A stretch of 64,000 bases of DNA from the human T2T-CHM13v2.0 reference genome, Homo sapiens: NCBI RefSeq assembly GCF_009914755.1, contig NC_060930.1. One strand, 5' to 3'. The position numbers and the translations under genes were made by a program. The notes under the pieces were generated by a model. It saw only the letters and a program-made list of their open reading frames with translations, did not search any database and was not told the origin of the DNA. Shown piece after piece: positions 1 through 64,000 of the stretch (position 1 is the first letter of the stretch; each line of letters starts with the position of its first letter).

Positions 1-251
1 CAATAAATCAAAATTATATAAGTGATTTAACTTCAAAACTAAGTGTCTGAATAGATTTTCATTCAATGAGATTTTTAACATAGAGACCATATACATAGGT
101 TGAAATTTTCTGGAGTCTCTTATCTTTAGCTCAATGAACACTCCTCAAAGCATGATGACATTAAAAGTTGGGTTAATAAAATTCCCATGGTGCTTCTAAT
201 ATTAACTTCACTTGGAGGATTGATTTTACAAAAATTCTAATTGCAATATAA

Positions 252-432
252 TTTTTTCCTGTTCTTTTTTCCTGTTCAGTCTCTCTTTCTCTATTTCCTC
301 CTCTTTCTCTTCTTCCTCCTCCTCCTTCTTCTTCCTCTTCCTCCTATTCCTCTTCCTCTTCTTCTTCTTCCTCTTCCTCTTCTTCTTCTTTTCTCTCTCA
401 CTGTCTCTAAATCTCACTCACTCTCTCTCCTT
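252..432. repeat. Polypyrimidine/polypurine low-complexity tract (CTT/CCT-rich)
   Basis: ~180 nt almost exclusively C/T on +; generates the spurious K/R/E-rich ORF 226..417. Confidence 0.9.
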
Positions 433-494
433 ATGACTTCTGGATAATACCAATATTAGACTAAAATGACCAGTCTGTCCCTCTCCTCTAGAGA

Positions 495-562
495 GTTCTA
501 TGGTCTAAATGTCTACGCCCTCACAAAATTCATATGTTGACATCCAAATCCCAAAGCGATAG
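495..562 (+). mobile_element. MLT1A-type MaLR LTR, 5' part (interrupted by HERV-H)
   Basis: ctatggtctaaatgtc...caaaattcatatgttga resembles the MLT1A0 start and continues collinearly at 6078. Confidence 0.8.
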
Positions 563-983
563 TGTCAGGCCTCTGAGCCAAGCTAAGCCATCATATCCCC
601 TGTGACCTGCATGTACACATCCAGATGGCCAGTTCCCACCTTAACTGATGACATTCCACCACAAAAGAAGTGAAAGTGGCCGGTCCCTGCCTTAACTGAT
701 GACATTACCTTGTGAAATTCCTTCTCCTGGCTCATCCTAGCTCAAAAGCTCCCCCACTGAGCACCTTGTGACCCCCCCACCCCTGCCCGCCAGAGAATAA
801 CCCCCCTTTGACTGTAATTTTCCTTTACCTACCCAAATCTTATAAAACGGCCGCACCCCATCTCCCTTCACTGACTCTCTTTTCAGACTCAGCCCGCCTG
901 CACCCAGGTGAAATAAACAGCCTTGTTGCTCACTCAAAGCCTGTTTGGTGGTCTCTTCACACAGACATGAGTGAAATGTGAAA
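563..983 (+). mobile_element. 5' LTR7 of provirus A
   Basis: tgtcaggcctctgagcc...; two gccttaactgatgacatt-type repeats; TATA-like TATAAAA at 841; AATAAA at 912; ACAAAAGA at 661-668. Confidence 0.95.
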
Positions 984-985
984 TT

Positions 986-1003
986 TGGTGCCGTGACTCG
1001 GAT
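986..1003 (+). promoter_or_regulatory. Primer-binding site, tRNA-His
   Basis: TGGTGCCGTGACTCGGAT, the 18-nt complement of the tRNA-His 3' end, directly after the 5' LTR. Confidence 0.93.
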
Positions 1004-1126
1004 CGGGGGACCTCCCTTGGGAGATCAATCTTCTGTCCTCCTACTCTTTGCTCTGTGACAAAGATCCACCTGCAACCTCTGGTCCTCAGACTAACCAGCC
1101 CAAGGAACACCTCACCAATTTTAAAT

Positions 1127-1135
1127 CGGGTAAGC
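1127..1135 (+). promoter_or_regulatory. HERV-H major splice donor (provirus A)
   Basis: CGG|GTAAGC about 145 nt after the 5' LTR. Confidence 0.75.
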
Positions 1136-1799
1136 AGCCTCTTTCTACTCTCTTCTCCAACCTCTCTCACTATCCTTCAACCTCTTTCTCCTTTCAATCT
1201 TGGCGCCACACTTCAATCTCTCCCTTCTCTTAATTTCAGTTCCTTTCCTTTTCTGGTAGAGACAAAGGAGACGCATTTTATCCATGAACCCAAAACTCCG
1301 GAGCCGGTCACGGACTCGGGAAAACAGTCTTCCCTTGGTGTTTAATCACGCGGGGACAACTGCCTGATTATTCACCCACGTTTCAGAGGTGTGTGACCAC
1401 GTGGGAACGCCTGTCTTGGTCCTTCACCCTTAGCAGCAAGCACCGCTTTTCTGGGGGGCAAGCACCTCCAACCCCTTCCCTCCATGTCTCTACCCCTTCT
1501 CCACTTTCCTGGGGGGCAAGCACCCCCCCCACCCCTTCTCTCCATGTCTCTACCCTCTCTTTTCTCTGGACTTAGCTCCTTCACTATGGACAACCTTCCA
1601 CCCTCCATTCCTCCCTCTTCTCCCTTAGCCTGTGTTCTCAAAGACCTCTTCAACTCACACCTGACCTAAAATCTAAATGCCTTATTTTCTTCTGCACTGC
1701 CACTTGACCCCAATACAAACTGGACAGTGGTTCCAAATAGCCAGAAAACAGCACTTTCGACTTTTCCACCCTACAAGACCTAAAAAATTCTTGTCCTAA

Positions 1800-4700
1800 A
1801 ATGGGCAAACGGTCTGAGGTGCCTGACGTCCAGGCATTCTTTTACACATCGGTCCCTCCCTAGTCTCTGTTCCCAATGCAGCTTGTCCCAAACTTCCTTC
1901 TTTCCCTCCCGCCTGTCCCCTCAGTCCCAACCCCAAGCATCACTGAGTCTTTCCTCTTTCCAATCTTCCTTTTCTACAGACCCAATGACCTCTCCCCTCC
2001 TCCCCAGGCTGCTCATCGCCAGGCTGAGCTAGGTCTCAATTCTTCCTCAGCCTCCACTCCCGCACCCTATAATCCTTTTATCACCTCCCCTCCTCACACC
2101 CGGTCCGGCTTACAGTTGCATTCTGTGACTAGCCCTCCCCCACCTGCCCAGCAATTTCCTCTTAAAAAGGTGGCTGGAGCTAAAAGCATAGTCAAGGTTA
2201 ATGCTCCTTTTTCTTTATCCCAAATCAGTCAGCATTTACACTCTTTTTCATCAAATATGAAAAACCCAGCCCAGTTCATGGCTTGTTTGGCAGCAACCTT
2301 GAGATGCTTTACAGCCCTATACCCTAAAATGTCAAAAGGCCATCTTATTCTCAATATACATTTTATTACCCAATCTGCTCCCGACATTAAATAAGACTCC
2401 AAAAATTAAATTCCAGCCCTCAAACCCCACAACAGGACTTAATTAACCTCACCTTCAAGGTGTACAATGATAGAGTAGAGGCAGCCAAGTAGCAACGTAT
2501 TTCTGAGTTGCAATTCCTTGCCTCCACTGTGAGACAAACCCCAGCCACATCTCCAGCACACAAGAACTCCAAACGCCTGAACTGCAGCTGCCAGGGATTC
2601 CTCCAGAACCTCCTCCCCCAGGACCTTGCCACAAGTGCCGGAAATCCGGCCACTGGGCCAACAAATGCCCATAGCCCAGGATTCCTCCTAAGCAGTGTGC
2701 CATCTGTGCAGGACCCCACTGGAAATCGGACTCACCCGGCAGCCACTCCCAGAGCCCCTGGAACTCTGGCCCAAGGCTCTCTGACTGACTCCTTCCCAGA
2801 TCTTCTTGGCTTAGCGGCTGAAGACTGACACTGCCCGATCACCTCAAAAGGCTCCTGGACCATCACAGATGCTTTGGGTAACTCTCACAGTGGAGGGTGA
2901 GTCTGTCCCCTTCTTAATCAAAATGAAAGCCACCCACTCCACATTACCTTCTTTTCAAGGGCCTGTTTCCCTTGCCTCCATAACTGTTGTGGGTATTGAT
3001 GGCCAGGCTTCTAAACCTCTTAAAACTCCCCAGCTCTGGTGCCAAATTAGACAATACTCTTTTAAGCACTCCTTTTAATTATCCCCACCTGCCCAGTTCC
3101 CTATTAGGCCGAGACACTTTAACTAAATTATCTGCTTCCCTGACTATTCCTGGATTACAGCTACATCTCATTGCTGCCCTTCTTCCCAATCCAAAGCCTC
3201 CTTTGCGTGCTCCTCTTGTATTCCCCCCACTTAACCCACAAGAATAAGATACCTCTACTCCCTCCTTGGCAACCGATCATGCACCCCTTACCATCTCATT
3301 AAAACCTAATCACCCTTACCCCAATCAATGCCAATATCCCATCCCACAGCATGCTTTGAAAGGATTAAAGCCTGTTATCTCTCGCCTGCTACAGCATGGC
3401 TTTTAAAGCCTATAAACTCTCCTTACAATTCCCCCGTTTTACCTGTCCTAAAACCAGACAAGCCTTACAAGTTAGTTCAGGATCTATGCCTTATCAACCA
3501 AATTGTTTTGCCTATCCACCCTGTGGTTCCAAACCCATATACTCTCCTATCCTCAATACCTCCCTCCACAATCCATTATTCTGTTCTGGATCTCAAACAT
3601 GCTTTCTTTACTATTCCTTTCCACCCTTCATCCCAGCCTCTCTGCTTTCCCTTAGACTGACCCTGACACCCATCAGGCTCAGCGAATTACCTGGGCTGTA
3701 CTGCCACAAGGCTTCACAGACAGACCCCGTGACTTCAGTCTAGTCAGAATTCTTACACAAGAGCCAGGACTGCACCCTGTAGCCTTTCTGTCCAAACAAC
3801 TTGACCTTACTGTTTTAGCCTAGCCCTCATGTCTGCGTGCGGCGGCTGCCGCTGCTTAAATACTTTTAGAGACCCTCAAAATCACAAACTATGCTCAACT
3901 CACTCTCTACAGTTCTCATAACTTCCAAAATCTATTTTCTTTCTCACACCGGACGCATATACTTTCTGCCCCCTCCACTACCTCTCAGCAAGCCAAACTC
4001 ATTGCCTTAACTCGGGCCCTCACTCTTACAAAGGGGCTACACATCAATATTTATACTGACTCTAAATATGCCTTCCATATCCTGCACCACCAAGCTGTTT
4101 TATAGGTGAAAGAAATTTCCTCACTATGCAAGGGTCCTCCATCATTAATGCCTCTTTAATAAAAATGCTTCTCAAAGCCACTTTACTTCCAAAGGAAGCT
4201 GGAGTCATTCACTGCAAAGGCCATCAAAAGGCATCAGATCCCATCACTCAGGACAACGCTTATCCTGATAAGGTAGCTAAAAAAGCAGCCATCAAAAGGG
4301 CTCAGATCCCATCGCTCAGGACAATGCTTATGCTGATAAGGTAATTAAAAAAGCAGCTAGCATTCCAACTTCTATCCCTCGTGCAGATTTTCTCCTTCTC
4401 ATCTGGCCACTCTCACCCACTCCCTCACTGAAACTTCCATCTATCAATCTCTTCCCACACAAGGCAAATGGTTTTTGGACCAAAGAAAATATCCCCTTCC
4501 AGCCTCACAGGCCCATTCTATTCTGTCATCATTTCATAACCTCTTCCATGTAGGTTACAAGCCACTAGTCCGCCTTTTAGAACCTCTCATTTCCTTTCCA
4601 TCGTGGAAATCTATCCTCAAGGAAATAACTTCTCAGTGTTCCATCTGCTATTCTACTACTCCTCAGGGATTGTTGAGGCCTCCTCCCTTTCCTACACATC

Positions 4701-5200
4701 AAGCTCAGGGATTTGCCCCTGCCCAGGACTGGCAAATTGACTTTACTCACATGCCCCGAGTCAGAAAACTAAAATAACTCTTGGTCTAGGTAGACACTTT
4801 CACTGGATGGGTAGAGGCCTTTCCCACAGGGTCTGAGAAGGCCACTGTGGTCATTTCTTCCCTTCTGTGAGACATAATTCCTCGGTTTGGCCTTCCCACA
4901 TCTATACAGTCCGATAGTGGACTGGTCTTTATTAGCCAAATCACCCAAGCAGTTTTTCAGGCTCTTGGTATTCAGTGAAACATTTATATACCTTACAATC
5001 CTCAATCTTCAGGAATGGTAGAACGGACTAATGGTCTTTTAAAAACACACCTCACCAAGCTCAGCCACCAACTTAAAAAGGACTGGACAATACTTTTACC
5101 ACTTGCCCTTCTCAGCATTCAGGCGGGTCTGTCCTCGGAATGCTACAGGGTACAGCCCATTTGAGCTCCTGCATGGACACTCCTTTTTATTAGGCCCCAG
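1800..5200 (+). pseudogene. Degenerate HERV-H gag-pro-pol of provirus A
   Basis: Fragment ORFs carry motifs for protease (LLGRD), RT (NSPVLPVLKP..LVQDL, LDLKHAFF), RNase H (VIHCKGHQK) and integrase (HxxxH..CSIC, WQIDFTHMP). Many stops and frameshifts. Confidence 0.9.
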
Positions 5201-5656
5201 TCTCATTCCAGACACCAGCCCAACTTGAACTGCACCCCAAAAACTTGGATAGAGCCTAAAAGCTCACCAACCAAGCAAGTAATTATGCTCAACCCCCTTG
5301 AGCACTCTCTAATTGGATGTCCTGGGTCCTCCCAATTTTCAGTCCTTTAATACCTGTTTTTCTCCTTCTCTTATTCCATTTAGTTTTTCAATTCATACAA
5401 AACCGTATCCAGGCCATCACCAATAATTCTATATGACAAATGTTGCTTCTAACAACCCCACAATATCACCCCTTACCACAGGATCTTCCTTCAGCTTAAT
5501 CTCTCCCACTCTAGGTTCCCATGCCGCCCCAATCCCTCTCGAAGCAGCCCTGTGAAACATCGCTCATTATCTTTCCATACCACCCCCCAAAAAATTTTCG
5601 TCGCCCCAACACTTTACCACTATGTTATTTTTCTTATTAATATAAGAAGACAGGAA

Positions 5657-6077
5657 TGTCAGACCTCTGAGCCCAAGCTAAGCCATCATATCCCCTGTGA
5701 CCTGCATGTACACATCCAGATAGCCAGTTCCTGCCTTAACTGATGACATTCCACCACAAAAGAAGTGAAAATGTCCGGTCCCTGCCTTAAATGATGACAT
5801 TACCTTGTGAAATTCCTTCTCCTGGCTCATCCTGGCTCAAAAGCTCCCCCACTGAGCACCTCGTGACCCCTGCCCCTGCCCGCCAGAGAATAACCCCCCT
5901 TTGACTGTAATTTTCCTTTACCTACCCGAATCTTATAAAATGGCCGCACCCCTATCTCCCTTCGCTGACTCTCTTTTCAGACTCAGCCCGCCTGCACCCA
6001 GGTGAAATAAACAGCCTTGTTGCTCACACAAAGCATGTTTGGTGGTCTCTTCACATGGACATGAGTAAAATGTGAAA
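5657..6077 (+). mobile_element. 3' LTR7 of provirus A (preceded by PPT ataagaagacaggaa)
   Basis: About 95% identical to 563-983 by manual alignment. Confidence 0.95.
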
Positions 6078-6363
6078 GATAGTATTTGGAGTTGTGGCCT
6101 TTGGAGGCAATTAGGTCCTGAGGGCAGAGCCCTCACAAACAGAATTAGTGCCCTTATAAAAGAGGCCTAAGAGAGTTCACCCCTTCCATGATGTGAGAAC
6201 ACAGCAAGAAGCCTATGAGCTACAGAGTAGGTTCTCACAGATACCAAAACTGCTGGCAACTTGATCTGGAATTTCCCAGCCTCCAGAATTGTGAGAAATA
6301 ATGTCTGTTTATAAGCTATCCAGTTTATGGTATTTTGTTATATCAGCCAAAAGAGACTAAGAG
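6078..6363 (+). mobile_element. MLT1A-type MaLR LTR, 3' part
   Basis: gtatttggagttgtggcctttgg...cccttataaaagagg...cccagcctccagaattgtgagaaataa...gactaaga continues the 495-562 fragment. Confidence 0.85.
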
Positions 6364-7510
6364 AGTGAGACACATGCAAAAAATAAAATAAAATAAAGGG
6401 TAGGATGCAAAACTCCTGAAGTACATTGGATTCTAAAAGATAAAATCCATTTGATTTGCAATTTTGAAAAAATAAAATACTTGCATCTGCAAGTATTGTT
6501 GGATATTTAGATGCTTTTAAACCAAAGGAAAAACTAGGATCCTGATTTAAAAGCACTTTTGGTGAGCTAATTGTTTTATTGACTGCAGAAGGAAATGACT
6601 GTCACTTTGCTAATCTACATTTGAATAGTCATATTGTAGCTCCAATCCTTGCTTTTCAATATCTGAGGCATGGGCATTTTCCCTCTGCTTTAAAAAACTT
6701 TCTCAACTGAAATTTTTCCACACTCATCTTTACTATTAACTTACTTCAGTAGTTTAGAAATGTGCACTTGTGTGGGACCTAATGAAATTAAACACAAACA
6801 TCCCTACTTACAATTATGTGGTTATTTCAGTATATAATTGTTTATGGCAATGTAAAACTAAGTTTACTGATACTCAACTATTACTTCTTGAGGCAAAAGG
6901 AACATTACTGAATGCAAATAGATGTATATTTCACCTCTCTTACTCAATATGACCCTAATCAACCAATTCTTTACCAGCAAAATTGTGCGACAGATGTTTA
7001 AACCTGGAATACTTCCAGCTAACTGGAGCTAGACCTATGTCAAATAACGGGCACTTTATATTTCAAAGCAAAATAAAAAACTACTTCTGGCTTCTTTTAT
7101 CCCTGTCAAGTATCCAGATGAAAATTAGGGCATCATATTGTACTTTTATTAATAAATATGTATAAAAGGTGTGACTATTGAATTTGCTTTTCTCTTCTTA
7201 AAAAAAGCCCATGTTAAATATAAACAAGATTTGAATCTATGCGTATAATAAGAAATGGGAACACATGGTTTTTTGTAGGTTTATAGATTTCCATAAATTT
7301 GTTTCCAAGCTACGATTCAACAGAAATAATTTTCTGGTGGCATAAAAGTCAAAATATTATACTACTCCAGTTGGATGATTTACTTGGATCACCATATTAT
7401 AAATTTAACAGATTAGTGGAGAAGAGATAATACAGCAATTAACATATTCTGACTAATTATTTAATACATATTTGTTTAATGAAGTTGAGGTTTAGTTTTG
7501 GAAGCTTTAC

Positions 7511-7646
7511 TTTTTTGTTTGTTTTTGTTTTTGTTTTTGTTTTTAAGATAGGGTCTCACTCTGTCACCCAGGCTGGAGTGCAGTGGCGCAAGCTCAACTC
7601 AGTACAACATCCGCCTGCTGGGCTCAAGTGATTCTCCCACCTCAGG
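7511..7646 (-). mobile_element. Old Alu fragment (AluJ/FRAM right arm)
   Basis: (TTTTTG)n tail followed by agggtctcactctgtcacccaggctggagtgcagtgg. Confidence 0.85.
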
Positions 7647-10600
7647 CTCTTGCCTTTATTAAAACAACAATAAAAACAATATCCGGTTTTACCACAATTT
7701 CAAAAGAGAATTTTAAGACTAAAAATGTAGGAACAATATAATCTAAGAATTAAGAACACTTCTTAAAAATGAATACTTTTTTTCTTTATCTTTTTCCTCA
7801 TTTCATGAAGAATTGATACACTTTTTATTAGAGTCTGGGAAATATTGAATTATAGAACTCTTTGCTTCCTTCAGGTACTCATAGACAGACTGAAGTTGGG
7901 TAGTAAAATGCATCTTTTTAGGTGTAATGACCAAGAGGACCAAATAGGCCTGGGGTAGTGAGCAGAAAATATGGAATTTGAGATAAGACTTGAATCAGAG
8001 TAAGAAACACACAAAATGTGCTCCTTGAAAACTCAGTACACATGAGAGTTGATAGAGTCCTAAATGTTGCATTTAGTGTTTCAGTCTTCCATGTTTCCTA
8101 AAAAGTAATAACATATTTGTGTGTGTGTGTGTATATGAGTGTAAAATTAAATGTTAAATTTGTACTTTCTGACTGACTTTGGGCCTTCCCTAAATGATTT
8201 TACTCTGCTAAACTCATAGCCTGACAAACCGTGCACCTGCTTAACTGGGCTAAGCGCCAAGAAAAGAAAAAAAGTCAGGAAAATTAATTTCCAAGAGCAG
8301 CAGATAAATGGCACACCTCATTAGAAAATCTATTTAAAAGGCACATCAGGAGATGTCTGCAAGACTTTTCATAAGAAATTGATGCTTCCTACTATTATGT
8401 CTTTGCTGGCTCTCTTCTCAGATTACAGATCTTACTTCCTGGTAATAAGATTCAAATTCAAGTTACATTTAATGAGTCCCTCCTATGTGCCAGGCATGTA
8501 GGTTTTACATAGATTATTGTATTTAATTCTTACAAAATTGGTTTGAAATAAGTATATTTTGTGGAATACTTGCAAAAATTACCAAGTGTGCTTTGAGACA
8601 CGCTGGTACAACCATGTAATGATGTTTTCCTCTAATGGATGAGGATGCTAATGAATGATGATCCTTGTTCTTAGGAAGGAAAAGAGTTACCACATTCTAT
8701 TGCTGTACATTCTGACCTAGAAGAAAATCATCAACATCCACTAATGCCTTAGTTTGTAGTCATTTCTTTATAAATCCTATTTGTTTGCACTTCTGATTGT
8801 TTAGTGAGAAAGTTGTCACTTCATAAATAAAGCAAAAGAAATTTGTAAGAAATTTCAACCAAAGCCTACAAATTCTGGCCCCAAAAGATCAGAATACATA
8901 ATCAAGGCACCCCTTCATTTTCTGAGAGGGAGGTCTTTCTGGCTGAGTCTGCAGAAGCTTGAAGGGAAGATCTCCGGCAGCCTTTCTAAGCCTCTAGCCT
9001 CAATTACTAAGAGAGCAACGTTTCTCTGTCCTCCCATCCCCCACTTAGGGTTTCCAAAATCATTCTTCTTTGAGGAGAGAACTAAAGTCAATGTGGATAA
9101 CAGAGCGATCATACACCTTGGTTTGTGTCTGATGTCCTGAGGTAAATCTTAATTGCTCCCCATTTCACTCTCACAAGTATCCTGTTTCAGCTGTTAGATG
9201 ATATTGTTGTCCTATATGAAGACTTTGCACACTGTCAAAGCACTAAGCTGGAACTGTCTTCCCAGAAATCCCTTATATGTATGTTTTCAGGTAACAGTTG
9301 GAAACAAGACATTTTTGCAAGTTTTGGAAGGCACGAATGTGGCAATAATGAAGCCATTATTTATTGTCTGAAGGTTGGTGTAGGGCAGGTGCTTTTGCAG
9401 CTCACGCTCATGATCCCAGAGAGTCTAGCTGCCCTTGTTGTGTGGCAACAGCCGCCACATCTCCAGCGCACACTGGGCTGGCTTCTTCAGCGTCTCCAAA
9501 TCCTGGCCAGGTGCGCGTGCAGTTCCGTGGGGGAAAGGCGTCAATTTATCCTGCAGCTCATCCGCATAATTGTAATTTGTGGTGGTGAGAGACAAACAAG
9601 TCTTCCACTTTGTTCTTGTCAGTTTCAGTTTGTCCCAAGTCCCTCCCATTCTATCCATCTTCCCTTCCCAATTTCCACCCTGACTACTTTCCACTCAACA
9701 CCAGATGCATTGCAACAGCCTTACATAGATTAATCAGCTACCATGAATTCATAAACGATATAATAAACCCTTATTCTATGTAATTCAGAGTTGCTTTCAG
9801 CTATTGTGTCAAACATTGACAGATAGGCATAGTATTGTTTGAATATTATTTGGATGTTACATTAAGTAAGAAGTGTGGTGTAGGTGAAATATCTTTTCCA
9901 GTCTGTTTATTTGGTGCCTTAAAATTTGTCTCATTTGATAAGAAGAATCAAAGTCAAAAATTTTGCAGAATAGAAAGCAAGATGTTATCCCCATTTCACA
10001 GACAAGAAAAGATAAGTTCCTAGTCATGTTAGCTTGTAGGTTCATAGAGCTGAATAACGAACCCAAATCATCTAAATGAACCACAAATAAAAGCCAATTC
10101 TGCATGTCCCCAACTAGTAGCAAATATATGCATAAATCAGACAGAATTCTGAAAATAGGGGGAATTGTAAAGGTTGCCCAGAAGAGAATTATTCTTCTCA
10201 ATCCAGTACAGTATGAGCTTATAAAAACAGATTTTCATTTCTCTATGAACAACCTTTTCATGGCTTCACGGCATTTACCTACTTTTCTAAACTTCCAGAG
10301 AGTAACTGACAGTTGCCCTGACTTTCTGGCCTTCCAAATCATTTCCAGTTTATTTCTTTTACCACTAGCCTTGTTTTGTAAATACTAACAATTATATATT
10401 TCAAAGATTATCACATGGTACAAAAGATTCATCATGATAATACTAATCCCTAGCAAAAGTTTGAATTGTGTCTATCAAAATTAACATTAAATATGTGAGT
10501 ATAATTTACATTTTGAAACTGTTATTGAAGCCATAATTTATATAGTTCTTTCATTTTTATAATACACATATTTCAAGAATTGCATATAAATCAAATATTT

Positions 10601-11120
10601 GTAAAGTTAACAATGTACAAGTGTACTACAGAAATTATCATTGAAAGGAATTTGTTCTTATTTTATAAAATGCACAGCTACCTATAATTAGATTTTTAGA
10701 TTAGATTACTTAAAATAAGGCATACTTATAGTTCACAGTAGAGCTTCCATTGGAGCGCTGCAATTAATTTCTATGGGCAATGCCTATGTTACTGGCATTT
10801 CATCTGATAGGGAAATACTTCAGTCAATGCAAGCTCAAGGGAAATGAAATTTTGTAGAGTAAGGTAACCAAGTGTCTTTTACTTAAAACTCTAGGTCATA
10901 ATTTACATTATAGACATTACAACTGTGTATATTTTAAAAGCCTCTATTATACAATAAACTATGTATTGCCTATTTAGATTAGACATTTATGACTCTGGAT
11001 AAATAGCCCTTTTGCTTTCTTTGATATCACGGGACTTTTCTCTACTTGTTAGATGAGAATCTAACTCATTGGTAGTCCAGCTACCAATGGTATGCTGGCA
11101 GAGTCAACTCAATCACACCT

Positions 11121-13636
11121 TGTATTAGGTTGTTCCGGCATTGCTATAAAGAAATACCTGAGACTGGGTCATTTATAAAGAAAAGAAGTTCATTTGGCTC
11201 ACACTTCTGCAGTCTGTACAGAAGCATGGTGCTGGCATCTACTCAGCTTCTGGTAAGGCTTCAGGGTGTTTACAATCATGGTGGAAGTTGAAGGGAAGGG
11301 GTAGCAGGCAGGTCACATGGATGGATGGCTAGAAGAGGAGCAAGAGAGAGAGTGGGGGGCGGGGGAGGTGCCACACACTTAAAAAATCATATCTCACAAG
11401 ATCTCATTCACTATTGTGAGGAAAGTACCAAGGGAATTGGCTAAACCATTCTTCAAAAATCCATCTCTATTAAACAATAATCTTCCAAGAGGCCCCACGT
11501 CGAACACTGGGGATTACAATTTGACATGAGATTATATGGGACACATATCCAAACTATATAATTTTATCTCTGGCCCCTCAAATCTCATTTTCTTCTCTCA
11601 CTGCAAAATACAATCATCCCCGACCAATAGTCTCCCAAAGCCTTAACTCATTCTAGCATTAACTCCAAAGTCCAAAGTCCACAGTCTCATCTGGAAATAA
11701 ATTCCTTCCACCTATGAGCCTGTAAAATCAAAAGAAGTTATTTACTTCCAAGACACAATGAGGGTATAGGCATTGGGTAAACATTACTGTTCCAAAAGGG
11801 AGAAATCAGCCAAAGGAAAGGAGCTAAGGCCCCATGTAAGTTGAAAACCCCACAGGGCAGTCATTAAATCTTAAGGTTCCAAAATAATCTTTCACTCTGT
11901 GTCCCATAACCTGGGAACATTGATATGAGGGGTGGGGTCCCAAGGAATTGGGCAGCTCTACCGTTGTGGTTTTGCAGGGTTCAGCCCTGGAGGCTGCTCT
12001 CACACATTGTTGAGTGCCTGCAGCTTTTCTAGGTGCAGGGTGGAAGCTGCCAGTGGATCTATCATTTTGGGGTCTGGAGGACAGTGGCCTCCTTCCCACA
12101 GCTCCACTAGGCAATGCCCCAGTGAGGAATCTGTGTGGGTGGGTCCTCCAAACACACATTTCCCCTCTGCACTGCCCTAATAGAGGTTCTCTGTTTGGGC
12201 TCTGCCACTGCAACAAGCTTCTGCCTGGGCACCCAGAATTTCCCATACATTCTCTGAAATCTAGGTGGAGGCTGCCAAGCCTCTTTAACTCTTGCACTCT
12301 GCATGGCTGCAGGCTTAACATCACATGAAAGGCACCAAGGCTTATGGCTTGTGCCCTCTGGAGTGGGAGCCTGATCTGCACCTGTGGCCTTTTAAGCCAC
12401 AGCTGGACCCAGAGCAGCCAAAATATAGGCAGCACTCTTCTGAGGCTGGCCAGGGCAGTGGGGCCCTGAGCCTGACCCAGGAAACCCTTCTTAACTCCTA
12501 GACATCTGGGCCTATGATGGGAAAGACTGTTGCAAGGGTCTCTGAAATGCCTTCAAGACCTTTTTCCCATTTTCTTGGCTATCAGCACGTAGCTTCTTTT
12601 TAGTTACGCAAATTTCTCTAGCAAGTGGTTTCTCCACAGCCTGCTTGAATTCCTCTCTCAAAAAAGCTGTTTCTTTCTTTGTCACATGGCTAGGCTGCAA
12701 ATTTTCCAAATTTTTATACTCTGCATCCCCTTTAAAGATAAGTTCCACTTTAAGTCATTTTTTTGTTCCCACATCTTTGAATAGGTTGGTAGAGGCAGCC
12801 AGGCTACATCTTGAATGTTTTACTGCTTAGATATTTCTTCCAGCAGATACACTACGTCATTACTCTCAGGTCCGTACTTCTACAGATCCCTAGGGCATGA
12901 AAAGAATGCAGCCAAGATCTTTGCTAAGGCATAACATGCATCACCTTTGATCCAGTCTCCAATACATTCCTCATTTCCATCTGAGACCTCATCAGCTTGG
13001 ACTTCACTGTTCATATCAGTATCAGCATTTTGGTCTCAACCATTTAACCAGTCACTAAGAAGTTTCAATCTTTCCTTCCTCTTCCTATCTTCTTCTGAGC
13101 AATCCAAACTCTTTGAACTTCTGCCCATTACCCAGTTCCCAAGTTGCTTCCACATTTTCTGGTATCCTTATAGCAATACCCCACTACTGGTGCCAATTTT
13201 CTGTATTAAGCTCTTGCATTGCTATAAAGCTCTTGCATTGCTATAAAGAAATACTTAAGACTGGGTAATTTATAAACAAAATAGGTTTAATAGGCTCACA
13301 GTTATACAGGTTGTACAGGAATCATGATGCTGGTGTCTTCTTGGATTCTGGGAGGGCTTCAGGAAGCTTGCAATAATGGTAGAAGGAGGAGAGAGGAGCA
13401 GGCATGTCACATGGCCAGAGAAGAGGGAGAGAGTGGAGCAGGGAGGTGCCACACACTTAAACAACCAGATCTCATGAGAACTCACTATTGTGAGGACAGC
13501 ACCAAGGGGACAGTGCCAAACCACTCACTAAAAAATGCATCCCTGTGATCCAGTCACCTCCTGCTAGGCCCATGTCCAACACTGGGGATTATAATTCATC
13601 GTGAGATTAGAGGGAACACATATCCAAACTATATCA
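11121..13636 (-). mobile_element. Full-length MST (MSTA/MSTB) MaLR: LTR-internal-LTR, sense to TRDN
   Basis: LTRs at 11121-11561 and 13202-13636 (tgtatta...ccaaactatatca); 1.6-kb internal region with a decayed MaLR ORF (11824..12435); 5-bp TSD CACCT (11116-11120 / 13637-13641). Confidence 0.9.
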
Positions 13637-14641
13637 CACCTTTATGCCAATAAACCCAAACAACAGAGTTCTATTTTCATAATTTTATATTGTATTTCTT
13701 CTTGAGGTCTGTGGCATAGCCATCTCCTGACACAAAGAATACACATTTGATTGCTGAATGAGTAAAATTCCATAATGAGAAATAGGAGAACCCTGAATAT
13801 GTAGAATGCAATTACTAGTATTTATAGTGTCTGGGTCCTACTGATTCTACTCCTGTTGGAGAAAGAAAAAAGGGGAGGGGAGAGTACATATGAGAGAACA
13901 CATTAAAAGATTAATGAAATGTTTCACTTATGGTAAAAAAGTGATAAGAATAAATTCACTCATCTAGTCATGTAACATTTACTCAGCACTTGGCTGATTC
14001 CTTTCCTTAGGGAGCTCACAGTCAATAGAGGGTGTCATATGTCAAAATAAATAAATACAGTTTAAAATATGTAAAATATCATTGAACAAAAAATGAACAA
14101 TTATATGTAATTTTGTGAAAAACTCTCTTTATTTTCAGGAACTCAAAATAGGATGGCCGGTGGCAGAAGCAAAGAGTTTGTCTGGCAAGGACACTTAGGA
14201 CCAGATGACAGCAGGGCTTAAAAATACTTTAAAATATTTTCCATTTGTCCAAAAGTGTTTTGATTGGTTTGGTTTTATATTGCCAAGTGTAAAACCTACA
14301 AATTATTCCTTATTAATGCTTGATAAAGTACCAGTTCCAAACGAAATCTTCACCCAAGCTTTTTAACTATTATCTTTATGAACTGCAACATTCAGGCTTT
14401 GTTCAGCTCTTGCAAATAAGGATATCAATTTCATTGGAAATCAATAAGTACCACCGACAAAGAAAGAGAATAGGAGGAAAAAGGGAAGAATGAAACAGAT
14501 TTCAGTGATCCTCAAGCACATTTGTGGGGTGTTTCTTCCTCACACTAAGATGAAACAGAAACCAAGCAGGAACTAGAGGGGACACTGTTTCTTTCCATTT
14601 GAATTAATTTTAATTTTAAAGCCAAATTTTATGGAACTTAC

Positions 14642-14851
14642 CTGAAAAGTTTTTGTAATCCACTAAATCAAACATAACGATGGCAACAGCTGACCACGTG
14701 ATTATCAGGGCAATGACCAGAAGCCAGGCTGCAGGGGAGCTGAACGTCGTCACTATGTCTTCTGTGACTGTCCTCTTCAGCACTTTTCCGGGGGATTTGG
14801 GCACAGATCCATTTTTGCTGTCTATCACAGTTGTGGTTGTAGATGCATTTC
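14642..14851 (-). CDS. TRDN: Triadin coding exon 2 (approx. residues 8-78: cytoplasmic N-terminus, transmembrane helix, start of luminal domain)
   Basis: Minus-strand translation (G)NASTTTTVIDSKNGSVPKSPGKVLKRTVTEDIVTTFSSPAAWLLVIALIITWSAVAIVMFDLVDYKNFS(A) matches triadin. Acceptor ...tttcctttctgaatgtttgattag|G at 14852/14851; donor CAG|gtaagt at 14642/14641. 210 nt, phase 1-1. Confidence 0.97.
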
Positions 14852-15206
14852 CTAATCAAACATTCAGAAAGGAAAATATAATTTAGAGATTCATGGTAAA
14901 TATTGATGATGAGAAACACTGACTATATGAGTGCTGAACCTGTTTATACTGCTTTCTAGAGCAGCACAACTCCTTAGTGGCAGGACAAAGCCTCCCTGCC
15001 CACTAACACATTATCTTTTCCTCAGCATTTACTATTCTCCCTAAAACTCGTGCGCTCATATAATCAGTGTTTCTCATCTCCTAAGTCCTCTGAGGGAGAA
15101 TCAACACAAGTGATAAAATGGTTCAAATGGATAAAACTTCTTCTGAATATTTTAACTTAATTGTATAATTGACCCATCTAGTGAGGTCATCTAATGAGGT
15201 CATTCA

Positions 15207-15242
15207 TGTTTTGTTTGTTTGTTTGTTTGTTTGTTTGTTTGT
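15207..15242. repeat. (GTTT)n microsatellite
   Basis: About 8 GTTT units. Confidence 0.9.
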
Positions 15243-15319
15243 AGGGGCACAGAAGATCTAAGATAATGATGTTAGAAAGTCTTACTATATCCAGTACCTC
15301 TTTTATTCCTGATTTTAAG

Positions 15320-16140
15320 AGTCCACATGTTCATGAGAGAAAATTCAAAAAATATAAAAATAAAATAAATAGATAAGCAGATAGTTTTAATCTCACCACC
15401 CAGAAATAACCACTGTTAATATTTTGCACGTATATTTCTGTACATACATATAAATATATAAATATGGTTTATCTGGTTTTGACAAGTCATTAGCACATTG
15501 TCTTTTACTTTTTTTTACTAGGCAATATATCAGAAGTGTGTTTTATTGCCATTCTGTATTTCTCAAAATACCATTTAAGTGGCTTCATGACATGTAATTT
15601 TATGGCTGTGCGTAATTTAATCAAAAACTTTTCTACCTTGGGATAGGGCAGAAATTTTCTCAGCACATATTATTATTTATTTCTTTAGGAGAAAGTCCTA
15701 AATATAGAATTCCTGGGACAAATAACATAATCACTTTTATAGCTTTGAGAATACATGCACGTATTTGAAAGTTAGTATCTTTTAAAAATTGTGCATGCCA
15801 GTAGTTTTGTTACCTTATCCTTGACAATACTATCAGTGATGTTTAAAATTTTTGCAATAAGAGAAGATTTGAATTTTATTTGCAATATTTGATTACTAGA
15901 AATGAGCTGTTTGTATGTTCGTTTTTCCTTGGTATTTCTTTTCTTGTGGATTTTTCCTCCATTTTTCTGTAAACCTCCTTTTGGTGGTTTCTAAAATTGC
16001 ATACATACACACATATGTAAGATAATAACACTTTAACCTTTATGTTGCCTTTTTTTGGTGACTCTTTACCTTTTCTTTTAATGCTATTTTAATATACAGA
16101 ACGTACATCTAACAATGGTGTAACTCATTCTTCTTCTATA
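15320..16140 (-). mobile_element. Ancient L1 (L1ME-like) 3' fragment
   Basis: aatctcaccacccagaaataaccactgttaatattttg motif and T-rich L1M-like body; boundaries approximate. Confidence 0.55.
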
Positions 16141-16829
16141 AAATTGATACTACTGTATGGCTAGAAAGCCTCCTGGATGGAGAGAAAACATGTCTCATTA
16201 TCTGGCTACACTTGACTCATAGAAAGTTAAATCTAGAAGTAACTGAGAGATCATCTGGAACAACTATTTCATGTTACATTTAAGAACAATTGCAGACCTA
16301 CTAGAAAATTAAAATCATGTTCATAGCACTTTAAATCCCAAATTATACAGATGTGAAGTAAGTAATTGAATACTTAAGGGAAAATAAAACTCTACCAATC
16401 CAAATATTTTTGCCAAAAGCAAAGTTAAAAAACATTTTTGTGTATTAAAATACAGACCATGTTGTCTATAATAATTTAAGAATTACATGCCAAGAAAGAA
16501 AACTTTGATTCAATATAAAATACATGATTACATTGTTTCAATTTTACTATTTATCTCAAAATTGCAACATCTCTATGTGATGGATACATAAGAAAATCTA
16601 AATTCTCAAATTTCTTTAACATTTTTCACAAAGTCAGTTTTACCCAACTGGAAAGAGTAGCTGTAGTTTCTTTTAGAATGTGTCCAATAATAATTGAAAG
16701 ATTTTAGCCTTTGTGCTCTTTGAAGACAGGGTGGAATTAAAGTGCTTCTTTCCATCAGTCTCTTGCTCTACCATCACAACTCTTCCTTTCAGGTATGTCT
16801 AGCTTTTCCATGGAAACAGTCAAGCAAAA

Positions 16830-17180
16830 AAGTTATGCTTTGGGCTTCATAGATAAGAGATTGGAATTAACTCCTGGCTTCTCTCTGCATTACCCAAATG
16901 GCTAGAAGGTCGCTATTACACTACATCTCTGAGTGAGAAGCATCTAGATCTGATGAATGAGATTGGTAAGACTCAATTTGCAGGTGTGTGATGGTGGAGA
17001 AATAACTCATGCAAATTGTTTGACACATTTCCTGGTACATGGTAGTCATTTAATAAATGACAATACAACAACTACTGAGCTATATCATAATCATTATTAT
17101 CATCACCACTATTTTCATTTATTACATCACCTTCATTGCTACCAGCACAACTATGACTCTCACTACAACTACAAATATCA
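16830..17180 (+). mobile_element. MIR fragment followed by CAT/CAC-rich low complexity
   Basis: cctggtacatggtagtcatttaataaatg MIR-like 3' end; His-rich spurious ORF 16957..17211. Confidence 0.5.
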
Positions 17181-18563
17181 CTCTAAGAAAAGGCTAGAAA
17201 GGCAGGATTAACCTCGGAAACAAAGGTGGAAGCACCAACTCTTCAATAAATGCAGGCATTTGTTTCCATTTAATAAGCACATACATTAGGCTAAGATATT
17301 TTCAGGGAATCAAAAAAGGATTCTCTGACTTCCTTGGTATCCTTTCCAATCAATTAATTGACTGCTTGTAATACAGGCAAAGAGGAACATACAGTATAAT
17401 TTATCCGTACAAGTAGAGGCTGTTTTATCCCATTAGCAAAATTAGAAAAGATGATCTATGGCAAATAGAGTTATTTCATCATGGTACAAACATTATCACT
17501 ATAACTGAATTCCTTAAATTAGAAAAATAATATTTGAACCCTTCAAACAGATATGTACACAGGATGCTTGTAGTATAAGTGCAGTTTATAAGATAATTTT
17601 TAAGTATTGGAGAAAGAAATAACACTGCCAGCAAAATTAAATACTTTAGTTAATAAAGTCTTACTCTTCTGGTTTCTTTAGTCATAAAATAATACTATCC
17701 TTCTCTTTACAAAAATGAGATAAATAACATGAAATTCTATGACTAATCAGGAAAGAAAATCAAATGCATTCAAGAGCACATACTAACAGGTGGTAACCAA
17801 ACAAAATTAGTTTTTTAGTTATTTTTTAGATAACAGTGATAAATTTAGCCCCATATTTTCAAAAAATTCAAAAGCTGATAAGGAACATCGGAGCAAAATA
17901 ATTTAATTAAGATGTTTAAATGGCTTTAGGTAGAAATTAACAATAGTGACAACAAATCTCTTTTCGGAAAAAAAACTGTGGAATACATATCCGAAGTTCT
18001 TGAACTTAACTTAGTGAAAATGATAGCAAGATAAAAAAAATACTTCTAAAACCCAGATTTCACAAACTGCACTTGAGGTGGTGCTCAAGAAGGAAAATTT
18101 TAAAAGGACTCATATAATATCTTCTCATTGATTATTGTGCCAAATTCACATCACTCCTAATGGTAGTTCTGAAAATGGATGAATGATAGGAGTGCTTTGA
18201 AATGCAATTTAAGACCCAAGTGGGGCTACAAGTGAATCAAACCTTTGGAATAATGATTTGCAGCAAAGTAAACCAATTATGAGTGTTTAGGACTGGCCCA
18301 CCTGAAAGTTGATATGTTGTAATCTGCAGTTTTTTAACCACTGGAAGCCTTCCTACTACCACTAAGCAGAGAACACAAGAATTTGCTTTTGCACTTCAGA
18401 TTCACTGTATTGAGTTGTATATTAGAGACTATTTCTGTAAACAGTATTACACATACCTGCTTTGTATACCGAAACTCAAGGAGTAATTTTACTGAGATTT
18501 GATATGAATGAGTTGAATCCTGGTCACATTGTAAAAAGGCTAAACATTTAAAACAGAACATGA

Positions 18564-18566
<3 letters not shown>

Positions 18567-18602
<36 letters not shown>
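18567..18602. repeat. (TA)n microsatellite
   Basis: About 18 TA units. Confidence 0.95.
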
Positions 18603-18609
<7 letters not shown>

Positions 18610-20262
18610 TTTCCTTTCTTTGATCAAAAAATTGAGAAAGTATAAATATTCAGAAATGCAAGCTCTGAGTTAAAAATGAATTTTACGTTTTCTAAACAAC
18701 TGACATAATATGAATTCTAAATTTGTATTCACTTAATGATCCTTCCAATCCAATTATGGTACAATTTTTAAATAGATGAAAATGATAAATTAATACTGTT
18801 ATGTTTTTCATTGTCCTTTTTTTAATCTTCACACCCTCAAAATTTCCACTTAAGAATTAATCATGACTCAAAGATACTGAAAATATGTTCTGAGTATACA
18901 ACCCCAAAGCTATAAGCAATTTGAAAGTAATCTGAAGGTCATCCTTCTTAAAGAAAATTATGTGTTGCCCTTGTTATGAAACACATTAAGTTGTACCTTT
19001 CAATTTCCATTCAAAATTACTGCAGAAGCCACACAGAGCCAAGAGGAATAAAATTGAGAGGGAATAAATTGCCTTCTCTGACAGCTGGTCAAGATAAATG
19101 CAAAGAACAGAGTATGTGATCTGAGATTATTTAATGTTTGAGAAGCACTTTAAAGATGACAAGAGCTAGTTATTGATATGGCAGAAAAAATGAGAGGTAA
19201 ATATTACCGAGCAATTTGACATGGGCTATGCCTCTTGAAAGTTGGTATCTCAGAATTGGAGCAGAGCAGCTAGGATATGTAAAGCACTTTCCAGGCCTGC
19301 TTTTTAATTCTATTCATTTTGATTTCATACAAAATTTTGATTGTCAGACAGAATCAGCCTCAAAAGAAGTAGGGATCTCACTTAATGGCCATGCGACTCT
19401 TTCCTATAGAGTAAAAGGAGGGATTGCTTATATAATGGATCTAAAGACTGGCTCTAGAGTCAGGTTATATGCAGAAGAATAAGCCATAAGCCTCCTGATA
19501 GAAGTCACTTAACCTCATGATGCCTTATCGATCAGATGAAGAAACTGCCAAGTGCACTTCCATATTATTATTCTTTATTTTTCCTGTGGGACACTGACAA
19601 TACAATCTCTTTCAGGATGCTCAAGGAAGACACCTACATTCTAGAATGGTATAAATGAAACATTGCATTCTCATTACATAAAAGCATTAATTATGATTTT
19701 GCATTTCACCCTGTGATGTGGTTTGTGTAGTACTCTTACACTGTATCTCTCTTTCAAGATGTGTAGAGCAAATGAGAGAAAGGAAGTATATACTACTGAT
19801 GGCATTATATGTGTTATTCCCAAATTACTTTAAGAACATAATTCCCAATCACATGAAAAAGTGACTCTTGCTATATTGTTTGTGTTCCAAAATACATGCA
19901 TGTAAATAAGAACTTCATAGAAATTCAAGTGGAAAGACATTTGGGCAGATAAAGCTCAAACATAATAAATTCATTATTTAACTTAAAATGTTTTTTACCA
20001 ATTCTAGTGTTTACAAAATGTAAACTAGTCTCTGGACACTTTTAATGAATGCCCTAAATTGCCACCTTTTCTCCCAGGTTTTTGGGATATGATTATCATA
20101 ATGCAACTTCAGAGGATGTTTTTGCCACTTAGTCTGTCTGCTGAGGTTGACATATGTATGGTTTTTCTTTTTTAATTTATTTTTATTTTATTTATCTATT
20201 TATTTTAACATTATCTGGCACTCCTTCCTACCTACCCACTCCATTCACTCTTCCATTGAGTG

Positions 20263-20435
20263 GAACGGATGAGGAGTCTCTCCCAGGCCGCTTTTATAAG
20301 GTCACTAATTCCATTCATGGGCTCCACCTTCCTGCCCTAATCACTCCCCAGTGGCCCCAACTCCTAATGCCATCACCTTAGGAATGAGGATTTCAATGTG
20401 TATTTTGGAGAGACACAAACATTCAGACCATAGCA
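20263..20435 (-). mobile_element. MLT1A-type LTR 5' fragment
   Basis: Ends ...acacaaacattcagaccatagca, the reverse complement of the MLT1A start. Confidence 0.8.
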
Positions 20436-20615
20436 ATGAAGGTCTACTGCCAGGAAAGGGAGGTCTGGGAAACAAGGGCTGGTTCCATTTCTAGTCCCAC
20501 CACTAGAAAAAGAAATTCACTTAATGGAACAGTGGATTGAGTGAAATTCACTTAATGGAACAGTGGATGGAGTGGGTGGCAATTTAGGGCTTTCATGAAA
20601 AGTGTCAGGAGACAT

Positions 20616-20688
20616 GTGACATCAGTTTACATATAACTCACCTGCACATGTACTGCCAAACTTAAAATAAAATAAAAAAAAAAGAAAA
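20616..20688 (+). mobile_element. L1PA (old) 3' terminus plus poly(A), inverted relative to its body
   Basis: gtgacatcagtttacatataactcacctgcacatgtac...cttaaaataaaataaaaaaaaaa matches the L1PA13-like terminal 70 nt. Confidence 0.85.
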
Positions 20689-20785
20689 TGCAAACTTCAT
20701 AAGGTAGGGGGAAAGTGAATTTACAGGAGTTAAAATAAGAAGGAACATTAGCACTGTTGAGAAGTAGGCTATCAAATCACAGCAA

Positions 20786-20905
20786 GTGCCTTCATTTGCT
20801 CAGGCTGCTTTGACAAAATACTATAAACTAGGTAGCTATCAACAAGAAACATTTATTTCTTACAGTTCTAGTGGCTTGGAAATTGCAAGGTCAAGGCAGA
20901 TTTCA
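20786..20905 (-). mobile_element. MLT1A-type LTR 3' fragment
   Basis: tcaggctgctttgacaaaatactataaactaggtagc...tttatttcttacagttctagtggc. Confidence 0.75.
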
Positions 20906-20907
20906 TT

Positions 20908-23900
20908 TCACGGGGGTTTGCTGTACAGGTTATTTCATCACCCCAGTACTAAGCTTCGTTACCCAACAATTATTTTTTTTCTGCTCCTGTCCCTCCTGCC
21001 ACCCTCCACCCTCAAGTAGGCCCCAGTGTCTGTTGTTCCCTTCTTTGCATTCATGAGTTGTCATCATTTAGTTCCCACTTATAAGTGAGAACATGCGATA
21101 TTTCATTTTCTGTTCCTGCATTAGCTTCCTAAAGATAATAGCCTGCAGCTCCATCCATGTTCCCACAAAAGACATGATCTTGTTCTTTTTATGGCTGCAT
21201 AGTATTCCATGGTGTATATGTACCACATTTTCTTTATTTAATCCGTCATTGGTGGGCATTTAGGTTGATTTCATGTCTTTGCTATTTGATAATGCTGCAA
21301 AACATTTGCGTGCATGTGTCTTTAAGGTAGAATAATTTCTATTTCTCTAAGCATAGACCCAGTATGGGATTGCTGGGTTGAATGAGTTCTGTTTTTAGTT
21401 CTTTGAGGAATCACCATACTGCTTTCCACAATAGTTGAACAAATTTATACTTCCACCAACAGTGTATAAGTGTTCCCTTTTCTTTGCGGCCTCACATCTG
21501 TTATTTTTTGACTTTTTAATGATAGCCATTCTGACTGGTGTGAGATAGTATCTCATTGTAATTTTCATTTGCATTTCTCTAAAGATCAGTGATATTGAGC
21601 TTTCTTCATGTGCTTGTTGGCTGCATGTATATCTCCTTTTGAAAAGTGTCTTTTCATGTCCTTTGCCCACTTCTTAATGGAGTTGTTTGTTGTCCTCTTG
21701 TAAATTTAAGTTATTTATAGATGCTGGATATTGGACCTTTGTCAGATACATAGTTTGCAAAATTTTCTTCCATTCTGTATGTTGTCTGTTCATTCTGGTG
21801 ATAGTTTCCTTTGCCGTGCAGAAGCTCTAAAGTTTAATTAGATCTTGTTTGTCAATTTTTACCTTTGTTGCTATTGCTTTTGGTATCTTTGTCATGAAAT
21901 CTTTGCCCATTCCTATGTCCAGGATGGTATTGCCTAGGTTGTTTTCCAGATTTTTTGTAGTTTTGGGTTTTACATTTAAGTCTTTAATCCATCTTGAGTT
22001 GATTTTTGTATAAGGTGTAAGGAAGTTGTCCAGTTTCAATCTTCTGCATATGGCTAGCCAGTTATCCCAGCATCATTTATTGAGTAGGGAGTCATGTGAC
22101 ATGAGTTTACATATAACTTCCCCATTGCTTGTTTTTGTCAGCTTTGTCGAAGATCAGAGGGTCGTAGGTATGGGGCCTTATTTTTGTGCCCTATATTCTG
22201 TTCCATTGGTCTATGTGACTGTTCTTGTATGAGTACCATGCTATTTCGCTCACTGTAGCCCTGTAGTATGGTTTGAAGTTGAGTAATGTAATGCCTCCAT
22301 CTTTTTCCTTTTTGCTTAGGATTGTCTTGGCTATTTGGGCCCTTATTTTGGTTTTATACATATTTTAAAATATTCTTCTAGTTCTGTGAAGAATGTCACT
22401 GGTAGTTTGATAGAAACAGCATTGAATCTATAAATTGCCTTGGGCAGTATGGCCATTTTAATGATATTATTTTTATCCGTGAGCATGGGATGTTTTTCTG
22501 TTTGTTTTGCCTTCTCTGTTTCCTTTGAGCAGTGTTCTGTAATTCTCATTGTAGAGATCTTTTACCTCCCTGGTTACGTGTACTCCTAGGTGGTTTTTTC
22601 GTGTGTGTGGCAATTGTGAATGTAATTGCCTTCCTGATTTGGCTGTCAGCTTGGCTGTTGTTGGTGTATAGGAATGCTACTGATTTTTGTACATTACTTT
22701 GTATTCTGACATTTTGCTGAAGTTGTTTATCAGCTTAAGGAGCTTTCAGGCCAAGACTATTGATATTTTTAAATATAGAATCATGTCATCTGCAAATAGA
22801 AATAGTTTGACTTTCTATCTTCCTATTTGGATGCCCTTTATTTCTTTCTCTTGCCTGGACAGGATTACCAATACTATGTTGAAGAAGAGTGGTAGGAGAG
22901 AGCATCATTTTCTTGTGCTGGTTTTCAAGGGAAATGCTTCCAGATTTTGCCCCATCAGTATGACGTTGGCTGTGGGTTTATCACAGATGGCTCTTATTAT
23001 TTTGAGGTATGTTCCTTCAATACCTAGTTTATTGAGAATTTTTAACATAAAGGAATGTTGAATTTTATCAGAACCTTTTTCTTCATCTATTGAGATAATC
23101 ATGTGGTTTTTATCTTTGGTTCCATTTATTTGATGAATCAAATTTATTGATTTGCATATGTTGAACCAACCTGGCATCACAGGGATGAAGACTACTTGAT
23201 AGTGATCGATTAGCTTTTTGATGTGCTGACGGATTTGGTTTGCAAGATTTTGTTGAGGATTTTTGCATCAATGTTTATCAATAACATTGGCATGCCATTT
23301 TCTTTTTTTGTTGTTGTGCCTCTGCCAAGTTTTGGTATGAGGATGATGCTGGCCTCATATAATGAGTTGGAGAGGAGTGCCTCTGATGTGGTTAGGCTCA
23401 ATGTCCCTACCCAAATCTCATCTTAAATTGTAATCCCTATAATCCCCACATGTCAAGAGAGAGACCAGGTGGAATTAATTGAATCATGGGGGCAGTTTCC
23501 CCCAGGCTGTTCTTGTGACGAGTGAGTTCTCACAAGACCTGATAGTTTTATAAGGGGCTCTGCCCCCTCCCTCACTCAGCACTTCTCCTTCTTGCTACCC
23601 TGAAAAGAAGGTGCCTTACTTTCCTTTCACCTTCCACCATGATTGTAACTTTCCTGAGGCCTCCCCAGCTATGCTGAACTGTGAGTCAATTAAACCTCTT
23701 TCCTTTATAAATTACACAGTCTCAGGCAGTTCTTTATAGCAGTATGAAAAGGAACTAATACACAATTTTAGAAGGAATGGTACCAGCTCTTCTTTGTATA
23801 TCAATTAATAATAGAATTCAGCTGTGAATCTATCTGGTCCCAGGCTTTTTTTGGTCAGTAGGGTACTTGTTACTGACCATTTCAGTCCATTTCAGAGCTC

Positions 23901-23912
23901 GTTATTGGTCTT
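20908..23912 (-). mobile_element. 5'-truncated L1 (L1PA13-16-like), 3' UTR and decayed ORF2
   Basis: ORF2 fragments: [59 protein letters not shown]. Interrupted by a THE1 LTR. Confidence 0.92.
23384..23762 (+). mobile_element. THE1 (C/D) solo LTR inserted in the L1
   Basis: tgatgtggtt...cccaaatctcatctt...gtgagtcaattaaacctctttcc...actaataca. Confidence 0.9.
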
Positions 23913-24019
23913 TGACTTTACATTTTCAATTTAGCAGGTCCTCACCATTCAGAACACTATTTTTTCTACAAACAGTAAATTGAATTTAAAGGTGAAAAGC
24001 AATGATGAGAGCATAACTA

Positions 24020-24615
24020 TGTAAAATCAGTAAAATTTAAAAGCTGGAATTTAAAGGCTAGTAAAATTTAAAAGCTAAAATTTAAAATTTAGAACCCCCA
24101 AAAAACACTTTAAGCCTTGAGAAAGATGGGACTGTGATCTGAGTTACCTAGAGTTACAACTTCTCAGATTATAGATTAACTCACCTGCATATTTTTCTTG
24201 TTCTCTGCAATGGCTAGACAGAATTAAATGACATCAGGGAAAACCTCTTGCCTTCTAATGACATTGTTATAGATTAACTTCCTCTTTGTTGTCCTGGTTT
24301 GCTTAGAACAGATGACAGAAAACCATGATTATTATACCCTTTATAAAATATATATTAAATGTACCCTGTCAAAAAGAGACCCTGCCTATCACCAATCAAA
24401 TAGCTGTAACTATGCAACAACCTTGTATAAATAATGTTGGAAAACTGCTTAGAGTTCTTCTCTATGTAAATAAAGCCTCAACCTCTCTACTTTGGAACAC
24501 TGACTTCATTCCTTTGTAGTTGGTGTTTCCAAGTGGTCCATCCTCACAGTTTGCACTTGAAGAAACTCTCTTTAAATTATTAGATTATGATACTTTTAAT
24601 TATTTTAGGTTGAAA
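24020..24615 (+). mobile_element. ERV1 (MER4-group) solo LTR, subfamily unresolved
   Basis: TGTAAAA... start, ...ttttaggttgaaa end, CCAAT box, 4-bp TSD ACTA (24016-19 / 24616-19). Confidence 0.7.
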
Positions 24616-24631
24616 ACTAGAATTCATTTCT

Positions 24632-24770
24632 TAATTTAATTTTTTATTATTTCTAGAGACAGGGTCTCGCTGTATTGCCTAGGCTGGTCTCAAACCCCAG
24701 CCTCAAGTGATCCTTTCCCAACAGCCTCCCAGGCATCTGAGACTACAAGGAAGAGCTGCCACACTTGGCT
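24632..24770 (-). mobile_element. FLAM (Alu monomer)
   Basis: Alu left-arm sequence flanked by TSD agaattcattt. Confidence 0.85.
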
Positions 24771-24914
24771 AGAATTCATTTTTTGAAGCCAGAGATATTG
24801 AATTCCTGAGACATTACAGGTGAAGCCCATTGCATTTTACTAATTTAAAGTGGCCAAAAGTTCCTGATGAATCTGTATTTATTTTTTTAAAACAATCTTA
24901 TTAAATTCCCACTG

Positions 24915-25185
24915 TTTAAATCTAACTCCTCTTCCAAGATTTACCTCAGATGTCAACTCCTTGACAATATTTCCTTAATCTTTTGACCTGAACTCTACTC
25001 TTCTTACTTGTAATACCATAGCATTTTTTGATGAATACTGTGATGTGAACAAAATTATTCTGACTTTTTTTATAGATCTTTGTTCTTCAACAAGGCACTA
25101 GGTAGGGATCAAGTCATCTATCCTTTCATAGCACTTAGCATAGCACATTTTGCACAGTTAAGGCCCCAATAGTTATTAAATATGA
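24915..25185 (+). mobile_element. L2 3' fragment
   Basis: ctcagatgtcaactcc...tagcacttagcatagcac pattern. Confidence 0.5.
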
Positions 25186-25641
25186 GAAATATTAGAAGTG
25201 TTGCTACAGGAAATAAGCTTTAAAAAGTGTCATGTTAAATAACCTCAATATTTCTGCATATAGAAGGTTATGCGGTATATAGTGACCTCTAATCCAAGAA
25301 ATAAATAAGTAGCAAAGAAAACATTTTCATGATATGAGAAAACGTTGAGATGAGAGGTATGCTAGTGGTAGAAGTAAAAACATGTCTGTTCAAGAGAATC
25401 TCATAAGAACTGCAAAGTTTTGCTGGTCCAAAGAAGGCTACAACAGTGGAGGAAAGACTAATGTTTTAGAAAAAAATGACAGAAAGAAAGCATATATTCA
25501 GTAAATAATGCCAATCATCAAACAGAGAAAACTTTTTGTAAGGAGACAATTTCAGATGTTATTAAACCTTTTAAATTTCCAAGTGGCAACATCTGGGAGA
25601 GGTTTCCAAAACCAGATTGAAGAGATTAAATGGGTAGATAG

Positions 25642-26034
25642 CCAATCAAAAAGAATCAAACTCTGTAAAATAAATGAATGGATTTATTCTGAGCCAAATA
25701 TAAGTGACCAAGGCCCAAGGCACATCTCAAGAGGTCCCAAGAACATATGCCAAAGGTGAATGGGTTACAGCTTGATTTTACACATTTTAGGGGGACAAAA
25801 GTTACAGGCAAAACCAATAATCAATACATGTACCCTATACATTGGTTCAGTTCAGAAGAGTGAGACAACTCGAAATGGGGGGCATTTCCACTCGAAGTGA
25901 GGGGCAGATCATAGGCAGATTCAAAGATTTTCTGATTGACAGCTGGTTGAAAAAGTTAAGTAAGAGTTAGTTTATTATCTAACAACCCAGAATCAATAGA
26001 CAGGTGTGTCTGGGTTAAGATAAGGAGTTATGGA
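25642..26034 (-). mobile_element. MER4-family LTR, 3' part (interrupted by HERV-H B)
   Basis: aagaatcaaactctgtaaaa...tttattctgagccaaatataagtgacc; continues at 31705. Confidence 0.8.
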
Positions 26035-26435
26035 TTTCATGCGCGTCCGTGTGAAGAGACCACCAAACAGGCTTTGTGTGAGCAATAAAGCTGTTTATTT
26101 CACCTGGGTGCAGGTGGGCTGAGTCCAAAAAGAGAGTCAGTGAAGGGAGATAGGGGTGGGGCCGTTTTATAGGATTTGGGTAGGTAAAGGAAAAAGGGGG
26201 GTTGTTCTCTGGCAGGCAGGAGTGGGGGGCACAGGTACTCAGTGGGGGCGCTTTTGAGCCAGGATGAGCCAGGAGAAGGAATTTCACAAAACAATGTCAT
26301 CAGTTAAGGCAGGAACAGGCCATTTTCACTTCTTTTATGGTGGAATGTTATCAGTTAAGGCAGGAACCCGCGATCTGGATGTGTACGTGCAGGTCACGGG
26401 ATATGATGGCTTAGCTTGGGCTCAGAGGCCTGACA
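26035..26435 (-). mobile_element. 3' LTR7 of provirus B
   Basis: About 97% identical to 31302-31704 by manual alignment; PPT adjacent (ttcctgtcttcttat on +). Confidence 0.95.
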
Positions 26436-27029
26436 TTCCTGTCTTCTTATATTAATAAGAAAAATAAAATGAAATAGTGGTAAAGTCTTGGGACAGCAAA
26501 AATTTTGGGGGATGGTATGGAGAGATAATGGGCGATGTTTCTCAGGGCTGCTTTGAGTGGGATTAGGGGGGGCGTGGGAACCTAGAGTGGGAGAGATTAA
26601 GCTGAAGGAAGATTTTGTGGTAAGGGGTGATATTGTGGGGTTGTTAGAAGGAATAGTTGTAATTTAGAAGTATTGGTGATGGCCTGGATAACAGTTTTGT
26701 ATGAATTGAAAAACTAAACGGAATAAGAGAAGGAGAAAAACAGGTATAAAAGGTCTAAGAATTGGGATGACTCAGGACATCTGCTTAGAGAGTGCCTAAG
26801 GAGATCAGCATAGTCCTGCCAGCAAAGATTATTTACTTCAAGAGTTAAGAGTGGCAGTTTGGGGATGGCACCAGGAGATATCAGCTGTGATGGCTTGGAG
26901 AAACTGTAAACCGGCAGTGTAAACAAGAGCAGGGCATGTATGAGTAGTTGAGAACGGTGAATAGGAGTATGACTAGACAGAAGATAGTAGGGATGACAAG
27001 TTTTTGGGGGGCACAGTCTAAGTTCTGGT

Positions 27030-30000
27030 GTCTGGAATGAGACTGGGGCCTAATAAAAAGGAGCGTCTATACAGGAGCTCAAATGGGCTGTACCTTGTAG
27101 TATTCTGAGGACAGGTCTGACTTCTGAGAAGGGAAAGTCATAAAAGTATTATCCAGTCCTTTTTAAGTTGGTGGCTGAGCTTGGTGAGGTGTGTTTTTAA
27201 AAGACCTTTAGTCTGTTCTACTTTTCCTGAAGATGGAGGACCGTAAGGGATATAAAGGTTTCACTGAATACTAGGAGCCTGAAAAACTGCTTGGCTGATT
27301 TGACTAATAAAAGCTTGTCTGTTATCAGACTGTATTGAGGTAGGAAGGCTAAACTGAGGAATTATGTCTGACAGAAGGGAAAAAATGACTGTGGTGGCCT
27401 TCTCAGACCCTGTAGGAAAGGACTCTACCTATCCAGTGAAAGTGTCTACCTAGACTAACAGGTATTTTAGTTATCTGACTCCGGGCATGTTGAGTAAAGC
27501 TAATTTGCCAGTCCTGGGTGGGGCCAAATCCTCAAGCTTGATGTGTAGGGAAGGGAGGGGGCCTGAATAATCCCTGAGGAGTGGTAGAATAGTAGATGGA
27601 ACACTGAGAAGTTATTTCCTTGAGGATAGATTTCCACGATGGAAAGGAAATGAGAGGTTCAAAGAGGCGGGATAGTGGCTTGTACTATAGCATAGCCTGC
27701 CTTTGCTGGTGTGTGGCGATTAGGCCTAGTGGAACCGCCATCAATAAATCAAGCGTGATCAGGGTGAGGAACAGGAAAGAAGGAAATATGGGGAAATGGG
27801 GTGAATGTCAGGAGGATCAGACAGATACAGTCATGGAGGTCGGGTGTGGTATCAGGAATAATGTGGGAGGCTGGATTGAAGTCCGGGTCAGGAACAATGG
27901 TAATTGTGGGACTTAACAAAGAGTGAGTACAGCTGAAGGAGCCGGGGAGCAGAAAGTATATGCGTCAGATATGAGGAAGAAAATAGATTTTGGAAGTTAT
28001 GAGAAATGTAGAGAGTAAGTTGAGCATAGTTTGTGATTTTGACGGCCTCTAAAAGTATTAGGGTGGCAGCAGCCGCTGCACGGAGACATGATGCCTAGGC
28101 TAAAACAGTAAGGTCAAGTTGTTTGCACAGAAAGGCTACAGGGTGTGGTCCTGGCTCTTGTGTAAGAATTCTGACCGCATTAACCATGCCTAGGAAGGAA
28201 AGGAGTTGTTGTTTTGTAAGGGATTGAGGTTTGGGAGATTAATCGGACACGATCAGCAGGGAAAGCACGTGTGTTTTTATGAGATTATGCCGAGATAGGT
28301 AACAGATGAGGATGAAATTTGGGCTTGACTGAAGTAATGGGGGCTGTCTGTGAAGCCTTGCGGCAGTACAGCCCAGGTAATTTGCTGAGCCTAGTGGGTG
28401 TCAGGGTCAGTCCAAGTGAAAGCCAAGAGAGGCTGGGATGAAGGGTGGAAAGGAATAGTAAAGAAAGCATGTTTGAGATCCAGAACAGAATAATGGATTG
28501 TGGAGGGAGGTATTGAGGATAGGAGAGTATATGGATTTGGAACCACGGGGTGGATAGGCAAAACAATTTGGTTGATAAGGCGCAGATCCTGAACTAACTT
28601 GTAAGGCTTGTCTGGTTTTAGGACAGGTAAAATGGGGGAATTGTAAGGAGAGTTTATAGGCTTTAAATGGCCATGCTGTAGCAGGCAAGTGATAACAGGC
28701 TTTAATCCTTTCAAAGCATGCTGTGGGATGGGATATTGGCATTGACTGGAGTAAGGGTGATTAGGTTTTAATGAGATGGTAAGGGGTGCATGATCGGTTG
28801 CCAAGGAGGGAGTAGAGGTATCTTATACTTGTGGGTTAAGGTGGGGGATACAAGAGGAGCATGCAAAGGAGGCTTTGGATTGGGAAGAAGGGCGGCAATG
28901 AGATATAGCTGTAGTCCAGGAATAGTCAGGGAAGCAGATAATTTAGTTAAAGTGTCTCGGCCTAATAGGGAACTGGGCAGGTGGGGATAATTAAAAGGAG
29001 TGCTTAAAAGAGTATTGTCTAATTTGGCACCAGAGTTGGGGACTTTTAAGAGGTTTAGAAGCCTGGCCATCAATACCCACAACAGTTATGGAGGCAAGGG
29101 AAACAGGCCCTTGAAAAGAAGGTAATGTGGAGTGAGTAGCCTTGGTATTGATTAAGATGGGGACAGACTTATCCTTCACTGTTAGAGTTACCCGAAGCTC
29201 GGCATCCATGATGGTCTAGGGGGCTTCCGAGGCGATCGGGCAGCGTCAGTCTTCAGCCGCTAAGCCAAGAAGATCTGGGAAGGAGTCTGAGAGCCTTGGG
29301 CCAGAGTTCCAGGGGCACTGGGAGTGGCTGCCGGGTGAGTTGGACAGTCCGATTTCCAGTGGGGTTCCGTACAGATGGGACGTGGCTTAGGAGGAATCCC
29401 GGGCTGCGGGCATTCCTTGGCCTGGTGGCCAGATTTCTGGCACTTGTAGCAAGCTCCTGGGGGAGGAGGTTCTGGAGGAATGCCTGGCCGCTGTGGTTCA
29501 GGCATTTGGAAGTTCTTGTGTGCTGGAGATGTGGCTGGGGTTTGTCTCACAGTGGAGGCAAGGAATTGCAACTTTTTTCTATTATTGTACACCTTGAAGG
29601 CGAGGTTGATTAAATCCTGTTGTGGGGTTTGAGGGCCGGAATTTAATTTTTGGAGTTTTATTTAATGTCGGGAGCAGATTGGGTAATAAAATGTATTTTG
29701 AGAATAAGACGGCCTTTTGACCTTTTAGGGTCTAGGGCTGTAAAGTGTCTCAGGGTTGCTGCCAAACGAGTCATGAACTGGGCTGGGTTTTTCATATTTG
29801 ATGAAAGAGTCTAAATGCTCACTGATTTGGGAGAGATCTGATAAAGAAAAAGGAGCATTAACCTTGACTATGCCTTTAGCTTCAGCCACCTTTTTAAGAG
29901 TAAATTGCTGGGCAGGTGAGGGCTAGTCACGGAATGAAACTGTAAGCCGGACCGGGTGTGAGGAGGGGAGGTGATAAAAGGATTATAGGGTGGAGGACCG

Positions 30001-30240
30001 GAGGCTGAGGAAGAATTGGGACCTAGCTCGGCCTGGCGAGGAGGGGAGAGGTCAGATGTGTCTGTAGAAAAGGAAGAGTAGAAAGACTCAGTGATGCTTG
30101 GGGTTGGGACTGAGGGGACAGGTGGGAGGGAAAGGAGGAAGATTTGGGATGAGTTGCATTGGGAACAGAGACTATAGAGGGACTGATGTGTAAAAGAATG
30201 CCTGGATGTCAGGCACCTCAGACCATTTGCCCATTTTACA
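27030..30240 (-). pseudogene. Degenerate HERV-H gag-pro-pol of provirus B
   Basis: Gag zinc knuckle [14 protein letters not shown] (ORF 29260..29592), protease LLGRD, RT PYNSPILPV..LVQDLR..LDLKHAFF (ORF 28391..28804), integrase remnants. Confidence 0.9.
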
Positions 30241-30548
30241 ACAAGAATTATTTAGATCTTGAAGGATGGAAAAATTGAAAGTGCCGTTTTCTGGCTATTT
30301 GGAACTACTGTCGAGTTTGTATTGGGGTCAAGCGGCATTGCAGAAGAAAATAAGACACTTAGATTTTAGGTTAGATGAGAGTTGAAGAGGTTTTAAGTTC
30401 TTAAGAACACAGACTAAGGGAGAAGAAGGAGGAATGGAGGGTGGAAGGTTGCCCATAGTGAAGGAGACAAACCCAGAGAAAAGAGAGAGTAGAGACATGG
30501 AGGGAAGGGGTTTGGGGGTTCTTACCCTCCAGAAAAGCGGGAAAGGGG

Positions 30549-30705
30549 TCGGGGCACAGAGATACGAGGTCAGGGCATGGAAATAAGGGATTGGGGTGCA
30601 GAGATATAAGAGGTTAGGGCACGGAAATAATGGATTGGGGTACAGCGATATAAGAGGTTGGGGCACGGAAATAAGGGATGGGGGCACAGAGATATGAGGT
30701 TGGGG
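30549..30705 (-). repeat. ~40-bp tandem repeat (about 3.5 copies) in the HERV-H B leader
   Basis: Repeating ggggcacagagatat..gaggttggggcacggaaataagggatt unit; absent from provirus A. Confidence 0.8.
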
Positions 30706-31149
30706 TACTTGCCCCTCCTCTAGAAAAGCGGGACTTGCTGCTCAGGGTGAAGGAAAAGGGGTTGGGGGTTTCTTGCCCCCCAGAAAGGTGGAAAAGGGGT
30801 AGAGACACAGAGAGAAGGGGTTGGGGTACTTGCCCCTTCCCCAGAAAAGCGGGACTTGCCACTAAGGATGAAGGACCAAGGCAGGCGTCCCTGCGTGGTC
30901 TGACACCTCTGAAACCTGGACGAATAATCAGAGAGGTGTCCCTCCAATGATTAAACACCAAGGGAAGGCTGCCTTCCCTAGTCCATGACTGGCGCCAGAG
31001 TTTTGGGTCCACGGATAAAACGTGTCTCCTTTGTCTCTACCAGAAAATGAAAGGAATTGAAATTAAGAGAAGGAAGAGATTGAAGAGTGGAAAGGAGAAA
31101 GTGGTTGAGGGACAGTGAGAGAGGTTGGAGAAGAGAGTAAGAAGAGGCT

Positions 31150-31158
31150 GCTTACCCG
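31150..31158 (-). promoter_or_regulatory. HERV-H major splice donor (provirus B)
   Basis: Minus strand CGG|GTAAGC, with GT at 31155-31154. Confidence 0.78.
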
Positions 31159-31281
31159 ATTTAAAATTGGTGAGATGTTCCTTGGGCTGGTCGGTCTGAG
31201 GACCTGAGGTCGTAAGTGGATCTTTCTCACGGAGCAAAGAACAGGAGGACAGGGGATTGATCTCCCAAGGGAGGTCCCCTG

Positions 31282-31299
31282 ATCTGAGTCGCGGCACCA
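31282..31299 (-). promoter_or_regulatory. Primer-binding site, tRNA-His (2 mismatches)
   Basis: TGGTGCCGCGACTCAGAT immediately after the 5' LTR. Confidence 0.88.
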
Positions 31300-31301
31300 A
31301 A

Positions 31302-31704
31302 TTTCATGTGCGTCCGTGTGAAGAGACCACCAACAGGCTTTGTGTGAGCAATAAAGCTGTTTATTTCACCTGGGTGCAGGTGGGCTGAGTCCAAAAAGAG
31401 AGTCAGTGAAGGGAGATAGGGGTGGAGCTGTTTTATAGGATTTGGGTAGGTAAAGGAAAAGGGGGGGTTGTTCTCTGGCAGGCAGGAGTGGGGGTCACAA
31501 GGTACTCAGTGGGGGAGCTTTTGAGCCAGGATGAGCCAGGAGAAGGAATTTCACAAGACAATGTCATCAGTTAAGGCAGGAACAGGCCATTTTCACTTCT
31601 TTTATGGTGGAATGTTATCAGTTAAGGCAGGAACCGTCGATCTGGATGTGTACGTGCAGGTCACAGGGGATATGATGGCTTAGCTTGGGCTCAGAGGCCT
31701 GACA
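31302..31704 (-). mobile_element. 5' LTR7 of provirus B (promoter pointing toward TRDN exon 2)
   Basis: TGTCAGGCC start at 31704, TATAAAA, AATAAA, CATTGT SOX-like site at 31558-31563. Confidence 0.95.
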
Positions 31705-32239
31705 ATGGAGATCAAGTTTCTTATTATGTAAGTGAAGCCTTCAGGTAGCAGGCTTCAGAGAGAATAGATGGCAAATATCTCTTATCAGACCCCAAAAGGT
31801 GCTAGACTCTCAGTTACTCTCTCCTGCATCAGGACAAGATCTGGAAAGGGAGGGAAATTCTCTACAGAATGTAGATTTTCCGCAAGAGACAGCCTAATAA
31901 GGCCATTTCAAAATATGTCAAATATATTTTGGGGTACAATATTTTTATTTCTTGTAGGGTCTGCTATCTGTCACATGATGCTATACTAGTCAAGTTGGAA
32001 TCTGGTATCTTATTGCTACAAAGAGTCTGTTTCGCAACTCTTAAAAATCTCTGTTTTAATGTTAATGCTGGCAAGTTGCACCTGAATTCCAAAGGGAAGG
32101 AGATATAAGGAGACATGTCTGACACCTCCTTCCCATCATGGCCTGAACTAGTTTTTCAGGTTTACTTTGGAGTTCCCTGGGCAGAGAGGAAGGAGCCATT
32201 CAGTAAGTTGGGGATTTAGAGTTTTATTTTTACTTTACA
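31705..32239 (-). mobile_element. MER4-family LTR (MER4D/E-like), 5' part
   Basis: Reverse complement tgtaaagtaaaaataaaactct...aaacctgaaaaactagttcaggccatgatgggaagg. Confidence 0.85.
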
Positions 32240-32287
32240 AAATGAATAAAAATCCTGATCATCAATTTACAAATGTGTGATGATTTA

Positions 32288-32491
32288 TGATCTCAGTCTG
32301 CTTGGGCTGCCATAACAAAATACTATCCCTAGTGTGCTTAAACAGGAGACATTTACTTCTGAGAGTCTGAAGGCTATTCTAAACTAATTACCTCTTGAAG
32401 GCCCCTATCTATAAATACCATTACATTAAGGGTAAGGATTTCAACATGAAAGTTTTATCGGGCAGGGCTGAATGCAAACCAGTCCATAGCA
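32288..32491 (-). mobile_element. Internally deleted MLT1 LTR
   Basis: gggctgccataacaaaatac... and ...cagtccatagca termini. Confidence 0.65.
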
Positions 32492-33786
32492 TGTATCTTT
32501 TTCTGGGAATGTTTAAAGAAATGCTGTAAAAGACTATTAGTATATGTTAAACTTGATAAGCTTGGCTATTTTAATAGAATAAATATCTTTCATGTTAAAA
32601 TAACAGAAATCATGGCCAGGATTCCTTATTACCACTACATGCCCAAGTAGCCTAAATCAAAATGTCAGAGGGCACTATGTACAGTGGGACAGATTAGGGA
32701 TAAAAATTAACAGGACCCATGAAAAGACCTTTTACGAAAATAAATTTGACAGGTTGAATCAGTTTCATTGTAGAAAAATTATTCATCTTCCTCTCATGAA
32801 CCCAGGAAGTCTCATGCAGTAAGATAAGCCATTCCAGGATTTGCCCAACTTTGTGAATTAGAAGTTTGCGGAAAGAATCTGCAGAAAATCTCCCAAATTA
32901 TGTGGGTTCAATCTCACGGATATAGTAGCAAGGCTCTGGTTCTTAGCAAATATCATTTGAATAAGATAAACATAAGATCCATGAACTATACTCAGTTCAT
33001 TTGGGAAATTAATTTTCTAGTATTTTATGTTTGTGCTGACACATTTTCTTCCTGGGCCAAATTTGCACAAATAAAACTTTACCTACCCCAGCATTCCTCC
33101 TACTAAATTGTCCCATTGTCATTGAATTGCAAACCCACTGAAACAGAAAAGCCTTGAGTAATGACATGCCATTTCAATTTGGAAAAAAATACTAAGCTGA
33201 ATGCTTCAGAATCATGAGCTTTTCATGATTTGTTGACTCTAATGTGCGTTTTTTACTTTCTCTTTCCTAAAGATATTTTCATGGAAATCAGCTCTTCCTT
33301 AAGAATTAATCATTTCCTGCTGCTTTACCCCACATGGAGTCATAATCACACTATTGTGTCACAGTAGATTCTATTTTATTACCTGTAAGAGAGTATGACA
33401 GTCCCCCTCCTTCAAAGGCACACAAGGTAACCATAAGTTCATGCAGATGTATTCACTAGTAATGATAAATACTTCATATAAAGCTTCTGCTTAAGACTGT
33501 AGGCAGAAAATTGTAGATTCCTCATATTGCCAATAGCTACTTTCAGGAAATTTATGGAAGTGCAAGAACTAAGACCCAAGTTTCTTTTTTAAATTTTACT
33601 TTTTTCAGTATTCAGGCAAATGTGATGAAGCAACCTGTTTTTTAAAAATATATTTAAATATAAATGATAGTAGTCCTATATTTTCTACTTATAAGGAAAT
33701 TTCCATCCATTTGTTGGAAAAGTAGTGATAATTTAACAATTACAATTTTTAATATGTATGTGTATATGACTAGAGATATGTTACAG

Positions 33787-34615
33787 CTGGAGTCCCCAAC
33801 CCCCAGGCCACGGACCCATTAGGAACCAGGTCACACAGCAGGAGGTGAGCAGCGGGTGGGCAGGCAACACTTTATCTGTATTTACAGCCACTCTCCAGGG
33901 CTTGCATTACCGCCTGAGCTCCATCTCCTGTCAGATCAGCAGCGGCATTAGATTCTCATAGGATCATGAACCCTATAGTGAATTGTGCATGGGAGGAATC
34001 TAGGTTGTTGGTTCCTTATGAGAATCTAATGCCTGATGATCTGTCACTGTCTCCAATCGCCCCCAGGTGGGACTGTCCAGTTACAGGGAACACACTTCAG
34101 AGTTTCTACCAATTCTACATTATGGTGAGTTGTATAATTATTTTATTATATATTACAATGTAATAATAATAGAAACAGGGCCAGTCGCTGTGGCTCACAC
34201 CTGTAATCCCAGCACTTTGGGAGGCCGAGGCAGGCAGATCATGAGGTCAGGAGTTTGAGACCAGCCTGGCCAACATAGTGAAACCCCGTCTCTACTAAAA
34301 ATACAAAAATTAGCCGGGTGTGTGGCACATGCCTATAGTCCCAACTACTTGGGAGGCTGAGGCAGGAGAATTGCTTGAACTCTGGAAGCAGAGGTTGCAG
34401 TGAGCCAAGACCGTGCCCATTCTACTCCAGCCTGGGCGAAAGAGTGAGACTCTGTCTCAAAAAAAATAATAATGATAGTAGTAATAATAGAAATAAAGTG
34501 CACGATAAATATAATGTGCTTAACTCATCCTGAAACCATGTCCCCTGCCCTGGCCTGTGGAAAAATTGTCTTCCACAAAACTGGTCTCTGGTGCCAAAAA
34601 GAATGGAAACCACTG
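33787..34615 (+). mobile_element. MER1A hAT-Charlie DNA transposon (interrupted by an Alu)
   Basis: gtccccaacccccaggccacggac ... gtggaaaaattgtcttccacaaaactgg..gtgccaaaaa..ccactg. Confidence 0.88.
34179..34466 (+). mobile_element. AluS (Sg-like)
   Basis: Full dimer with TSD taataatagaaa. Confidence 0.95.
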
Positions 34616-34860
34616 TTTTAAAATATATAATCAGTAAACAGGGAAAGGACTGAATTTATTGAGTAGCCCAAGCGCTTTGATATAAAAAATTATAATAAAA
34701 TATGTCTACTTTCATGCATCTTTAATTATCAGTAATATAAATTTGTCAGTAATATAAATTGGCACTTTCTTTAGTGACTCCAGAATTAATGCTATTACCA
34801 CAATTGTGTAGAAAACAAATCCATAGAGTATTTTTCTCTCTCATATAGTAAAATATTTAA

Positions 34861-35240
<380 letters not shown>

Positions 35241-37109
35241 CCCAAATCTTTATTAAGTTATTTAAAAGGTTTAGAACAGATCATGATAGTTTTGCCCAAA
35301 CCTCTATCTTTCTGGATTGAGTATACACATCTCACGAAGGAAATACACGTATTTTAAGAAGAAAATGCAGCCTGAAAATTTAGAGAGATAAGGTTTCCTA
35401 TGTGTTTTGTTTTTATCATTTAATCTATGAAGAAAAAAACCAGCAGCTCCCTGTGCCTTTCGAAGGACTTTTAAATGAGCTTGAAGCTCCTTTATGTGCT
35501 TCTGAAAAGAACATTAAGGTATTCATGCCCATATTTCAAAAGAGCAAGCAATTAGGTAAACACAAATAATACTTTATACAACACCTTTCTTCTAAAAAGC
35601 TCACACAGTTTTAGAAACAGGCCGATAAAGCTGCACCCACCTAGAGAGTGGGGACAAGTATTCTTTTCCTCTTTGATATGAAAGGAAACTGAAAAAGAAG
35701 AGTTAAAAAGAACCAATTTTCTGAAGTCTACTCATTATCAGAGTTTTCAAAGTACTGTGTATTGCTTAGTCTTCAACATTCTCATCCTGCTCGTCCAAAT
35801 AGACCTAAGATGGGGGTCTTAAAATTTTTGTGAGGAAGAAATGCCACTCATTGGCAACTAATAAAAGGCTTTTTCTCTGGGCAATTGCATTGCTGATAGA
35901 AACTGACTTTTAAAAGCAAAGATATAAATAAAATAATGAATGGACTTTTTCTATCTGGCCCCTTCACACTGCTTAACATTTCAGTTTTTACTAAGCAGGA
36001 GAGCAGTCATTTTATTAAGCATTCCCAAGATAAAATTACATCCTCAGCATCTAAAGGAGGTTAAAAAATAAATGAAAAATGAGACCCTTGTCCTCTAAGA
36101 ACCAATTTGATATTTACTGTCGGGGGACTCAACCTTGTATTACTGCTAGAGACAGGCAGGACGTCACTTTCCTTGGGGTCAATGCAGGGTGGACTCTAGG
36201 CATTGGGACTGTCAGTATTACAAGGAACAGTGAATTCCCTATCGGATCATTTCAAATAGCTTATCTGAATAGGATTTTACTGGGAAAAAAATGACAAGCC
36301 CATATTTCTGACATTTAAATCACTCAAAGCAGTAATTTCTGTGGAGTGAGCTTCATAAGCTTTATTTGACTAAGCTTATTCAAGCATTACAACTGCATTA
36401 GTGTCAGCAAGCCATAGCTGATTCAGTAAAATAGGCTTTATAAAATTGTGGTTGCTTTAGAGCTCATGTTTTTGGAACCTACTAAGCAGCCTCCCTTGAA
36501 TAGTATTGATCTAGGGTTATGCTCTGCAAGATATCTGCCATTCAATGTCTGCTTCTATCTTAGAAAAAAATAAGAAAAATGAAAAACAGTTTAGGAATCA
36601 TTTTTTTCTTGCATAAAAATCACTTTCTTTTTTAATCTGATAACAACAGGGATACACATTATATATTCAAATTTGGATATTAAACTCATTGGTTCAGTGT
36701 TAGAGGAAGTTCTTCAAAAATAGCATCAATTATTTTACCCATGTTACTTCTAATTAAACATGTCTTCTTTCAAATACTCTACAAATCATAAAAAGAGCCA
36801 GATCATTAAAGAGTTTTGCTAAGGCAGTTTTCATAAGAAAACTACAATAGTTAATATGCTAGCCCCAAAATTGATCACAATTACATTGCTATAGGTTTAT
36901 ATAACATCTCTGCACCAGTGAAACTGAAAATCATCACACAAGCCAGATTTCTGGAGGTATATATGACTTTCTGAGAAATATTCCATCATTTCAGAAGCCA
37001 CAATGGCTCAAAGAGCACTTCGGTAATAAAATGAGGCCATCTTATGAGTAGGGCTTAACAAAACTTAACCATGGGTGAAAGCTGACTTGTCATTTGGCAA
37101 AAAAATAAA

Positions 37110-37521
37110 TGCTATGTTAGTTTGCTAGGGCTGACATAACAACATACCACAAACTGGGTGACTTACACACAACACAAATGTGTTGCCACACAGTTCTGGA
37201 GGAAGCGGAAGTCTGAAATCAAAGTATTGATAGGGTTCTTTCTGAGGCCTGTGAGGGAAGAATCTGTTTAAGCTTCTCTCTTTGGCTTGTAGATGGCTGG
37301 CTTCATGTTAACATGGCATTCTTCCTCTATGTGTTTCTGTCTCCAAATTTCCCCTTTCCATAAGGATACCAGTTATAATGGATTGGATCACACCTTAATG
37401 ACCTAATTTTAACTTGATTACCTCTGTAAAGACACTATGACCAATTAAGATCATACTCTGAGTTTCTGGGAATTAGAACTTCAACGTAAGGTTGTGGGAA
37501 GATACAATTCAACCTATGACA
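37110..37521 (-). mobile_element. MLT1B/C MaLR LTR
   Basis: tagtttgctagggctgacataac...acaattcaacctatgaca. Confidence 0.8.
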
Positions 37522-39202
37522 AATGTTATATGGTCTCCTCACCATACAATAAAATTATCTTTTAAAAGTTTAAGTTAAATGTACACCTAAGGCATTACTA
37601 TTAATGAGTTGTGTAAAATAAAATTTTGATTAAATTGTAGAGGAAATTGATTCCTTCTCAAATTCCAGATGTAGCTGAAAACTGAAATCATCCAAGGGAT
37701 GGCTTCTGGTCATAATTAGGTTAGCTGGATTAAAAAATATTTGCATGTAGAAAAGTGTATATTTTAAAAGATGTATGCATGTGTGCACATACATGCAAAC
37801 ACCATAGGTCAGTGAGGCATATGCCATCAACATATTTTAATGAAATGATAATGTCAGAATTCAGAGTAACTACAATTTGACCAGAAATTAAATGCAGCTA
37901 TTTGTCCAAATTATTCATTTTTTCAATAAATTGAAATATTAGATTCTTTAAATAAGATTTTAACATTCAAATAACCCTATTATTTTTACCTTATGAATCT
38001 ATAACTGTAAAAGACCACATATTTTATTCTTTCATCAAAAATCAATATTTGTGGATGCCTAATCCAGACTAATCCAGACCAAGGCACTAACTCTCTTCAA
38101 TTCTGTGAAGGATAGAGCTTTCAGAGAAAGCTCTACTATAGGTTGTAGCTTTTATATAATTTAATTACATCATGTCATTTTAAAAATTGTTAAATTAAAA
38201 TATTTACAATAAAATGTTTCTCCAAAGGAAACCCACTTTCTTCACTTATCCCAGAAAAAGAAAATTTTTATCTAATGATTTAAAAATGTCCAAAGCATGA
38301 ATGTTACCAAACAGAATGAAATTCTGGTTATAATGTTTGTTAAATGATTCTACAATAATTTATTCAACAAAATCCACTACCCTCAGAACCTAAAATACAG
38401 GGATCATTTTAGGATTAATAAACAACTGAAAATTTATAGTATGAAATGCCAAAAAAATGCATTTTAATATATTTTTAGTATTATTTAGGTAGCATGACTT
38501 TAGTTTTAAAACATCAAGCTTATTAAATTTATCAATTAATCCTGAGAAATTCTAAGTTGTGAAAGGATCAAACCCCATTCTCTAGCAAGAAGGCCTGATA
38601 TTTGAAACGAAAAGCAAACAAGCAAGTGAAAAAAAAAAATTCTAGAACATGGCTCCACCCAGAATATGCCTCTGTGGTATGCAAATAGCGTTAAGTTGTG
38701 CCATCTTGAGACTCACAGTTCCTTATACAGAAAATAATGAACATTTTTGAGTCTTTGGAATTCATAATAATGTTAAAATGTGTGTTATAGCAAAATAGCA
38801 ACATTTCCTGGTGTCCTGCAAATTATTTCTCATGAAATTTAAACTGAGAATAATCTATAACATCTAAGTCTTAATTATGTAAAGCAGAACATTTTAATGA
38901 AATCACTTATTAATTTATTCCATTGTTCATTTGTACTTCTCATAGTTCTTTTGAATAAAAGTCTTTTACAAACCTCATCATTCTAGTAGTGTTCCCTATG
39001 AAACAGGATTTTATTATTTTTTATATGACACTTTCTGCAGTCATATCCTTCTCAGACTGTACGATCTAAAGCAAGCTCTTGGTAAATGGGACAAAGCCAA
39101 TTTGCCCTGCAGTGGATCCTGATGAAAGACTGACTAGTTACTAAGTGAACTTACCATAAAGAGATTTGGAAATCGAAGTGAGAAATTAAAAGCATACAAG
39201 TA

Positions 39203-41647
39203 AAGGCATACTACCTTTTATTGTGCTTCACTTTATCACATTGCAGATCCTGCACTTTTACAAATTGAGGGTTGTAGCAACCCTGCGTCCAGCAAGTCCA
39301 TTGGCATCATTTTTCCCATAGCATGTGCTTGCTTCATGCCTCTGTGTCACATTTTGGTAATTCTCACAATATTTCAAACTACTCCATTATTATTACATCT
39401 GTTACAGTGATCTGTGATCAGTGATTTCTGACGTTACTGTTGTATTTGTTTGCACCCATTAATTGTTTACAGGCTCCATGAATCCCACCCATTCAAGAAG
39501 GTGAACTTGATTGATAAATGTTGTGTGTGTTCTGACTGTTCCATTAACTGGCCATCTCTACTCTCTCTCCCTCTCCTCAGACGTCCCTATTCCCTGAGAC
39601 ACAATCAAAATTAGGCCAGTTAATAACCCTACAATGGCCTCTAAATGTTCAAATGGGAGGAAGAGTTACACATCTCTTCTTTTAAATCAAAAGCTACAAT
39701 GATTAAGCTTAGTGAGGAAGCCATGTTCAAAGCTGAGCTAGGCCAAAAGCTAGGCCTTTTGCACCAAACAGCTAAGTTGTGAGTGCAAAGGAAAAGTTAT
39801 TGAAAGAAATTAAAAAGTGCTACCCTGGTGAGGACATAAATGATAAAAAAGCAAAACAGCCTTAATGCTGATCTGAAGAAAATTCAAGTGTTCTGAATAG
39901 ATCAAACCAACCAAAACACTCCCTTCAGCCAAAGCCTAATCCAGACCAAGGCACTAACTCTCTTCAATTCTGTGAAGGCTTAGAGAAGTAAGGAAGCTGC
40001 AGAAGAAAAGTTGGAAGGTAGCAGAGGTTGGTTTATGAGATTTAGTGAAATAAGCCATCTCCATAAGATAGAAGTGCAAGGTGAAGCAACAAATGCTAAT
40101 GTAGAGGATATATGCTGCAAGGTGTCCAGAAGATCTAGCTAAGATGATGGATGAAAATGGCTACACTAAACAACAAACTTTCAATGTGGATGAAACAGCC
40201 TTATATTGAAAGAAGATGCCATTTAGGATTTTTATAAATCAATTGACTCCTAGAGAGAAGTCAATGCTTGGCTTCAAAGCTTCAAAGGACAGGCTAACTC
40301 TATCATTAGGAGCTAATGCAGCTGGTGACTTTAAGTTGAATCCAATGCTCATTTACCATTCTGACAAACCCAAGGCTCTGAAGAATTATACTAAATCTAC
40401 CTTGTCTATGCTCTATCAGTGGAACAACAGTTTTTTAATCTATCAGTGGAATGACAAATCCTGCATGACAGCACGTCTGTTTACTGAATATTTCGAGCCC
40501 AATGTTGAGACCTATTACTCAGAAAAAATATATGTATATATTTCTTTCAAAATATTTCTGCTTATTGAGAATGTACTTGGTCACTCAAGAGCTCTGATAG
40601 AGATGTTTAAGGAGATTAATGTTGTTTTTGATGCCCCCTAACACAAAAATATTTTCTGTGGCCCATGGATCAAAGAGTAATTTTTATTTCTAGAGTTATT
40701 TTTTAAGAAATACGTTTTTGTAAAGCTATAGCTAGCGACTCTTTTCTTGGATCTAAATGAAGCAAATTTACAATCTTCTGGAGGATTCACCATTCTATAT
40801 GCCATCAAAAACATTTGGGATTCAAAGTAGGAGGTCAAAATATCAACATTATCAGGATTTCCTTAACAGTTGATTCCAACCCTCATGATCACTTTAAGGG
40901 GTTCAAGACTTCCGTGGAGGAAACAACTGCAGATGTAATAGAAATAGGAAGAGATCTAGAATTAGAAGTGGAGCCTGAAGATGGAACTGAACTGCCGCAA
41001 TCTCATGATTAAACTTGAACAGGTGAGGAGATGCTTTCTTATGGATGAGCAAAGAAAGTGATTTCTTGAAATGGAATCTACTGCTGGTAAAGATGCTGTG
41101 AACATTGTTGAAATGACAACAAAGGATTTAGAATATTTTATAAACTTAGTAAATTAAAAAACTGGCCTAGTTGTAGAGGATTATCTCCAATATTGAAAGA
41201 AGTTCTCCTGTGAGTAAAATGCTATCAAACAATGTTGCAGGCTATTGAGAAATCTTTTCTGAAAGTCAGAGTCCATCGATGCAGCAAACTTCATTGTTGT
41301 CTTTTGTTAAGAAATTGCCACAGCCACCCCAACCTTTAGCAACCACCACCATGATTGGTCAGCAGACATCAACATCAAGGCAAGACACTTTACCAGCAAA
41401 AAGATTATGACTTGCTGAAGGCTTTGATGTTTGTTAGCAGTTTTTAGAAATAAAGTATTTTTAAATTAAAGTGTGTATATATTTTTAGACATAATGTAAT
41501 TATATACATAATAGACTACTCTATAGTGTAGATATAACTTTTATATGTACTGGGATACCAAAGAATTAGTGTGATTTGTTTTAATGAGATAATGGCTTTA
41601 TTGCAGTGATCTGGACCTAAATCTGAAGTATCTTCAAGGTATTCCTG
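39203..41647 (+). mobile_element. Full-length Tigger1 (TcMar) DNA transposon with decayed transposase
   Basis: TA-flanked TIRs (aaggcatac... / ...ggtattcctg); ORF 40216..40641 contains [24 protein letters not shown]. Confidence 0.93.
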
Positions 41648-42324
41648 TATTATTTTTTCCTTTGAAGATGAATTTAGTTCCTATGAAAATAAAGAATAAT
41701 TAGAAAAGATCTTATCAGATTATTTTAATAAGGCATTAAGAATATGCCATGGCTCCACAGCAAAAGGTTGTGGATGGAGCAGCAAACTGGGTGCTGGAAG
41801 AAGAGTTTGCTGGGGACCCTAGAGGTATCACTTCATTTGTCTAAAAACTAGTCATTTTCTGCAAATGTAAATCAGGGACTGACCCTCCCTTCTACAGTGA
41901 CCAAGATCAATGGAAAGTGAAAGCATGTAATATTCAAGGTAAATAGCAGTACTCAGTAAGTGCCCTTAAGGGAATGTACCCTATAGCAAAATCCTAAGTG
42001 CAATAGACACGCTATCGTGAGGTTGAAGCAAAAATAACAGATCGTATTGTATGTATATTTTCCACTTCCATATTTAAGGCCCTGTATATAGTCTCAACAT
42101 TACAAAAAAAACATGAAGTATCAAAGATTGCACACTACGTTTAAGAAACCCTAGCTCCCATTACTCATCCCTTCTAGTTGTATACTCCAGCAAACCCAAA
42201 ACCTGTGTGAATCCTGGGACTCACAGTGATCTCTCAGTTCTTATGAATTTGAGTATTCTGCATCTTAAATCTGAAATAAATTCACCTGATTGTCTACCTT
42301 GCTACCTACTCCCTTTGCAGGACT

Positions 42325-42497
42325 CAAGTTTATTGGAACATAGCCACACCCATTCATTTTCATATTGCATTTTGTCTATTGTCTATGCGTTCCTCCCACA
42401 GTGGCAGAGTTGAGCAAGAGTGATATAGACCATACAGCCCACAAAACCTAAAACATTTACTAACAGGCCCTTTACAAAAAGAGTTCGCCAATTTCTG
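42325..42497 (+). mobile_element. MER58A fragment
   Basis: ttattggaacatagccacacccattcattt...ggccctttacaaaaagagttcgcca. Confidence 0.8.
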
Positions 42498-42619
42498 CTC
42501 TTTTAATCTAGAAGAGTAACTGACATAGTAAAAACTTTAAAAAGTATTACATGTTTTTTAAATTTGGTAGTAATAATTTAAGCCAGCATTTCATAAATAT
42601 GAATCAGGCATAGGAGAGG

Positions 42620-42800
42620 CATATGGCACAGGAAATAAAAGTAGTGCTAGGATGGGACAGTGCTGGGTTTGAATCCTAACTTTGTACTAGCATCTGCACC
42701 TCGGTGTTCTCTATAAAACAGATCATTAAAACTACCTCATAGGATGATCATAAAAAATAGTTGCAGTACTTAGCAATATGTCAGGCACAATAGCTGTTAA
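42620..42800 (+). mobile_element. MIR fragment
   Basis: ctgggtttgaatcct...ctacctcataggatg core. Confidence 0.6.
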
Positions 42801-43559
42801 CTCTTCCCTTTAATGACAAACTCCCTAACTATTAATTGATAACAATGATAAATATTCTTACATATAAATATGGCTTTCTACAATGTCTCTCTGAGGGGAA
42901 ATTACTTCAGCTCTATCCATTTATTCTTTGCTCTGTACATGAAATTCTAAAATTCTGAGATTAAACTGCTTTTTCGTGGATATGATCATTGGGGTTATAT
43001 AACTGAGAATATAAGCCCTGGAGGCTTAGAGTTTCATTTATTTGAAGAGCCTTTACATTGCAAAGTACACAACTGATGCTAAACTCATTCATAACTACCA
43101 TTGCAATAAAGCCATGAGATGTAAACAATTCAGAAATTTATTTCTTCAACCAATGTTCAGAATGCATAATAGGTAAAACTATGCATTTTCATTCATGTAA
43201 AAATCATACTGTTTTTAATGCATTCACTACCAATTGCAAAAAAGCACATTATTGCCATTTTTTTGTTAATCCCTTTCATAATTTGGTGCTATTTTTTTTT
43301 TCTAAATAAGCATTATGTCCTGAAAGATTTCTGTAAGGTGGTTATTTGGAGCACAAATGTATTTCCCCATTTTGATTAAAGAATGTATGAGGGTTGGTTA
43401 TGGTCTCAGTATCAAAACCTTTTTAATATTATGCAACCTACCAAAATCTTTTTAGTATTATGCAGCTGAATTGTTACACAAATAAAACTCTAGACATCCT
43501 CACACTTTTAAATATGTTTGCATTTTATCTAGTGTGGAGCAAGTGCTAGTCAGCTCAAG

Positions 43560-43815
43560 CTTCAGTTCTTTCAGGAAGCCATGGATATATGCCTCCGAGA
43601 TGAGATAAATGTCCTTCCTGGATGTTTCCAGAATACCCTTTTTGCACATATTGGCATATTATATTGCAATTGCCTGTTTATGTTTCCAGATCTCCCATTA
43701 GAACATAAGCTCCTAGAAGCTTCTCATATTCATTTGTATACCTCTGGTGCCCAGCACAATGACTGGCACTAAGCAAATGTTATTGAATTGGTGTGCAGAG
43801 TTGAATACTGAATGC
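43560..43815 (+). mobile_element. L2 3' fragment
   Basis: ctcccattagaacataagctcc...tgcccagcacaatgactggcac...ttattgaat. Confidence 0.6.
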
Positions 43816-45862
43816 CACATGATGCCTTTTATGGAATAGATGCTCCAAAAATGTGTACTGTATTAGAAATGAACCCCTTTGTGCCCTTTTGTGTTACCGT
43901 TCCCAGGCATTTATTCCAGGAGCATGTTTTGTATCTGAACCTGTATCACCAGATCCTCACGGTATCTGAAGACTTATTAATGTGAATAAGCAGAGTGCTC
44001 TCCCTTCCCTTAAGCTAAGCCCCCAGAGGGTCTGCATGTAGAACACCATTGAATCTTAGCCACTGCAATAGAATCTCCAGGAGTAGGAGCTGAGAAAGGA
44101 GGAATGCCCTCCTCAGAATGGAACCCGGGTTGGGTGTGTAAAGGGGAAAGATTTAGCTTCGGACAATGATGATGGCGCTGTGCAGTGGACAATGGAGAAA
44201 ATGGGTGGAGTCCTGGCAGTGGGGGCCTGAAAAAAGGGCAGGAAGCTTTATTATGGGAAAGGGATGGGGACATAATCTGAGGGAACAGAAATAGTGGTAG
44301 CTGTTCTCAGTTTTTCTGGGCCCTGAAGTTTTGTTCTGGTAGAGACACACGGGGATATGAAGTGCATTCAGTTTTGTGTCCAAAAATATTGACCGCTCTG
44401 GTTATACAGCAGTTGGAGAGGCAGTAGAACATTCATCATTCAAAATCACAAATAACTATAAGTATTGTTGAGAGACGTTCATAAGTACAGGGATAATTCT
44501 ACTGTCCAGTTTTTGCTTCCCACATTTAAACTCTAGAGAAAAGAATTCTGCCTTTGTTTAGCACAATTACATCTATTGAATAGTATTATATGCACTTTTG
44601 GCTGTTAGCAAATTGTTTTAAAAACAAAAAAATTATTATTTATATGTACTTATCAGTTAAATACTGAACATAACTGAAAAGTTGCAAATATGAAAATACT
44701 TGGAAAAACATACATGTTGTATCTACCTAATTCCTTATTTTTTCCCCACTCTCTCACCAGAAAAAGTAGACAATTTATCTGTGTTATTATAAAAGGCTGG
44801 CCAAGAAAGGCTATTTAAAGTATACCATAATCAATTTTGTGATGATGACTATTAAATATATGCATATCCATTTTTAATAAAGATATCAGTATTAAAGTTT
44901 TATATTTTTCTGGATGCACAGCAGAGATAGAATTTAAGTAGGTAACAAAATGTCCTGCATTGACAAGTCTGACTTTTGAGGACCAAAATTTATCAACTTT
45001 CTATGAACAGCATAATGCTTTACCTTACAACAGGTTAAAGAAACTCAGAGTGATATGTTGTCATCAACACCTTTTGTTCACCCCTGTGGTATGCATACCC
45101 ATAGGATTTAAGAAGGACAAAGTTGCAGCCCTTTCTGTACATTGAATAGCAGGTTTCATCATAACAGGGACTATATTTTTTAACACTAAATCGAATATAA
45201 TGGAGAATCAATGGTGATCTTTGCCATGGCTCCAGTTACTCCACATGCCCCATTGGTGCTAATTGGTAAAAGGAGTTCCCTCCTCTAAGCAGTCAGGGCT
45301 GCTACACCAGAGCTCAGTGTTTCTTGCAGAGAGAACATGTCAGATTTGCACACATTCTCACTTCTTTGTCCAGGCATCCTTCTGCAACCTGTGGCAATCC
45401 CAGTTTTGATCTACATGAACTGGGGAACTCTAAGCTGGCAGGTAACAAAAGACCACTTCAAAAGTTTTTACTTGTTTGTTAGGTTAACAATATTATATTA
45501 ATACATTTGTGCAACACTTCAGTTTGTTACACAATTCACATACATCATATCAACTGATCTACTTGAGGTTGGTTGGCAGCTAGTCTCATTCTCACTTTAG
45601 AAAGAGGAAACTGAGGCTCAGAAACATTATGTGATAAGTACTGGAAAATGGTGGTATCAAGACTAGAACTCAGAGAGCTAGACTTTATCAATTCTATTAG
45701 CTGGAACTAAGGTATCAAGAATAATTGTAAATACCTAATGAATGGTAACTATATGTCAGGCACCATTCTAAACACTGGCAATATAGTCCCTGCTCTCATG
45801 ACGTTTACATTCTAGTGAGGAGAAGCTGCATTTGAATCTGTTTTTTAAAAAATAAGTTTGAA

Positions 45863-46284
45863 TAAAAATATATAACCAACCTAAATGCCCATCAACCAAC
45901 AAATGATAAAATGTGGCATACATACCCCATGGAATACCACTCAGCCATAAAACAGAATCACGTAATGGCCATTCCAGCAACTTGGATGGAGCTGGGGGCA
46001 TTATTCTAAGTGAAGTAACACAAGAATGGAAAACCAAATATCATATGTTCTCACTTATAAGTGAGAGCTAAGCTATGAAAATGCAAAGGCATTAGAATGA
46101 TACAATGGACTTTGAGGACACAGAGGGAAGGGTTGTAGGGGGAACGAGGGATAAAAGACTACATATTGGGTACAGTGTACCCTGCTCAGGTGATGAGTTC
46201 ACCAAAATCTCAAAAACAACTACTAAAGAACTTATCTGTGCAACCAAAAACCACCTGTACCCCAACAATTATTGAAATAAAACT
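45863..46284 (+). mobile_element. 5'-truncated L1PB 3' end
   Basis: atgttctcacttataagtg...ctacatattgggtacagtgtac...aaaaccacctgtacccc; TSD aaaaaat(a/g)agtttgaa. Confidence 0.88.
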
Positions 46285-47869
46285 AAAAAATGAGTTTGAA
46301 GAGCAAAGAGGGGTACCCCAACTCAGCTGACTCCAGGAATTACCCTATCTCAATGTATTTCCTTCCATGTGAAGGGTACTGCTGACAACACAGAGAAACT
46401 GAACTCCATGAAAATCATACTACTTAGGATAAACTTCCCTCTCCCTGCACTTATGGTGGAAAGAGCACCTTTTAAAAGGAAGCTCTTGTTATTTCCATAT
46501 GTCAGTGGACTAGCACTCACAGCCCAGGACAAAATCTCAAACCAGCAACAAAGTAAAAACAACTTAATTACTGTGTTATTCATACACATCAACGACTTCA
46601 TGCTATTACTTCAGCCAAAGGACAGTTATTTAAAAAAAAATCAGTATGTGATTTAGATTTATGAGATTATGCAGCAGCACTAAACTGAATTTTAATGTTG
46701 GATGTATTATTTAATCTAACATTAGTTCTCACTTAAATTTCAGATATTCAGAACTCAGACCTTTGTTATTCCAAGGACTAATGTATAACAAATGGATAAA
46801 TCAAAGAACTACTGAAATCCAGTCACAACCATAATAGTATTTATTTTTACTTTTTTCTGTGTGCTAGTTTCCTAGTGTAATCAGCACCAAAAAAAAAAAA
46901 AAAAGGCATTAAACAAGAGAAGAATGCTTGTGTTTCTGAGTTTGTTTTTTCATGAATTGTACACATAATCTAAACTAAGATCACAGACACACAATTAGAA
47001 CTAGAAATGAACAGGCTGATTTAGTCTTAGTCTTATCTCAGAGGCCACAGGAAAAATGTCAACACTTGATTTTTATCTTTCTAATCAAACCCAATGCATA
47101 TCTTATCCTTTACTGAAACTTTAGTACTATAAATTATGTTCAGAGTTATCTCCCTTCCTCTCAAAACTTCTTTTATTTACATATATACCTGTTTTACTCT
47201 TTTTTTTTCTGTATTGAGGTCTGTGATGATTTTTCAAGACACTTTATTTTGGTATTTGTTTTGTTTTTATACCATAGCTAAATATTATAAAATGGGATCA
47301 ATTTATTTACTTATTTATTCAATTATCCCTCCAACATTCATGCATTTATTCTTTCATACATTCATTTATCAGATGTTTACTAAGCACTTACTATGTTCCA
47401 GACATTGTTTCATGTTATGATAATGAAAAAGACGGACCTAGACTCTATACTCCTTAATTTTTAAAGATTTGAGATTCTTTATACTTTGCTTACTGCCATT
47501 GTCCATGTTCCATAGATTCTGAACCCTTTGCTGATAATGACAACTGGAAATTCCCTTGGATATCTACTTTGCAATCATTTCGTAAAAGTTAGATCTTTCC
47601 AGAAATTTTTACCTCACAGCATGCATTTCTGAAGATATCATTGGGCATAAACTGAAATTAGCAATTCACATGCATCTAATAATCTACTTTTCTCAAATGC
47701 ATCAGTTCCAATAATGTACTCACCCCTACTGATATTTTCCTATATGTTGTTTAGAAAATGTAATTAGAGTTAATATTTTTATCAAAAGGAATAACATTAT
47801 ACCTATCTGGAATAAATAGATGAGTTACCGAAAGATTGCTACAACTAACTCAACTACTGAATTTGTCCC

Positions 47870-48660
47870 CTTTTATCATTTGACAAATGAATATTGAGTG
47901 CTTACCGTGACAGTGTTGGACACAGAAAAACAAGATCTGATCCTTCCCTCAAGGGTCTTAGAGACTGCTGAGGCAGACAGAGAAGTGAGCCATAATCACA
48001 GCACTGTTAATCGTGTGACCCTGTCACGCACAGGCTGCTGTGGGAACATACTGTGAGGAGGACAACTAAGCCAGGGAAAGGGGCAGCATGTGTAAAAGCT
48101 TAAAGAATGAAAGAAGCCTACATTCATGACATTGCAGGTCTATTCACATTGCCGGAGGCAAAGACACTTGTAGCAAAATGGAGAGGGAAAAGGATAAAGA
48201 GATAGGTAGGCAGAAAATACATTTACAATGCCTGCGAGTGCTGAAATGAAGAGGCTGGACTTCATAACAAACAACACAGCAAGCCAGAGCTAAATATTAC
48301 AGAAGGATCTTAATCATATTTGTATTTTGGAAAGCTTATTTAAACAGCTGGGCACAGTAGTTGGGGTAAGACTCAGAAGCTAAATTAGAAGATTTTGCAG
48401 AAATCTAGGGTTTTTGTGATAAGAGGCCAAACTCTCAGAATGACACGAAGAATAGAGAGAAAGAGATGGAATTTTAAAATATCCAGGAAACAGTGTCTGC
48501 AGGACTTAAATTGTTTGATGATTAGAGAGTGTTTGTGTTGGGAGGGGTAATGATATGATAAATCGAGGGTGGGGAAGGTCAATGATTTGATTATTAGTGT
48601 TCTATTTCTAGAAAGTAGGTAAATAAACAGACAGTGGTGTCATTCACCACTACGGGAAAT
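47870..48660 (-). mobile_element. L2 fragment(s)
   Basis: tattgagtgcttac...ccctcaagg... purine-rich L2-like body; boundaries approximate. Confidence 0.5.
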
Positions 48661-49300
48661 CAAGGAAAACAAGTAAGTTTGCTGGGGAAAATTATGAATT
48701 TATAGTCACTAGAATAGATTAGTACCTAGATGGGAAAAATAATGGTCATTTCTTAGTTCTTAATATTTTATATTATTGACAAATATGCCAAACACGTAAA
48801 CACTCACACATATCTCATTGTGTGCACAAGCAGATGTGATTTGCATATCATTGTTGACTAGATGCATGTAGATATATTTGTTTACAAAATAAGATTTTAA
48901 TTTGAGAGGTAAGCTGTCATCATTGTGACTCTTGTAACAAAGTAGCCAGGTGGTATGTTGCCTTCTATCCTCATTTTATTCTAAATGATACATTGTCAAA
49001 ATAAATATTTTAATAATTATTTAATAATTATTATTTCCATCAAATAATTATTTATATATAAATATATATTTATATATAATACATATAAACACACACATAT
49101 ATATAAACATATATGTATAAAATATACATTAACTCTTTCTAGGGCTAGGCAAAACTCCTCTGAACATATTGGAGAGAAATAAGCAGATATTTTAGAAGAA
49201 AGCCTGAAATAATTGACATAACACATCAGATGTGTAAGATGATTCATATGATTCAAGACGGTTTAGTGATGGCAGCCAACAACAAATAAAGATGTTTTTG

Positions 49301-49573
49301 GGCCAGGCGTGGTGGCTCATGCCTGTAACTCCAGCATTTTGGGAGGCCTAGTGTTCGAGACCAGCCTGGGCAATATGGCGAAACCCTCTCTACAAAAAAA
49401 AAAAAAAAATATTAGCCAAGTGTGGTTGTATAGACTTATAACCCAGCTACTCAGGAGACTGAGGCAGGAGAATTGCTTGAACCTGGGAGGCGGAGGTTAC
49501 AGTGAGCCGAGATTGTGCCACTGTACTCTAGCCTGGGTAACAAAACAAGACTGTCTCAAAAACAAAAACAAAA
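49301..49573 (+). mobile_element. Alu (left arm internally deleted)
   Basis: ggccaggcgtggtggctcatgcctgtaa...gactgtctcaaaaac. Confidence 0.92.
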
Positions 49574-51645
49574 GCTTTTTAATAATAAAAGATTGCATTC
49601 CTGAAGAAATTAATATTTGTAAAATTTATAACCATAGTTTAATTAACTTTTATGCCTATTAAGCCTCCTATTTTGTTTTTGATGGTTAGCATCACTGAGT
49701 AAAATTTTCAAGTTTAAGTTTCAGTGGCATGGGCAGAGACTGGCCTCATTATCTCTGTGAAAGAGGAAGCCAAGCCAATGATCATTATTGGAAAATCAAT
49801 CCTTTCAAATGTGTGCTCATTCAATGTTACCAAACTGAAGTTTATCTCCTAGTTTCCTGTGAATAAAGAATTTGCTAAATATATTTATAGTGCAAGCAAG
49901 ATAAAAATGACATTTAATGAAATTATAAAGAACAAAATTAAATAATTTAGTAGAATGAGAAAGACCGTAAGGAGATTTTTCAGTAGTTTAAGTATCAACT
50001 TTATTATTTCTAACATAATCAAGTATCACTCATATTATTTTTAATATAATCTGAAAAATATTTTAATGATTTAATCCATACATACATATACATACATTTT
50101 ATATAAGTGCATAAATACATCTGACCAAATATAGACTTCTATTGAACAAGCATGGTTTTTTTCCCTTTGTTTCCTATTTGCTTTTTTTATGCCATAATTT
50201 GTTGTACCATAGATTTTGTGTGTGTATGTGTGTGATGGACATATGAATATGTCCATCTTATTAAAAAGTATATCTTAAATTTTCATTCTCAGGAAGTTCC
50301 TCATCATTAGGCTTTACATATAATTTTCTAGTTTAGTCAACACTTTTATTGTTTTATTTTTATATTTAAGATGTTATTCTTTCAGTAGTTACTCATATAT
50401 GGTAGAAACAGAGGTTCACTGATTTTCTTCCTGATATATAAATGTGTCCATGCAGTATTTATTTAATAACCCATTTTTAATCATAAGCCAAATATTCTTT
50501 GTTATGTATAAATCTACAATATTTTAAAAACTTTTATTATGTAGCAATTTTCAAAAAATATAGCTTCATCTAGCTACAGTTATAAATTATGGGTTAGATG
50601 TGCTAGTTATATTGCTTCTAATAAGTATTCAAAGAAATGTATGACTATTAAAATAGAAATGCTCATCTTTATACTATATACAATCATCTTTACCATTAGT
50701 GGCACATGTTACATGTTGGCAAGCACTAATCTAGATACTGAGGTCCCCTGGGAACTTGTTGCCTCTGGGAGTCCCCCCACACATTGATAAGCCTGAGTTT
50801 TTGCCTTTGCCTCCACTGAAAGAATCTTGAGGGTTCTCTTCTTACAAAACAATTTGAAAACACTGCAAAGCTTTCAGACACAGTCACAAGTGGTTCTCAA
50901 AAAGAAACTGAATTCAATTACAGTACTGGATTATTGTATTAATTAGGGATTACTTTATTGATTCATTTTCATAAATTATTTCTTAATGAATTTCTGCTTC
51001 CATTATGAGGTACATGGTCTTTAACATTTTAATTCTGCTAATTTGGAAATGTGAAAGTAAATATGCTTCGTAGACTAAACTCAATGGGACTTATAAAAGC
51101 AGCATTGTGCTGGAAGGACATAAACTCACTATTGTTGGTAAAAAATAAAATAGGTTATTAATGTTGATATATGCCTATGAAGAAACTCAGAAGAAACCTC
51201 AAAAGAGATTCAGAAACTGTGATCATATACTTTCTCTATATATACAGATTACATTAATTTAGAAGATTACTGGGCCTTAACATGTGGAGATTGTATTTTC
51301 AGCACATGGCCCTCTGCTGTATCAAACAAGCGTTTGGATAAAGGTTGTAGTCTCTCCGCACATGGCTTGTGTTTGAATTTACAAACATGTCATTTGTGTT
51401 GCTGCAGCAAGATTTTGTTTTTAATCGTCAGATGCTCTCCATATAGAAATTATACAACTTGCAGATTATGTTTATTTGCCATATTCATAAATTCTGATTT
51501 ACAACCTGAAGATACTTTCATTTGTAAGGAAAATATTAAAGCCTCTTTCCTTTACTGTTAAGCTATTTCATGGCTTCACAGTCTACTATGTTCTAGACAT
51601 GTAACTTTATTAATGGCACATTCAGATTTATGCTTTCTCTTTTAG

Positions 51646-51785
51646 TCTTTTTTTTTTTTTTTTTAATTAGAGATGGGGCCTTTTATGTTGCCCAGCCTGG
51701 TCTTGAACTCTTGGCCTCAGGCAATTCTTCCACCTCGGCCTCCCAAAGTGCCTGGATTATAGGCATGAGCCTCCAAGCCCAGCCC
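51646..51785 (-). mobile_element. FLAM_C-like Alu monomer
   Basis: Poly-T followed by the Alu left arm. Confidence 0.85.
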
Positions 51786-52686
51786 AGACTTATACTTTCA
51801 AAATAGCTTTTACTATGAAGAAGTGCCAATAAGGTGTCAACTATACTCCAAAATTTACTAACTGCAAGTGAAAATAATGATATTGAACTTAGGAGCCTGA
51901 GATAAATGTGATACTTCAAATGGGCAACCTTATATACATATATCATATATGAACTCAGACAACATGGGCTCAATTCCTTTCTGTACATCTTACTAACTGA
52001 TTGATTGGGTAAATTATTTAGTATCTCTGTACTTTAAGTTCCTTATCTTTAAGTTTCATTATTAATATGCTCTATCTTCTAGGGCAGCTATGATAATTTA
52101 ATTTAAAAAATACTTGTCAGTCACTTGCAATTCTATCCTGATCCCAGCACGGTCTTCAAAAGTGTTATCTTCTTGCCAATTTCACTTTAGCCTTCTTAAA
52201 ACATTTTCACGAGAGTTGTGTTTATCATAAATATCTTAGTGAAAAAATGACTAAATCAGTGAGAATTGAAAGCAACTTAGTAAAGGGCTATATATTTCAA
52301 ATATATGGTTATAACTCATTTGAATTTGGCAAAATTTATCCTGAAATGTGTAGGCATTTCACAAAAGAAACAATATTGAACAATAAATGGTAAACCTCAA
52401 TCTCATTATGCAACTTTAAAAATGATATGTTTTTTCTTATATCATCAGAAAACATTCAAAAGTACATTCACAGTATTGGAAAAGGTATGAAGAAATGAAG
52501 ATTAACATATTGAATATGGTTGTTAAAACTGGGATACGTTTTCTGGGGAAAATTTATCATTATGTCAAATGCTTAAAATCATATGTCTTTGAATCAGCAT
52601 TTTAAAGTTTTACAAAGGAATGAATCACTGAGCAAAAATATGATCATTTCTGTATTGTTTATACTCATGAAAAAAAAATGGAAGCA

Positions 52687-52987
52687 GGCTGGGCTCGGTG
52701 GCTCACACCTGTAATCTCAGCACTTTGGGAAGCCGAGGCAGGCAGATCACTTGAGGTCAGGAGGTCATGACCAGCCTGGCCAACATGGTGAAACCCCGTC
52801 TCTACTAAAAATACAAAAATTAGCAGGGCATGGTGGTGTGCGCCTGTAATCCCAGCTACTTGAGAGTCTGAGGCAGGAGAATCACTTGAACCCAGGAGGC
52901 GGAGGTTGGAGTGAGCCGAGGTTGTGACACTGCACTCCAGTCTGGGTGACAGAGGGAGACTCCATCTCAAAAAAACAAAAACAAAAA
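52687..52987 (+). mobile_element. AluSx-like
   Basis: Full dimer with TSD aaaaa(a/g)aatggaagca, inside old L1M-like sequence. Confidence 0.95.
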
Positions 52988-55904
52988 GAATGGAAGCAGT
53001 ATTCAACAAAAAAGGATCAGCTAAGTAAACAATATAATGAAATACAATATATCCATGCATATATATGTGGAGTAAAACTTATATTTACTGATAGGAAAAA
53101 ATTCAAGAAATTTTTATTAGAGAACTCATCATAAAACATTAGTCAGCATAACCCCATTTTTGTAAAAATATATAATTATAACATACATGTGAAAAGAAAT
53201 TAGAGGAGTATAATATAGTTATAATGATGAGTGTATCTTTTTTCTATTTTCTGTACTTTCTTACTTTTATAACTCAAGCATATGTTATTTGTGTATTTAT
53301 AAAAAAAGAAATCCATCTTGCCAATCTCAAACTGCTTGATAAACACTTGTTTATTAATTACATGAGAGAATTAAATATAAGTTGGCAAAACACAGATGGA
53401 ACAAAATTAGGGAATTAATCACTTCTCTCTTTGTTCTTCTCCAAACTGACTTGAATTGGTTCTTAAAGACTTCACTCACGTATCTCCTCTAAATAGAATT
53501 TATTCCTGAGAATGTTCCCACTTTTGTCCCTAGCCTATGGGCTGGTATCCTACTTATGTGCTATCATGATATTGCGTGCATGAATCATAATTGTTCTCAT
53601 ATAAAGTTTATAGATATATTACATTAAAATTCCTGTCTTTCCACCCTACCAGTCTCTATTCCTAGCTCCTTCTACTGTATCTAGCTAAAAAAGGAGGCAC
53701 TCGGTATATGATTGTTCAGTGGATGGATGATATATAAGAAACTTTCCAAATAATTAGAAGTAAATTTATACTAGAAGTCCTGAAATAAGCTTTTTCAATA
53801 AACTAAAGTTACAACTGGAGAATAATTTTATATGGAACAACCACAAGTGATTTCAAAAATAGCTTTAATTTTCACCTGTCCAGTTGACTTCACAAGTGAA
53901 CGGAATGATTTCTTGCATGCAATAGCTATTAAGAGTCTCCAAAATATACTGAAGTTTCACAAGTGCCATGTCTAATGATGCCTCAGTAAATGCCAGGGTA
54001 TTAAAAATGTTAGAGAAAATAGAGATAAAAATGAATATACCAAAGAACAACATGGCTCAGCCATAGTAATGCACCATTCTCACTGTGAATTTCTTTCTTC
54101 CCTTAAAACAGGTCCCAGCTTCAAATCAATGCAGCCTCTATTGCTTCCTGATGCTTGATAACATCACTTATGTTGCCCAGGAAGAGCTTTGAGTTACTGA
54201 TGACTCTCATTCCATGTCGCTATGTGTTCATTCACTCTGCAATGATTTACTGAATGCCTTCTATGTACCAAGCACTCTGCCAGGTGCTTGGGTACAAAAG
54301 GTAAGCAATTTTTTTCATAGTCGCTGTCTTTACTGGGCCAAGAGTAAGTGACAGAGATATCTATTAAATAATCATATAAATGAACAATTGTATCTGTGAC
54401 AAATGCTACAAATGAGACATATCCATGCTATGAGAGCCTATAATGTACCTTCATTTTAAACAGCGACAGTTGGACTATGAGTAGAAGTTAATGCAAGACC
54501 AGACACCAAATGCCTCCTCTTTTTCTTTTAAGTATGGGGACTCTCTGGAAACAAAGTTAAATGAATGTGGTCCCTCATGTTTTTCATAACATTTAACAAA
54601 AGAAAAAAACTGCATTAAGTTTATTTGAGCACCAAAGTGGGACTCCTAGAGTCTAAATACATCTAGGAGAGCAGATCAGATCCTAAAAATGTGCCACAGA
54701 TTTGAGAGGCCCCAAAGTAGAAGACCCAATTAAGTCACACCCAGACTCCTGACACAGAGAAACTGTGGGATAATCAAGACTGCTACTTTAAGCTGCTGAG
54801 TGTGATAACACTGTAGCACAACAATAGAAAAATAACACAAGGGCCCAATAAGCTGAATCAACTCTGAGAAGACTATTTACCTTAGTCATTTGTGAGCATT
54901 CTTAGAGCTGAAAGAAGTAATTTACTTAGGAACTTCATAATTCCTGTAAAATACTAAAATGTGATTAGTATGCAAATGAAAATTGAAAAGTAAAACCTCA
55001 ATGTATAAAAATAAGGTTTTACTTTAAATTCTAAATCTGATAAATGCAAATGCGAATACTTTTGGAATAACCAAGAGAACTGAATTGAGTAGAACAAAAA
55101 TTACGCTATATTCACAAGATATGAGAGGGCAAAAAAGAACAATGTAACAGTTGCCCACACTGTAGTCTGCTTAAGTTAGAGGGACATTATAATCTTTACT
55201 ATTATGAATAAATAAAAATGAAATAATTTTTATGTATTATCCATTTTATGTATGTATGATTCATGCATACACCTATGTAGATTTATAATTCTTTAGCGCT
55301 CCCATAATGTTTGATCAACATAAGATAAAAGAAATAAATTCATATTTATGATGTCCTATTATGTATAAGACAGTGCTGGTACTTTCATATATATAGTATA
55401 TGAACTGTCATTGTAATCGTTCTATCATAGATCAAAAAAGCTGCATTTCAGAAAGAAAACATGGATAAGTCACATTGTGAGTACAGGATTTTAGATCTAT
55501 GATTGTCTGACTCTTCATACAATTTTTTCACCAAATATTCTTGATACACAGAGCTGATATTTAGTCAGTAAGCACAAGCACAGAATCAAGGCTGGCATTC
55601 CATCTAATTAGTTTGGTGGAGATTTTTGGATCAGTCAGAACCTTTGCTTTATCTGATAATAAAGTTTGAAATATCACATCTACACATTCCCAAAATACAC
55701 TATTGAGATTTGCACATAAGAAGTTAATATGACTAAAAGTCTGGAAATAATATACAGCATATGAAGAAAAGTTTTTCTTGGTTCAAACCTTTCAACTTAA
55801 GTCAAAAGCTAAGAACGATGTTCAAGATTAGTGTTCTACAAAACAAAGAGTCTCTATAAAGACAGTGGTGATCTGCCATTTTCAAGTTCGAAAATAGAAG
55901 AGGG

Positions 55905-56329
55905 GGCCGGGCGCAATGGCTCACACCTGTAATCCCAGCACTTTGGGAGGCTGAGGTGGGTGTATCGCCTGAGAGGTCACAGGAGTTCGAGACCAGCCTG
56001 GCCAACATGGTGAAACCCGGTCTCTACTAAAAATACAGAAAAAAAAAAGTTATCTGGGGTGGGGGGAGGGGGGAGGGATAGCATTAGGAGATATACCTAA
56101 TGCTAAATGATGAGTTAATGGGTGCAGCACACCAACATGGCACATGTATACATATGTAACAAACCTGCACGTTGTGCACATGTACCCTAAAATTTAAAGT
56201 TTAATAATAATAAAATTTTAAAAAAAGGAAATAAGAACAGCAATCCAAAAAAAAAAATTATCTGGGCATGGTGGTGGCGGGCGCCTGTAATCCCAGCTAC
56301 TCGGGAGGCTGAGTAAGGAGAATCACTTG
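55905..56329 (+). mobile_element. AluS interrupted by L1PA; right arm truncated
   Basis: Left arm 55905-56055; right arm resumes at 56258 and stops at gaatcacttg. Confidence 0.9.
56056..56257 (+). mobile_element. 5'-truncated young L1PA (PA2-4) 3' end
   Basis: ggggtggggggaggggggagggatagcattaggagatatacctaatgctaaatg...tgtaccctaaaa; TSD A(n)ttatctggg. Confidence 0.92.
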
Positions 56330-56373
56330 TGTTAAATCTTAACAGGAGAGATTTAGGAGAGGACATCTTTTAA

Positions 56374-56491
56374 GTGCAGTGGCTGTTCACATGCCTGATC
56401 ATCATGTATCACAGCTTTGAACTCCTGGCCTCAAGGGATCCTTCCACGTCAGGCTCCCAAATAGCTGGGACTACAGGCACGCACCACTGTG
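56374..56491 (-). mobile_element. FAM (fossil Alu monomer)
   Basis: gtgcagtggctgttcacatg..gatc retains the 7SL/FAM-specific segment. Confidence 0.75.
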
Positions 56492-57831
56492 CGTCAAGAT
56501 GAAGACATCTTGACATAAGTATGGTTAGGCACAAGTAGTTTTCTAAGGAAAATATTGAGTACCAGTGCGTGGAAATATTTAACTATAGGGTAGATATTAA
56601 TTTTCTTTGACTTTCTCACAGTTTAAGCATATTCCTGCCTAGGGACAGTAGACAGACTAGAAGTAGTCTCCAGGCACATAATTTTTTAACATGAATAACA
56701 CTTGTGTCTTATATGAAACTGCTTGAGGTGGTCTTCAATTCATTCCAACTCTATTTTTCTATAATTCCACCTACTTATCATCATGACATTTCTTTCTCAT
56801 CATAGAAATAAAATCAATAACTGAATACAGCATAAAATTAGATGTATCAAATAACAAGGAAAAGTAGTACATTTGGTTAATGACCTAAAATAAGTACAAA
56901 GGACGACTGCATCATCCTTCACTTACCAAAGCATTGGGAAATTTTATGCATTGAACAAATCTGAGGCTCATATTGTGTGCCAACAGTATCCTAGAAAACA
57001 GACTCATGATTTGGGAATGGTCAGCTAATGCCAAACTTTCCATGAGCAAAATCCCAACTTACATTAAAACTGGGAAACATTTCCAATTTCAATTAAAATA
57101 AACGTAATGATTTGGTATCAGTTTAATGAATAAATACATTTCAGCATATATTTGCACGTTTTATGTTTCCTAATTATTACAAGGAATTAAAAATTTATCA
57201 CTCTTAACAGAAAGAGAGATGAGCATATTTTTCAACACTAATCCATTAAAGGTAACACTATTAATTAATCCACTATTTTATTCTGCTCAATGAACTCAAT
57301 TATTCAGAGCTTAGTTGAAACTTTTTTTTTAAATTAAGCATGGAGACAGCTTGCAGTGCCTTGTAGAGAGAAATGTGTTCAGAAGTGTCAAACCTAATAC
57401 AAGACACCAGATGATATTCAGTAAATATAAATTGATAGTAATTGATAATATTTGTGTTAAAAAGCATCAAAATAAAATGTCTTACAATTAATATCCATTT
57501 AAAACATCTAAGCCTTCCAAAGCCATCATAAAAGTATCATTGAAAGGTGAAAAAATTGTTTTTAGATTTGGCAGGATTGAAACTATTTGATGCCACATAA
57601 CAATGAATATGAGTTGGATGGCACACAAATAACCAGTATTGTGAACTTTCCTTCTTAAAAAGGCTCATATACATTCTTTCAAAAGTCACATAAAAGATAA
57701 ATGATAAAAGAAAATCTTCTTCCTCTGGTCCTTTCTCACAGGATATCCATTGGTTTATTCATTTCAGTTGAAACCTAGAGACTGGAAGCTAAAGCAGAGT
57801 TATTTTCTAGTCACCCTTTAAGATGCTCTAG

Positions 57832-57998
57832 GATATTGCTACTCAAACTGTGCTCTAAGACCAGCACCTCCTCAGTACCTGGGGGGCTTGTTAGGAATGC
57901 AGGTTCTCAGGCTCCATCCCAGAACTACTAAATCAGAACCTGCCTTTTGACAAGATCCTCAAGTGATTCATATACATGTTAAGGTTTGGGAGGCATGG
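57832..57998. mobile_element. MER5A DNA transposon
   Basis: gcttgttaggaatgcaggttctcaggctccatcccaga..actaaatcagaa..acaagatcc. Confidence 0.8.
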
Positions 57999-58429
57999 CT
58001 GTAGGTATGTATAAATCACTTCCTGCTTTAAACTCCCCACCATATGATTAACATAAGAATGTTACCGTGGGAAAGTGCTTCATTAAAAAAAAAAACAAAA
58101 AAAAAAAAAACAAAAAAAACCCTCAAATTGACCATTTTAATATGAATTCAAAGATATACAAAATGTAAATTTAGAAAATAAAACATACTTGCAATGTTAT
58201 TCTAGAATAGAAATATTAAAACTAGCTACTGACTTTAAGCTACTGTTATACTATTACACTATTATATATAAAAATACAATTTTAGAAAATTATTTTTAAT
58301 TACACTTATTGAAGATATTTATATCAATATTATAACTGCAGAATGGTCAAATATTTTTGAAAAACGTAAGTGTATTTAAAATTTTAATCTAAATTTATTT
58401 TAAATTAAAGTTTAATTTTAAATTAAAAT

Positions 58430-59850
58430 TTATGCAAAAATTAACTCAAAATGGATTAAAGACTTAAATGTAAGGCCTGAAACCATGAAACTACAGGAAA
58501 ATTTAGGGGAATTCCTTTAAGGCAATGGTCTGGGAAAACATTTTATGGAAAAGACCACAAAAGCACAGGAAACAAAAGCAAAAATAGACAAATGGGATTA
58601 TATCAAACTAAAAAGATTCTGCACAGCAAAGGAAACAATCAACATAGTAAAGAAATAACCAACAGAAAAGAATAAAAGATTTGCAAACTATTTGTTTTAT
58701 AAGATATTAATGTCCAGAATATACAAGAAACTCAAACAATAGCAAAAACAAATAATAAACAAATAGTGTGATTAAAAACCTGGCAAATGAACTGAATAGA
58801 CATCGCTCAAAAGATACATACAAATGGCCAACAGGTGTATGAAAAAAATACTCAACACCACGAATCATCAGTGAAATGTAAATGAACACCATAATGAGAT
58901 ATCTCACTCCAGTTAGAATGTCTATTATCAAAAAGACAAAAGATAATAAATAATGGCAAGGACATGGAGAAGGGAACTCTCACACACTGTTGGTGGGAAT
59001 GTAAATTAGTGCAGCCATTATGAAAAATAGTATGGGGCTTCCTCAAAAAACTGAAAATATAACTACCATTGATCCAGGAATCCTACTACTTGGTATATAT
59101 CCAAACGAATTGAAATCAGTATGTTGAAGAGATAACTGCACTCCCAGGTTTAGTGTGGCACTATTCATGATAACCAAGATATGTAATCAACCTAAGTATC
59201 CATCCACAGATGAATGAAGAAAGCAAATGTGGTGTATGCGTCTGTGTGTGTATATATGAATAATGGAATGTGTGTGTGTATGTGTGTGTGTGTATATATA
59301 TAATGCCCATTCACGTTTGAAAAACATGTATATACACACACACACACACACACACAATGGAATATTATTTGTCCCTAAAAAAGAATGAAATCCTGTCATT
59401 CACAGCAACGTGGATGAGCTATGTCAAGTGAGATAGGCTAGACACAAAAAGACAAATATTATTTGTTCTCACTCATATGTGGAAGCTATAAAAGTTGATC
59501 TCATAGACGTAGAGAGTAGAATAGTGGTTACTAGAGGCTAGAAAGTGTGGGGATGTGAGGATAGCCAAAGGTTGGTTAATGGATATAAAACTCCAGCTAG
59601 ATAGGAGGAATAAGTTCTACTGTCCTACAGCATTGTAAAGTGACTATAATTAACAACAATTTTTTGCATATTTTTAATAGCTAGAATAATGGATTTTGAA
59701 TATTCCCAACAAAAAGAAATGATAAATATTTGATGTGATGAACATGCTAATTACCCTGATTTGATCATTATACATTGTATGTAAGTGTGGAAATATCACA
59801 TGTAACTCATATATATGTGTCAGTTAAAAATATATAATAAAGCAAAAAAG
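58430..59850 (+). mobile_element. L1MA 3' fragment (end of ORF2 plus 3' UTR)
   Basis: aactcaaaatggattaaagacttaaatgtaag...agctagataggaggaataagttct...taattaccctgatttgatcatta. Confidence 0.9.
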
Positions 59851-59864
59851 ACCTATAAAAATTA

Positions 59865-60136
59865 GGCTGGGGGCAGTGGCTGAAGCCTATAATCCTAGCA
59901 CTTTGGTATGCCGAGGCAGGAGGATCACTTGAGGCTAGGAATTTGAGACCAGCCTTGGCAACACAGTAAGATCCTGTCTCTACAAAAAAAATTAGCTGGG
60001 TGTCGTGGCATGTGCCTGTGCTTGCAGCGACTTGGAAGGATCCCTTGAGCCCAGGAGTTTGAGATGCAGTGAGCTATGATCATGCCACTGGACTCCAGCC
60101 TGGATAACAGAGTGAGGCCCCATCTCAAAAACGAAA
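59865..60136 (+). mobile_element. AluJ
   Basis: aggatcacttgaggctagg; gagctatgatcatgccactg. Confidence 0.9.
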
Positions 60137-60879
60137 ATTATATCCATAATATACGTTATACTTTACATTATTTATAAAGCAGGTTTGCAAAAAAAAAAAA
60201 ATCAAATGTTTTCTTTTAGTGCTTCATGCAGTGTCTGATATGTTGTAGGAACTCAATATTTATTAAAATCTTTAATTTTACATTTTATTCTGTACATCAC
60301 AAATCAAATATATGTATACTTCATATTTATTCATATGCATTTATACTGTGTAAATGCTGTATAAACATGTATGTATGATTTCTTACCACTTACAATTTTG
60401 CTCTGTTGTTATTGTTGTTTTCCTTCCTGAATATTTTCTTTTAATACTCCTCATCAAAGGTATGTCTACATTCTGCCCTTTAAATAACATCCAGTATTTC
60501 CAGGTCAAACTGATACAACTTGCTTTCCTGCAAACCTAACTTTATGCTTATTCCAAATTTCTATTTCTAACTTTTATTTTTACAACAAATTCAGTTAATC
60601 ACCTTGTCATATCTTCTTGTATCCCACATTCTGATCCCCATTTTTTTTTCTCTAAGTAGTCTTATTTGGAAGATGTTTAAGCACAAAGATTGTTTCAGAA
60701 GTTTAAAATCTGCATGATTTTATGCAAGGATTAGAATTCCTAGACAAATGAAAAAATATTTCATGGTGCAAATATAAAAGAAAGACATATTTATTTGAGT
60801 TTGAACAACAGAGTGATCACACATCCTTCACCTACCTCAAACAGATCATATTTAGCTGACATGACTATGGGTTTCATGA

Positions 60880-61030
60880 AATTAATCTCTGACCTGATTT
60901 TTTTTAACCACAGCAGTGTCAGCTTTCTATTAATAGGCTCTTATCCAGCTGAAAATGTACATAGCTTCCTGATGTGTGCCAGCCCAGGAACGTGAAGGAT
61001 ACCCATTCCAAAGTAGGGCAAGGTGTCCTG
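60880..61030. promoter_or_regulatory. Candidate striated-muscle enhancer (MEF2 + E-box + MCAT cluster)
   Basis: CTATTAATAG (60927-36), CAGCTG (60946-51), CATTCC (61004-09), GATAAG on minus strand (60940-45), in apparently non-repeat DNA. Motif evidence only. Confidence 0.4.
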
Positions 61031-61534
61031 GTCGAAGAACCAGAGGGGTCGTTTTTAAAAGTTCAGTTTAAAATGCAGATAATATGTATTATATATTGCA
61101 TGTAGGTGGCTGAATATATATACAAACACCATTGATTATAGAACAAGTCACAGTTTGTATTTCAGAAATGCCTGTTGAGTTGAATGGAAGCAGGTTCAAT
61201 GTAGCAATATTAAGAAGAAATAAATATTGCACAAGCTACAGTCTCTCTCCTAAGGTTTTCAAATATATATTAGTGGAAAAAAAAATAAAGTGCCTCTCTA
61301 ATTTTGCTGATTATTAGCTGGAAAATGTTACTTGCTAGATAACTTCATTTCTTGGCTTGAAAGTCATTGCTACAGAAAGAATAATCTTGTTCGTCAATGT
61401 ATCATTAGTTGTCACAATCATGAGCTCTGTGACCTTGATAAAGGAACTCCTTTTTAGTTTCAGATTGCTAATATAAAAGGGAGACTATTTATTTTTAAAA
61501 AGATTTATGTAAAAATATTTCATGAAAAATAAAT

Positions 61535-61834
61535 TTGTTTGTTTGTTTTTTGAGACGGAGTTTTGCTCTTGTCACCCAGGCTGGAGTGAAGTGGTGCGAT
61601 GTTGGTTCACTGCAACCTCTGTCTCCCGGGTCCTAGTGATTCTCCTGCCTCAGCCTCCAAGTAGCTGGGATGACAGGTGCCCGCCAACACACCCGGCTAA
61701 TTTTTGTATTTTTAGTAGAGATGGGTTTCGCCATGTTGGCCAGGCTGGTCTCAAACTCCTGACCTCAGGTGATCCGCCCATCTCGGCCTCCCAAAGTGCT
61801 GTGATTACAAGAATGAGCCACTGCACTGGGCCCA
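61535..61834 (-). mobile_element. AluS
   Basis: Full dimer with TSD gaaaaataaatttg. Confidence 0.93.
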
Positions 61835-61937
61835 GGAAAAATAAATTTGCCATTCTCCTATGCTAATTTTATATGAGCCCTCTAAAAATTTGTCTTCCAG
61901 TGAGTAAGAGAGAGTTATAGTAATCAGATACACACTG

Positions 61938-62399
61938 GTATATTAGTTTTCTACTGCACCATAACATAGTACCACAAATTTAACACAAATTTATCTTACA
62001 ATTCTGTACTTGGAAGTCCAACATGGGTCTCAAGGAGCTAAAATCAAAGTGTCTTCAGGGCTACATTCCTTTCTGGGGCCTCTAGAGAGAATCCATCTCC
62101 TTGTACTTTCTACCTTCTACAGGTTGCCACATAACTTGGCTCATAGCTTCTTCCTCTATCTTCAAAGCCAGTGCTGGCTGATTGCATCTCCCGCTGGCCA
62201 CCAACAGAAAAAGTTCTCCAATTTTGAGGACTTCCGTGATTTTATTGGGCCCACCCAGATAATTCAGGGTCCTCTCTCCCGCTCGAGGTTCTTAATAAAA
62301 CCACATCTGCAAATTCTCTTTTCCAGGTAAGGTAACATATTTACAGATTCTGGGGATTAGGACATGAATATTTTGGGGGACAATTATTCTGTATACCAC
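61938..62399 (-). mobile_element. MLT1 (C/D/E) MaLR LTR
   Basis: gtatattagttttctactgcaccataaca...ggggacaattattctgtataccaca. Confidence 0.8.
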
Positions 62400-62604
62400 A
62401 ACCAATATTCTCACTACTCTTCATCAGTAGACATTGTGTGAGCACTCTCTTATGCACAGTTTGTTTAGGCCTGCTCAGTGAAATTAAGTATTGCTCAAAA
62501 TCCATGGCTCACAACCGTGTATCTTTTGGGCATTCTAATTTAAAAAATGCCCATTCACATTTGCAAAATTGTCAAGTTGTGTGACAACCTTAGTTGAGAA
62601 TCTG

Positions 62605-62682
62605 CTTTTTTCTCTCCTCCTCCTCTTTCTCATCCTCTTCCTTCTTCTCCCCTCTCTCCTCCTCTTCTTCCTTGTTCTTTTT
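62605..62682. repeat. Polypyrimidine low-complexity tract
   Basis: C/T-rich run with CTC/CTT units. Confidence 0.8.
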
Positions 62683-62957
62683 TATGAATTTCTCTCCAGT
62701 AACTCAAACATTTTATTATAATAATCAACATTTATTAAATATATTTTACTAAAGGAATAAATGTGTAAATAAATCAATGATGAAACTGAAGAAGTATAAC
62801 AATTATAAAATTGCCTAGCGTCATGTTGAATTTGGCTGAAACAACTGTACACTAAATAAGTTACCATTATTCATTGGGTAATGTAGTATTATGAACTTAG
62901 TGTGCAAGATTGCAAGATACATTAGAAGTGAGGAGATTACAAAAATGCTAATATAAT

Positions 62958-63510
62958 GTATTATCTGTAGCTGCATAATAAAAGATTCCAAAGTTTAGTG
63001 GCCTAAAACAACTGTAATCATTTATTTTGCCCAGAAATTTGTAATTTGGTTAGAGTTCAGCAGGTATGGCCTGCCTCTGCTCCACAGTTGTCACATGTGG
63101 TGGCTCTACTGGGGACTAGAGGATCCATTATCAAGATGACTCATTCACATTGCTGGAAAGTTGGTGCTGGCTGTTGGCTGGAAGCTTGGCTGGGTTTGCA
63201 GGTCAAGGTCTTGGTCTCTTTCATTATGGGCCTGCCTCCAGGCTGCTTTAATTTTTTCACAGCATAGTTTCAAAAGCAGGTATCCCAAACCAGCAACCTG
63301 GATATGTCTGGTATTTTTATGATCTAACCTTGGAAGTCATTTTCACTGTATGTTCTTTGTTGAAGCTGTTATACAAGTCTGTTTGTGTTTAACGGGAGGA
63401 AAAGTAGACCTCACCTCTCAAGAGAAGAAGAGTCAAGATCACAGTATAAGAAGAACACATGAGATGGGAAATCTTGCTGCAGCCACTTTTGAAAAATACA
63501 ATCTGTCACA
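62958..63510 (-). mobile_element. Old MLT1 (G/H/J-like) LTR
   Basis: ttagtggcctaaaacaac...caagatgactcattcacattgctgg..gttggtgctggctgttggctg. Confidence 0.65.
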
Positions 63511-64000
63511 TACAGACATCCATATATGAAATAACAGGAGTTTAAATTAGAACAGGAGTTCTAATTTAAAAAATAACTGAAGTTTAAATGAGAAGAAAAA
63601 GGAAAAGGTGAATACAAGAAATGAGGACTCCAAAGTTTAGAGACTGTGCATACAGATAAAAAAACAGAACCCTGCAGGTCCAGAGAAATAGCTGATTATG
63701 GGGAAAATTTCATGAGTTTCAGTGTGCACATGTTGGGCTCTTGACCTCCACACACTTTTGCTCTCTTCCAGGCAAATAGTTTCTCTCTTTGATTTCTTTT
63801 CCTCCATCTCCATTCTTCAGATTTCCATTGCCCATGAAAAGAATCTTCTTGTGCATGATCACAAATTTATCATGAAAAGAATCCTCTGTTATTGTGAGTT
63901 TTAAGCCACTATACTACATGATTGATTTGGATCTTTATCCCTAATTAATTGGAATTAGTAGGGAATTTGTTTTTAAAGTCTATATGTAGTTAACTAGGGT

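What the first reader, a model, noticed from the sequence alone, without database searches (positions are those of the whole stretch)
2935..3640. Apparent gene-conversion tract between the two proviruses (pro-RT)
Seen: manual alignment of A 2935-3640 with the reverse complement of B ~28425-29133 gives roughly 20 differences in ~700 bp (~97%), including 60-nt blocks with none. Sequence just outside the tract, the LTRs and the deletion patterns differ clearly more. Both copies end the protease frame identically (CQIRQYSFKHSF*) and resume LLGRD in another frame. Both read STIHY and IPFHP where I recall the HERV-H consensus as STTHY and IPLHP. TSDs and LTR pairs are unswapped. Inference: the two copies have already paired and exchanged sequence, by non-crossover conversion or inversion toggling.
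Basis: partly seen in the sequence, partly recalled or inferred. Interest (0 to 1): 0.75.

Follow-up and report, generated by a model that had tools for sequence, protein, structure and literature searches.

The report
Gene conversion between neighbouring HERV-H proviruses
Two old, broken retrovirus copies facing opposite ways 20 kb apart around exon 2 of the heart gene TRDN share rare mutations over about 700 bases, most likely because one was copied into the other by DNA repair millions of years ago, which is a well-supported new example of a known process.

Summary
Confirmed, and most likely a real ectopic gene-conversion tract. Proviruses A (563-6077, +) and B (26035-31704, -) are 97.3% identical over A 2935-3640 but 87-92% elsewhere. 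In the tract each is the other's best genome-wide hit; in the flanks neither is among the other's 40 scored hits. Two shared variants match only A and B genome-wide, and two more match one further, unrelated place each. Inversion toggling is not supported: TSDs and LTR pairs are unswapped and B has no a-only state. Other linked HERV-H pairs show similar signs, so this is an ordinary kind of event. A crossover here would invert TRDN exon 2, but no such allele was found in my searches.

The parts
563..6077 (+). Provirus A, HERV-H-like, LTRs 563-983 and 5657-6077, TSD GATAG (558-562, 6078-6082); lineage 'a' in the left flank; likely the recipient
   Evidence: tree of 2240-2712 puts A with 15 a-copies at 100/97
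26035..31704 (-). Provirus B, HERV-H-like, LTRs 31302-31704 (5') and 26035-26435 (3'), TSD ATGGA (26030-26034, 31705-31709); lineage 'b' on both flanks; likely the donor
   Evidence: b-side at 21 of 25 b/c-diagnostic columns left of the tract and 22 of 23 right of it
2935..3642 (+). Converted tract in A (maximal span; shared rare states span 3046-3621); b-lineage sequence in an a-lineage provirus; the 3' part is N-terminal reverse transcriptase
28427..29134 (-). Matching tract in B
28861..28914 (-). Patch 1 in B (A coordinates 3155-3208): identical to c-lineage copies, while A is identical to b-lineage copies
   Evidence: B 0 mismatches to L035, L040, L043, L047; A 0 mismatches to L004, L007, L010 and others; A vs B 4 of 54
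28547..28690 (-). Patch 2 in B (A coordinates 3380-3522): nearest to c-lineage copies
   Evidence: B 1-2 mismatches to L044, L031, L032, L049; A vs B 7 of 143; AU test rejects an A+B clade over both patches, p=0.0047
3094..3115 (+). Shared one-base gap near 3101 (frameshift), near-private
   Evidence: 3 places genome-wide at up to 1 mismatch (A, B, one chrX copy); that copy is 91% identical over the tract and shares none of 3046, 3209, 3528, 3621
3209..3209 (+). Shared substitution found only in A and B
   Evidence: 2 exact places genome-wide; 0 of 84 panel copies
3528..3528 (+). Shared substitution, near-private
   Evidence: A, B and one chr1 place; 0 of 84 panel copies
3621..3621 (+). Shared substitution found only in A and B (the IPFHP base)
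   Evidence: (2 places) against 538 places when any base is allowed there
14642..14851 (-). TRDN coding exon between the two inverted proviruses (exon 2, with the transmembrane segment); a bystander that an A x B crossover would invert
   Evidence: hub annotation; translation; PMC6241331 passages (exon 2 = aa 8-78, TM 48-68)

Best explanation
Proviruses A and B share rare variants only over about 700 bases of the pro-RT region, most likely because a non-crossover DNA repair event in the germ line copied B's sequence into A, and B likely received two short patches later from a third HERV-H lineage. Shown: the identity step, mutual-best-hit status confined to the tract, near-private shared variants, A's switch from lineage a to lineage b at the tract, B's c-type patches, and unswapped TSDs and LTRs. 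Inferred: a break in A was repaired on the inverted copy 25 kb away, probably by strand invasion and synthesis-dependent annealing on the same chromatid. Inferred: it sits in pro-RT because that is the most conserved shared block. Inferred from the 1-2% residual divergence and recalled ape divergences: an age of very roughly 3-14 million years.
For: Mutual best hits at 1174 bits vs next 1141 and 1138, among 40 scored of 1126 and 1125 candidates. Neither copy is among the other's 40 scored hits in the left flank or right flank. Among 595 pairs of 35 copies not picked on tract identity, the lowest tract divergence is 3.1% and the lowest tract/left-flank ratio 0.40, against 2.7% and 0.28 for A-B. 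A-B is the only one of 2850 pairs with 4 states exclusive to the pair in the tract. Genome-wide exact patterns give 2, 3, 2, 3 and 7 places. Direction: A carries 31 of 31 a-only columns in the left flank (28 of them one indel block) and 0 of 17 in the tract. A's structural relatives L077 and L081 are only about 89% identical to A in the tract. A sides with b at 11 of 12 b/c-diagnostic tract columns, and B is b-type on both flanks. Short LTR conversion tracts with multiple donors, and more conversion between linked copies, are described in PMC4921805 (passages).
Against: The whole-tract tree gives A+B only 87/95 support; the 100/99 uses patches chosen after seeing A-B identity. B's two c-type patches need one or two extra events whose donor is not identified. 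101 of 3486 panel pairs reach 2.7% divergence or less in the tract, so identity alone is not diagnostic. Some a-flank copies already carry non-a tracts (L052, L068), so A could have been mosaic before meeting B. One A-lineage state at 2737 is also in B: a possible tiny A-to-B patch or a recurrent mutation. No ape orthologues were available, so order and date are untested. Searches score only 40 candidates, and exact patterns miss carriers with a second change nearby.
Confidence: 0.65

Rival explanations
1. A already had a b-type pro-RT (born recombinant, or converted earlier by another b copy) and B was born as a b/c mosaic. A-B conversion then homogenised only three patches (2935-3154, about 3209-3379, 3523-3642), in an unknown direction.
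For: The three patches hold all the shared rare states and few differences (2 of 220, 5 of 170, 1 of 121). HERV-H copies are widely mosaic: 25 different combinations at six key sites among 74 copies. Inter-subfamily recombination is reported for LTR7 (PMC8912925 passages).
Against: It needs more events, and a b-c-b-c-b pattern within about 400 bases in a copy that is b-type at 43 of 48 diagnostic columns outside the tract. The rare-state load in the tract is 8 in both copies, while in the left flank A has 16 and B 10; this fits B's history slightly better, though weakly.
Confidence: 0.18
2. Reciprocal exchange: an even number of crossovers (inversion toggling), or symmetric heteroduplex with patchy repair, left A with B's sequence and B with patches of A's former sequence.
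For: At 3155, 3164, 3175, 3486 and 3487, A has the state of B's own lineage and B does not, which looks swapped. The inverted orientation allows crossover.
Against: B's patches match lineage c, not a: B has 0 of 17 a-only tract states, including the block at 3154-3214 that A's nearest structural relatives carry. It works only if A had first acquired a c-type tract. A pure swap would not create shared private variants. TSDs and LTRs are unswapped.
Confidence: 0.1
3. No contact between A and B: pro-RT is simply conserved and the shared marks are subfamily traits.
For: Median tract identity is 95.5% among tract-picked copies and 99 of 1176 pairs reach 97.3%. The stop (28 of 84) and STIHY (31 of 84) are lineage traits.
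Against: Four states are confined to A and B plus at most one other place genome-wide; for 3621 that is 2 of 538 places. 0 of 300 flank-picked pairs reach 97.3%.
Confidence: 0.03
4. The sharing arose in a virion: one provirus is a template-switch recombinant that took this segment from the other's RNA and then happened to integrate 20 kb away.
For: Template switching is the traditional model for ERV recombination (PMC8912925 passage). B is younger than A by LTR divergence.
Against: Integration within 20 kb of the template locus in a 3.1-Gb genome is about a 1 in 100,000 coincidence (inference). It does not explain why the older A has a b-type tract. Exclusive sharing also marks other linked pairs, which points to proximity in the chromosome.
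Confidence: 0.03

Closest known systems
Gene conversion between tandem ERV-V1/ERV-V2 env genes (PMC2567338; abstract and section 6 read)
   Same: Neighbouring proviruses homogenised over about 1.2-1.3 kb of an internal gene, with sharp breaks and discordant trees.
   Different: There the genes are intact, placenta-expressed and converted in all lineages. Here the copies are inverted, the region is broken pro-RT, and no function is implied.
Non-allelic gene conversion among human LTRs (PMC4921805; passages)
   Same: Short tracts (maximum 14-450 bp), multiple donors for one acceptor, more frequent between linked copies; resembles B's c-type patches.
   Different: That study concerns LTRs and polymorphic Y-chromosome events; this tract is internal, longer (about 580-710 bp) and autosomal.
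HERV-H-mediated NAHR (PMC4195946 passages and section 11; PMC3292815 passages)
   Same: HERV-H copies of 92-95% identity recombine ectopically without 300-500 bp of perfect identity.
   Different: Those are crossovers (deletions, duplications, translocations). The genome-wide screen took directly oriented pairs of at least 94% over at least 2 kb, so this inverted, roughly 90% pair falls outside it; 'TRDN' and '6q22' gave no hit in its 3 supplementary files.
Recombination between LTR7/HERVH subfamilies (PMC8912925; passages)
   Same: Mosaic HERV-H sequence made of blocks from different lineages.
   Different: That work covers LTR blocks that founded subfamilies; here the mosaic is locus-specific and marked by variants nearly confined to two neighbours.

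Membership tests
Ectopic (non-allelic) gene conversion tract | Local identity between paralogues well above their flanks, with sharp ends | tested here: met
   97.3% vs 87-92%; ratio 0.28, below all 595 control pairs
Ectopic (non-allelic) gene conversion tract | Paralogues are sisters in the tract and not in the flanks | tested here: met
   tract tree 87/95; left flank AU p=0.017 against an A+B clade, 36 of 86 loci used
Ectopic (non-allelic) gene conversion tract | Derived states shared by the pair and absent from unlinked paralogues | tested here: met
   the 3046 state is weaker, 7 places
Ectopic (non-allelic) gene conversion tract | Non-reciprocal, with flanking markers not exchanged | tested here: met
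   TSDs and LTR pairs unswapped; B has 0 of 17 a-only tract states
Ectopic (non-allelic) gene conversion tract | Unconverted ancestral state seen in an orthologue or another haplotype | not testable with these tools
   the genome has no relatives held (header)
Inversion toggling between inverted repeats | Reciprocal swap of the segment between two crossovers, or an inverted allele | tested here: not met
   no a-lineage segment in B's tract; an inverted allele in other haplotypes or apes could not be examined
HERV-H provirus | Two LTRs flanked by a target-site duplication | tested here: met
HERV-H provirus | Gammaretrovirus-like reverse transcriptase | tested here: met
   3400-3642 matches MMLV RT, E 1.6e-22; Pfam found nothing for the two short fragments tried
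HERV-H provirus | Family size of about 1000-1200 long copies | tested here: met
   1116-1138 candidates per search; 1225 full-length HERV-H cited in PMC4477479 (passage)
HERV-H provirus | tRNA-His primer-binding site and LTR7-type LTR by repeat library | not testable with these tools

The most novel reading that the evidence does not exclude
The pro-RT core is a recurrent exchange hub for linked HERV-H copies, and this pair still recombines in people, so that its crossover outcome, a copy-neutral inversion of about 25 kb that flips TRDN exon 2, is a hidden null allele for triadin knockout syndrome that exon-dosage and exome tests would miss.
Probability: 0.08. Interest if true: 0.65.

Novelty: new member of a known kind. 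Interest (0 to 1): 0.3.

Why it matters
The tract is direct sequence evidence that these two inverted proviruses have paired in the germ line. It has raised their local identity from about 90-92% to 97%, with identical runs up to 121 bases, on either side of TRDN exon 2, whose loss gives a null phenotype (PMC6241331 passages). That marks a specific, testable inversion risk. It also shows that internal HERV-H regions are mosaics shaped by neighbours, which distorts trees and dates built on pol. The process is known, and no function or disease allele is shown.

Tried and rejected
1) Counting the stop by alignment column gave 84 of 84. That was an artefact of frame differences; counted in frame it is 28 of 84: 13 of 19 b, 5 of 25 a, 1 of 16 c, 9 of 24 unassigned. 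2) My first set of B relatives came mostly from A's tract search and was biased; it was replaced by 10 copies picked on B's left flank only. 3) The reciprocal-swap idea was tested with A's structural relatives and lost support. 4) The chrX copy with the same one-base gap is not a sibling or donor. 5) Assembly collapse is rejected by inference: 19 differences remain and the patches have distinct lineage affinities. 6) Position 2737 looked private in 74 copies but is shared with A's relatives L077 and L081; 2926 is in 1 of 84; neither is counted as tract evidence. 7) The recalled PRDM9 13-mer has 3 exact matches in the window and none in the tract. 8) The protease label was not confirmed by Pfam or PDB for the 47-aa fragment. 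9) Pair L090/L091 was dropped because L091 misaligned. 10) Literature: 'inversion + TRDN + HERV' listed one consensus statement, seen as a listing only; 'inversion toggling/great ape/Strand-seq/TRDN' had 0 TRDN occurrences in the 10 listed of 15 papers; a search on conversion of internal regions listed 2 papers, neither on this locus by listing; PMC9675761 passages name no ERV inversion here. Supplements of the inversion catalogues were not read and may list this locus.

Full report
1. Observation. The window holds two LTR-bounded proviruses in opposite orientation: A at 563-6077 (+; TSD GATAG) and B at 26035-31704 (-; TSD ATGGA). A 2935-3640 aligns to B 29134-28429 with 19 substitutions and two one-base gaps in 705 columns (97.3%), against 87-92% in the flanks and LTRs. 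Identical runs reach 91, 121 and 109 bases. Each element's own LTRs are closer (4.5% and 2.2% divergence) than any A-B LTR pair (8.3-9.7%), so there is no net inversion. The 3' part of the tract encodes N-terminal reverse transcriptase (MMLV RT, E 1.6e-22).

2. Is the step just family-wide conservation? Partly. Among 49 copies picked as best hits to the tract, median pairwise identity is 95.5% in the tract vs 91-95% in the flanks, and 99 of 1176 pairs reach 97.3%. That panel is biased. Among copies not picked on tract identity, 0 of 300 pairs reach 97.3% (25 copies). Among 595 pairs (35 copies) the lowest tract/left-flank divergence ratio is 0.40, against 0.28 for A-B. In genome searches A and B are mutual best hits in the tract (1174 bits vs 1141 and 1138; 40 scored of 1126 and 1125 candidates), while neither is among the other's 40 scored hits left or right of it.

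3. Which shared marks are private? The in-frame stop at 3076-3078 occurs in 28 of 84 other copies, mostly lineage b (my first column-wise count of 84 of 84 was wrong). The STIHY base is in 31 of 84. These are lineage traits. By contrast, genome-wide patterns found the 3209 state in only A and B, the 3621 state in only A and B out of 538 places matching with any base there, the 3528 state in A, B and one chr1 place, the one-base gap near 3101 in A, B and one chrX copy that is otherwise unrelated, and the 3046 state in 7 places. These counts are lower bounds, since a nearby second change hides a carrier. A-B was the only one of 2850 panel pairs with four exclusive states in the tract; the next had two.

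4. Direction. I labelled three lineages a, b and c from trees and diagnostic columns. A's left flank groups with a (100/97) and carries 31 of 31 a-only columns (28 in one indel block), but its tract carries 0 of 17. Its nearest structural relatives, L077 (which shares its deletion junction near 3742) and L081, are only about 89% identical to A in the tract. At 39 tract sites where both differ from A, B sides with A at 26. B is b-type at 21 of 25 b/c-diagnostic columns left of the tract and 22 of 23 right of it, and A is b-type at 11 of 12 inside it. So b-type sequence entered A, most simply from B.

5. An unexpected wrinkle. At 3155, 3164, 3175, 3486 and 3487, A has the b state and B does not. 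In 3155-3208 B is identical to four c-lineage copies and A to at least eight b-type copies; in 3380-3522 B is 1-2 mismatches from c copies. Trees on 36 of the 86 loci then held give A+B at 100/99 in the remaining patches and reject A+B in these two (AU p=0.0047). The patches were chosen after seeing the data, and the whole-tract tree on 76 rows gives only 87/95. I first read this as a reciprocal swap, but B has none of the a-only states, so the patches are not A's likely former sequence. The simplest reading is later short conversions of B by a c-lineage copy, as with the multi-donor short tracts described for LTRs (PMC4921805, passages). Patchy homogenisation of two already mosaic copies remains possible.

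6. Age. Residual divergence is 2.7% overall (95% interval 1.7-4.1), 2.0% without the five lineage sites (1.1-3.2) and 1.0% in the three cleanest patches (0.4-2.3). Against recalled human-chimpanzee (about 1.2%) and human-orangutan (about 3%) divergences this suggests very roughly 3-14 million years. This is inference; no orthologue was seen.

7. How ordinary? In the 86-locus panel, 3 of 4 pairs under 1 Mb apart (A-B included) share at least two exclusive non-CpG states, against 12 of 3413 pairs on different chromosomes. With three further usable close pairs (a fourth was dropped for misalignment), the six pairs other than A-B split as follows: one clear (L049/L050, 726 kb), two suggestive (L004/L020, mutual best in the same tract only; L092/L093, 98.2%), and three without signal (L087/L088, L031/L089, L023/L069). 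The sample is small and partly selected. Conversion between neighbouring proviruses is in print for ERV-V env (PMC2567338, abstract and section 6), and HERV-H crossovers at 92-95% identity are documented (PMC4195946, PMC3292815; passages). My ten searches found no paper on this locus by listing; most subscription papers and the inversion catalogues' supplements were not seen.

8. Consequence. Both copies are broken in this region, so no protein-level effect is expected (inference). The TRDN exon between them (14642-14851) translates to the N-terminal and transmembrane segment, exon 2 of PMC6241331, whose homozygous deletion gives a null phenotype (passages; breakpoints not given there). A crossover, unlike the non-crossover seen, would invert about 25 kb including this exon. 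Inverted repeats would not give that deletion by simple NAHR (established knowledge; compare PMC9675761 passages). No inverted allele is known to me or was found.

9. Verdict. Direct A-B exchange: about 0.93 (best explanation plus rivals 1 and 2). B-to-A conversion with later third-lineage patches in B: 0.65. New member of a known kind; interest 0.3.

Noticed in passing
L049 and L050 (G000:C6:95769458 and 95042979, 726 kb apart, same strand): Six non-CpG states exclusive to this pair, five of them in the gag-side flank, and mutual best identity there (97.8%): a second likely conversion. A chr6 HERVH pair 723,861 bp apart is listed with one duplication in a supplement of PMC4195946; it may be the same pair, coordinates not lifted over.
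   Followed up: partly
L004 and L020 (G000:C1:79328127 and 79535559, 207 kb apart): Mutual best hits (97.3%) over the same pro-RT tract and sisters at 100/94 in the tract tree, but not in the left flank: the same pattern as A-B, with only 1-2 exclusive states.
   Followed up: partly
L092 and L093 (G000:C8:115368200 and 115408850, 41 kb apart): 98.2% over the tract, each the other's second-best match of 92, with two exclusive states in the left flank; suggestive only.
   Followed up: partly
window 965-1129: The annotated exon of lncRNA LOC105377982 starts in A's 5' LTR and ends exactly before GTAAG at 1130, the element's own splice donor: a typical HERV-H-derived lncRNA exon (typicality recalled).
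   Followed up: no
window 2922-2934 and 3643-3654: Clusters of A-B differences, several of them rare states in A, sit right at both ends of the tract; possibly error-prone repair at the tract ends, or chance.
   Followed up: no
window 2730-2752 (site 2737): B carries a state otherwise seen only in A and A's relatives L077 and L081: a possible tiny A-to-B patch, or a recurrent mutation.
   Followed up: partly
L035 (G000:C6:122808410, about 2 Mb from B): A c-lineage copy on the same chromosome, identical to B over 3155-3208: a candidate donor, but three unlinked copies match equally well.
   Followed up: partly
window 4220-4357; 30543-30875: A 68-base tandem duplication in A's pol region, and about 86-base repeats in B's leader region.
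   Followed up: no
window 21222-22013 vs 58430-59233; 11138-11559 vs 13235-13634: A further old inverted repeat pair (70%) and a direct pair (75%) in the TRDN introns.
   Followed up: no
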